Part shown: in pieces, positions 1 to 64,000 of the stretch
Position numbering within the stretch: position 1 is the stretch's first letter
Layout: every line of letters starts with the position of its first letter
NCBI GenBank assembly: GCA_964016885.1
Contig: OZ024741.1
Location: 223,262,001 to 223,326,000, forward strand
Source of the DNA: Eledone cirrhosa
Taxonomy: Eukaryota
Direction of reading: 5' to 3'
Length of the DNA stretch: 64,000 nucleotides
Made by a program: the position numbers and the translations under genes
Notes under the pieces: model-generated
Seen by the model: only the letters and a program-made list of their open reading frames with translations
Database searches by the model: none
What the model was told of the DNA's origin: nothing

Positions 1-1010
1 CTTTACTGACAGCTCCTCTCTATATGGTTTACACTGCTCTCACAAATTGTTCTAAATCTAGTTTCCTTTAGGGCTGTCAAAGGCCTTCTCCAGATCAACA
101 AAATCTAGATATAGGGGTTTACACTTAGCTAGGAACTTTTGTTGTAGTTGTTTCCCTAAAAAGAGGGCATCTGTGATGCTCCTCCATGGCACAAAACCGA
201 ACTGCACCTCATCTATTTGATTCTTTCCCTAATTAGTTTCTTTCACTTTCATGACAGGGTCCATTAGTTTTATACCTCTGTAGTTGTTCATTTCCAGAGC
301 AACACCTTTTCCCTTGTAACAATTAAGTCATTGAGTATAACCTGATTAATTATGCAGGTGACTAGTTTGACTCCTACTTCCCCAAAAGATTTCAGTACCT
401 CAGCAACTATCTCTGATGGAATGGCTGCCTTACTATTTTTCATCTTCTTAACTGCTTCTTTGATCCTATAAGAGTCAATTTCAATAGCTGGTCCCTCTGT
501 TGGGTCAGTCTCTCTTCCTCACATTCATTAGTCTCTTATTGTAGCATTTCCAGGCCTTTTCCTTTTGAGTACCAGTGATGCTAAATGCACCAGTGTCATT
601 TCAAATGAACTTTTCTCCAACTACATCTTGATTCACACTGACACACTACTTTGCATGTCTCTGATCCTCACAATAGAGGACACTGGCAAACTTGATGCTT
701 TCAGTCTCTTTGCATGCTTTGTATAACTATTATCTAGTTTTTCTTTTAACTACTTAGTAGTGATCTTTGCTACCCCCATTTTTCCACACCTGTCTCTTGG
801 TTTTGAACAGCTCTATTCATGGTTCTGTTTCAGCACCAGGTCACATTCTGTATAGTGGGTGCTTTGCTCCAGTGATAAGTCTTTTTTAGGTTATCCTGTG
901 GGAACTTCATCATATGCATTAAACTCTCCCCCACTCATGCATCACATAGAGCTTTCCTGAACCTATATTTAACAGAAATGTCATTTAGCTTCCATAAATT
1001 CCTCGACTGC
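1..1010 (-). mobile_element. Degenerate RTE-clade LINE fragment (linker to RT N-terminus), runs off the window edge
   Basis: Reverse strand of ~75-225 reads QIDEVQFGFVPWRSITDALFLGKQLQQKFLAKCKPLYLDFVDLEKAFD, homologous to QFGFVSGKSTTDALFLVRQLQEKYLAKSKPLYLAFVDLEKAFD of the RTE at 29469; many stops and frameshifts. Confidence 0.85.
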
Positions 1011-1443
1011 TTCACCATAGTTAGACTATATAGTATGACTATCATCATCATCATATAACATTCATATTCCCTGCTAGGAAGGGCTGATCGGACTTCACAG
1101 ACCAAGACAAGTACTCAAGTGGATACTGACCTCTCAAATGAACCTGGGGCCTACCTCTTACATATATTCCCATGCTTGCTCTAATGAGTGCATTTTATCA
1201 TGGCATCAACACTAACGAGGTTGTCACGTCTTTGACATGGCTGAAGAGTCCTCCAAATCCTTAGTTTGGCAGGTTTTCTATGGCTCAATACCCTTCCGAT
1301 CACCAACGACTTTGCAGAGTGTAAAGGGTGCATTTATTCTGTAGACACTAACACTAGGAAGGTTGACATGTCTTTGACACAACTGAAAAGTCCTTCTGAC
1401 CCTATATATTTATTTATTCATAACCTTCGCTGTACTGGTACTG

Positions 1444-1866
1444 TCATCATCATCATCATCATCAACGTTTAACGTCCGTGTTCCACGCTTGCATGGGTTT
1501 GGACGGGGGTAGTCCCACTTGAGGCAAGAGTGATTGTCTTGCTCGCATAGGACTGTCTGGCAGGTTTTCTACAGTTGGATGCCCTTCCTAACACCAACCA
1601 CATTTACAGTGTGGGTCTGGGAGGTTTTTACCGTGTTGCCTACACGGCCACATTTACAGCGTGGACTGTGTGTTTTTTGTCGTGACACCTACACGATCTC
1701 ATTTGTTTCGGCCTGGATGGCGCGGCACCAACATAACTTTACATAGAACGGGGTGGTGTGGATGAGGTGGGGTGGTGGTGGGACGGGGTGTATTTTGTTA
1801 GAGATGCCTACTGGCTGGAGTAGGTTTTACTATATATTTAGGTAAGGCGGGTCTTCTCTGTTACTG
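1444..1866 (-). mobile_element. 5'-truncated copy of the RTE 3' end (last codons, 3'UTR, (TGA)n tail)
   Basis: Reverse complement aligns along its length with 30770-31180 (AGAAGACCCGCC...CAGTAGGCA...GTTGGTGTTAGGAAGGGCATCCA...GACGTTAAA(TGA)n). Confidence 0.85.
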
Positions 1867-1924
1867 ATTAATTATAATATAGTATTAAAATATATTCACC
1901 ATTAACTGATAAATCCACTCTGAA

Positions 1925-2148
1925 TCATCATCATCATTATCAACTCTTTTGCATTGGTTTCTCCATGCTTGCATGGGTTGAACAGGTCTTTTCCAACATT
2001 GCATTCTTGTATTATTTCCTCATGAAGTTCAGCTTTTTACGATCCATTCTTACCAACTTCTGCACAGGTTTTCTTTGGCCTTTTTCTACTGCAGTTTTAT
2101 TTCACTGGGAGCTCCCGGCACCTTTTATTGACTCATGACTTCCATACG
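1925..2148 (-). mobile_element. Old RTE-like 3' end remnant
   Basis: (TCA)n followed by CCATGCTTGCATGGGTT tail motif, and a decayed RPKKT-type C-terminal coding trace on the minus strand. Confidence 0.5.
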
Positions 2149-4485
2149 ATTCGTGAGATTAAACATTTATTGAAAATTCAACAACAGGAAAAGCGAAAAG
2201 ACATTTGATTCTAGAAAATATTTTATTAGAAAACCTTGGCCGTTTTAAAGTAACCAAACCTTGGGCATCTTAAAACAACCAAACTTTGAGCAGGAGTAAT
2301 TTCTAGTCACAATTCAAGTAAAGGGATGTAAAGTGTCTAAGAGTATCAGCAGAAGATTTATGGGTGGACATTATTGTTTGTAATTAAAACTTCCTTATAT
2401 TTTCAAGTAATTATTTCTATACTAAAATTTTGGTTACATGAGCAGCATATAAAATTTCACTAAAAAAATATAAGTTTATACATTTAAAAAATTACCTCTA
2501 GCTTCTACTGTTTGAGAATATTTTATATGAAACAGCAGCCAGATTTGGTAAGTTTTCAAAGAAGCTGGTAAACAAGAAGATTAAAACAAGATTAAACCTA
2601 AAGTAATCTTTCATAATTACCTAAAATAAAATATTAAAAGGTCTTTGTTCAAACTTTGGATGTTAATTTATTTTGAACTTGGTAAATACTTAATGTAACT
2701 AAAAATGTTACACTCAACAACCCAATTTAACATTCAGCCCTAATACTGACAAAATCCAAATAGCAATTCTAATAAAGGTAATATAATCTCACACTTGCAT
2801 GCAATTACATGTGAAATAATATATATATTGTTTCTTCTGGCTCTACATCATAACATAATTTATCAGATGAGAAATACAGAGAGAAGGTGGTGGAAGGGTG
2901 TCTCACATAGAGGTTAAACAAAACAATGGAAGATGTTTAAACTGGTGTAGTTTTCAAAAACCTAAGATGAGGGAGGATATCAGTAAAAGAACATTTCGAT
3001 GCTGATACAAGATGGGATGTGATGAAGGTGGCTAAATCAAAGGTAGCCATGATAGATATCACTATAAAGAAAAGTGGTGTTGACAGTGTGATAATGTTTT
3101 CATCCAACTGTTGACAGATAAAGTTGAAAATCAGTGACATCAACTAACATATACATACTGCAGTGTTGTTCCACCATCAAACCTTTATTCCTGTAAGTAG
3201 AGAAAACATTTTATTTGAAATATATATATATGCTAGCGTGGAAGATGGACAACGTTAAACGGTGATGATGATGATATACTACAATAAAATAGAAAAACAA
3301 CCTTAGTTCTAAACTGGAAATGTAGAAAGAACTGTTTTCTTTAAATCTTATTGGTTTACACAGAGAGAGATCTATGAACATATTGTTATAGCTAACTGTT
3401 AACACTGAACTGGGTTCCAAAAGACCTGATAATGAGAATATTTAACCAATTCAAATAGCAACACACCTGTTCTTCTGTTTTCTCAGATTTTTCCTAAAAA
3501 ATAAGAATATAAACAGGAATAATTTATATGGTATTGATTTTCTTTTTCTCTTTGATCAAAATTATTTACTGAGAAAATAACATTTTCTACTTAAACTATT
3601 TTAACTAATAAGAATTAATAAACAGTTTGATAGAAATAACATTTTTTAGGTTTTAGTCTTAAGAAAAAACGCAAAATTGCAATATATAGCTAGTCAAAGA
3701 TTTTAAATGTTATAGCATCTCTAAAAGTATTCATACAGAAAATGTGTTTAATTTTCAGCAAATTAATTGACATCACATAATGCAATCTGACTGAATCAAC
3801 AGATTTTTCAAAACAATTCTTTTAACTATTTGTAATAGCTACAGAATATAACCAGATCTGCCTGTAATGTGTTTTAACCCCATAACAGTAAAAAAGGGTA
3901 AGATTTCATACTCTAGAGTTTACCACCAACACCAAGGTTGGGTAAAGCAAAATAAATAATGAAATAATAACGTCATTTGAAAAATAATTAAAACCGACAA
4001 AATAATATTTATTGTAAAATATCTCATTAAATGTAAAAAATAAAAAAAAAAAATAAAAAGAATAACAGCTAAAAAGATGACCTTACAAACTATAAGAGAC
4101 AACAATACAATAACCAGTGGGTGGTGTTTAAAACCACAGCTGCAAACCAAGATTACTGCAACCTTAGTGAAGAAAGATTACAACTAAAGCAATCAACTTA
4201 ATAAGAAACATAGTTTTCTTCTGTAAGAAGCAAAATTACAAGAGAAGAAAACTACTTGACAAATAATAGTGATGTCTAGCATCTACTGCAAATGTTTAAA
4301 TCAGTCTTCAGCTTTAGTCCAATCACTGTAGTTCCCAATTTGTATTTCTTTGGTGAGATATTAACTATTTAATTCATTGATACAAACATTTCATAAATTT
4401 GAAGTGCGTCAATATATTTGGTGTGGGTATGTGTGAAGGAATTTTGTGGTTAAAATCTTAAAGAAAGGGTATATGAGCACAGCAA

Positions 4486-4536
4486 TTATGCAATTGCAGT
4501 TTTGATCCTTGTCGAGCCAGTATAATTTGAACCTAT
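4486..4536 (-). CDS. Candidate terminal exon of the minus-strand host gene (IGSNYTGSTRIKTAIA*), probably followed by a long 3'UTR toward ~2160
   Basis: Acceptor tcttgaatttttcAG|ATA GGT; phase-0 reading gives 16 aa then TAA. 2150-4480 is nearly repeat-free and has a minus-strand AATAAA at ~2166-2171. Confidence 0.4.
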   Translation of the reverse strand: MGSNYTGSTRIKTAIA

Positions 4537-5785
4537 CTGAAAAATTCAAGACTTCACTTTTATCAGAGCCAATAGGACTAATAAAAATCAAAATCACAAC
4601 ACTGATCACCGATCTTATGCTTTATTTAATCTAGGATTTTACCAGTAAAATTCCTTCCAACTGAGACAAACATATATTTACATTAACCTAATTTATGAAT
4701 TTATCTGCTGTATGGTACTTCTGTAATTTTAATCACAAGTATTTCCATATGAAGCAAATGATTTTATTAGGTGAAACATACAGCCTCAGTTCAATGACTG
4801 CAGCAGTACTTTGTTCATATAATAATGTTGTTGATAAGTTCATGTTGGTGTGTTCATGTGATAACATTGATATGTGCAAAGTGGTTGTTCTTTTCAAATG
4901 TAACACAATTAGACAATATTATGGCAAGCTGTTAAACGTTTAAGATACAATAGCTAGAGTTGGGGGAATGTGATGATGGTCTATTTTGGCATACTTCCCA
5001 GAATCATCAACTGGTGTTAACTTGAATACTGATTATTCCAGCACCTCTCACAAGTTCATTGATATTTTATCACATACACATATGTCTATAGGTGGCAAAT
5101 TTTCAGTGTTGTTAGAAGGTTGAATAGAAGGCTTCACAGTATTTACTCTGGTTTTCTGGGCTCTGAGTTCTAATTTCACCAAGGTCAACTTTGATTTTCA
5201 TCCTTTATTTTGCTTTATTACTAACTCTTTCTCTATTTATATTGAAACTGAAAATGACATGTAAGCCCAATGCTAATTCGTAAATTTCCTAGAAACCATT
5301 AATGGAATTGGAATTTTTTTTGTCCACAGCAATGCGAGGGGACTAACTAATGAGTGCTGCAAATTTCAGGGAAATCAGCTGGATCATCTTTATGTTATGC
5401 CTCAAAAAAGCCTAAAAAATGCAGTTTTTCGCCTAATGCAGGGCCTAGGGCAGAAAAAGTTAAAATTTAGCCCATTGCAATTCAAGAAATATAAGTAACG
5501 CATGTGTACTTCTTGAGTTTTAGGGAGTTACACAGACAGACATCCTCTGCTTTATATATGGAGATTAATGCACTGCAAGTGTTTGAAATTTAATATCATG
5601 AGTCCCAAATGCAGAAAATAATTGTAGTAATAGTCGATCACTATAAATAATAATTGAGAAAACTTTGTAAATTACACTTGGAGATGGAAAAGCAATGGAC
5701 AGAGACACCTACAAGGAATCGAAACCCATATCTTTTGAATAGTGTGAGTGTATTCGGATGCCATACTTTGAAAAAAAGAGTTATG

Positions 5786-5920
5786 GCCCTTTATGGTCTG
5801 AGTTCAAATCCCGCCAAGGTTAACTTTGCCTTTCCTCCTTACAGGGTCGATAAAATAAAGTATCAGTAATTCACTGATATAATTGCTGGCCTTGTGCCAA
5901 AAAGTAGAAACAATTATCAT
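5786..5920 (+). mobile_element. tRNA-derived SINE family B, 5'-truncated, plus strand
   Basis: B box GAGTTCAAATC, central CTTTGCCTTTCCTCCTTACAGGGTCGATAAAATAAAGTA, tail CTGGCCTTGTGCCAAAAAGTAGAAACAATTAT. Confidence 0.8.
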
Positions 5921-6825
5921 TAAGCTAAGGAGTGACTGACACTCTTCCCATCGTTTTTAGGATGATATACTACTCTCAAGCGCTACTGGTAACATGTAAT
6001 CCAATACAACTTGTCACAAGGTTGTGTCACCGGCAAGTAAATCAGCTTGCTTGGTAAGGAGGACAATTTTTATACACATTGCAAGATAAAAAACAAAGCC
6101 TGTGTGAAAAACAGGAAGACAGAGGTCGTCAGCCTAGGTTGGCAGTCTGTTTAGGAGGATCACTTTGATTTCAAAGCCAGGGTAAATTGAACTTCGTAAT
6201 CACCCTGATAACACCCTTTCAAATAGCCAATGGCTTCATCCTTGTAATGAAGGCTGATGAACTGTGGACCAGTTTCTGAGTAATAGTTGGATGATGATTC
6301 AGGACCCACGTCACTTTTTTCCCCAATGATAATCATGGACATATGGCATCTAATAGGCAATTGTCCATGGTCACTGACTCCTAGCAATGGACCAGAAACT
6401 ATTCAGCTTGTTCAATATCTTATAGGCACCTCTGTCCACTTTTTTTCCATCTCTAAGGGTGATTTACCCAATTTTCTCAACTAATAATTATAGTCAGTTA
6501 TTTTCTGTGTTTGGGACTCACACATTTTAGTAATAAGTTTGTATCTAGGTAGAGGTAGAGTATTGTGCCCTGTCGATAGGATAGAATCCATTTCCCCAGC
6601 CCTCTATGTTTCCCTTTACGATCTGTTGATAACCGAGATTGAGAAGTAGCGGAGGAGTAGATCAAGATTGAATGTTCTCATACCTGAACCTTCTGTCTTT
6701 CAAGCATCTGAAAATATTTGTTGGGGTCTCATTGGTACCAACAGATTACAAGTTATCATATCTCTCCCTCTAGCCTGATGAGTAGAGAGGTTTCAAACAG
6801 AGAAATTGCATTATTTTCTCTATAG

Positions 6826-7146
6826 TATACATGCAACCTGTAACTCCTGGTGGAGTCATAGGGATTCCATGGTAACATACATCTGGGGTACTTTAAATCT
6901 GGTGGAGCCCATCTCCTTTCCAAGTCTGAACACAGCCAATCTCTGTGAGTATGTGAGAGAGAGGTGGGGTGAAAAGGATATATAGAGGAAGAATCAACCC
7001 CAGTACTGGGCTGGTATATTTTTTATGAACCTAAAAAGAATGAAAGGCAAAGCTGATCTTGGCTGAATTTGAGTGCAGAGAGTCGAAACAAATATTGCAA
7101 AGCCTTCTAACTGACATTCTAATGACTCTGCCAATTTGCCGCCTCC
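6826..7146 (-). mobile_element. SINE with family-B head/body but a different 3' tail (variant C); other copies ~15042-15268, ~19532-19815, ~52850-53144
   Basis: GAAAGGCAAAGCTGATCTTGGC...CTGCCAATTTGCCGCC body joined via a GA-rich linker to CCTGTAACTCCTGGTGGAGTCATAGGG, a block repeated at ~19556 and ~52860. Confidence 0.65.
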
Positions 7147-8475
7147 ATTATCTCTATTAAACTAAAAAAAAAAAAGCAAAAAAAAACAACAAATAAACAA
7201 GAGAAAATTACTTAATCTACACTGAAAGCTAAAGCTAAAAAGCTGGAAATATTGGAATAATTATTCTAAAGAAAAAGAAAAAAAAACAAAACTAGCAACA
7301 CTTAACAATATAGTAAATGTAAAATGCAAAATAAACTGAAAGAGATCTGTAATCAGAGTGATATAATGATCATATCAGCAGTGGGTGGGGAAAGAATGCT
7401 TAAAACTATTGACCAAAATATAGGAGGTTTCACACATTTGGGATACCAACTAATTTGAGGCCAGCCTGTAAAAATATATCAAAATCTATGACAAGAATTT
7501 AATCTTGCATTTTCAAACATTGTATAAGAATAAAAATCACAGAACAACAATGCTACATATTTTTTTCTTCTTTTTGCTAAACACACTTTAACTGTGAAAA
7601 TTGAAACATTTTTATTATGAAAAATAGGGTTAGTAAAGGGTTAAACACAGAGACCTACTATTATATCTATATCTATCTACAATATATATATATATGTGTT
7701 AGTTGGTTGGTGAAGGGTTGTTGACCAATTCCAAGTAGCAGCCAGTACTATCATTAGGGAATTATTTGACATTCTTTGAAACAGTCCCAGAAGCTTTAAC
7801 ACACCAATGAACATTAAACATACCAATTTTATACCAAGATCTGAGATAAAAGTTGTGATCTTCATGCCTTTCCCATTACCTTCATCAAACCAAACATGAA
7901 AGAATCATCAGCATTTTACTGTCCACTGATTGTTGTTGTTTTTGACAAAGCCTTCAGACAGGTCTTCCTCACAGGCTTATTTCCACTCTATGATAGTTTT
8001 TATTGTCCTAAAATTGTGCAAAGATATGTCTGAGCCATTCACACATGAGAGCCAGAATATGTGTCAGTTATCAACATGTTAAGGCAGAGTTGTTAGGGTT
8101 TCACATTAAAAATGCAAAAATATTTATTCTGGATCAACTCTGTCTTTCATCCTTTCAAAGTTGATAAATAAAGTGCCAGTCCAATACTATGGTTAATTCC
8201 TTCTCTTTCTCTGGAAGAAATCAGCTGTGTTCTACCTGAAGAGGGATGGGCTCTGCCAAATGTAAAATACCCAAGACACACCATGTGTTAGCAAGGTACC
8301 CTTACAATTTCATCGGAAATTAAGGACCCTTTACCTACCATCAACATACTACATTACAGAACCCCAGATATTTCTATGTTAATAAATCGACAAACCAGTC
8401 CCACTGCTGTGAGTGAAATCAAACACCAACATGGGATTGGAATCAGAGAGGTATTTATTAGCTTACTATGTGTAG

Positions 8476-8745
8476 TTACATGGCCTAGTAGTTAGTGTGC
8501 TGGGCTTATGGTCATAACATAATAAGTTTGATTCTTGGACCAGGTGGCACATTGTGTTCTTGAGAAAAACACTTCACTCCTGTCCACTCAGCTGAAAATG
8601 AGTATCAGCAGTAACTGTAGTGGTTGACCCTGTGATGGATTGGTGTCCTGTTCAAGGGAAGTCTTTACTCCCAGTTGCCTAATCTCACTAGAAACTAGAG
8701 TAAGCACTGGCCATATGAGCTTCCAGGCTTGAAACAGACTAACTT
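8476..8745 (+). mobile_element. CORE-type tRNA SINE with CCTGTGATGGA-type tail; second copy ~52568-52850
   Basis: A box TGGCCTAGTAG, B-like AGTTTGATTC, CORE-like TTCTTGAGAAAAACACTT...CTCAGCTGAAAATGAG, then CCCTGTGATGGATTGGTGTCCTGTTCAAGGG. Confidence 0.7.
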
Positions 8746-9184
8746 TATCCCAGTATTTTAGAATAGGTACACTGTACCCTTTCATATCATAAAAGGTGAC
8801 TAAAATGTTTGGCATCAGGAACAGCATCTGGTTGCCAAACATTGCCTTGAAATGTCCCGTTCAACCTGTACCAGCATGGAAAAATGGACATAAAAGCAGC
8901 GATGATTATGATGATGATGATTTTTCTGAAAGCCTTAAAATGAATAAAAGATGAAGAATGATTGGCAGCTGAATTTTTCAAATGAGGAATTGACTTTGAT
9001 GGAATCCTTTTCAAAAACCCTTTGTTGTTAGTGGAGTTGTAAGGAGAGAAACACTGAAATATCAGAAGAGATAGGAAGCTGTTTGTAGACTTAAGAGAAG
9101 GGTTAGTATTTATAGTTTAGTTTGATCTGAAAAAAAGAGTAGAGAGGAGAAAAAGGAGATAAATATTGGATAACTGGATTATCC

Positions 9185-9481
9185 TCATGCTTTAATAACC
9201 TCTTCTTCGGCTTCTTTACTCTTTTCCATTTCCTCTGTTTCTTTCTCATTTTCTTTTTCATTTTCTTTTTCATTATCATCCTTTTTCTCCTTCTCTTCCT
9301 CTTCTTTCACTTCAGCTTTCTCCTCCTGTGTTTCTTCAGTTTTTTCTTCATCTTTTTCCAATTCTTTTTCCTCCTCAATTTTCACCACCTCCTTCTCCTC
9401 CTCGTCTTTCACCACCTTCTCCTCCTCGTCTTTCACCACCTTCTCCTCCTCGTCTTTCACCACCTTCTCTTCCACCTCTTC
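9185..9481 (-). CDS. Glu/Lys-rich terminal exon (98 aa) of the minus-strand host gene
   Basis: Acceptor ctctattccAG|GAA GAG GTG in phase 0; open to TGA at 9185-9187; EEVEEKVVKDEEEKVVKDEEE...EEEVIKA*; contains a 24-nt tandem repeat. Confidence 0.75.
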   Translation of the reverse strand, partial: EEVEEKVVKDEEEKVVKDEEEKVVKDEEEKEVVKIEEEKELEKDEEKTEETQEEKAEVKEEEEKEKKDDNEKENEKENEKETEEMEKSKEAEEEVIKA

Positions 9482-9611
9482 CTGGAATAGAGATTGGATT
9501 TCAAAAGCAAAGATTACAAATGGACATTGTCCTTTCTGTTGTCAGTTAGTTAGAACTGCTACCCCTCTCAAATATACTATGACATGATAACAATTCATAA
9601 TAATGACAATG

Positions 9612-9733
9612 AATAATAATAATAATAATTGTTTCTACTTTAGGCACAAGGCCAGCAATTACCCAGTACGTTACTGGTACTTTATTTTATCGACCCCGTA
9701 AGGACAAAAGGCAAAGTTAACCTCGGCGGGATT
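9612..9733 (-). mobile_element. Young SINE family B, 5'-truncated at the B box
   Basis: (AAT)n-TGTTTCTACTTTAGGCACAAGGCCAGCAATTACCCAG...AACCTCGGCGGGATT, near-identical to copies at 18004, 35572 and 36679. Confidence 0.85.
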
Positions 9734-10826
9734 TAATAATTATTTCATTTATTGGCCACAAGGGCCGACATGTAGGGGACAATACAAAGACAGGGACAGT
9801 GGGGGTTTACAATAAGGTCGAGTAAAAGTCCCCAATGGCAAGACTAATTTAACAATGAAGATATAAAAATATAAAATAAACTATGCATAAATATAACAAA
9901 ATAAATTCCCCTATAGGGGTGGACGACCCAGGGGTGACTCAGGTACCTCACCAATCCTGAACCACCCTGCGCTTCTAGGGCACCCAGGGAGAGCACCCCT
10001 CTCCTCAAGTTAGCTAGCCTATAGGCGTATGGTTAGAGTAGGCCCATTCACACGGGCCATTCTCGTCACATTCCTCTACCTTTTAGCAAATGTACTGGGG
10101 CCAGCACTTCTCTCTCCACTCTCACCTTCCTTTCCAGGTGAAACTTGAAGAAGTTGATGAGGGATTGGCCGAAGAGAAAAGTGTCTGTCTTCAGTCATTT
10201 TAACCTGGTTCACCATATAACCTCTTTCCCAACGGCCACCAGTCAAAGGAAAATTGCCTGCTCTTCCTGACCAAAGGAAGGTGGCGGGTCGATCTTCACT
10301 ATGGACTCGGCTGATAGCTGGATCTGTTCCACACGCGACAGTAGCTGTTCGACATAACTCCACAAGTCAGTAATGCACGGACATTGGACAAGTGTGTGCA
10401 GAACGGTTTCGTCACTCTGCGCGCATCCCAGGCAGGTCCGTCTGACAGCACTTCCATGCCTGTAGAGTTTACCCCGAACCGGCAGTGCCCCCTCGGTAGC
10501 ACTGCCAAGTGAGGGATTTCTGGAAATTGTCCATCGTCCCCGCTTGGTAGAGGGCAGTGAGTGCCTGGCAACATTCCAGGTGCCAGTCACCCAGTCTCGG
10601 TCTCTTCTTGACCCAGGACTGCAGCCCAGTCAAAGAAACGAGCTGCGGAAAGGCCTGTCTGATAAACAGCGACCTCACCTGTTCACCGTTTAGGTAGAAT
10701 ATTTGGAGATGTCGCAGCCTCAGCGCATGTCTGCGCATCATTAGCCACGGCATGCCCAGCCCTCCGCGTAGAGGGTGCTGGCAGCAGATGGACCGCCTCA
10801 CCAATGGAACTTGTCCTTTCCACAAG
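9734..10826 (-). mobile_element. 5'-truncated L1/Tx1-clade non-LTR retrotransposon (ORF2 C-terminus plus 3'UTR), frameshifted
   Basis: WKGQVPLVRRSICCQHPLRGGLGMP (post-RT GGLG motif of L1/Tx1) and zinc knuckle CLGCAQSDETVLHTLVQC; GC-rich island; ends AATAAATGAAATAATTATT on the minus strand. Confidence 0.8.
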
Positions 10827-10827
10827 G

Positions 10828-11041
10828 TAATAATAATTTATGCACAAGGTCAACAATTTGTGGGGAGGGGAAGTCAATTACATTTACTCCAGTATGTGAC
10901 TGGTACTTTATTTTATCAACTTCAGAAGGATGAAAGGCAAAGTTGACCTTGATGGGATATGAACTCAGAATGTAAAGGGTCGTAACTAAATGTTGCACAG
11001 CATTGTGTTTGACACTGACAATTCTGTCAATCCACCACCCT
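10828..11041 (-). mobile_element. Older full-length SINE family B
   Basis: Tail GCACAAGGTC, body CTGGTACTTTATTTTATC...GAAAGGCAAAGTTGACC, B box rc TGAACTC, head rc CAATCCACCACCC. Confidence 0.8.
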
Positions 11042-13037
11042 AGAACAACAATAATAAGTGTTTGCCTATTAGTAGTTTGCCTCAAACAAAATTCCAGATA
11101 GGTCATTTGATTAAACAAGTAATGTATAAACAGGCATAAAAAATAAAACAGGAGAGGGGAACAAACTATCAGGTAGACCCCACAAAATAGTCTTCAATGT
11201 TCTAAAAGTTCAAAGAAAAATCATGAGAAGGAAGAATATAGAGAAATATGGCAGTTTACAATGAATGTTGTTCAAGGTTTAACCATCGTATTTAAACAGG
11301 ACAAGAAATGTCAAGTGATGAAAACAGATGGAAATTTAAACAATGCTGATTGTAATTGTGTCACTAGTTTTCTCTCAAACTGATAAAGATATTTTTACAA
11401 GAAAATTACAAAAAGGTTATGTAATCAGATGGTTCAGAGTTGGAGATATGTTTCCTTCATACAAAAATGTTTAAGTTATACAAATTTTTATACTTTTTCA
11501 CCCCTCGCCACAACTTTACACAAATGCATGTCTTTACTTTCTACAAAACTGTTATAGAAATACATCTTTGTTTTAATGCAAAATTTGTTTGTTCTTAATA
11601 CTTCCTAATAGAATAAATGGAGGAAGCCAATACTGTAGTATCTATATGAGCAAATAATTAGCTGTCCCCTAGTTAACACAGTGATTTATCAGCAGTCATC
11701 ATTCATTGAACATTCTATTAGAAAAAATAAGGAACATTTGAATCAGCAATATTGTCTGTATGTCCCACAGCATGGGCAAAGAAGTAGAGCAGGCAGAAAC
11801 TAAGCTATGTGAAACATATTGCAGGTTGCCTTAGTCATGACATCTTACCCAAAGAGAGTGAAATACAGGAAGTTACCAGGGACAGAGTGACATGGAGATC
11901 TGTTAGTAAGGCCACCTCATGTTTCTTCTCACCATGATAAGACAGAACTTACTTAGTTTTTAATATCAGACTAGATGGAATAAAGTGTTTACTTTAATTT
12001 GCTTGCATTTTAAGATTCAAATCTTTCTAAAGTCAACTTTGGATTTTATCCCTTCAGAGTCAATGAAAAAAAAAAAACAATCAAAATATGTACTAGTAAT
12101 ATACTAGAAAGACAGTTGATTTGGCAGAGTGGTTAGAGCATTGAATATTTGTTCCAGATCTCTACATTTTGAGTTTAAACCCCTTCAACGTTCACTATAC
12201 CTTTATTTTTTCAGGACCCAGTAGAGAAAGTACCAGCCCAGTGCTGGATTAAGGAAGGGTCAAGAGGGTGTCTATGCCTGTTTCTGACCGCATGGGCACC
12301 TAAAATCCTTAGCAGAAGAATGGTACATATTACCAAGTTGTACTTGATTGTGAGTGCTAGCTGAAGTTTTAGAGAACTGGAAGTCAGTTCAATAGAATGT
12401 ATACCCACATTTTCCATGGAAATCAATATTTTATAACACTGAAGAAAGCCTTAATGGAGGAAGGAATCTAGTAAGTATTTCAAATGAAATAGATAAAATA
12501 GTAAAAGGCTTTCCTTTTTATGGCAGTAGCATTAACTAATGTTCATTTGAAAATAGAGTGAAGTATTTTGAGCCCCTATCCAATGTAACGGAATCACACC
12601 CATTGACTTTGAATACTAGGTTATAGTTTTGTGTTGAGAAGGGAGGATGGAGTGCAAGGCTAGCAATCTTACTTCCATTAATTAAAGTAGCTACACAAAC
12701 GATGAAGGTTGCCCAATACTCCAAAGGGAGCCAAAAAACTAAAGAAAAAGAAAGCGAAACTCAAGATAGGTTTAGATTTTTTTTTAAATTATGTTTTAAA
12801 AATTATATTTTAAACATCATTGTTTTTGTCAATCATTGCTACCATCCACTCTTTCATGAGTGAAGAACTGAAATGATAAATGACAGTGATGAAATTCTAG
12901 GATGAGAATCTTATCTAGACATCATGTTTGGAAGTGTAACATTGTGCAACAGTGAAAAACAACACATTTTAAACAGAGGCAGCTACAAGGAGGAAATCTA
13001 AAACTGTACAATGTCTTTTTCTATGTGCATATGTTAC

Positions 13038-13084
13038 CTGTTACAGCTCAGAGAAAAAGTTTACACAAAACGAGGAACTCGACC
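13038..13084 (-). CDS. Candidate 47-nt cassette exon encoding an alternative C-terminus GRVPRFV* (coding 13061-13084)
   Basis: Strong acceptor gatttttttttcAG|GGT CGA GTT CCT CGT TTT GTG TAA and donor AACAG|GTaaca. Confidence 0.55.
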
Positions 13085-13121
13085 CTGAAAAAAAATCATT
13101 ATTTCAGAAACTAAACTGTCC

Positions 13122-13124
<3 letters not shown>

Positions 13125-13162
<38 letters not shown>
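13125..13162. repeat. (GA)n microsatellite; another at ~50123-50185
   Basis: Direct reading. Confidence 0.95.
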
Positions 13163-13166
<4 letters not shown>

Positions 13167-14131
13167 TTGATGAAGAGAAAAAGAAAGATAGAGATCTAGG
13201 GAATGAGGGAGGGAGAGAGCTATGGAGAGAGCTAGGGAGAGTGAGCTAGAGAAAGGAGAAAGGAGAGCTAGAGAGAGAGAGAAAGGGAATGAATGGGAAA
13301 GACATAGAAACATAGAAAGATGAATGAAAAATAGCACAGTATCACGAAAAACATATTTAACAGGTAGGAAAATGTTTGCACATTAGCAAATGATATTCAA
13401 ATGCTAATAAATTCAATGAATATTGGAAAATTCTATAAACATTCTATATGTAGGCGATCTGGAAGGAAACAAAAAAAAAGAACAGTTGGTTGTTAATCAT
13501 GCACTGGAAATCAATGCACTAGAAATAAGGAAAAAATGATCATGCTGGATATGTTTAAGAGGAATTCCTGAGTTGACAGTCATGCTATATTTGAGTGACA
13601 TTTTACAGAAAATTCTTGAGGTTCGTGAAGAGAATTTATGCAAAAATGTAGAGTTTAAAGCAAAACCTGAATAGCAGGAATATTACAATTGTTTTTATTT
13701 TTTGTGTTTTCTATCTTTAGATTTCAACTAGAATGAACATTAAAAATATATTTAACATTCCAATTTGTCTGTAAGAGCAGTTGAGAAACATGAAGTAAAG
13801 GAAGAGATTGTATCCAGTTATTCTTGGTTAAATCAACAAAACAAAGTCGTCTTCATCAACAAATATGACCAAGTTTAAAAATGAAGACTAAACATTAATC
13901 GCAGCAGAAATATATAAGATTTTTTTTTTCATCTTCCTCGTACCCTCCCCAACTCTGATGAAAATGTTGAGAAGTCTGGTGAGAATTTACTGAAGGTTCA
14001 GTAGCTAGAAAGGAGAGGAAAAATAATCAATAAATAAGAAGTACAGAAATATAATCAACAGCAGAAGACTGTTAGCGGGATAGAAAATTGTAGAGAAGAG
14101 ACAGAGATGATGTACAACCTGGTGGATGTAG

Positions 14132-14184
<53 letters not shown>

Positions 14185-15731
14185 AATGTTTATAAAGTTG
14201 AAATTTTGGCTTTAGAAAGTAAATTGATTTTTGGATGGTGCAGATGGGGAAAGCTGGTTTGAAAACTTCACTATACCATGTTTAGTTCAAATCCTGCAGA
14301 GAATAGTTCTACTTTTTAACCAACTACATTCAATAAAATAAGTAACAGTAGTATACACAGAAAATGCAATCAATCGATTGCATCTCTTATTACAGGAAAA
14401 AGAAAAAATGCTTTTTTTTTGTAGTTAAAACTGACGTTTATAATGTCATGTCACAATGGTTGATGGTAAGAAGCGTATCTTATCAAAAAAGAAGAAAAAA
14501 CAGCTATATCTTCATACAATACAGTATACTTGGAAGCATGTCCAAGTTTGTCAAATGTAGCAGCACTAACATATACTAGAGGCAGGGCAAGAAAGACATG
14601 GAAAGACGCAATTAGAACAGAAGAGAGCTGGAGCTAAGCTGACATGATGAAAATATGTGGGTGGTTGCATTATTGTAAATGGGTTTATCAACTTTGATAA
14701 GGAGGATTTTTAAAAAATAGCAATAATGATTTAATTTCTCTCATGTGACTAAAAAGCCTCTTCAAAAGAAATGCTTCTTCAGCTATTAAAATCAGTAGCA
14801 ATATTTGCAACCTCATGCCAAATGATATCACAAGAGCACATATCATCTCAGAATGTGTTATGACACATTTTCTGTCTTTCCTCTTTTTCATATACTACCT
14901 TCTAGAATCCACCTCACTTTGCATCTTGGAACATTGTTTTTATGGAAAATACAGAATTTGTCAAGCTAGACATAATATGGTCCCTGCTACGATAACTTAT
15001 AAACTTCACAATCAGGCTTTGTAGAAGTTCTTCATTAGCAATGTATGTATAAACATAGCTGGCTTCTTCCAGGGTAGAGAGAGTAAAAGATAGGAAATCA
15101 GAAAGATATATAGAAGAATAATTGACCCAAGCACTGGGCTAAGACATTTTTATCAACATTGAAAGGATTAAAAGGCAAAGTTGACCTCAGCAGGTTTTGA
15201 ATTCAAAGCTCAGAGAAACTAAATGAATATGGTGAAGCATTTTATCTGGTGTTCTAATGACTGGCCAATAGTGGGGAGATATAGTGGGGAGCAATAAATT
15301 ATGGCATTGTTGTTGTTAGTGGTGGTGGAGAGTGATAAGTTCACATGATTATCCCAGTGTGTTATATATATAGAGTTAACCAGATGGATCCAGGGGGATC
15401 TACAACAGTTGGAACTCAGGACTGTAAGATAATGAACTAAGCAACACCAACATACACACAGACAGACCTATATAATACATTTACAAGTAATACCTACAAC
15501 AGAACCAACCAAGAATCTGTTGTATACAGGACAATTGTGATAATGATTACACAACTTAAACTATCAAATTAGCACACATAAAAAAACTTTACTTCTCTTA
15601 TCACACAATGATTGTAAATATTTTTGTCGTCACTCAACCAGCAACAGACAGACTACTCTTACAAATCTGATTAACACAGTCTGGTATCACTAATATCCTT
15701 TGGTTAATGACTGAAGCAAACTCCAGAAATA

Positions 15732-16062
15732 TCATCACCACCATTTAATGTCTATTTTCCATGAGCATGGGTTAGACAAGTTGTACCACTGTGGGATAAG
15801 TCAAGTGACTATGTCTTGCTCATACAGAACTGTTTCTGGGTTGGTTTCTACAGCTGGACAACCACATTTACAGTATGGACTGCATGCTTTTTATTGTGGC
15901 ACCAAAATGACCAACTGACAGATTGACTGGGTACATTTTCTTAATATCACCAGCCTGACCACCTTGCAGGGTGGACTGGGTGCTTTTTGTTGTGTCACCA
16001 ACATAACCACTTTCCAGGGTGGACTGGGTGCATTTTGTCATGTCACCAACACAACAACCTTA
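15732..16062 (-). mobile_element. RTE-tail-derived repeat with ~5 tandem ~41-bp units
   Basis: Tail motif TTTAATGTCTATTTTCCATG followed by repeated ACCxCxTTxCAGxGTGGACTGGGTGCxTTTT units like those in the RTE 3'UTR. Confidence 0.7.
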
Positions 16063-17380
16063 CAGGACTATGAATAATAACTGGACGATATTTGTTCGCC
16101 ATTTTCAACTGCTAATTTTATGCAAATTTTTTTACTTCCGTTGTCACTCTTGTCTTCATAAAAACAGTGACTATATTTCCATTATTTATTTTCAGAATAA
16201 TTGATTATGAATAATTTTGAACCTCCAAATTTGTGGAAGAGACACGGAGTTCTTCTTGGAATCCACGCCGGGAGGACAAATAAGGAAATTTCAGACTTTC
16301 TCAACGTCAGCAGGAGAATGGTGGAAAAGGTCAGAAAGGTATTGGAAGATTCAGGATTCGACTACGAAGCAACATCAGAGAGGAAAACACATGATCGACG
16401 ATCTGACGCCTTCAGAACGCCTGAGTTCATCGCTGAAGTTCAGGATATCATCAATAATGAACCTAGCAAGTCGATGCGTGCCATTGCAAGGGAGAAAGGC
16501 GTGGAGGAAAAGCTCATTAGGCTGGTGGTACATGAAGACATTTGCTACGTTTCATACAAGATGAGGAAAGGACAATTTCTGTCAAAGGCGATGAAAGAAA
16601 AGCGACTGAAGCACGCAAAGAAGCTGATCAACAAGTTGAAACACCCACTGGAGCCAGACATGCTGTAGTTTTTCTCCGCCGAGAAAAACTTTTGCCAAGA
16701 CCAGAAGATCAACTCCCAGAACAACAGGTGGCTTGCTGTCTCATCCAAAGACATGCCCAGAGTCATGCAGACAAAGTTTCCAGTGACAACATTGGTGTTA
16801 GGTGTTGTCAGCAGTCAAGGTGACGTCATACCACCTCACTTCTTCCCTGAGGGCCTCAAGCTGAACACCGATGGCTACATCCGCGTTTTGAGCAAGGTAG
16901 TAAAGCCCTGGATCGACCAGGTAGCTGCAGGTGGGCCGTACATGTGGCAGCAAGACTCAGTGCCCTGCCATACCAGCCAAAAGACCCAAGCTTGGCTGTC
17001 AGAGAACTTCGTCGACCACACTTCACCTGACATCTGGCCTCCCAGCTCGCCTGACTGTAACCCCCTCGACTTCTTTGTGTGGGGCGCAGTGGAACGAGAC
17101 ACCAACAGATCTAGCTGCAATATGAAAGACAATCTGAAGGCCAGGATCACAAGTGCCTTTAGGGGCCTAAGTCGGCGGACAGTGACGAAGGACTGTAGCC
17201 GGTTCCGAGGCTGCCTTGAGGCCGTCATCAAAGCCAATGGCAGGTTTATCGAGTGAGATCGAAAGAACAAGTCATGAAGACAAACTGACCCAAGTTTGAA
17301 AAATATATCATAAAAAATAAAACTACTGTGTTATTTTTTCCTAAACAGTAATCTTGCGAACAAATATCGTTCGCACCCTG
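16063..17380 (+). mobile_element. Tc1/mariner superfamily DNA transposon, DD37D (maT) family
   Basis: Right TIR ...GCGAACAAATATCGTTCGCACCCTG|TA; left counterpart TA|CAGG...ACGATATTTGTTCGC (16085-16099, interrupted); encloses a transposase. Confidence 0.9.
16207..17256 (+). pseudogene. DD37D transposase (349 codons) with one in-frame stop
   Basis: ORFs 16201-16668 and 16753-17256 are in the same frame; HTH N-terminus, L*FFSAEKNF, WQQDSVPCH, WPPSSPDCNPLDF with 37 residues between the 2nd and 3rd Asp; TAG at 16666-16668. Confidence 0.9.
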
Positions 17381-17398
17381 TATATATATATATATATA

Positions 17399-17741
17399 TC
17401 ACCATCATCATCATTTTACGTCCGATTTTCCCTGCTTGCAAGGGTGGGACAGGAACTGATTCTGGCTTGATTTCTTTTCTACAGCTGGATGCCCTTCCTA
17501 ACACCAACCTCACTTACAGTGAGTGCTGGGTGCTTTTTGTTGCCGTTGCGCCTACACGTCCACTTTGCAGTGGAATGATAGGGACCCCAGTCCTATTATC
17601 TCATTTCTACAGTTGAGTAAACTGGAGCAATGTGAAATAAAGTGCCTTGCTCAAGGAAACAACACATCAACCGGTCTGAGATTGAACTCACAACCTTTCG
17701 ATTGCAAGGCCAATGCTCTAACCACTAAGCCATGTGCCCCC
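17399..17741 (-). mobile_element. Full-length CORE-type tRNA SINE with RTE-derived tail
   Basis: Minus strand: A box TGGCTTAGTGG, B box GAGTTCAATC, CCTTGAGCAAGGCACTTTATTTCACATTGCTCCAGTTTACTCAACTGTAGAAATGAGATAATA (resembles the MIR CORE), then GTTGGTGTTAGGAAGGGCATCCAGC...GGACGTAAAA(TGA)n shared with the RTE 3' end. Confidence 0.85.
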
Positions 17742-17763
17742 ATATATATATAAATACAACATC

Positions 17764-17905
17764 AAGTGGCAAATTTGGTAGAGCCATTAGAATGCTGGAC
17801 AGAATGATTTGTGGCATTCATTTTGGCTCTCTGCACTCTGAATTCAAACCCCACTAAGGTCAACTTTGCCTTTCATTCATTTGAGGTTGATAAAAAAGTA
17901 CCAGG
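17764..17905 (+). mobile_element. Old SINE family B head/body, plus strand
   Basis: TTGGTAGAGCCATTAG, TGAATTCAAACCC, GGTCAACTTTGCCTTTCATTC...GATAAAAAAGTACCAG. Confidence 0.7.
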
Positions 17906-18003
17906 TTTACAAAATGCTCAAGAAAGACCATATGTCATTGCAACACCCTTATGACTCCACCATGAATTACAGATCCAAACATACATCTATATCATCATCA
18001 TCT

Positions 18004-18190
18004 TTGTTTCTACTTTAGGCACAAGGCCAGCAATTACCCAGTGCATTACTGGTACTTTATTTTATCGACCCCGTAAGGATGAAAGGCAAAGTCAACCTCG
18101 GCGGGATTTGAACTCAGATCGTAAAGGGACGTAATTATGCTGAAAAGCATGGCGTCCGACCCTCTACCGATACTGCCAATCCACCGCCTT
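18004..18190 (-). mobile_element. Young full-length SINE family B
   Basis: Minus strand: AGGCGGTGGATTGGCAGTATCGG (A box) ... GAGTTCAAATC (B box) ... GCCTTTCATCCTTACGGGGTCGATAAAATAAAGTACCAG ... GGCCTTGTGCCTAAAGTAGAAACAA. Confidence 0.9.
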
Positions 18191-20243
18191 ATCATCTTTA
18201 TCATTTAACATCTGTTTTCCCTACTAGCAAAAGTTGAATGGGTTGGAACCAATTTTGCAGTCAGTGAAATAGATACTAGTAATATTCTAGAGTCTAATCA
18301 AAACTACAATAATTCTTGCCCAATAAATTGATCTTTTCATAAACTCCCCACTCCTACTCCCCCCCCCCCCCAAAAAAAAAAACTATTTTTTTTTTTCCTC
18401 ATTTGAAATAGAGGTTAAAAGTAGCACATGTGTGTCTATGTGTGAGTGTATTTGCTTAAGCATTATTCCTAGCCACCTCGTGTTGGCAAGAGAACAATCT
18501 AGAAGCATCATTTAAAGATTCAGTGGGGAAACATTAAATAAATAAATAAATATACCATGGAGACTCAGGAGACAGTTGGAATAATTTGTTAAAACATCAA
18601 GATGTCTGTGAAACGTTGCTGACAGAAATTGAATATGTGAAAACAGAATAAATTACTGGTTAAAAGTATTATCTTGAACAATCAATAAAGCTTGCTGTCT
18701 AGACACAGAAGGAAATGTCTGCGACCTCCTCATTGTACACAGCTGCAATGTTATTTCTCCACATGAAATCAATAAGCAGACAGGACAGCTGACTTAACTA
18801 ACCAAAAATTTGTTGGTTAAAGTTTAGCATTGGTGAGATTATCTTTTAGAAGTTTATCATTCATTTTCTTCATGCTTGTCAGAATATGAACTACTACTCC
18901 CCTAATTTTTGTTTTTTCTTTTAATTCCAACCCTGCACTTTATTCAGAATATTTCAGTGGATATTCTATAATTTATAAACATAATATCATGCTTAGGTTA
19001 TGAAAAAAAAAGAAAAAAACAACATACTTTATTGCTATTATCGCTAAGAGGTCTGTAGCCTGTAAATGTAAACTCATTTATAATGAGACCTTTCAGGTAA
19101 TCAGAATGAAGTTTTATATTAATTGTTTTTCCAATATTTATCATGGCTATTTATGAAGTGATTTATTATTGTAAAATTGACAATTTCACTTGGTAACCAA
19201 TTCCAAGTTGGTGAATTGACACAGTTGTTAGAGCACCAAATAGAATGCTTTGCAATATTCATTCTAGGTTTCTATGCTTTGAGTTCAAATCCCACTGATA
19301 TCCCACTGGTATCGATAAATAATGTAACAGTCTACTATTAAAGTCGATCTTTCTCTCTCTCTCTCCTGCAGGAAGAAATGTACTACATTCTAATGTAGAA
19401 CATTAAAGTTAACAAAGTTAACCTTGACAGGATTTGAACTCAGACCGTAAAGGGACGTAACTATGCTGGAAAGCATGGTGTCCGACCCTCTACCGATACT
19501 GCCAATTCACCAATGAATGAATGATAGTGTGTGTATGTATGTATGCATGCCTGGACCTGTAACTCCTGATGGAGTTGTAGGAACGCCATCATGACATATT
19601 GTGTGTATTTAAAAACTTTAAACCTGGCAGCACCCATCCCTCCTTAGATTTAAACACAGCTAATTTCTTCCAGAGAGAGAGAAATACAGGAAGAATGGAC
19701 ACTAATACTGGAGATGGTGCTTTTTATGTTGACCTTGAAAGGCAAAGTTGACCATGGCAAGATGAGAGCAGAGAGAGACAGAATGAATACTGCAAAGCAT
19801 TCTCTTCAGCATTCTCACAACATGGCTGGTGTTAGGAAGGGCATCCAGCTGAAAAAATCCCAATCAAAATAGTTCCGTTTGAGCAAGATACGGTGCAGCC
19901 AACAGACCAAACTTGTCTCATGTGGACGATCTGTCTAACCCAGGCAAGCATAGAAAAATAGATGTTAAAGGACGACGATCATGATATAGATGGAAATCAT
20001 ATAGCTGATATAGGGGTACATACAGATGTGGCCAACAGTTGGTATGAAGGATCAATTGGGAACATGATGGACATCATGAGGTCAGATACTACATACAGAA
20101 AGTGTATGAGTAACAGTTGTGGTCATAATGAAAATAGAGTCAGTGGAGCTGGGGTGACAGGAGCCTGCATGGAGCAAACCACTTCAGTTGGTGTGAAGTT
20201 ACAGATGGTATGTGCAGAAAAATCAGGTATTAAATGAAATAAT

Positions 20244-20582
20244 TGTTTCTACTTTAGGCACAAGGCCAGCAATTACCCGGTGCATTACTGGTACTTTATT
20301 TTATCTACCCCGTAAGGATGAAAGGCAAAGTCAACCTCGGCGGGATATTAAATGAAATAATGATTTCTAATTTAGACACAAGATCAAACAACTTGTGAGA
20401 AGAGAAAAGTCAATTATATTGACTCCAGCATTTGACTGGTACTTTATCTTATCGACCTCAGAATGATGAAAGGCAAAGTTGACCTCAGCAAGATTTGAAC
20501 TCAGAAAGTAAAAGAATCAGAACAAATACTGCAATGGTATTTTATTCAAACTCTTAAATCTCTGCCAATCCACCAGCCTCAG
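20244..20582 (-). mobile_element. Two tandem SINE-B copies (young truncated 20244-20345, older 20362-20582)
   Basis: Both bodies recognisable; separated and flanked by three copies of TATTAAATGAAATAAT. Confidence 0.85.
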
Positions 20583-21355
20583 TATTAAATGAAATAATAA
20601 CATCACCAATGTTGGTAGTAACAACAGTAATAATGATGATAGAACCTTTGAAGTTATTTTGGAAATTAAATCTTATTTTGAAGGGAAGTAAATCAAGCAT
20701 CCTTGATAGCATTAGTAACACTCGCCATGAAACTATGGATACAATGAAATAAGATGAAAAACAAATTGAATGACAGTTGGGAAATATACTGTTCAGATGT
20801 AAATAAACATTGCTAAATTTTCTACACAGACCACAGAACAATCTAGAAGAAAAGTAAAAAAAAAAATATAAAAAAAACGACAGCAAAAAATATCAGCTTT
20901 AGCTTCAGCTTCATTAAAGGAAAATTTCTTTGATGATGAATACACTTTGGTAAATTGTTTTAAGTGTTTAGAAATAGACTAATTTCTCAAGCAAACCAAT
21001 GAGTGAGCATCTACATGATTGCTCAACCTGGTAGAAATAGCAGCCCAATCTCCCTCAACTTATACTCTATCAAAAAGAAACAACACATTGACAATGTAGT
21101 AGTCCTAGATGCACTGTCTGAAAATAAGATGGAATAATCCCAGCCTGCTGGAACACTTTTGATAAAATGCCTGCTGGATGAAAGCTGGCCTAGAGCCAAA
21201 TAACAATTAGTTCCTCACATCAGGATAGTTACCTGATCTGATAAACCAGTGATGGTCCATATCAGCATGAACTGGATTAAAAAGGAATACAAAAGAGGTA
21301 TGTTGGGGTGTTGGTGTACTCTGAAAAGAAGGCAGGTGGAGGAGGGACTAATGCT

Positions 21356-21550
21356 TCAAGCAGGGTCTTTCAGAGAAGAAGAAACTATTTTACAAGAATA
21401 TGAAGCCCTGAGAATCTTCTCAAGGAAGAAAAAACAGGTAGTGGTGATGATCGTGCAGTTTCTAATGGTTTCTAATTTTGATATTAGTGATGCATTTGAA
21501 AAAGCTGTGGTTGAGGATTCAGATTGCTGAGAACTTCCCAGTGCATGGCG
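21356..21550 (-). CDS. Weak candidate alternative terminal exon (RHALGSSQQSESSTTAFSN...KDPA*)
   Basis: Acceptor tatttaatttcAG|CGC CAT in phase 0, 64 codons to TGA, 465 bp downstream of the large exon; no recognisable homology. Confidence 0.3.
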   Translation of the reverse strand, partial: RHALGSSQQSESSTTAFSNASLISKLETIRNCTIITTTCFFFLEKILRASYSCKIVSSSLKDPA

Positions 21551-22014
21551 CTGAAATTAAATACTATAAAAAATGCAAAATTACAATTCAAGAAAGCAAA
21601 CAGTAGAGTCAGACCCCACCACCACCACCAAAAAACCCCCCAAAACATGCATTGATAGAAGAATGTAAAGAGAAGTTAAAGCTAAAGATGGTCTGAAAAG
21701 GAGTAGTAATTTGACAGCTGCAGTAGAAGTTGAAATAGCAGTAGTGGTAATAAAAGCAGCAGTAGTAGTAGTTTTGTCACAATTAGCAGAAGTAGCAGTA
21801 GTCAGAGTGATGATAGTTGTACTACAAGCATAACTAAAATCTCGTTAGGATTGTTAACTCGGAGTGAAATAGTCAGTTGAGAGAGACATCTAGACCAGGT
21901 GGCACATTCAACTACTGACTTGGAGACATCTCAGAATGGTAAAGAGGCTGTGAGGATATTTGCTGATAGATGCTAACATTCCTAGAATAAAATTCTAGCA
22001 TGCAGATAACTCAC

Positions 22015-23310
22015 AAAATCTTCTTCAGAATGATCTTCTTTGGTGATAATGCTTTCCTCTGCTTTGATAGATTCCTCTTCACAGAATAAATTGTCTCCCA
22101 TATTTGTAGACATGTCCCCATCAGATCTGACAGGTTCATCTTCAGCACCAGTATTATAGTCTTTTGCTTGATCATATTTAGGTATCATAGAATCTTTCCC
22201 CTCTAGGTATTCTTCATTATTAATCTGATCCTGTTCTCTAGAATTTTCCCCATCAAACAGATCCTCTTTTGTCTCACCAACATCCTTCCCTTTACACATT
22301 GCTACATTGTTTTCATTTTCTGTTGACCCTTTCTTGTTCAGCAAATCCTCGTCAGAATCACCAGACTCTTTTGTATTTTGGTCATCTGTATTTCTACCTA
22401 GCTCTTTCTCTATTGCACTTTCATCTACCACATTATCAAACCCTTCTTCTTTACTATCTACCAAAGCCTTATCAAATTCTTCTTCTGTACTGTCTATCTC
22501 TACTGTAGATACTTCAACCACACTGTTATCTGCTTCCCTATCTGATCTATCTACTATACTATCATCTACAGTTTTATCAGACTTCCCTATTTCATCATCT
22601 GAAGCACTCTGAGATTCCTCCATTACACTGTCATCCATAGCACTATCAAACCCATCCACTATTTTAACATCTGAAGCATTATCAGCCTCTTCCAAAACAT
22701 TATCTACATCTTTATCAGACTCCACTACTATATTATCTACAACTCTATCAGATCTTTCATCTACACTATCATGTACAGCATTATCAGACCCTGCTATCGA
22801 ACTAAGATCTACAGCTCTATCAAAACTTTCATCTGCACTAGAATGTACAGCGCTATCAGAAATGTTATCTGCACTATCATGTATAGCGCTATCAGACCCT
22901 TCTATCATACTAACCTCTAGAGCACTATCAGATCTTTCATCTGCACTATCATGTACAGTGCTATCAGACCCTTCTATCGTACTAGCCTCTACAATTCTAT
23001 CAGAACTTTCATCAAGATGTTTGCTTTGTGTTAAGCTTTCATTTACTGCCTCACATATTTCTGACTTCAAAATTTCATCATCGTCTACTGTTGAAATATT
23101 TTTTTCTGATTCCACTTCAAGATCATCAGACTTACTGCCATCTTCTTCAGCTGTTTCTTTGCTGTCTTCACCATTAGTCAGAGTAGTCACAGCACTAGCT
23201 GAGTCCACATTTGTTTCCTTCTCATTGCCATCACTGTCTGAATTAACATCCAATTTTCTAACACTCTCACTGGTTTCAGATTTTTCCACAATTAATTGTT
23301 CTTTTTCAGC
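22015..23310 (-). CDS. Large internal exon (1296 nt, 432 aa), Asp/Glu/Ser-rich with a degenerate 11-12 aa repeat
   Basis: Acceptor ttttctttttgttaatatAAG|GCT GAA AAA; consensus donor GAT TTT|GTGAGT; open frame throughout in AT-rich DNA; phase 0-0. Confidence 0.85.
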
Positions 23311-23456
23311 CTTATATTAACAAAAAGAAAAACAAAAAATTAAATACATTTAGGAATAAATAATGGAAAACATTATATCTAGGTAAAATCTGTGGCTGGA
23401 ATAAAAAGAAGATATTAAAATTATAAAAGGTTGAAAAGAAGAATTAAAATGGTATA

Positions 23457-23631
23457 CAGGTAAAATTCCATTATAACGAATACCATTATAACAAATTTTT
23501 CAGTATACCAATTTTTTTTCAATCCCCGGCCACACGCTCGATGTGTTAGGTCAATCTCATTATAAAGAATTTTTCATTACAACAAATTTTTTTTTATACC
23601 CCGTGAATTTTGTTATAACAGAATTTCAATA
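23457..23631. mobile_element. Tigger/pogo-like MITE
   Basis: TA|CAGGTAAAATTCCATTATAACGAA at left and TTTGTTATAACAGAATTTCAATA|TA at right form imperfect TIRs; internal TTATAAC repeats. Confidence 0.65.
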
Positions 23632-24074
23632 TATATATATTGTTTTTCATGAATGTGTGTAGTTATTGTACAGTTATGTGTATGTTTATGTAAAAATTAT
23701 AACATGGGTAATAACATTCACCAAAACATACACACAGATATAACAGGACATTAAAACAGACATAATTACAAACCAATACACATACGCACACACACACATA
23801 AACACAAATATACGCATACAAACAGACCTACAGTCCACCACATGCACACACATATTTATACACATGCAAAAAAAAACAAAAAAAAAACAGAACCACAACT
23901 CAAATATGTCATTATATAAGTTCATATCATTCCCCCTTTTCAGTTAACTCTGAAACTAGATAGATGACATTTTCCATATTATAGATGTGAGTGTGTGTAT
24001 GACAGTAGCTTGTGCCCATCCCATCCCATCAGCTCTAGCAACCTCTAAAGAACTTCATCATCCCTATTACTACA

Positions 24075-24096
24075 TATCTATATATATATGTGTATA

Positions 24097-24155
<59 letters not shown>

Positions 24156-24248
24156 GTGTGTGTATGTATATATATGTGTGTATATATATATATGTGAATA
24201 TATATATATGTGAACATATAGATATGTGTATATATATATGTGCGTGTG

Positions 24249-24300
<52 letters not shown>

Positions 24301-24310
24301 GAGAGAGAGG
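24075..24310. repeat. (TA)n/(TG)n compound microsatellite
   Basis: Direct reading; explains the YIYI ORFs. Confidence 0.95.
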
Positions 24311-24585
24311 GGGGGGAATATCTGCCATCTCAGCACAGTTAATGGAAACGTCAGGAGAAGAACTGGGACTGAGACCACAAATATAGCAATAACATTGTCA
24401 TTTCTGGAATTTCGCAGACAATCACGGATGGCATGGATAAATCATGTTTTCAATGTTATTGTTTATTGAACAGCAGTGGGGTGGGGAGTATCATCTATAA
24501 AGATGTGAAATAGTTTGGGGAGAGAGGAGGTGGTAAGTGGGTGACTATACCAACTAAATAAATAGATGTTATTATAATTTGATTG

Positions 24586-24899
24586 TATTACTGGTACTTT
24601 ATTTTATCGACCCCGTAAGGATGAAAGGCAAAGTTAACCTCGGCGGGATTTGAACTCAGAATAGCAAGGGCTGTAACTCTATGCGTCAAAGCATGGCGTC
24701 CGACCCTCTACCAATACTGCCAATCCACCGCCCTTATATATATAATAATATATATATATATATATATATATAATAATATATATTATATTATATATATATA
24801 TATAATAATTGTTTCTACTTTAGGCACAAGGCCAGCAATTACCCAGTACATTACTGGTACTTTATTTTATCGACCCCGTAAGGATGAAAGGCAAAGTTA
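24586..24899 (-). mobile_element. Two partial young SINE-B copies (24586-24735 head/body; 24803-24899 tail/body) separated by TA-rich repeat
   Basis: Near identity to the 35572-35751 copy. Confidence 0.8.
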
Positions 24900-25217
24900 T
24901 TTGACTTCTGTTTGCTTAGATTAATATATATATATATATATATAATAGAAACAGTCCTATATGAGTGAGACATGGTCACCCGACCCAGCTTGCCACAAGT
25001 GGGACAAACCCGTCTAACCCATGTTAGTGTGGAAGATAGACATTAAACAATGATGATGATGATATATAGTGTATTGGTGTGCAATGTATAGTTACTGATG
25101 GCTCACCAATTCCAGAGTCAGCCTGATCACTACCGATCATACCTTGAACCTATCAATAGTGAAATACATGTCGTGTGTGAATAAATATATTGATACTTTG
25201 TTCCTACTCATTATTAT

Positions 25218-25567
25218 TAAAAGGATAAAATGGTAAAGACCCCTTCGGTCACAAATGACCATGGGATTTGCACCTAAAAAGTTCTCCTTCAAGGCACAAA
25301 TCTGGGCAAGGTTGTTTGTGGAGGACCAGCAGTTGCCCATGCATACCGGTCTCCTCTCTCCACTCCAGTAATGTTGTCCAAGGGAAAGGCAATGGCCGAT
25401 ACAGTTTGGCACCTGTGATGTTGCTACTTATTTCTATAGCTGAGTAAATTGGAGCAATGCGAAATAAAGTTTTTTGCTCAAGGACACAACACATGACCTG
25501 GTCTGGGAATCGAACTCACAACTTCACAATTGCAAGCCCAACATTCTAACCACTAAGTCATGCACTT
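25218..25567 (-). mobile_element. CORE-type tRNA SINE with a third tail type
   Basis: Head TGACTTAGTGG / GAGTTCGATTCC and CORE as at 17399, but 3' part ends ...GACCGAAGGGGTCTTTACCATTTTATCCTTTT. Confidence 0.75.
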
Positions 25568-25614
25568 TGGTTATTATTATTATATGGAAAAATGGACATT
25601 AAATGGTGGTGACG

Positions 25615-25645
<31 letters not shown>

Positions 25646-26227
25646 TATACTCACAAGACATCTACATGCACATATACATACACTCATACACACACATATA
25701 AACATATATGTGGTCAATTTGGCAGAGACATTGACATGTTTGATATTTTTCCAGTTTTCTGCCTTTTATTTCTTTAAGACCCTCTTAGAACTAAATAAAA
25801 TACCTTTATACCAGTCAGTACCTATGGCCTTTAAAGACCCTCAAATCAGTCAGTACCTGTAATCTATAAAACCCCTTAGACACATCAGTATCTATGATCT
25901 GTGAAAACCCTCTTTTAGGAAGTGAGTGTATTCCAGAGGATGGCAGTCATGGTAAGAAAGGATTGGGAAAAGTGTTTTATATATGAGTTCTGTGGGCCAA
26001 GACAGAGTAGGGTGTGTGACGACACAAGGCAGAATGAGAGAAAGATAAGTGTACTGGTTGAGCCAAGATGGAAAAGACGCTGATATAGTAGTGTTGGAAA
26101 TGGCAGAGAAGAGGAAACAGCACAGCTGTGAATTAGTGATTACACATGTGCTGGTGAGTGAATCTAAGCCAATCAATAAATGGCTTTATTTAATCAAAGC
26201 TATAATGGAGACAAATTTTGTAGTGGT

Positions 26228-26424
26228 GAAATAACAGCAGCAACAATAGTGATGACAATAACAAAGGTAACAACAATGATGGAAACAGTGATGATGACAA
26301 TAACAATGACAGCCAAAACAATAATGTCAGCAATGACGATGACAACAATAATGACAGCGACAACAACAACAAACACAATGACAATAACAACAGCAAAAAC
26401 AACACTAATGACAATAACAATCAT
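26228..26424. repeat. Degenerate (ACA/ATG/ATA)n trinucleotide low-complexity tract
   Basis: Direct reading; yields the T/M-rich and V/I-rich ORFs on both strands. Confidence 0.85.
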
Positions 26425-27199
26425 TGAATATTGTTTGTAAACAATAGAATCATAATAATTTTCTTTAGCTCAACAACAGATTCCAAGATTTAGTGTTTGG
26501 TTGGACAAGAAGGTTGCTTGAGGAAATCAAACCATAAAGAAACTATGTCGAAGAAAAGGAAGTCTGCAGTCAGGGTGTGGTGGAGTGGTGAGTGGTAGGA
26601 ATGGGGTGAGGCAGGATGTTGTATGGAGCACCCCCCACCCCCACCACAAAAAAAGATGACAGCCATTATTATGACAATGAATAAATTTGTTGAGGAAAAT
26701 CTCAACCACTTTCCAGATTATTCTCCCTGTTGATGTTTCAATGATTTCAAATTCTGAAATAATAACTTTGAAACAGTTGTTTAACGTTTATAGTTTCCAG
26801 GCTCCTCCTCCACCACACATTCTCCCCAATACCACCAAAACATGATAGAGAAAAAGTAAATCAGTTGAAATAGCATTCTGAATAATGTTTGTATAGTTTT
26901 TGCTGTTTTGGGGGGTTTTTTTTTTCTTTTCCTTTTTTTTTTTTCTTTTTGCTCTCTCTCTCAGGATTTTCTTTATTTGAAGAAAACAACCTAAAGCTTT
27001 ATGGAATGAGCTTGGATAGAATGAAACATTTATTTTAGCTTCCAATTATCTCATTGTTTGTGAAAAAAATTGATGAGTATATATATATATATATGATAGT
27101 GTTATAAGTGTGTGTGTGTGTGTTTAAGTGAAATGGAGAAAGGAAATTGTTAGATGTGAAGAAACTTCAAATCTCTCTCTCATATATATATATATACAT

Positions 27200-30100
27200 A
27201 CTTAGAATCCAAGCTTTCAATTTTATTCGTTAATTCTGTCAGACCCACAAAAACAATCTCCTTGTATTTAAACTCTGATTACTGTTATACGTTCATTTAA
27301 TAACCTTCTCGTATTTAAACACTGATTACTGTTATACGTCCGTTTATAGGTTTTGATTAAAAAAAATAACCTTCTAGTTAACTTCCCCATATCCTCCCGC
27401 CACCCCCACTCACCACCATTATTAGATGGTCCAATCATAATTCAGCGGCTTATAATATGTTTCTCTTACCAATCTCTTACACAAAACCACCGCCTCGGCT
27501 ATCACTCCTTAAGTTTAGACCTGGTTGCTTTTGATATGCTAGATGAACTGTGGGATTCTGGAGAGTACGAAGAATCTGGACACTCAAATGACAATGTCAA
27601 ATATAAAGATAAATTCACCTCATGTGGCCGGACGAAAATGCAAGGACTCCGCTTTATTTCTGACACGGATGGCTAACATAACCCCATCTCCCTCACCCCT
27701 CCCTACGCCTCCAACCCATCCCTTCCACCCATCAAACGAAATCCAAAACTTCAGAGTTGGTACCATGAATGTAGGTACCTTAAAAGGTTGCTCTAACGAG
27801 GTTGTAGAGATGCTTGAACGTAAGGAAGTTGATGTTTGTTACGTCCAAGAGACTAGGTGGAGGGGTGGGTCTGCTAGATTCATTGTGGGTAAAAAACGAT
27901 GCTATAAACTTTTCTGGATGGGAAATGACAATGGGCTGGGTGGAGTAGGAATCATGTTAGCAGAAAAATGGGTAGATAAGGTAATTGACATAAATAGAGT
28001 GAATGACAGAATAATTAAAATAAGACTTGCCCTAAATAGAACTACTGTGACAATAATATCCGCTTACGCACCCCAATCTGGACTGCCTGGCGTTATAAAA
28101 GACAGATTCTATGAGTCGCTAATGCTCACTACCTCCCAAATAACCGACAGCGACTACATAAATATTGCTGGCGACCTAAATGGTCATGTTGGACAACATT
28201 GTGACGGCTATGACGGAATCCATGGAGGCTATGGGTTTGGTACCAGAAATGAGGAAGGCTTCAGAATTCTGGAATTCTGTGACGCAAATAACCTAACTAT
28301 CTGTAACACAAACTTCAAAAAACGAGACAATCACTTGATCACCTATAGATCAGGGGAACACGCCAGTCAGATAGATTATATCCTTACCAGAAGACGTGAC
28401 AAAGTGTCAGTTGTAAACATTAAATCACTCCCCCGTGAAGAATTCACCTCCCAACATAGCCTCATAGTTAGTGACCTCATAGTCAGGACGAAACGTACTC
28501 GACAACAGAGGAGGACCACCCTGAGAAGAAGAATATGGAAGTTAAAGGACCCCACAGCCAGTAATAAATTTAAAAGCATACTACTTGATGCTTTTGACAG
28601 TAAGGAAGAGCAATTAGAGTCGTACAATATAGAGGAACAGTGGGAATTCCTGAAAGTTAACCTGCTGAAGGCGACAGATGAAATCTGTGGCTGGAGCAGA
28701 CCTATAGGCAGGGGGAGAGTAACTTGGTGGTGGAACAGTAAGGTGGAGGAGTCAATCAAGGCCAAAAAGCAAGCTTGGAAAGTATGGCGGGATGGGGGAA
28801 TTAGAGAACACTATCAAGTGGTCAGGAGGGAAGCTAGGAGACAAGTGTACCTTGCAAGAAGGGAAAGAAAGTTCAAGCATGTTCTACAATGCGAGGACCA
28901 AAATCGTGAGGTGTTCAGGATTGCTAGACAATGTGTCAAGGAAAACTGTGATATTGTCGGGGGGAAGTGTGTCCATAATGATGATGGTATACTTGCAATC
29001 ACTGATACTAATAAGAAGGTAGCTTGGAAGTGTCACTACGAAAGGCTACTAAATGAGGAGAATAAGTGGGAAAAAATAGTCTGCCCCAAATCGATCCAAT
29101 AGAGGGACCAGCAGTGCAAGTTGAAGGTAATATAATAAGTAAGGCAATCAAAGATATGAAGACAGGCAAAGCAGCTGGGCCTTCGGAGATAGTTGCTGAA
29201 ATGCTGAAAGCATCTGGATCGGTGGAACACACTATGGTCTCCCGGATAGTAAACCAAGTCATACAGAATGGGGTTATACCAAATGACTGGCGTAGCAGCA
29301 TCATCATTAACTGCTACAAGGGTAAAGGAGATGCCCTAGATAGGGGAAACTATAGAGGCATTAAATTAATTGACCAGGTCATGAAGGTCACAGAAAAAGT
29401 TTTAGCGCAACTAATCAGAGAGCACAGTTATTGCACAGCTGATTAGGGACCAAATTGATCTAGATGAAATGCAGTTTGGGTTTGTGTCAGGTAAAAGTAC
29501 CACAGACGCTCTTTTCCTTGTACGACAACTACAAGAGAAGTACCTAGCTAAAAGTAAACCCCTATACTTAGCTTTTGTTGACTTGGAGAAAGCCTTTGAC
29601 AGAGTCCCCCACTCCATTATCTGGTGGGCTCTTAGAAAACTAGGTGTTGATGAATGGCTCGTGAGAGTTATACAAGCTATGTATAAAGAAACAGTCAGCA
29701 AGGTTAGAATTAACAACGAATATAGTGAAGAATTTAGCGTAAAAGTCGGTCTTCATCAGGGCTCTGTCCTTAGCCCCCTCCTATTTATTATTGCCCTTCA
29801 GGCTATAACAGAGGAGTTCAAGACCGGCTGCCCATGGGAACTATACGCTGATGATCTAACGCTCATAGCTGAATCAATGGCTGAACTAAAGAAGAAATTC
29901 CAAACATGGAAGCATGACCTAGAATCAAAAGGCCTTAAAATTAACTTGTCTAAGACTAAAGTTCTAGTATGTAGGAAGGAAAATAGGGCACTGGTCGTCT
30001 CTGGGAAATGGCCATGCTCAGTGTGTAGGAAAGGAGTAGGCAGAAACTCCATTTTATGTCCCAAATGCAAAGTATGGGTGCATAAAAGATGTAGTGGGAT

Positions 30101-31180
30101 CACAGGTAAACTAACTAAGAACATAGATTTTATATGTGGCCGGTGCCCAGGTGAAATAAGTAGTAGCAAGTGCCCACAGGATACTAGCTCCTTCCATTGC
30201 CCAGATGGTTCTATAGAAATAGTGGACACCTTCCGTTACCTGGGTGACAAAATCCGCAGTGGTGGAGGGTGCTCTGAAAGTACAGTAGCTAGAGTCAGAA
30301 CGGGATGGAAAAAGTTCAGAGAGCTTATACCACTATTGGCCGCTAAAGGTTTCTCTCTAAAAATGAAAGGCAGACTGTATGATACCTGCATACGAACAGC
30401 AATGTTGCATGGCAGTGAGACCTGGGCATTGTGTGCAGAGGACCTGCGCAGACTGGAGAGGAACGAAGCTTGCATGCTCCGTTGGATGTGTAATAGTAAT
30501 ATACGTGAATGGCAAAGCATAAATGAACTAAGTGAGAAATTAGGAATAAGAGGGATCAGATGCTGTTTACTCGAGAGAAGACTACGTTGGTACGGTCACG
30601 TGATGCGCATGAAAGACGACAGCTGTATAAAAAAGTGCAGGGCGATCAAAATAGATGGAAGCCACGGAGTAGGCAGACTCAGAAAAACCTGGGACGATTT
30701 GATAAATTCCGACCTTACACACTTACACCGCTTCAAGATAATGTCACTGGACCGAGATCTTTGGCGCTGCGCAGTAATACAGAAGACCCGCCTACAAAGC
30801 GAAACCTACAGTCAGTAGGCACCTCTTAATCAAATATACACCCCCATCCCAATACCCCTACTCCCACCTCCATCTACACCACCCCATTGTCTGTAAAGTT
30901 ATGTTGGTGCTACAACATCCAGTCCTAAATAAATGAGGTCGTGTAGGTGTCATGACAAAAAAAATACACAGTCCACGCTGTAATGTGGCCGTGTAGGTAA
31001 CATGGTAAAAACCTCCCAGTCCACACTGTAAATGTGGTTGGTGTTAGGAAGGGCATCCAGCCGTAGAAAACCTGCCAGACAGTCCTATACGAGCAAGACA
31101 ACCAATCTTGCCTCACATGGGACATTTCCCGTCTAAACCCATGCTAGCGTGGAAGATAGACGTTAAATGATGATGATGAT
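27200..31180 (+). mobile_element. Near full-length RTE-clade LINE (5' boundary uncertain)
   Basis: APE endonuclease plus RT coding region, 3'UTR with ~40-bp repeats, ends GACGTTAAA(TGA)n at 31180; flanked by TA-rich microsatellite. Confidence 0.92.
27543..30818 (+). pseudogene. RTE ORF2 (APE endonuclease - RT with PHD finger) broken by two frameshifts
   Basis: EN motifs GTMNVGTL, VQETRW, SAYAPQ, GDLNGHVG, SQIDYIL, SQH; RT motifs NYRGIKL, QFGF, DLEKAFD, HQGSVLSPLLF, YADD, GLKINLSKTK, FRYLG; RTE C-terminal LRWYGHVMRM. Frameshifts at the A6 run 29071-29076 and at 29426. Confidence 0.92.
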
Positions 31181-31199
31181 ATATGTGTGTGTGTATGTA

Positions 31200-31259
<60 letters not shown>

Positions 31260-31364
31260 AAGATAGGTAGATAGATTTGCAGTTTTCATATATGTATATG
31301 TATGTATATAAAATATAATCATCAAAATCATCATCATCATGTCATCATTTAATTTGTTTTTTAC

Positions 31365-32090
31365 CAGTACTTAACTAGTGATTTATTTTATCAAGACAAA
31401 GTAGACCAAAGTGAGATTTGAACATAGAAAATCATGACTAAATGCTGCAAAGCATTTAGTCCATCACTTCAAAAATACTGCCAACCCCCACCCTAATAAT
31501 AATGAAAATAATTTGTTTCTACTTTAGGCACAAGGTCAGCAATTTGAAGAGGAGGGGAAGTTGAGTAAATCAACCCCAGTACTTACTGATGCTTTATTTT
31601 ATCAACCCCATAAGGATGAAAAGGAAAGCTGACCTTGGTGGGATTTGAACTCAGAATGTAAAGAGCTGTAACTCAATGCCACGAAGCATGTTGTCCGGCG
31701 CTCTACCGACACTGCCAATCTACTTCCCTAATAATTGTTTCTACTATTGGCACAAGGCCAGCAATTATCCTAGTGCATTACTGGTACTTTATTTTATCAA
31801 CCCCGTAAGGATGAAAGTGAACCTCAGGATTTGAACTCAGATTGTAAAGGGACACAACTCTAATGATGAGGATAATAATAATAGCTACCGATACTGCCAA
31901 TTCACCGCCTTCTGATTATGATATTAATAATGTTTTTATTTCATCTTCATCATCATCATCACCACCACTATCATTGTCTTCACCCCTATTATTATTCATT
32001 AAACATTAATAATAATTGTTTCTATTTTTGGCACAAGGCCAGTAATTTCCCCAGTGCATTACTGGTGCTTTATTTTTTCGACCCCTTATG
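31365..32090 (-). mobile_element. Head-to-tail cluster of about four SINE-B copies
   Basis: Repeated TTGTTTCTA...GGCACAAGG tails at ~31513, ~31735, ~32016 and heads CTGCCAA at ~31478, ~31712, ~31894. Confidence 0.8.
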
Positions 32091-32504
32091 GGGTTGATAT
32101 ATCATCATTTCATCATTCCCGTCGAGGTTAACTTACAGTATCAAAAGTAGAAACAATTATTATTATTAAATGAAAAAAACAATTCATTATTATTAGGGAA
32201 GTAGTGGTTTGGCAGTATAGATAGAGGGTTGGACGCCATGCTTTCCAGCATAGAGTTGTGTTAGGAAGGGCATCCAGCTGTAGAAATCAAGCCAGAATCA
32301 GTTCCCGTCCGACCCTCTATCTATACTGCCAAACCAATTCAGAATATACGAACGACTCAGTAGCTAAATATCCAAAGGTATTTTGTCTTGCCTTAATTAT
32401 GATATTAATTGTTTCTACTTTAGGCACAAGGCCAGCAATTATCCAGTACATTACTGGTACTTTATTTTATCGACGTTAAATGCTCAGAAGAAAGTTCATG
32501 TCGT

Positions 32505-32800
32505 TGAACCTCCATCATTTCTGACAATGGTTGTTTCATTGGAACTGCCTGCTCATGAAATTACCATGTAAGTGGCAGAGCATTCCACAAACATATGCAC
32601 CCTTAACGTAGTTCTAAGGGAGATTCAGGATGACTCAATGAATTACAAGTATAACACATTTTTGCCAGTAGAGTCGAGTGGAGTAATGTGAAATAAAGTG
32701 TCTTGCTCAAGGAGACAATGAACTACCCAGCTCAGGAATTGAACTCATGACCTTACAATCATGAGCAAAATACCCTATCCACTAAGCCACCTGCCTTCAC
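32505..32800 (-). mobile_element. CORE-type tRNA SINE with a fourth tail type; other copies ~46878-47205 (-), ~50802-51120 (-), ~45697-45905 (+, partial), ~58060-58230 (-, partial)
   Basis: CCTGCTCATGAAATTA..ATGTAAGTGGC..AGCATTCCAC...GGAGATTCAG block followed by rc CORE GAAATAAAGTGTCTTGCTCAAGGA and rc head TTGAACTC...CCACTAAGCCA. Confidence 0.8.
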
Positions 32801-33465
32801 TAATAACACAAAACATAATTAACATTCAATCAATTATATAAGACATAGAAAGAGGAAAGATGAGAAAGATGAAGAGGGTGGTGGTGGCGAAGGGAGGGTG
32901 GGGTGGAGGAGGTGGTGAGGAGGAGCGCGGTGGGGAAGAGGTGGAGAGGAGGAGGGTGAAGAGGTGGAGGAAGAAAAGAAGTAGCAGATGAGGAGAGGGA
33001 ATAGTAAAAAAAATGTTGCAGGTCGTTAAAAGTTTGCTTTGAAGATACTTTAGACAGAGAATAATGAGGAATTAAGAAGCTAATTAGTATGATTAATGGA
33101 AGGAGGAAAACAGGGGAGGGTTATGCAAGCAGATGTCTTTATGGGTAACATTTGAACAGATGTATGCAAGAGGTGGTAAGATGATTACACTTCATAACTA
33201 GATTCTACAAGGAAATGGTTAGCACCATTATTGGAAGTTTGACATTGTATCTTTTGACTTTGACAACTAACATTGTGTGCTAATTATGTTATAAAAATAT
33301 ATCATGATGTATTCTTTTATTCCTTTACTTGTTTCAGTCATTTGAGAGCGGCTATGCTGGGGCATCACCATGAATGGATTTAGTCCATCATGGCACCAGT
33401 ACATATTTTGTCAAATTAATAAATTACTGAAGATAAACAAACAGTAAATGTAAACAGACACAGAT

Positions 33466-33496
<31 letters not shown>

Positions 33497-33537
33497 CATC
33501 ATCATCATTTTACGTCCGCTTTTCCCTGCTTGCAATA

Positions 33538-33595
<58 letters not shown>

Positions 33596-33984
33596 TAAAA
33601 GGACGATTTGTTATGCCTTCATTACATTTCAATAAACGTAATGAAGACATAATAAATCGTCCTTTTACTATTATAATTACACTCTGCTTAGTACTACACC
33701 TCTTTACAGACTGGAAACTACGCATCGAGTGCTCACTCTGGTGAACCTACTATAACTGTACATTACACTCCCTATATATATAAATACACTGTGTTGGTGA
33801 CACTATAAAAAGAACCCAGTCAACCCTGTAAATCATTTGTGTGGTGACACAACAAAAAGCACACAGTTCATCCTGTAAAGTTGTAGTGTTGTTGACACAA
33901 CAAAAAACATCCAGTCCAACCTAATTTTATTATATATATATACAAACACACATATATATACACATACACACACACTCACCCACA

Positions 33985-34150
33985 GACGACAGCCTTGCAC
34001 ACAGTTTCCATCTATCAAATTTCACCCACAAGGCATTAGTCAACCCAAGGCTATAGTTGAAGGCACTTGCCTAAGGTACCACACTGGTGCTGAGTCCAAA
34101 TCCACATGGTTGTGAAGTAAACTCCTTAACTACATAGACATGTCTCTGCC
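33985..34150 (-). mobile_element. Further tRNA-like SINE family (D); other copies ~39965-40112, ~47727-47857, ~58232-58538 (two), ~51272-51430 (+)
   Basis: Shared CAGTTTCCATCTAxCAAATTTCACxCACAAGGCAT...AAGGCTATAG...GACACTTGCC block; copies show an rc B box (GGGATTGAACC at ~40063). Confidence 0.7.
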
Positions 34151-35571
34151 TACAATGTAATATGGTAATATTCTGTTATGTGGTGGTCTTATTGTACTGT
34201 GATTTGATTTTGGAAAATACACCATGACTACAAAAGAAAGGTGCTGACAGTCAGATTAGATTAGAGAAACAATAATTCTATTGATCTTTCCATTTCTGAT
34301 ACTATCTGACGGTTGCAGCTCCTGGCAGAAGGAGCATCATGGAATAAAGAATTTTGGTCAAGAAAACACTGTGTTGCCTGGTCCAGGAATCAAACCTACA
34401 GCCTTATGATTGTGAGTTTAACACCCTAACCACTAGGCTATGCACTGTCACAATAGAAAGAAAGAAGAGAGAAAGACTGGAAAGAGAATATCAATTAAAA
34501 TGATTGAAAATGAAAATAATTAGTCAAACAGTTCTAGTGCCCACACTAAAAAGGAAAAAGAAAATATTCAAATTAGGTATATTTTTAACTTAGAAAACAT
34601 TTAGAAGTTTCACGGTGCTGATACATTTTGGTTGTTTACTGGTGGTTTCGTTAATTTTTCTTTTTTAAAGAGTAAATCTAACTTTTAGTATAAAACTTTG
34701 AGAATAATAAACAGAAAACACAACAAAGAAAAAAAGCACACTCACACAACATATGTTCATTCCATCTCTAACAGAATCATTTAGCTCAAAGAACAATAAT
34801 AATAATAATAATAATATGCAAAAAAAGTTCAAACAAATTCTAAAAAGAAATAGAAAATGTTGAAAATCTTTAAAATTATGTAAAAAAAAAAAATAATAAT
34901 TTAATAGAAGTAAGAGACCTATAAAAAAATATGAAAGAAATAAAGAAAAGTTAAAAGATAAAACAAAAAAGAAAGAAAGAAAGAAAATGGTAAAAACAGA
35001 GCCTAATTTTAGAGAGAAAATCACTTTGAAACTTTATAATATTAGAAGATCATTTCAGAAGCTATTCTGAGTCAGATTCCAATCTTTAAAAAAAATATAA
35101 AAATAAAAAAGAAAGAGAAAGGGAGAGAAAACCATGTGGAAAGTGTGAAGTAGAGAAATCAGTGTTTATAGTCCTGGCTAAACTTAGCTAAACAGTGCAA
35201 TGTTGGTAGAATCTCAGAGGAAATAGCAAGAAATAAAACTGGAACACAGATTGGGGAATGGGGGTGTGGTGTAGTGTAGTGTAGTGTAGTGTGGTATGGT
35301 GTATCATGGACAAAATGAATAAATAAAATGTTCTGGAAAAACAATGAAAGGCATAAATAAAATTGAAGTTTTAAGAAAAAGGGGAAATTAGAAAAGGAAC
35401 ACAACATCAGACCTATATGTGTATGTATGTGCATGTATGAATGTAAGAAAACCAAGTAGTTGGATGAACTGGGGTAAACTGAAAATAACTGTGTATTGAT
35501 TGAGGTTGGTATTTTAAAGACATGGTATTAGGAATAGATTACAAAAAAATAATAAAATTAACAGAAATAAT

Positions 35572-35977
35572 TGTTTCTACTTTTGGCACAAGGCCAACAA
35601 TTACCCAGTGCATTACTGGTACTTTATTTTATCGACCCCGTAAGGATGAAAGGCAAAGTAAACCTCGGCGGGATTTGAACTCAGAATGGCAAGGACCGTA
35701 ACTCTATGCGTCAAAGCATGGCGTCCGACCCTCTACCGATACTGCCAATCCAACAGAAATAATGATGTTTAATTTAGGCACAAGGCCAGTGGTTTGGGTG
35801 AGGGGAGAAGTCGATTATATCAACCCCAGTATTTAACTGATACTTTATTTTATCAACCCCAGAAGGGTGAAAGGTAAAGTTGACCATGGCAGGAGGGGAA
35901 CTCAGAATGTAAAGAGCCAGAGCAAATGCAACTGAACATTTGTCCGAGGCTCTTACAACTCTGTCGGTCCACCTTCC
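35572..35977 (-). mobile_element. Young SINE-B (35572-35751, 12-bp TSD AACAGAAATAAT) abutting an older copy (35764-35977)
   Basis: TSD at 35560-35571 and 35752-35763. Confidence 0.88.
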
Positions 35978-36543
35978 TCATAATGGCTTCTAATTTTTGG
36001 CACAATTTGTGGAGAGAGGAAAAGTCAATTAAATTGACCAAAATACTTCATTGATAATAATAATAATAATGATGATGACAATTTTTAATAATAATAGTAT
36101 TAACAACAATAATAACAGAAATGGTAAAAGAAGCGAAAGCAATGCAGTTACCAAGTAACAATAACAAAACAAAACAAAAAATAAAACCAGAAATAAAAAT
36201 AAGAATATTTGATTACTAAAAATACTATAAATAACGAAGAACCATTAAGTTTTTTTTTTACTAATGCCTGACTAAATCAAGATTGTAGTTCTATGCCCTC
36301 ACACTAGGGATGGGGTTGGAGAAAAGATGAAATCAATAAGTAAATTAAAGAATTCAGAATTGGTTAAAGTTCATCAGATAAATGTATTTTAGAAGCATGC
36401 ATATAATACAATCTATGTTTACCTTTATTTCCTCTATTTCTTTATCATCAGATTTCTCCTGTTTCAGTGAAGAGACATAATTACACAGGAATTAGTAATG
36501 TACATACTACAGTACTAGTCAAGCATCATTTCAGATAGTTTCA

Positions 36544-37118
36544 CCCTTTTGATACCAAACTACCTGAAACTAACCCCTGATTCTATGATACCAAACTGTG
36601 GTTTAAAAAGTTTTCATTCATCTAAAAATCTTTTGTGATAATTTTATGTAAAAACCTTTGTTGAGTTCTGCTCCAAACTTAATAATTGTTTCTATTTTAG
36701 GCACAAGGCCAGCAATTACCCAGTACATTACTGGTACTTTATTTTATCGACCCCGTAAGGATGAGAGGCAAAGTTAACCTCGGCGGGATTTGAACTCAGA
36801 TCATAAAGGGACGTAACTCTATGCTTCAAAGCATTGTGTCCGACTCTCTACCGATACTGCCAATCCACTGGTTTCTAATTTCGTACAAGGCCAATATTTT
36901 TGTGGGATGAAGAGAAAGTTGATTACATCAACCCCTACTTCTTCATTTTATCAATCCCGGAAGGATGAAAAGCAAAGTTGACCTTAGTGGGATTTGGGCT
37001 CAGAACATAAAGAGCCAGAACAAATCTCCCCAAATTCTCAATTATTTTCAAAACGATTTGAAAAGCATAAACAGGAATTTTCTTTTTTAATTAGAATTAT
37101 GGTAATGAAAGATTTAGT
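36544..37118. mobile_element. piggyBac-like non-autonomous element interrupted by two SINE-B copies (36679-36869, 36870-37022); related copy ~59125-59557
   Basis: Starts TTCA|CCCTTT; body aligns with 59130-59320 (CCTGAAAC..TTCTATGATA..ATCTAAAAA..TTTTCAAAA); the 59 kb copy ends AAAGAG|TTAA. Confidence 0.55.
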
Positions 37119-37403
37119 CATCACAATGTGCTAGTGCAAGCACTTTTGAAGATGGTGGTAGCAACAAAGACAGGTCTAAATAAGAAGCAAAAGTACTTTA
37201 ATAAAATTGCACATTTGATGATGTTCTACATGACCCTTCTTCCTTCACACACTACACACCTCAGAAATGTTACCTGCCACCAACATCAAATCTGGAATAA
37301 TTCAAACTTAATACTACTAAGTCCACAAGGGCCTGAAAAGGATATGGACACTGATCCTACATAGTGTTTACTTCTTTATGGGCTGGATTTAAGCCTTGTT
37401 TCA

Positions 37404-38013
37404 CCCTTTAGGATTTACATTACTCTGTAGCGCTCTCTAGACAGGGAAGTAGCTAGAGTTACTTCCCGTCGAAAGTCTAGAACCCTCTTTGCAACTTCCG
37501 GAAAGAGGATATAAATAGCGGCAACGCAGTCAAGCTATCTCTCTTTTTTGGCGCCTTCCTTCGAACCAACAACACTGAAGATAAGCATGTTAACTTTTCT
37601 GTGACCACCTATCATGGATCTAGACTATACCTAATTATGTACGAGAAATTTGTGTACAACAATTATAACATGGAGCTACAATAAAAATGAAGACTTGTAT
37701 TCGATTTGGTGTTATGTAAAATATCTTATCCTTTTCTGTATAAAATTTAGTAGTTAGATTCCGGTGACATTTACTCGAGTAAATAACCCTGGGTCTGGCA
37801 GAACACTAAAACTCTATATTTACTATCATATTTTGATGGTAAAGGCTTTACCTCACATATTTATCTCACATAATATCGGACCTCTAACATTTTTGTATTA
37901 TTTATTTTGAGAATAATACCTTAACATCAGTATGAGCAGCAATTTGCAGCCGGTTTGAGCAGAAAGAGGAGAGAGAATTCTGGCTGGATACGGTCGGTTT
38001 AAATGCTAAAGGC
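37404..38013. mobile_element. piggyBac-like MITE hosting a solo LTR
   Basis: Termini TTCA|CCCTTTAGGATTTA and TAAATGCTAAAGGC|TTAA are imperfect TIRs with TTAA-like targets. Confidence 0.6.
37426..37810 (+). mobile_element. Solo LTR (385 bp), probably Gypsy-like
   Basis: TGTAG...CTAAA (CTACA expected) termini, 4-bp TSD ACTC at 37422-37425 and 37811-37814, TATAAATA at ~37510, AATAAA at ~37680, CpG-rich relative to flanks. Confidence 0.7.
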
Positions 38014-38436
38014 TTAAGCTGCAGCTATAAACAGGGTGTTGTGTTCCCAGATCTCTAGACTGGAATAGAAATCAACATTGAGTGCAATCTAGACTACAAT
38101 TAATTAGGGACTTCAAGGTGACTTGAGCCTGGGGGTTCTACATGTCAGAGTGCATTCTCCCACACTATTTGGGCTCATAGTGATGTTTGAGTATTGTTTC
38201 TCACATTTATCAGTTCTGTTTGATGTGTCTGTTTGACAAGTCGTACTATTTTACTTGTCTTGGGTTAATAATCTGCTGATAGATATTAGGAACCACTCAC
38301 ACTTTGTGAATGAATGACTAATAGGAGGAAAAGTGCCACTAGTACAAACAAAGGCATTGTGGTAGAATACAACAATGGGAGGAGGATAATAGGAGAGACA
38401 GAGGGAATGTGTGAGAAGGAGACAGAGACAATATTA

Positions 38437-38600
38437 AAGAAAGAAAGAGGATGTGTAAAGAAAGAGAAAAGTAGAGAAAATGAGACCAATAGAAAGAAAG
38501 AGGATGTGTAAAGAAAGAGAAAAGTAGAGAAAATGAGACCAAAAGAAAGAAAGAGAATGTGTAAAGAAAGAAAAGTAGAGAAAATGAGACCAAAAGAAAG
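38437..38600. repeat. ~50-bp purine-rich tandem repeat, 3 copies
   Basis: ATGTGTAAAGAAAG(AG)AAAAGTAGAGAAAATGAGACCAA repeated three times. Confidence 0.85.
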
Positions 38601-39374
38601 AATAAACAATGAGACAAACGGGCAAATAGAAACAGATTTACAGAGGGAGGGATAGTTAGAGAAAGAATGAGACAGAGAGAGATGGAGGAAGAAAGAGTTA
38701 AGGGGGGGAAAGAGAAAGAGAGATAGGGAGGAACATACACAGACAGAATTGGTTATGATTGATGACAGAACAAGCCAACACATGTCTAGTAAAGGATGAA
38801 ACTACAGTGAAATCTACCTCGCTAAAGCAATAGATTATCTTTTTACAGACAGGCTTGAATAATGCAAAGGATTGGTTCACCTGACGGGGATACATGCCCA
38901 TACATCTTTATATTGCTAACACAAAGGGGACTGTTATAAACAAAAGTGACAGAAAAGTCTTTATTAAACAGGATATGTGACTTGGCTAGAAAAAAAATTG
39001 AAACAGAAGTCACTTCCCAGAGTATTTCTCATTGTATTTAATAAATGACACTAAAGCTAAACACAATTCATATATTATGTTATGACAAGCAACTACAAAA
39101 TAATTAATTTAATTTTAGTTTAGTTAATCTGAACAAACTAGTAACTAACTATGCTCTGTACACTAGAACTTGTGTTACACAGGTAAACTGATCTAACTGA
39201 GCAACTAGAATGATGATATAGAAAAGTTTCCATCTAACCGTACCGAAGTATTTGTCATCTGAAGAGGAACATAAAAAATGTCAACATGCTATCTTATTGT
39301 TAAAAAATGATTCAGAAAATAGTTGGTGTAAAATGTATGTATACATATGATCTCTAGATCTGTCAGTTTCAATG

Positions 39375-39810
39375 ATGAGTGGACCAGTTATTCTTCTTCT
39401 TCACCCACCTATTCTTGAGAGGGTCATGGGGGCAGAGTCCTCAAACACTCCTTCCAGTGGGTCCTGTCAGAGTCAACCATCTCCAACTGATCTGGCCGGA
39501 TCCCCAAGTGTGACCAGCCAAGCTCATGGATGTTGTCCAACCATCATGCTCAGAGTCTGCCACTAGGTCTCTTGCCGATTGGTTTTACCAGTAAAATCTG
39601 TCCAGCGATTCTTTCCTAAGACATTCTAAATACATGCCCATAGTATCGGAGTTGTGATCTCTCAATTTGGAGAAGTAGCAGTTCTACCTGGAGTGACTCT
39701 CTGATCTCCGAGTTACGCACTTTATTGAGTAACATTACTCCAAATACCACTTGTATTCGCGATCATATTCTTTCGGTCATTACTAAAAATTAATGACCAT
39801 AGGTCCAGTT
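39375..39810 (-). mobile_element. Rex3/Expander-like RTE-group 3' remnant; short plus-strand piece of the same end at ~48015-48075
   Basis: Minus strand KVRNSEIRESLQVELLLLQIERSQLRYYGHVFRM...GKRPSGR...WLDNIHELGWSHLGI with stops. Confidence 0.75.
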
Positions 39811-40117
39811 ATTCAATCAATGAAATAGCCTGGTCATTAAATTAACGTGTAAGTGGCTGAGCATTCCACAGACACTTATTCCCAGACACAAAATTCACAG
39901 GTAGTTTCAGCATAACACACTAAGTGACATGGCTGGTCATTGAATTACAGGTACCATTCATCTGACAGGCTTCCAAGCAGTTTCCATCTACCAAATTTCC
40001 CCCACAAGGCATGGGTCGACCTAAGGCTATAGTAAATGACATTTACACATGATGCCATGCAGTGGGATTGAACCTAAGATCAAATGATTATGAAGCTAAA
40101 CTCTAAACCATACACAC

Positions 40118-40160
<43 letters not shown>

Positions 40161-42363
40161 CTCCAGACTTTTGCAAACAGTCTCATTAGCCAACAACATA
40201 TCAACCCACCTAGATGATTGTGTTAATATCTGATGATATGTCACACTGGTTCAGGTCACTATTGCAATGATTGAACAACAGCTCCATGCTGGTGTCACAG
40301 AAATACATATAATTAATAAATATGATTATGTAACTTCTGTCTTAATGTGTATTTCATATATATACACACACACACAATATAAAAGGTATCATTCCATTTC
40401 ATTCAGCCATTTTCAACCCAGTGGATGTTGCTGTCTTATCTCTGTAAGTTGTTGAACAATCTGTCCTCCAGACTGGCTAACTGCAGATTGGACAACGTGC
40501 TCCTATAGTCAGGTGATTAACATCGCGTATTAGCCCCCCACCCACCCACACACACAGGGGAATAGTCAAAGACAGGAGATTATATTTCCATAATTTAATA
40601 TTTTAATAATGATGTACATTTTTGTACCTTTTATATTCTAATTAGGTTTAAGTAGATACATAATCCTGGGTATATGGGAAGAACATCTTCAGATGCAAAC
40701 CAGTAAGAAAATTAGGTAAATTTTATCTGCCTGTTCTTCAAACTTATAATTTTATATAGTTCTGATTAATGATTATTTATTTAATTCATTCATTGAGCCA
40801 CATCATTGAAGGTGTGCTACACTCAAATATGTATCTATGCTTATGTTTAAATATATATATGCGTTTCTTCTGACTTTGTTCTAACTCCCTTATGGTTGAG
40901 TAAAATTAGGCTGTAACTAACTGCTTCTTCTAACAATGAATTTACTGGCCACCAATCTACCCTTCACAACACTCCTATCTTGACCACCAGCCATGTGAAA
41001 TTGTTACTGGAAGTGATCACTTTGGAAAAGAATCGGTCCTAACTGAGGGAGACCATGATAAGCTTGAAGCCTCATAGATAATGCAGCGATTACACATTTC
41101 CACAAAGCACAAGTGAAACTGTCGACAGTCGGGGCTAGAGGAATATTGGTAAACATTTATCTATTATTTCTTCAAACTTACGTTTTAAACTTAGCTCCGT
41201 TTAATTGATTGTTTATTTATTTAATTTCTCCGGACTAAGAAGAAAAATTAGGTAAATTTGATCTACCTGTTCTTCAAACTTATAATTTTATATATATAGT
41301 GGTATCCCTGTGCGTAATAAAAGGTGACTAAAAGGGTTGGCACACAAAAAACCCCAAGATAAGTATGAAGTCTATTATAGGTCCCACAGCGCTAACCTCC
41401 ACTTTAGCAAGGGAAAAATGACCTTAAAAGACTTGTGTATATGTGTGTGTATTTATATATATATACATGATGGTGATGATATATATTCATCATCAACATT
41501 GTTTAACATCCACTTTCCATGCTAGCATGGGTTAGGTGACTGTGTCTTGCTCATAAAGATTCTATCTACACTCTTCTTAAGTATAGAGTAGTAAGTTTCA
41601 TAATGATTTCACTGGCCTTAACTAGTAATATCTCTGATGATTTCCTTTGAATGAAACAGTTCTAGAATGTAGAAGCCATTTCTATATTACCGATTGTGTT
41701 GTTATTTCTGTTTACCTTTAACATATATATGTATGGTAAATAATGTTTAATGAAAAACAAAATAATTCTCTATTTTGAAATGATTAATAAATAGCAAGAA
41801 TGATTCATCATTCTTGCTATTTATTCCATTTTAACAATATATTTAAGCTACTTTAGAATTAACTTATAAAAACAATTAAAAGGGTTGAAACGGATATGGC
41901 GACAACTATCGGAGGTATATTTTCACAGCAGTTAAGAACTATTTAAAATGTTATCATGTTAATCTTTATGGAGAAAAAGAAAGAAAAGAAACAGAGCATT
42001 AACAAGAGTTAGAGCAGGACAGAGAAGTTTTAGAAGGCAACTAGGAGAAGAGGAAATGTAATGTATGCATGGTACACACAATTTATTAGGAAAAATTAAC
42101 TCTGCAATTTGTTTCCAAATAGCTTTCAAAATTCTTTTTCTTCTCTATTTTCTTTCTTTCTAAAGAATTCCAAATTATTGCATGCACATCTTTGAAAAAG
42201 GATTCCAAATTTTTTGGAGACAACAGAGGATAATATTTTTTCTTCTTTTTTCTTTTTATAAGTAGGAAGTTGAGTAAGAATGAGTAAGGGCAGCAAACAA
42301 CATTCAACTGAATTATTGTTAATAATTTGTTAAGATTACTTTTTTTAAAAAACATTTCTTCAC

Positions 42364-42591
42364 CTCAGTAACATCTTTTTTATCTTCTGTTGCCTCATCA
42401 CTTGCTTCAGTTGTCTTCTCCCCCTCCTTCACTTTTTCTCCCTCAGCTTCCTTATCTTCTGCTACAGATTCATCATCTTTGTTCTCTTTTTCTTTCCCTT
42501 CATCCAGTTTTTCAGACTCACCATCTTTGGTAAAGCCAGTAAGTAAGTCATCATCAGTGATTTTTTGTTTCACTTGATCATGGAATTCCTT
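42364..42591 (-). CDS. Acidic internal exon (228 nt, 76 aa) KEFHDQVKQKITDDDLLTGF...DKKDVTE
   Basis: Acceptor ttctttattttAG|AAG GAA (NAGNAG), donor GAG|GTgaag, phase 0-0, E/K/D composition matching the other exons. Confidence 0.75.
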
Positions 42592-43438
42592 CTAAAATAA
42601 AGAAATTTGGGGATACTGAATACAAAGGTGTGTCATGAAGAGATGGGAGGGCAGAAAAATCATTAAATCCAATGATTACACACACAGACACATTATATAT
42701 ATAACATACATATCCAATCATGTATTACTCGTTCCAGCCATCTGGCTGAGGCCATGCTGAGGCACCGCCCTTAAAAATAAAATGAGTGCATGAGACAGTG
42801 CCAGTGGTCGATAGGCTTGAAATATAAGCTTTAATATTAGGCATATACGAAGTAACCACATAGCTAAGCCCCCATATATATATGTATATATATACTTTCC
42901 TGATGATTTCCTTCAAACGAAACAGTTCTAGTCTGGAAGAAGCCATTTCTATATTAAACATTCATACTCTGCTATGTATTGAGTACCCTACTTACTGTGG
43001 TTACCCCCAATTGAACCGGGGATACACACACACACACACATATATATATATATTAGAAAATGAGGTTTTTTTACAAAATGAAAAAAAAACGAGATGTCCT
43101 ACATGAGTGAAAGTATAAGGAAAAAAGATGAAATCGAAAATGCAACTGGAGTCTTTTCAAAAGTAGAATTGAGATGGAGGGTTTAACCCTCCATCTCAAT
43201 TCTACTTTTGAAAAGCACAAGAACTGTGAAACCGGTAAAGGAACCAAATAAATATTTTTAAAAAGACTAGTTGCATTTTCGATTTCATCTTTTTTCCTTA
43301 TATATATATATGTGTGTGTGCATGTGCGCTCACTCCAAACTGTTTTTTTTTTTTATTCAATTTGTCTACACAATATAAATATTTTGAGTAGACATATAGA
43401 CTTCTTCATCAGAATACATTTATTGATATATTTTGATA

Positions 43439-43484
<46 letters not shown>

Positions 43485-44423
43485 CGAAGGAAATGTGGTA
43501 AGGAACCAGGTGGACTATAATTGGGGTCCTACTCGTTCCTATATATATATATATATATTTTACTCTTTTACCTGTTCCAGCCAAATTTAAACCATGTGAA
43601 ACTACATTCTGGTACAAGGGCTGAGGATGTAATATGATGTTTGTGTGATTTTGTCTCGTTCATTTTAATTTTCTCCATTTTCTTACTTTGCTCCTCTCTA
43701 CCTATCATTTCTCCAGGGCAATACACTTCTAGCTGTTTATTCTTGTCCTTTGAGGTAAGATTTTACCTGACGCTGTCATTGACAGCATTTTGCTGTTTTG
43801 GCAGCTATTTTTGCATTGAGTTTTCTCATTATTCTATGAATATATATATATATCCAGTTTACTTTTGCAGGATATAGAATAAACATTTTGGAAACTGTTC
43901 TTTCCAAATTTTTTGCAAATTATATTATTAACATGAAATGCAAAATGTTTTCTTAGATTTCTTAACTGTAGAAACCTCAAGAGGATATAAATACAGGTCT
44001 GCGTATCTGTGTATGAGAAGTTTCCAATTTACAAGACAAGATAACTAAATCCACATCCCATTTATTTAAACTAAAAAGCAAAATGTCAAGTGTAGATTAA
44101 TATATATATATATACATATATAAACTGAATAAAATAAGAATAAAAATAAACAGTATTATTATGAAAAAAGGAAAATGAAATATAGAGATAAGACATTTTC
44201 CAGACACCTTTAATAAATAACAAAAAAATAACAAAAAAACTAAAAAATAACAAAAAAACTAAAAAATAACAAAAAAAATAACAAAAAAAACTAAAAAATA
44301 ATATCGACATTTTACAATAACAATATCAAACACGCAAATTAAAAAACCCAAATGATAAAATATCATATAACAAAAGAAGTTCCTTCGAAACAATTTCATT
44401 AAAGAATCTCATATTTTTAATGA

Positions 44424-44551
44424 TCAGGGCTGTATTATTCATATGGCTGACAAAAACAGGTTTTTAAAGGACTAGAGGCCCAACAATCTTAAAAGATTTA
44501 AGTGCCAGAGGAGGCTCACCTAAAATACCTAAATGGGTTAATATGGCCCCG
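44424..44551. mobile_element. Possible hAT-type MITE
   Basis: CAGGGCTGTATTA ... TAATATGGCCCCG imperfect TIRs; 8-bp flanks only partly match (TTAATGAT/GTGATGAC). Confidence 0.4.
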
Positions 44552-45405
44552 GTGATGACTGTTTTACATGTTCAAATTATGCTACACCATAGACAAATCT
44601 CAAGATGAACTATACCACAGTATGTGAATTCATTTTGTATATTTTGATCAGAGGCATTAAGTCATTTATGTATTAAGATCAAGATAATTTCTCCATTTGC
44701 ATGTAAAGTGCATCGCACAAGCTTCACTGAGAGGACGAGTGCCTCAGTTTTTGCTGCACTGATTTTCATTCCATCCATGCAACACTTCACATCAAATCTA
44801 TCAAGTGCAAGTCAGAGATCACCTTCTGTCAAGTTAAGTAATAACAAAACACACCATGTGTCAAAATGGTGCACCAACTCCACTAGGAGTTAAGGGCTTT
44901 TTACCTTTACCACACTTTCCCTAGATGAAAGGAATTATTTTAAGAAACGATAATTAAATCAACCCTAGTGTCTTACTGGTAGTCATTTTATGGTTTCTTG
45001 AATAAGACAAATCCGATTTGAACTCAGAATGTTAAAACATTGACATAGATACTTTAGAAAAGCAGCTAGTCTTGTTCTGAACTCACAATTTCATCAGGAT
45101 CCAGCTATACTAAGAGGCATCAGAATTTGGAACTAAGATGATGACAAGGTCAAATCTTCTCAAACAATCAGTTATGCTACAAACCAAATATAAGAGCAAT
45201 TGGGGGTGAAGAATTTGGATGGTTAAAGCATGAAATATCTAACCCAAAGTCTATAAGTTGTGGTGTTAATAGTGATATACTGAACTACTACTGTTATTAG
45301 TGCATTTATAACATGCACAAGTGCTTATATAATATCCAAGCTTATTTGTGTGAAAGTTTGAAAAAGTACTCTCCAGTGTACACTAGTATAATCTACACCA
45401 TGCGT

Positions 45406-45700
45406 ATACAGAGTAACTAAAAAGAAAATGGCGCAACTCACATTTTGTGCCATTGTATATTAACGGCAGATACATCTGAGAAGACAACAAGACCTCAATG
45501 GGAGCTCCAGCACCAGATCTTTTGTGTGAAACATTAATATAAGTGTGGTTTGTACAAGCAGGTTCAGGAGCAATTTCATGCATTTTTTTGGAACAGACAA
45601 ATCTTCCTTCAAAGACAATATACAAAACTGGGTGAAGAAGTTTGAAACCTATGGAACAGTGGAAACCCTCAATACAATGTCCGAGGACCACCCTACTCAC
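45406..45700 (+). mobile_element. 5' remnant of a mariner-like transposon (N-terminal HTH)
   Basis: TA|CAG start; VQEQFHAFFGTDKSSFKDNIQNWVKKFETYGTV matches the DUF4817-type transposase N-terminus pattern; truncated by a SINE. Confidence 0.6.
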
Positions 45701-48234
45701 TTTATTTCATATTGCTCCAGTTCACTCAGCTGGCAAAAATGAGTTGTACCTATAATTCAAAGGGCCAGCTTTGTCACTCATTGTGTCATGCTGAATCTCC
45801 CTGAGAATTATGTCTGTGGAATGCTCCGTCACTTGTACATTAATTCCACGAGTAGGAAGTTCCATCGATTGTATCAAGTGGAACCCTCATTGTTGGAACC
45901 TATGGAAGGCTAAGACATAACCCTGAATATTGTATTATGTTCTTAAAGAAGTCACATTCCTCAGCCAATTTTCACCAAATTAGACTGGGAGGGGAAGGAT
46001 ATGTACAGGACCCCTACTTCTACTTTATAGCCAAGTGATTAATTTCATGAGATATCCAGCAACTAAGTAAATAAATAAATAAATAACAAAACCTTCAATG
46101 TCCAATAAAAATGTATGAACTAGCAAAGCCAACCAATGTATGCAAACATCATTAAAAAAGAATGTGAATACACATACATGCCAGCAAGGAAAATGGATGT
46201 ATGATGATGATGGTGGTGGTGGAGGTGGTTGTGGCGGTGGCGGTGGTGATGGTGGTCGTTGTAGAATGCACACACACAAACACAGTAAAACGAACCAATT
46301 TATTTTTATGAAGTCACAAAATATAGATGATAATCATCATCGTTTCTCATGTGAAAATAAGATAAAAATATATTTTTGAATTCTTTATCAGAACCTTATG
46401 GACTAACGAACAAAAAATTTTATAAAACCTTATTAATTTTTCAGAATGTACTCTTAAGAAACTTTCAAAATGTTAATTATAGATTTGTATTTATGTTCAA
46501 GTTTTTTTCCTTCCTCTATCACAGCTGCTATAACTGCATTAACCATTACTAGCACACACACACACACACTTATTACAATAACCAACACCATAATGTTTTC
46601 TATCCACCATAACTATACATATACACACATTACCAGTACAACTACTATTCCAAGCAAGTCACACTTGATGAACTTAATGTAATTCCTGAAATATGAAAGA
46701 GCTCAATTTTCAGGTGCGTTAAGTAGAGATAATACACCTTGTTATCATCTTTGTAGATATATCTTGCACATTGCAGAGAAGATTCTGGCAACACAGTTAC
46801 AGATAACACCAACTTTTTAAAACATCTCTCTCACGCTAGTTTCTTTTCTGTGTATTTTCTTGGCTGTGTGTGTTGGATCTCTGTCGTTTACAACAATGAG
46901 TGCTCCCAATAATACAATCAATGGAACTGTCTGCTCATGAAATTAACATGTAAGTGGCTGAGGATTTCAAAGACATATACAATCTTAATGTAGTTCAGTT
47001 CTCAGGGAGATTCAGCATGACACAATATATGACAAGGTTGAGCCTTTGAATTGCAGGTACAACACATTTCTACTAGCTGAGTGAACTGGAGAAACATGAT
47101 ATAAAGGGTCATGCTCTAGAAGAGAACATGCTCCTGGACTGAGAATTTAACTCACAACCTTACGATCATGTGTCAAACATCCATACCACTAAGACACAAG
47201 CTTTCATTTTTCTTGGTTATATCAGTAGTAGCACAGATGAGAATTCAGTTTTATCTATTTCCATAGAAGTGTTATTTAACAGCTTTAAAGATACTAGGCT
47301 GCAACATCAAGAATCTTAAGTTCTAATCCAATGCATATTCTTTTACTGGTGGCCATGCTGAGGCACCACCAGGAAGGGATTTAATCTATCATATTGACCC
47401 CCAGCACTTATTTTTTCAAACATGGTACTTATCTTATCACTTTTTTGGTCAAATTGCTAAGTAATGGGACAAAAATAGATGTAAACACATACACCACACA
47501 CGTGAGTATGTGGTTGGTAATAGGAAGAGCACCCATCCATAGAAAACCTTTCAAACAAAGTGTTGGTGCTACAATAAAATGCTCTTGGTAGAGTGTGGGA
47601 TCATATGTTGGTCCATCTGGAGGTCAGTGGCTTTGCTTGAGTATTGACTGGTCTGTGACAACTTATTCAACCCTTGCTAGCAGGGAAAACAAACTTTAAA
47701 TGATGAAAAATTATTTTATATACATATGATGGGCTTTCACACAGTTTCTATCAACAAAATTTCACTCACAAGGCATTGATCAAACTGAAGTTATAATGTA
47801 AGGTATTTTCTCAAGCAAAGTGAAGCAAACACTTTAACCACACAGCTATGCCTGCACCTATGGAGACATATTTTCTTCTTTATTGCTTTAGTTAACATAG
47901 CCAATGAAAATAAGTACCAGAATATAGGGGAAAGTAACTTACTTACAAGAGACTGCATCCTTTCCAGAAGAAACTAGTCTCTTGCCCACTTAATTCTTCA
48001 GAAAAAGTTCAATATGGAAGGTATGCTTGAGGACTCTGCCCCAATGACCCTCCCAGGAATAGGTGGGCAAAGTAAAAGAAGATCATCATTGTTTAACATT
48101 GCTTTTCCTGTTAGAAAGGGTTGGGTGGGTCACCAACAGACCAGGTTGGTATTCAAGCAGAGGTATAAACCCTACAAATTTTTACCTCTTTCTCTGACAG
48201 AAAAAAGGGGCTGGTTCATGTTCGAGTATATACA

Positions 48235-48275
<41 letters not shown>

Positions 48276-48300
48276 TATGTATACAGATATACATACATAC

Positions 48301-48341
<41 letters not shown>

Positions 48342-48367
48342 CATACATATATACATACACATATATA

Positions 48368-48818
48368 TCATCATTTCATTTTACGTCCGCTTTTCCCTGC
48401 TTGCAAGGGTGGTAACGGGAACTGATTCTGGCTTGATTTCTACAGCTGGATGCCCTTCCTAACACCAACCTCATTTACAGTGAGTGCTGGGTGCTTTTTT
48501 TCCGTGGCGCCTACACGTCCACTTTACGGTGTGGACTGGGTGCTTTTTTTCCGTGGCGCCTACACGTCCACTTTACGGTGTGGACTGGGTGCTTTTTTGC
48601 CGTGGCACCTCCGCAACCACTTTGCAGTGGACTCAGCTGTAGAAATGAGATGATAGGGACTGGGGTCCCTATCATCTCATTTCTACAGCTGAGTAAACTG
48701 GAGCAATATGAAATAAAGTGTCTTGCTCAAGGAAACAACACATCACCCGGTCTGAGAATTGAACTCACAACCTTTCGATTGCAAGGCCAATGCTCTAACC
48801 ACTAAGCCATGTGTCTCC
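48368..48818 (-). mobile_element. Full-length CORE/RTE-tail SINE with expanded 40-bp units and an internal perfect palindrome
   Basis: Highly similar to 17399-17741; GGGTGCTTTTTTCCGTGGCGCCTACACGTCCACTTTACGGTGTGGACT unit repeated. Confidence 0.88.
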
Positions 48819-48838
48819 ATATATATATATACACACAT

Positions 48839-48883
<45 letters not shown>

Positions 48884-49086
48884 TATATATATATACACAC
48901 ACACACATATATATATATATATACACACACACATAGACACACACACACACACACATATAGACACACACACATATAGACACACACACATATATATATACAT
49001 ACACACATATATATACACACACATATATATATATATACATACACATATATATACACACAGACACACACACATATATATATATATAT

Positions 49087-49127
<41 letters not shown>

Positions 49128-49256
49128 CATATATATATATACATACATACATATATACATATACACACACACATATATATATATATACATACATACACAC
49201 ATATATATACACACACATATATATATATACACACACACATATATATATACACACAG

Positions 49257-49338
<82 letters not shown>

Positions 49339-49356
49339 GCACATATATATATATAC
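48819..49356. repeat. (TA)n/(CA)n compound microsatellite
   Basis: Direct reading. Confidence 0.95.
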
Positions 49357-50118
49357 TGTATGCTATAGTGAAATGACTATTTGGCACAGTGAATACAATT
49401 GGTGTATATATCTGTGTGCATGAAAATATATATACACACACAATGAATATACTCACAGTATATATATATATGTATGTGTGTGTCTGTATGTGTGACACTC
49501 CCCACCCACTGCTGCAATTCCTGGAACTGTCACACATCTGATAAGTTTTCTTGTTCATAATGTTTTTTTCTATCAATTGATAATGTTCTTGTTACAACAT
49601 TCTTGTTCAAATAACTTGATAGTGTTTGCTATTTTAATTCTTTTTTTTTTATTATTAATATTTCCTTCTCCCTATAGAGAACAATTTTGTGCTTTGAAGA
49701 TAAAAATGTTATTTTTAACAACAACTACAATACTATTAACAAGCATTTTAGCATTATGTATTAAAGAATATATAATATTTATCTATTATAGAAACTGCAA
49801 AATTTCTTGGAATGTAAAAAAAAAAAGAGAAAATAATAGCAGTGATAATAATTGCAATAATAATAATAATAATAATAATGATGATTTTTATGGTTGCATT
49901 CTTTAAATTATTTTCAAATTAAAAAAAATTATGAAGGAGCATAATAATTCATTTTTTTTTTTTAGAAGTTTGTTTGAACTAAGTTAGAAAATAATGCATA
50001 AAGTAAGCACCATAATTTATCCAGAATAATCCAGAATGTAAAGAAAGGGAAAATAAATGCAACTGTGTTATATTATAAACCAACTTTGAAATTGTAAAGT
50101 TGCCAATAAAGAATGCAC

Positions 50119-50189
<71 letters not shown>

Positions 50190-50407
50190 TAAAAAAGGAA
50201 ACAAGTAGATTAAGAGATGAAAATTTGGAGAAAGATATAGGATATCAAATATAAGAAATAACAAAACAAAAAAATGGAGGAGTAAGATATAAATATAATT
50301 ACTAAAATGTATTTCTGAGCTGAGCTGATAAAAATAAAATAAAAACAAAGCATTTTATGGTAAGGGTAGAAAATGGTGAGCATTATAGCAGAAATGATGA
50401 TGCTGAT

Positions 50408-50605
50408 TATGATGATGGTTTCTAATTTAGGCACAAGGCCAGCAACTTGGGGAGGTGGAGTAATTATATCAGCCCTAGTACAGAACTGGTACTTTATTAC
50501 GTACCCCCTCCCTCCCTGGGAAAGATGAACAGCAAAGTTGGCCTCAGCAGGATTTAAACTCAGAATGTAAAGAGTCAGAAAAATTACTGCAAAGTATTTT
50601 GTCAG
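50408..50605 (-). mobile_element. Older SINE-B
   Basis: GTTTCTAATTTAGGCACAAGGCCAGCAA...CTGGTACTTTATT...CAAAGTTGGCCTC...AACTCAGAATG. Confidence 0.75.
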
Positions 50606-51629
50606 ACTATTACTTTTTGTTACTATGATAATTATTTATAAGTTGTAATGTGAGAGTAGAGTGTGCGCCATAAGGCTATCAGGTGTACCAATGTATAAAA
50701 CACATTTAAATATGACAGTTCATATGGAAACTGTTTGACCAAAAGACAAGGTCATAAGTAAACTAGAAGTCTGTCATGTGTTTCAAGGTGGAGGAAGGCA
50801 TTCTGTCAGTTACGATGACGAGTGTTTCAGTTGATCCGATCAATGGAACAGCCTGCTCGAGAAATTAACGTGCAAGTGGCTGATCATTTCATAAAAACAT
50901 GCATAGCCTTAACATAGTTCTCAGGGAGATTCGGCGTGACACAGAATGTGATAAGGCTGGCCCTTCGAATTACAAGTACAACTCATTTTTGCCAGCTGAG
51001 TGAACTGGAGCAAAATGAAATAAAATGTCTTGCTCAAGGACTCAGCATGCTGCTAAGAATTGAACTCATGACCTTACGATTGTGAGCCGAATTCCTTAAC
51101 CACAAAGCCACGCACCTTCACGTGTTCCAATGTAATGCATATTTAAATGGTGTATTAGTTTATATGGAATCTGTTTGACCAATAGACATGGTCTAAGATA
51201 TTGGTATAAAGTGGAAGGATGAATGAACGGCATGGGATAGTAGAGTCAGTGTTGCTATAACATAATGTCAACACAGCCAGCATGGTCAAATGATTAAGTT
51301 TACTTCATAATCATGAACATCCAAGTTCAATCCCACTGTATGGCATCTTAACATATGTTGTTGTTTTTTTTAATATATCATAGCATTGAGTTGACCCAAG
51401 TCTTGTGAAAACTGTTTGGATAGCATTCAGGTGGTGTCTATAATTCATATGGTTAGCCATGTCACATTGAATCTCCTTAAGAGTACACACATCTGCAGAA
51501 TATTCAGTTACTGATATGTTTATTTAATATTGAGGAGGTCAATCCATTGACCAAACAAGTAGAAAACATTGTCAAAACCAATGGGGATGAATTTCTTTAG
51601 CATAGTAAATTAATTACCATTAACTTTAG

Positions 51630-52135
51630 TAGTATAGCCAGTTAAAGAGAAAGGGTAAGTAGTATAGCCAGTTAGAGAGAAGGGTCAATAGTAAAGCCAA
51701 TGAAATAGTAAGGGTCAATAGTATAGCCAGTTAGATAGTAAGGGTCAATAGTATAGCCAGTTAGATAGTAAGGGTCAATAGTATAGCCAGTTAGATAGTA
51801 AGGGTCAATAGTGTAGCCAGTTAGATAGTAAGGGTCAATAGTGTAGCCAGTTAGATAGTAAGGGTCAATAGTGTAGCCAGTTAGATAGTAAAGGTCAATA
51901 GTGTAGCCAGTTAGTAAGGGTCAATAGTATAGCCAGTTAGATAGTAAGGGTCAATAGTGTAGCCAGTTAGACAGTAAGTGTCAATAGTATAGTCAATGAG
52001 ATAGTAATGGTCAATAGTATAGCCAGTTAGATAGTAAGGGTCAATAGTATAGCCAGTTAGATAGTAATGGTCAATAGTATAGCCAGTTAGATATTAAGGT
52101 CAATAGTAAGGGCCCAGTTAGGGAGAGGGTTCAAT
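51630..52135. repeat. 30-bp minisatellite, ~16 copies
   Basis: Unit GTATAGCCAGTTAGATAGTAAGGGTCAATA, contiguous, most homogeneous at 51721-51900. Confidence 0.95.
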
Positions 52136-54559
52136 AACAGTCAGTTAAAGAGAAGCTTCAATGGTATAGCCAGGTAGAAAGAGTTTTGTGGTAGGTTAAC
52201 TACAGCTTACTACTTAATGATTAGCCAGATTAAGGAGCTACCATGACAGGTTCAATATTGTAGCCAGGTAAAAAGAACACCAAGGCAGAATCAATATGTG
52301 AAGCAACTGGAGTCTATTATCCTGTTTCAATATACTATTGTAACTATTCCACTTCATCTGTGCCTCTAATTACTTTATAAATCAAACATATTTTGTCTCT
52401 ATAAGACATCAATATAACGATCTAATAAATATCCACAATAGGTGTACATTACACAGAGTAGGCAGATGACAAAGTAGCCAGTTATGTTCAATATTACAGT
52501 CTAGTATATAAGGGTTTATTGGACTTCTGATCATAATGTTGAGGGTTCAATTCCTGGGTGGGCTGATGTGGAGGTGCATGGCCTAGTGGTAAGGGTGTTG
52601 GACCTTCAATCATAATGTTGTGAGTTTGATACCTGGGCTGGGTTGCGTGTTGTGTTCTTGAGCAAAACACTTCATTTCACATTGCTCCAGTATACTCAGC
52701 TGAAAATGAGTACCAGCAATAGCTGGGGGTTTAACCCTGTGATGGACTGGCATCCTGTTCAGGGGAAAGTCTTGTACTCTCAGTCGTTTCACGCTATGAA
52801 ACCAGGATAAGCACCAGTCAAATGAGCCTTCTGGCTTGAGACAGATTTGATGTATAGACCCATAATTCCAGATGGAGTCATAGGGGCACCTAGTGATATA
52901 CAGTGTTATACCTAGTGATACACAGCCCATTTCTTCAAAAACAACAGGAGAGATAAAGAGAGAGATGAAGTGAGAAAGAGATATAGAGGAAGAATCAACC
53001 CTAGTATTGGATTGGTATTTCTTTTTATCAAGCTCAGAAGGGTGAAAGACAAAGTTGACCTTGGCAAGATATGAACTCAGTGTGTAGAGTGTTGAAACAA
53101 AGCATTCTACCCGATGTTCTTATGGCTCTACCAATTTACTGCCTATATTTCCACCTAATATATTATATGATATCACCACTAGGGTAACATGATAAACATA
53201 CATTATAGTACAATCAATATCATAGTTCTATATAGAAACCTACTGTTTCTATATAGAACTATGATATATGTGACAGACAATAAGATACCTATCTGGCTTT
53301 GGACAGAGACTACTGTAGTAATATAATACTATAATAAAAGATATAAGATATACAACAAGGAGGAAAAGTGATATTGAACAAAGCCTAAAGTACTGTAGCT
53401 TTGAAACTATTCCGTGATTGAGAATATAAATATATTCTCAGCTTGAGATAAAAAAAAAGTTGTAAAACAAGCAAATGTAAAAGGAAATAAATATACATGA
53501 AGCTAAATTTTAACTAGAAATTTCTTTCAACATAGAGAAGTTGTTTTTAGTTCAAGATCAATAAAAAAACAACAACAACAAAAACATCTGAATTACTTCA
53601 GATGCACTGAACAAACAGCTAAAATTATCTGATTTGCTTCAATTCCATTGGATAAACAGCTTAATTAGATAAATAGATTCAAATTTTCCAGACCAATACA
53701 ATATTTTTCAATAACAAGAATCTATATGTCTGGTGCAGACCTTCAGTTTCCACAGCACAAAACATAAAAAATATTTCCTGGCTAGGTTACTAGTTTACTC
53801 CAGGTAGCATTCTCTGCAGGGAAAATGGAACTTAACCCAAGAAGCCAATGAAATACACATCGTTTCTACAGTCAGTGCTACTGCTATCAACAGTAGATAA
53901 TTATACAATGCAATGTACCTACTTACTACTAAGTAGATTTGGCTACTGAGACACTATAAACTGCCAACTCTCATGATGGGTTTTTGAATCCTTACTGGTT
54001 CTATCATCCGTGTTCATTCAAATTATTAACCAACCGAATTTGTCAAGTAGTGTAAGGTCAAATTACCAAAGTCTAAACATTTCCATCAAAACCAAAAACA
54101 AACATTAACTGAGGTTCTTCTAAAGAAATTATTATAATTATAACTATGGGTGTGTTGAGAAACTTAAGTTTACATAAGAATTTCAATATTTTATTTACTT
54201 TGCTACAGAAATTAGGTGTTTTGTAAGATTGTTGTTTGTAAAATTCAACTAATGGAAAGTTGAGATATGTATATAAACCTTAAAGATATCAAACTGTAAA
54301 ATAACATTGAAGTCATTATATATTTTCACAGGTTTCCATTAATGGACTGTATTCACAGGTTTCCATTAACAAACTGTATTCAAGAGTGTAGTTCATTATT
54401 TTATTAAACTTGGAAGCATGAAAAGTAAAATAGATATAGATGATGTGAACTTCATACATATATGGAACAAAATACATATATATGTATGTATATATAAGTA
54501 ATTTTTTTAAATACTATAACTATAGGGATTGCAATCACAGAATAAAAGTCAGTTGTGAC

Positions 54560-55245
54560 ATGGGAATTGATATGAACAATTATGCATTATTTCATGCATA
54601 TATCATCAGGATGTGTAAACAACTGGTTGAATGGATTCTAAGGTCATTCAAGACAATAGACTTGCTGGTCCTGTGGAGGACATTTGTTCTCAGCCACATA
54701 GACTATTGCTCCAATTACAGTCACCCAACAATGTCAAATTAACTTTGGAACTTCAAGCAATTCTATGATGGTACACCAAGTAGATTGTCTTAATAAAAGA
54801 GATGAGCTACTAGGAGATACTGAAAGAATTAAGACTTTACTCTCTGGAACAAAGATATATATATATATATATATATATGGAAGATCCTGGAAGGGTTAGC
54901 ATCAACCTTTGGCACTGAGAGCTACACAACCCACAAAACAGGATGCCACTGCATAGTGCCAAAGTTCAAACCTCCACAGCTAGAGTAATGACTATACACT
55001 GCAATAACTTGGGTTTCAAAAGACTCCAGCTCTTTAATATGAAATAAAAAAAAAACTGGAAAATTTACATAGGGTAGCTATAGAAGTTTTCAAGAAACAT
55101 CTGAATATTCTGCAGTCTAAGATCTCAGCAAGAAACATAGAGGAGGATAGCAGTATTAAATTTCCAAGGAAGGATGGTTATAGAGAGTGTAGTAACAATA
55201 GTGGTGCCCCAGTATAGCCTCAGTCCATGGGCTGGAACAAATAAA
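54560..55245 (+). mobile_element. CR1-group LINE 3' remnant
   Basis: WILRSFKT..LVLWRTFVLSHIDYCS, then MSY*EILKELRLYSLEQR..IWKILEGL, typical of CR1-group ORF2 C-termini; decayed. Confidence 0.75.
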
Positions 55246-56239
55246 ATGATAAAAGAGTAACTGGGCAATATTTCCATGGACTAAGCCAGAATGGCAGAAT
55301 TACAAAAGCCCACAACATTAAATAAGCAATAAGAAAGAAACATTCAGTGAGAACCTATTGAGGAGTTTAGATAAATCGTATTACCAAATTACTTCCAATT
55401 AGTCTACTTTTATACATTGGAAGAGTCATGCTAACAATAAAAACACATGCACCAGTTGAATTTCACTTCACTTTTATTATTAGTTAGATAACTAATCCAT
55501 TCCTCAGTTCAATAACTGATGCATGTATTTTTATTGGCAGCATGAACCTTCCAAAGTATAACAATATCTGTTTCACCACACAATTTCACATACAAAATCT
55601 TATCTTGCAAAACAAAAATGAATTGGTTTATTTTATTTCATTCTCTTGTCATGGGGCAATAATTCAAATTATAAATTGCTGTGGGTAAATGGATCCAATA
55701 AACAAAATATGATATAACAGCAACAGAAGAACCACAATGTTAAAGAGAACCAAATAGAAGCTGACAGTTAGACAGCAACAAACCTGACCATCATTTAGAT
55801 GAATTTATAGCAGTGTGTAATTATGATAGCACACAACATTCACTGATATTAGCAATATCTAGTTGTCTAATTAGAATAAGACATTTTATTTATACAATGA
55901 ATATGACTATGCAGATATATATTTATAATATTTACAAAAAAAAAAAAAAGAAGACAAAAGGGTGGGGTTGTACCAACAGATAGTACTAAGAAAGTGTGGC
56001 TGTATATTGATATAAAGAGAATCTGATGCCTGATTTATAGAAGGAAAGGAGTATTTAGGAGATGCTGTATTTAGAAAGAGAGTGACAGAGACTAGGCAGG
56101 CCAGTTTGTTATGATGATCAAGGTTTTAGTAACTGTCGCAGCATTAAAGAAAATAGAACAGATAATTAACATGCGAGTAATTCTTTTTGTTGCAATAACT
56201 GCATTGCCACAATTGACAATGGAAATAGTTTTAGTTTAC

Positions 56240-56272
56240 CTCTTCAGGATCTTCATCAGGGTCAATGTATTT
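56240..56272 (-). CDS. Candidate 33-nt micro-exon KYIDPDEDPEE
   Basis: ttatttttggtgagtttcAG|AAA TAC ATT GAC CCT GAT GAA GAT CCT GAA GAG|GTaaac; phase 0-0, acidic. Confidence 0.6.
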
Positions 56273-57419
56273 CTGAAACTCACCAAAAATAATATTTCTC
56301 AGTGAAATATATGTTTGTATGGGTGTGAGACAGATATAGGTAGATATAGACATACAGAGAAATTTAATCAGACATTGATAAACAAACATTGACAGTGAAA
56401 CAGAATGACAAACATACATAGATATAAAACAGAATAGCAGAGAGAGAGAGGAGTAAGTACGGGAGGGGAGACAGACAGACAATGGATTCAGGTAGATAGT
56501 AAGAAATACTAATATTGATGTTTTCAGATTAAAATCTTCATAAAATAGAAAATTCTAGATTCCTTCACTGCTGCCTCTGAAATCAAGCAGAAAATTAAGA
56601 GAAGGGGATTGAAGGACAAAACACAATTCAGATCTACAGAAATTTGTTGTTTCTAAAATGGAAGTTACAGAATAATCTAAATTCTACAGAAAAAACAAAA
56701 CAACAGCAGAAAGATAAAGTTTTCGGTTAGTGTAAGTGGAACTAACTACATTTCACAAAGATAAAAGTCCAAATACTGCAAGAGAAAACTAGATTTAAGG
56801 TGATATTATATCAGAAATTGATCAAACAAACTGAAAAACAATGGTAAATGCACTCCCACCCTCCCACCCCCACAAAAATACACGCACATAGGCAGACAAT
56901 AAACTATGTTATAATCTCTAATTGCAGGTTGGTTGATTTAAGAGAAAGACACAGAGCAGAAAATAAAAATGTTAAAGAAATGAAATCCATTGCATTTCAA
57001 TTCTGTAAAATTTATATTTTCTATAAAATACTCTTTTATATAATTAAGGAAGACATTTTTAATTTTATTTCATACAATGTTCTAATTATATCTCTGAATA
57101 TGTTATTTACATTTCAGATGTTATCTTGTGTTGAAAGTAAACCTATTTAATAAGATTTCATCCTTGTTAATCCAGCATATAATGTTAATTACATTGCTAT
57201 TTATTAGAGTAATCAGATCTAACTCTGCAACTAAGCAACACATTGTAGTGTAAAATAGATGTCAGAAATAGACTTGAAAATTCTGCAGTTCATTATATTA
57301 TTCTATTATTATGACCATAAAAAACTGAGCCTTACAGAAAAGATGACACAGGACCAAGCATACTGTCAATATGCCATAATACAAAAGATCTGTCTACCAG
57401 TACAAGCACTGTGACACCA

Positions 57420-57963
57420 TTGTCATTACCATTTAACGTCTGTTTTCTAGGTTTGCATGAGTTAGACAGGTTGCCATGTTTTGAGGCCAGACAGGTTTTG
57501 GTTGGGGTTTCTAGGGCTGGATGGCCTTCCTAATGCCAATGACCTTACAGGGTGGATTGGATGTGTTTTGTTGTGGCACCAGCAGGACCCTCACAAGGTG
57601 AAATGGGTAATTTTTTTGTGGTACTAGCAGGACACACTTACAGAGTGGAATAAGGTGAGGGAAGGGAGATTACGGTATCAAGTGATTGAACAGAGACAAT
57701 GTAGGGTATGAGGACTTTCATGTGACATCTTCTCTAGTATAGGTGCCATGAAAAAAACATTCCCAGTCCATCTTGTTAAGTGGTAGGACTGGTGCCAAGA
57801 AAAAATGTACCCAGTACATTGATGTTAGAAAGGGTATCCAGCAATAGAAACCATACCAAATATGAAACATATAAGCAATACATGACCAGTCTAGCCTTAG
57901 AACGTGACAATCCATTCAACCCATGCCAGTGTGGAAATCAGACATAAAATAATGATGATGATG
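57420..57963. mobile_element. Two RTE-tail repeats in opposite orientation (57420-57650 minus; 57720-57963 plus); another plus copy at ~59940-60170
   Basis: TTTAACGTCTGTTTTC...CTTCCTAATGCCAA versus GTTAGAAAGGGTATCCAGC...GACATAAAATAA(TGA)n. Confidence 0.65.
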
Positions 57964-59338
57964 TCACTGGCAATTTATTATACAGTCATTGCAGTTGTGC
58001 AGAGTCACTAAATGGCCATTGTTGAGTCATTACTCATGGTACTCAGATGTCTTTGACAGACTTCCGTAAATTTTGACAGTGAGCATTCCAGTTGTCTGAC
58101 CAAATGAACACATTGCTCATTAGATTAATGTATAAGTAGCTGAGCATTCCAGACATGGGTACCCTTAACATAATGCTCATGGAGATTCAATGTGTGACAA
58201 GGCTGGCCTTTGAATTACAGATACAGTCCATCTCACACATTTCCAAACAATTTCTGCTTGCTGAATTTCACTCACAAGGCATGGTTTGACCTGAGGCTAT
58301 GAAAAATGACATTTGTCCAGGATGCCACACAGTAGAATCCATCCTGGGATCTAGTGATTGCAAAGCAAACTCCTTAACCATATGGCTAAACAGTTTTCAT
58401 CTACCCAATTTCCCTGACAAAGCCTGGGTCAACCAGAGGCTAAGGTATATAAGACTTGCCAAAAATTATATGCAGTGAGATTGAATCCAGAACCTAATGG
58501 TTGTGAAACAAATTTCCTCCCCATTTGGCCACACGGCATCTACAACTAAAATTTCTTGCCACATTGAGGCAATATAAAGTTTGCACGTTGTTACTCTGAA
58601 ATGTGCAGCATAATGCAGTGCAGTTTATTACAGTGAACTTGAAGAATTAGCCAGCTACCAACTAGCTGAAAATAAATACTAATTTAGAAATATCCTAACT
58701 TTGTCTCTAACCCCAATTACTACTTAGTATTTTGGTAACTTCTTAACTATATTATATATATATAAAATCATCATTGATATATTTGTCAATTCAAAAAGGC
58801 TGAGATTTCAACTCAGGGATTTGAACAAATACTAAGGCATATATAATCCAACATGTTAATGACTGCCATATTTTCACCTAATCCTAGGTATAGATAGGTT
58901 GGTTGAAATATTGCCAAATTTACAGCATACCACTGTCACTCCAAAATTGTTTGAAACTTCATAAAAAATTATAAAATAAAATAAACTTCTAAAGATTTGA
59001 AAAAAAAATTAACTCATGAGTATTGTTGGTGAATTAAAAAAATCCCACCAGAAATACAATCTTTTCCTTTTCAATAAGGTATGAGCAGTTGAAGTCCACA
59101 GGTCTATAAGATAAAAGCATCAGAACGCTTTTAATGCCAAATTGCCTGAAACCACTCTGGGTTCTATGATAAAAAAAACTGTCTATTTTAAAGTGTTTAT
59201 GTTTATCTAAAAACCTTCTATCATAATTCTATATAAAAACATTTGTTAAGTTATGCTCATTACTTAATCCCTTTAAATTCTTGTTTATTTTCAAAATGGT
59301 TTGAACATCATAGGCAGTGTATTTCATGAGAAATATGG

Positions 59339-59533
59339 CTTCTAACATAAGCAATAGGGCAGAAATTTTGGAAGAGAGGTAAATCAATTATATCATCCCT
59401 AGTACTTGACTGGTACTGTATTTTATTGACCTTGGAAGGATGAAAGGTAAAGTTGACCTCAGTGGCATTTAAACTTGTAATAAAGTGTTGCAACAAATAC
59501 AGCATTTTAACTGATTCCACCCATCCACCGCCC
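59339..59533 (-). mobile_element. SINE-B with a 17-bp TSD
   Basis: TTTCATGAGAAATATGG at 59322-59338 and 59534-59550. Confidence 0.85.
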
Positions 59534-61070
59534 TTTCATGAGAAATATGGTAAAGAGTTAAGAATATAATTTACATTATCATGTTGTTAAAGGGAACAAA
59601 ATTCAATGATGTGTGAGAAAAAAAGAGCAATTAAAATTAGTTTGGATCAAACTCATGTAACAAGTTTTTGGTAAAAGAAAGGAGAGGAGAATTCAACACA
59701 AACAATCTTACTAAACTAATAATAATAGTAATAATATTAACGAGAATAACAATAATGTCTTCATTTTTCTTAACTAGAGAATACTTACAGGAATATTTTC
59801 AAAATTGTTTAAAATCTGAAAAAATAACTTTTGAAATTGTAATAACTAGCAATTTGTTTAGCATTATTTTATACAAATACAATCAGCAAAGTGGTTTAGA
59901 GAGGATTCTTAGTGTTGACGAAGACATAATAACCTCTCTAGTACTGATGCCACTATAAAATGCACCCAATACACTCTGTAAAGTGGTTGGTGTTAGGAAG
60001 GACAGCCAATTGTAAAAATCATGTCAAAAGTGGAACACACAAACAAGATGTGGTCCTCTGGCTTGTCTAGGAGGTCAGAAACTCCAAATAAGAACCTAAT
60101 TAGATCATGATGACCCATTCAACACATGCCAATATGGAAAACAGATGTAAAATGATGATCACAATCATCAATTTGAGAGAGAAAAGAATAACAGACACAC
60201 ATGACAGGAACTCAAACCATGTATGTATTGCATGCTACACTACAACATTGCCAATTATGATGTATCATAAATAATCTCTCACTTAATTACAATAAATATT
60301 TATTTCATAAATAGGAAAGTAATAATTAATAAACAAAAACAAATACAAACAAATTGTGATTATGGTGGTTGTGGTAGCAAAGGGGTTTAGTAATTGTATG
60401 TATGAGAATTATTCAGTGTAATGAAACAATATTTTAATTATTATGATACCAAATACAATATATAAGTTTGTTTAAAATTCTGTAAATACTATCTGAATCT
60501 CAATAGGCAATGAAGAGTGTGTGTGTACATACATTCTTGAAGAAACTGGTCATTCATTGTTCTATCAGAAAAATGATAGACGAACTGGTCCCAGTCATCC
60601 TAATACAGACTTGTGATGTATGTTCATAGAGAGCCTGTTGATATATTTTTATATGCATGGTAAGTAGAGATTTTCATCAAGACTCACATTTCACAGTAAC
60701 TCTCTCACATAAATATGAACTGTATTTATTGATGAAAACAATAGAACAAATTTGAAGTGGGGGTTGTAGGTGTTAGATAAGTAAACAGTGATGTTAGATG
60801 CAACGAGGACTTTATTATCTGATATTTCAGGAATTCTGTTGGTTTCAACAAAGGATGTATTTAAATATTTGTGGAGGGAAAATAAATGGAAGTTCAATGG
60901 ATACAGACAGACTACAGTAGATTTCTACATGACTTCAAATAACAATTAGTTGCAAACGGTGAAATTAAATTAGAAATTGGAGATCAGAAAAGGAAAGGAA
61001 CTAAAAACAGTACGATATTCCAATATTCTCCACCAACCTCCTCTCTCTCTCTCTCTCTCTATTATATATT

Positions 61071-61534
61071 GCCGAGAATAAGTATGTGACATAGTCACTA
61101 CTTTACAACTCATAGCGAATGGTCTTCAAAATGTTTCTAATTAAACATAAAGAATATTGCTAAATATATTATACATACATTCATGTATACATCGCTATTT
61201 CAGAGCACCAATGCTAATACCTAATTTTTGCTGGACTGGCAACTGCTGTTTAATCAGCTCTTAAATATTACTGGAAAACTATAAGAATCCAGCTTCTATA
61301 ACTCTCGACAGAAGTGAAGGGGTGAGTAGTCTCGATAAACACTAACAAGCCAAAAACAGGACTGTCGATTACTCTCCTTTGCTTTTGCCAAGAATAATTA
61401 AGTGATATAGTCACTACTTTAAAACTCATAGCGAATGGTCTTCAAAATGCTTTTAATTAAACATACAGTATATTGCCAAATATACTATACATACATTCAT
61501 GTATACATCGCTATTTTAGAACACCAATACTAAT
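61071..61534. repeat. ~148-bp direct repeat (61071-61219 and 61387-61534), period 316 bp
   Basis: GCCxAGAATAA...ATAGTCACTACTTTA.AACTCATAGCGAATGGTCTTCAAAATG...CATTCATGTATACATCGCTATTT in both copies. Confidence 0.9.
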
Positions 61535-61838
61535 ATATATAATTTCAGAGAGCAAAATTAACAATGTGCAGACTAATTGATGGCAATTACATAACCCCAT
61601 ACCATCAGCCTAAAAAAAAGCACATAAACACTCTCTCTCTCTTTCTCTCTGCATGTGCAGAAACCCAACTTGAGTCTTCCAACTTGGGTCCGGGACTTAT
61701 TTTTAGTGCAACTAGCTCCATTACATTTTGTTAGCACTCCAAGTATTGTTCGATCACATGTCCAATCTAAACATCTTTTGTTGAGTGAGCAATTGAGGGC
61801 AACCAGACTACAGAAAACCTTTCCTATCATTCTTGATA

Positions 61839-61870
<32 letters not shown>

Positions 61871-61878
<8 letters not shown>

Positions 61879-62001
61879 TAAAATAACAGATTAAAGTTTA
61901 AGCAAAGAGTTGCTGCTTTCACCCTTAATGGGAGAAGATCCTGTTAAGGGTGAAAGCAGTGATTCTTTGATTAAACTTTAATCTGTTATTTTAATAAATA
62001 T
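61871..62001. repeat. 63-bp inverted repeat with 5-nt loop, inside a (TA)n-flanked insert
   Basis: Arms 61871-61933 and 61939-62001 pair at 57 of 63 positions (Watson-Crick). Confidence 0.95.
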
Positions 62002-62087
62002 TTCCTCTCGGGTTCTTATATATTTGATATATATTTATCCTTATTGAGCCCTCTTTGGATTTTAGTCTTCACATTTATTATTATTAC

Positions 62088-62121
<34 letters not shown>

Positions 62122-63432
62122 AGGTTTTTACATGAGTGCATTTTATCACTCGTGAAGCTATAAGTAGCTCTGGGTGAAACTATTTAAACAAACAAACAAA
62201 CAAACAAATGCCAAATTTCAAAACATCTATTTGTCACTCTCTGTCTCTCAAAGTAGAAAAACAAATAGATGAGCCATTACTCATTGATGAATCATCATTA
62301 TCAGTTACATGTTTGTTTTTCTACTGTTTTGAATTGGCTGTATTTATGCTAGTATCTTTCCACAAACCTTTATCTAATGTGATATTATCTGTGAATGTCC
62401 AAAGTTCTCAGATTTAATTCATCTATTTTTTCCTAGTTTCTTTCACCCCTTCCCTTTCTCTCTCTCACCATCTACATCTATCATACATACACTCCACTCT
62501 ACAACTGAAACATGGCACTTCTCCACATTACATTGCAGGGCCTCCATACAGTTGATTCTATCTCTGCCTTCAATATAATTTCTAACAGCATACCTCGCAA
62601 GGTTAACTTGATCAACAGATCTATCTAGATCAATCTAATACTTCAACATTCAACCTCATCCATCTTTTTATCAATGTTAAGTGACAGAGGACTACAGAAG
62701 GCTGGCCCCATAACTCTGTTTATGTTATAAGATGGGTCACATGAAGATGGTTTGAGAATATACAGATGATAATCCATATAATGTCAAACAAAAAGAGAAA
62801 TTAATAATACTTTAGTAATAATGTAATTCCAAAATATAGACAATGTAATATACATACATTTATGGTTGACATGTATGTATAATATCATTAGTTTACAATG
62901 AATAAACAACTCTAATGTATATACACAAACAAAGAGAATAATACTATTCTATGAAATAAAACCAAATTACACACACACTATATATATATCTGTATGTGGT
63001 TGATGGCTGAGAGAAAGAAGTACTCAATGCTGAAGTAGAATTTCAATATTCATTAACTTTAATAATAACGAATATATGTTTACACACACATATATATGAG
63101 TATTGCTTTCTTTGTGTCAGAGCCCTTTATGTGTTTTTGTCCGTGTTGAGCTCATTTTGTTATCTTTATATATATATATTTTGTCATTGCGCTAACAGAA
63201 GTCTGATGAGCTTTTGATTCCAGAATTGGGCCCAATCAATACAGATCGAACCTTCAGCTGGTCAATTGGGAAACAAACGTCACACCTTAATAAACGTAAT
63301 GAAAATTTGACACTAGGTCCATATTATTAAATATATATATCACATAGACACACAGCAAGGAATGTTAAAAGAGTAGTACTAGGTTCTAAGGAAAACAACC
63401 AGAACACTCTGAAGACATGTGAAATAATTTAC

Positions 63433-63456
63433 CTGCTCTCGGTACAGTGCATAGTC
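63433..63456 (-). CDS. Candidate 24-nt micro-exon DYALYREQ
   Basis: tataattttgacAG|GAC TAT GCA CTG TAC CGA GAG CAG|GTaaat; phase 0-0 if read as shown. Confidence 0.55.
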
Positions 63457-63469
63457 CTGTCAAAATTAT

Positions 63470-64000
<531 letters not shown>

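Follow-up and report, generated by a model that had tools for sequence, protein, structure and literature searches.

Organisation of the repeat cluster

The window, that is, the whole stretch of 64,000 nucleotides analysed here (Eledone cirrhosa, GenBank assembly GCA_964016885.1, contig OZ024741.1, positions 223,262,001 to 223,326,000, forward strand), contains a cluster of retroposons at positions 9615-11040. Along the minus strand, a SINE-A, a LINE and a SINE-B follow one another, each set apart by short (ATT)n. The central element is a decayed, 5'-truncated copy of a Tx1-like LINE, referred to as family A (9741..10826, minus strand), which was delimited by translation, by alignment to 59 other loci and by its 5' junction. 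It consists of the end of ORF2, which contains stops and an internal deletion of ~135 nt near 10542, and of a 3' UTR (9741..10018) recognised from the sequence, the reading frame and the homologous stop of intact copies; the ORF2 stop itself (10019-10021) is the one present in intact copies. Close to its 3' end, the element harbours a hairpin with a 4-bp stem and a 5-nt loop (9754..9766), identified from the sequence, from other copies and from covariation; behind it come a canonical poly(A) hexamer (9748-9753) and a spacer. The short (ATT)n run past the LINE end (9734..9740) reads as target or target-site duplication (TSD) rather than as a proven templated tail.

Directly downstream of the LINE lies a 5'-truncated SINE-B copy (9630..9734, minus strand; repeat family D18), recognised by its sequence, with its own hairpin at 9643-9653 and an (ATT)5 run behind it (9615..9629). 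Directly upstream is an older SINE-A of the long form (10838..11040, minus strand), placed by its sequence and junction, whose ATT run (10828-10837) is abutted by the 5' junction of the LINE. A near full-length SINE-B, used as reference, is located at 35572..35757 (minus strand), with a hairpin at 35585-35595, Pol III A-/B-box-like motifs seen by eye, and a 12-bp TSD (35752-35763 and 35560-35571). Both 3' ends quoted in an earlier sequence-only reading of this DNA were recovered. The LINE hairpin, with at most one mismatch, occurs twice in the window against 0.04 expected, the second match, at 37321, not being an element end, and the SINE hairpin has 13 matches against 0.42 expected, a number reached by none of 100 shuffles. 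With regard to the surroundings, a Glu/Lys-rich open stretch, preceded by AG and closed by a stop, is present at 9185-9485 (minus strand) and may be the terminal exon of a gene of the host, in which case the repeat cluster would be intronic. A tandem array with a 30-nt period occupies 51616-52187.

A Tx1-like LINE lineage

Full-length relatives of the LINE measure ~5.95 kb and contain two ORFs, ORF1 followed by ORF2, the latter comprising Exo_endo_phos (AP endonuclease), RVT_1 (reverse transcriptase, RT) and zf-RVT domains. A CCHC knuckle in ORF1 is a feature of the Tx1 clade; here, translated ORF1 shows a CCHC-like motif by eye and gave no Pfam match. The Xenopus Tx1 ORF2, used as query, led to a young subfamily in which an intact 1150-aa ORF2 is found at 29 of 30 loci, with ~99.6% identity between copies. 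Identity amounts to 90% for Tx1-C and 96% for Tx1-B, values taken among top matches and hence biased upward. Among named proteins, the closest to the LINE comes from Argonauta hians (70% identity), and the ESM Atlas returned only generic RT clusters. An RT survey of stretches spread over the genome (864 kb) revealed Tx1-like, R4, RTE and CR1 families; Tx1-like RT formed the largest class, and an L1-proper RT was the best match nowhere in these 864 kb.

The sequence-only reading had assigned this LINE to the Tx1/L1 clade and proposed to place it by RT phylogeny. In a tree of 24 out of 38 rows under a simpler model, built without R4, whose RT could not be aligned, the LINE joins L1/Tx1, apart from CR1 and RTE, with 100/98 support, to be read with a long-branch warning on the two outgroups. 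The LINE also matches human L1 ORF2p with an E value of 1e-47, compared with 2e-19 for R2. The L1-group assignment thus holds, whereas the Tx1 placement itself is carried by 61/36 for the grouping with Xenopus Tx1 in the best tree (83 in a quick tree), an L1-like grouping not being rejected (p-AU 0.135). Between Tx1 and L1-like the tree does not decide; the bit scores favour Tx1 (265 bits for Xenopus Tx1 versus 192-194 for L1-like frog proteins). In summary, the LINE firmly represents an abundant and recently active lineage of the L1 group, within which it appears most similar to Tx1, with weak tree support. Of note, the young intact family occurs in head-to-tail arrays joined via (ATT)n (L272-L300 with L301-L320), and these arrays also mix families B and C, SINEs, the CR1 family CR1a and opposite-strand R4 elements, with ATT runs as landing pads.

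The LINE 3' hairpin

A tail-free query, consisting of ORF2 only, retrieved 30 loci, one of which is the window itself. All 29 others extend through the same hairpin and come as close as 8 nt or less to the repeat (22 carry the hairpin unchanged and 7 with a single substitution), four of these loci being shared with another search set and two looking like one duplication; 28 continue into ATT, and one has no ATT run. Since copies found without any tail in the query all run through the hairpin, the latter is the LINE's own 3' end. Together with its presence in the young intact subfamily, where all 30 copies have it, this excludes an origin of the LINE end as a SINE tail remnant abutting the element, a case that the earlier reading had named as fatal to its proposal. 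The young subfamily carries the same stem as the window, which is therefore not a private variant of this copy.

Three sister families, B, C and D, have kept the 5-nt loop with a stem altered on both arms, ORF2 identity among the four families ranging from 53% to 75%. In B, C and D, a poly(A) hexamer or a close variant directly follows the hairpin. A covariation alignment of 11 hand-chosen rows (seven LINE and four SINE ends) scored 0.49 compared with 0.24 when shuffled, above all slid controls and with none of 500 shuffles as high; because the rows are related, this result is not a probability. The extended 7-pair stem behaved likewise (0/500 shuffles as high), and the fourth stem pair fails in 6 of 10. 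When folded, the window hairpin shows pair probabilities of 0.93-1.0 in three contexts, and the inner pairs reach 0.86-0.99 in four LINE UTRs; in one family A context of 80 nt, the minimum-energy fold lacks the hairpin.

The motif is lineage-specific, since the 7-letter motif was found within 600 nt of the stop in none of 58 distant metagenome relatives (~30% identity, ORF of at least 700 aa, out of 80 loci); deep conservation of the loop was thereby discarded. The loop is altered in Tx1 copies ending in other microsatellites. Among these, Tx1-like families with a variant loop end in TATC/TC-type microsatellites (L131:1-600, L234:2175-2500, L265:7677-8000), possibly as a result of a target switch inside the lineage. 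A further GC-rich hairpin was noticed at the opposite end of Tx1 family B, just before ORF1 and ~150 nt into the element (L240, minus strand). In 8 of 15 copies its loop equals that of the 3' hairpin, and the homologous site of family A (L303, L259) has a U-rich loop. Such 5' UTR hairpins could represent a second protein-binding or a translation signal. An end taken for that of a hairpin-bearing 'family E' turned out to be this 5' UTR of family B.

SINE-A and SINE-B

SINE-B measures ~190 nt and corresponds to SINE-A minus 29 nt located just before the hairpin, so that sequence comparison marks it as a deletion derivative of the longer form. Tail matches in the 864 kb numbered 80 for SINE-B and 31 for SINE-A, and heads of an RTE-tailed SINE 28; what the earlier reading called the most abundant SINE indeed ranks first among the three short-repeat queries that were counted. 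By rough extrapolation from 80 matches in 864 kb, SINE-B would reach ~10^5 copies per genome. The 75 copies analysed, 47 of them near full length, are short, dispersed, TSD-flanked and often 5'-truncated, as expected of SINE2 elements. Their head displays A-/B-box-like motifs by eye, and neither ARAGORN nor Rfam gives a tRNA match. Median pairwise identity is 88%, and nearest neighbours are up to 98% identical, figures to be set beside those of Tx1-C and Tx1-B when asking whether the activity of SINE and LINE overlapped in time.

The hairpin motif and its exact spacing have been kept in SINE-A and SINE-B subfamilies with differing spacers and across the adjacent 29-nt deletion. Its predicted pair probabilities are 0.01-0.10 in three full-length SINE RNAs, and 0.83 when the last 40-60 nt of one copy are folded. 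A larger repeated unit brings along a diverged SINE copy whose loop is changed (L056, L061, L072, L073); this copy looks passively duplicated rather than like a loop variant that arose independently. Contigs from other organisms (two runs) cover the SINE hairpin with no variant at or above 15% and with a differing head, and one or two such contigs match the last 35 nt of the LINE and not the UTR before it; both observations lend weak support. The body of SINE-A/B appears to resemble that of the octopus SINEs OK, OR1 and OR2, and they probably belong to the same SINE stock.

The terminal region shared by SINE and LINE

As the sequence-only reading had proposed, SINE and LINE carry the same 5-nt loop on a GC stem. 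They share ~35 nt at the 3' terminus, the match being clearer for SINE-A than for SINE-B. The earlier reading had seen one base pair added or removed in the stem; in fact, the SINE aligns to the LINE ends without gaps, the second pair being flipped from C-G to G-C, and this changed pair still pairs. The similar spacing described there was recovered, the hairpin-to-repeat distance being 16 nt in the SINE as in families B and C.

The last 40 nt of SINE-A and SINE-B were scored against 12 LINE ends, including seven CR1, R4 and RTE ends. SINE-A tails scored 34-38 with Tx1-A ends, as high as none of 1000 shuffles, compared with 12-20 for the seven CR1/R4/RTE ends. In a null set of 399 sites, three or four reached 34-38, and the four highest-scoring sites listed are truncated SINE copies. 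SINE-B scored 21-29 with Tx1 ends, 22-25 with the CR1 family CR1b and 8-16 with the six others. Among the 12 ends, none from another clade was a better match, with CR1b the nearest for SINE-B. In a repeat-anchored comparison, all four SINE copies agree with family C at 17-18 of 26 positions, and with non-Tx1 ends at 2-10. Family C best matches the SINE-B end and family A the SINE-A end; the partner proposed earlier would therefore be the Tx1-like lineage, and not necessarily this very family.

Two points limit this comparison. In a sliding scan, SINE-B reaches chance scores of 26-32 somewhere in every multi-kb element tested, so that its tail match counts only as a terminal one. Moreover, the family B 5' UTR hairpin scores 30-37 with SINE tails, a level attained by 0 of 1000 shuffles.

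The survey of LINEs covered ~1.5 Mb of the 3.0-Gb genome, and in all CR1, R4 and RTE ends found in this part the loop motif is absent. CR1a ends in (ATT)n with a different hairpin. Where R4 families lie next to ATT runs, their terminal repeat is the reverse complement; R4 ends overall consist of the reverse-complement triplet or of a tetranucleotide, and RTE ends of other repeats. Several of these elements deserve mention in their own right. An RTE-clade LINE (window 29078-31175, plus strand) and a second SINE (L126:7925-8260) have a long shared 3' tail and an (ATG)n end, and from their sequences appear to form, within this genome, an RTE/SINE pair of the classical type. A young CR1 family with an ORF of 945 aa carries a different hairpin followed by (ATT)n and is devoid of TSDs (L081-L110). 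A very young R4/Dong-like family (L321-L340, L122:2802-6400) has an ORF of 1174 aa and a tetranucleotide-repeat end, and 150 of 150 among the matches listed are 100% identical over 241 aa.

Targets and target-site duplications

The target was assessed by searching for a five-letter piece of the repeat within 30 nt to the left of the insertion. Such a piece precedes 43 of 75 SINE-B copies, 24 of 37 truncated Tx1-A copies, 16 of 22 Tx1-B copies and all 20 young full-length Tx1-A copies, compared with 2 of 24 CR1a copies and none of the 10 RTE-tailed SINEs; among 5000 background 30-mers, 318 (6%) contain one. The difference between SINE-B and CR1a is significant (p=1.5e-5). For Tx1-C it was found at 2 of 12 junctions, several of which are probably not true 5' ends. 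The Tx1-like lineage has a target-sequence preference for (ATT)n, and the data support that SINE and LINE share this target, which CR1a lacks. Among the LINEs tested, a same-strand ATT target was observed only in Tx1-like families.

With regard to TSDs, 24 of 75 SINE-B copies possess one with unique sequence, compared with one in a mismatched control. The 12-17 bp reported earlier for SINE copies thus correspond to real TSDs with a slightly wider range (9-19 bp). As 19 of the 24 begin with the repeat, and the TSD starts right at it, the apparent (ATT)n tail of the SINE is largely the start of the TSD. The earlier reading had counted this tail in favour of the partnership; being shared by CR1a and mostly target in the SINE, it is not diagnostic. 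A Tx1-specific (ATT)n tail is likewise dismissed, since CR1a has it and 20 of 20 young Tx1-A copies are preceded by it.

At LINE junctions, TSDs do not exceed the control (14 versus 13, 10 versus 9, and 1 versus 1), and CR1a yielded none in 24 copies except two tandem-repeat artefacts. TSDs with unique sequence occur in 18 of 47 near full-length SINE-B and in 0 of 20 young Tx1-A (p=0.0006), a comparison to be read knowing that LINE TSDs lying in pure repeats are not measurable. This contrast may reflect another partner family, nested insertions or, in cis, the use of longer targets. The argument that SINE TSDs agree with Tx1 mobilisation consequently finds no confirmation, unique-sequence TSDs of the LINE not being found above control, and of the comparison suggested earlier, the shared target stands and a common TSD structure does not.

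Proposed mechanism and alternatives

The same hairpin motif at the end and the same insertion at ATT repeats make it likely that the SINE uses a Tx1-like copying enzyme. A partnership with the Tx1 lineage is, in our judgement, probable. The fuller reading, which we favour by a small degree, holds that SINE-A/B shares its last ~35 nt and its (ATT)n preference with an octopod lineage of the L1 group, likely of the Tx1 clade, whose ORF2 would copy the SINE using the hairpin as a handle. An ancestral SINE would have taken its 3' end from a Tx1-like element and kept the hairpin and the end; the poly(A) hexamer would have been lost, since a Pol III transcript would not need one. By analogy with L2 elements (available text of PMC4176376), ORF2 would bind the hairpin in cis on the LINE RNA and in trans on the SINE RNA. 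Its AP endonuclease would nick the strand complementary to an ATT run, and the freed DNA end would pair with AUU repeats just past the SINE end and prime reverse transcription. A second nick 9-19 nt downstream would generate a TSD beginning with the repeat, the apparent (ATT)n tail being largely target. New copies would supply new ATT runs, which would explain SINE/LINE pile-ups such as that at 9615-11040.

As in stringent pairs, the 3' end and the target are shared, but the TSD structure is not the same; a stem-loop with compensatory changes exists among the LINE families, and the SINE pairs are possible, at 0.01-0.10 in the full RNA. On this analysis, partnership and stringent recognition of the hairpin taken jointly might well hold, at a little under an even chance. 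More tentatively still, an animal lineage of the L1 group (Tx1) may recognise a 3' hairpin stringently and thereby have been hijacked by the commonest tRNA-type SINE of the genome. The young intact family, with ORF2 ~99.6% identical between copies, makes the question directly testable by assay.

A less demanding relation would be relaxed mobilisation by Tx1, in which AUU/ATT pairing suffices and the hairpin is a relic in the SINE or a 3'-end processing signal in the LINE. This is unlikely, though it deserves serious consideration: it would agree with the poor prediction of the hairpin in full SINE RNA, with its position right before the conserved poly(A) hexamer in LINE families, and with the published SINEU case, where the available text describes shared targets without a shared tail (PMC4494074). 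It fits less well with a motif and an exact spacing kept through spacer changes and the 29-nt deletion in SINE-A/B, and with a changed second pair that remains a pair. The real driver might also be another LINE, unsampled, extinct or from another clade, the likeness to Tx1 then reflecting old ancestry or convergence. The different TSD structure (18/47 versus 0/20), the modest tail match of SINE-B next to the 22-25 of CR1b, and a genome surveyed in part leave room for such an element, but the missing loop in the CR1, R4 and RTE ends found, the restriction of the same-strand ATT target to Tx1-like families among those tested and the predominance of Tx1-like RT in the spread stretches make it improbable.

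The SINE tail could alternatively derive from the Tx1 5' UTR hairpin of the family B type, for instance by template switching in head-to-tail arrays, in which case the 3' likeness would reflect related hairpins used at both element ends. Such arrays are common, and this hairpin, ~150 nt in, has the stem polarity of the SINE, an identical loop in 8 of 15 copies and scores of 30-37 against SINE tails (0/1000 shuffles). Set against this are a loop that is variable in the remaining 7 of the 15 copies of family B and not the same in family A, last letters and a 16-nt spacing of the SINE that fit 3' ends, and a discovery by scanning, where chance reaches 26-32; we regard this origin as very unlikely. 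Mere chance likeness of the two ends has hardly any credit. The shared part is admittedly ~35 nt with a stem of 3-4 bp, and SINE-B scores lie within the chance best-match range of long sequences, but the terminal position, SINE-A scores above shuffles and above the null sites that are not SINEs, and an independently shared target speak against it. We retain copying of the SINE by a Tx1-like ORF2, with the hairpin as its handle, as the preferred reading.

Comparison with known systems

Shared tails and Tx1-driven SINEs are already known as concepts. In crocodilians, SINEU was inferred to be mobilised by the target-specific Tx1-Mar from a shared target preference (Kojima 2015, PMC4494074). The present case is similar in that a SINE appears to be driven by the Tx1 group via a shared target. 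According to the available text of that work, however, SINEU elements begin with snRNA heads and end in poly(A), and a LINE with the same 3' end as SINEU-1 was not found; SINE-A/B, in contrast, have a head that by eye resembles a tRNA, and they share a 3' hairpin with the LINE. Insertion into simple repeats is a further likeness to Kibi, Koshi and the crocodilian Tx1 families, whose targets in the same source are (TC)n, (TTC)n, (TTCC)n and (TTTC)n rather than (ATT)n; the likeness concerns targeting, no close grouping in a tree being shown.

The octopus tRNA-derived SINEs OK, OR1 and OR2, which PMC4824008 and PMC4758252 credit to Ohshima and Okada 1994, come without mention of a Tx1 partner in the available portions of these two papers. 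In our comparison, contigs from other organisms share the body of SINE-A/B and not the head. For Octopus vulgaris, the text at hand lists both L1-Tx1 elements and SINEs as active, without pairing them (PMC13282606). A Tx1/SINE pair with a shared tail was not encountered in the literature searched; older papers on octopus SINEs or Tx1, Repbase and supplements lie outside this search and could hold one.

The 3' stem-loops of UnaL2/UnaSINE and ZfL2-1/2 also lie near a short terminal repeat and are proposed as a handle for ORF2; these belong to the L2 clade, and their role was demonstrated by binding and mutant assays (PMC4176376, available text), whereas that of the present hairpin is inferred. 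Shared tails within the L1 clade have been reported for ZmSINE2 and ZmSINE3 with LINE1-1_ZM in maize and sorghum, and for SINEX-3_CR with L1-1_CR in Chlamydomonas (PMC3472496, PMC3747384). As described in the accessible parts of these papers, the ZmSINE2/3 case resembles ours by a shared L1-clade 3' end, with a monocot hairpin that has a conserved loop and compensatory stem changes. These plant and green-alga pairs share 50-80 nt and end in poly(A) or poly(T), whereas the present candidate pair is found in an animal, shares ~35 nt and has microsatellite targets. Of the 58 pairs in the portion of Ohshima's survey available to us, three involve a SINE whose tail is of the L1 clade, each from a plant or an alga; the ancestral mode of L1 recognition, stringent or relaxed, is left undecided there (PMC3747384). 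If the proposed partnership is true, it would be the first shared-tail Tx1/SINE pair, would name the driver of a SINE at roughly 10^5 copies and would offer a natural test of stringent recognition as the ancestral state of the L1 clade. A covarying Tx1-like 3' hairpin with a SINE partner would extend stringent recognition to the animal side of this clade, tail sharing by L1-group elements being confined to plants and algae in the literature searched.
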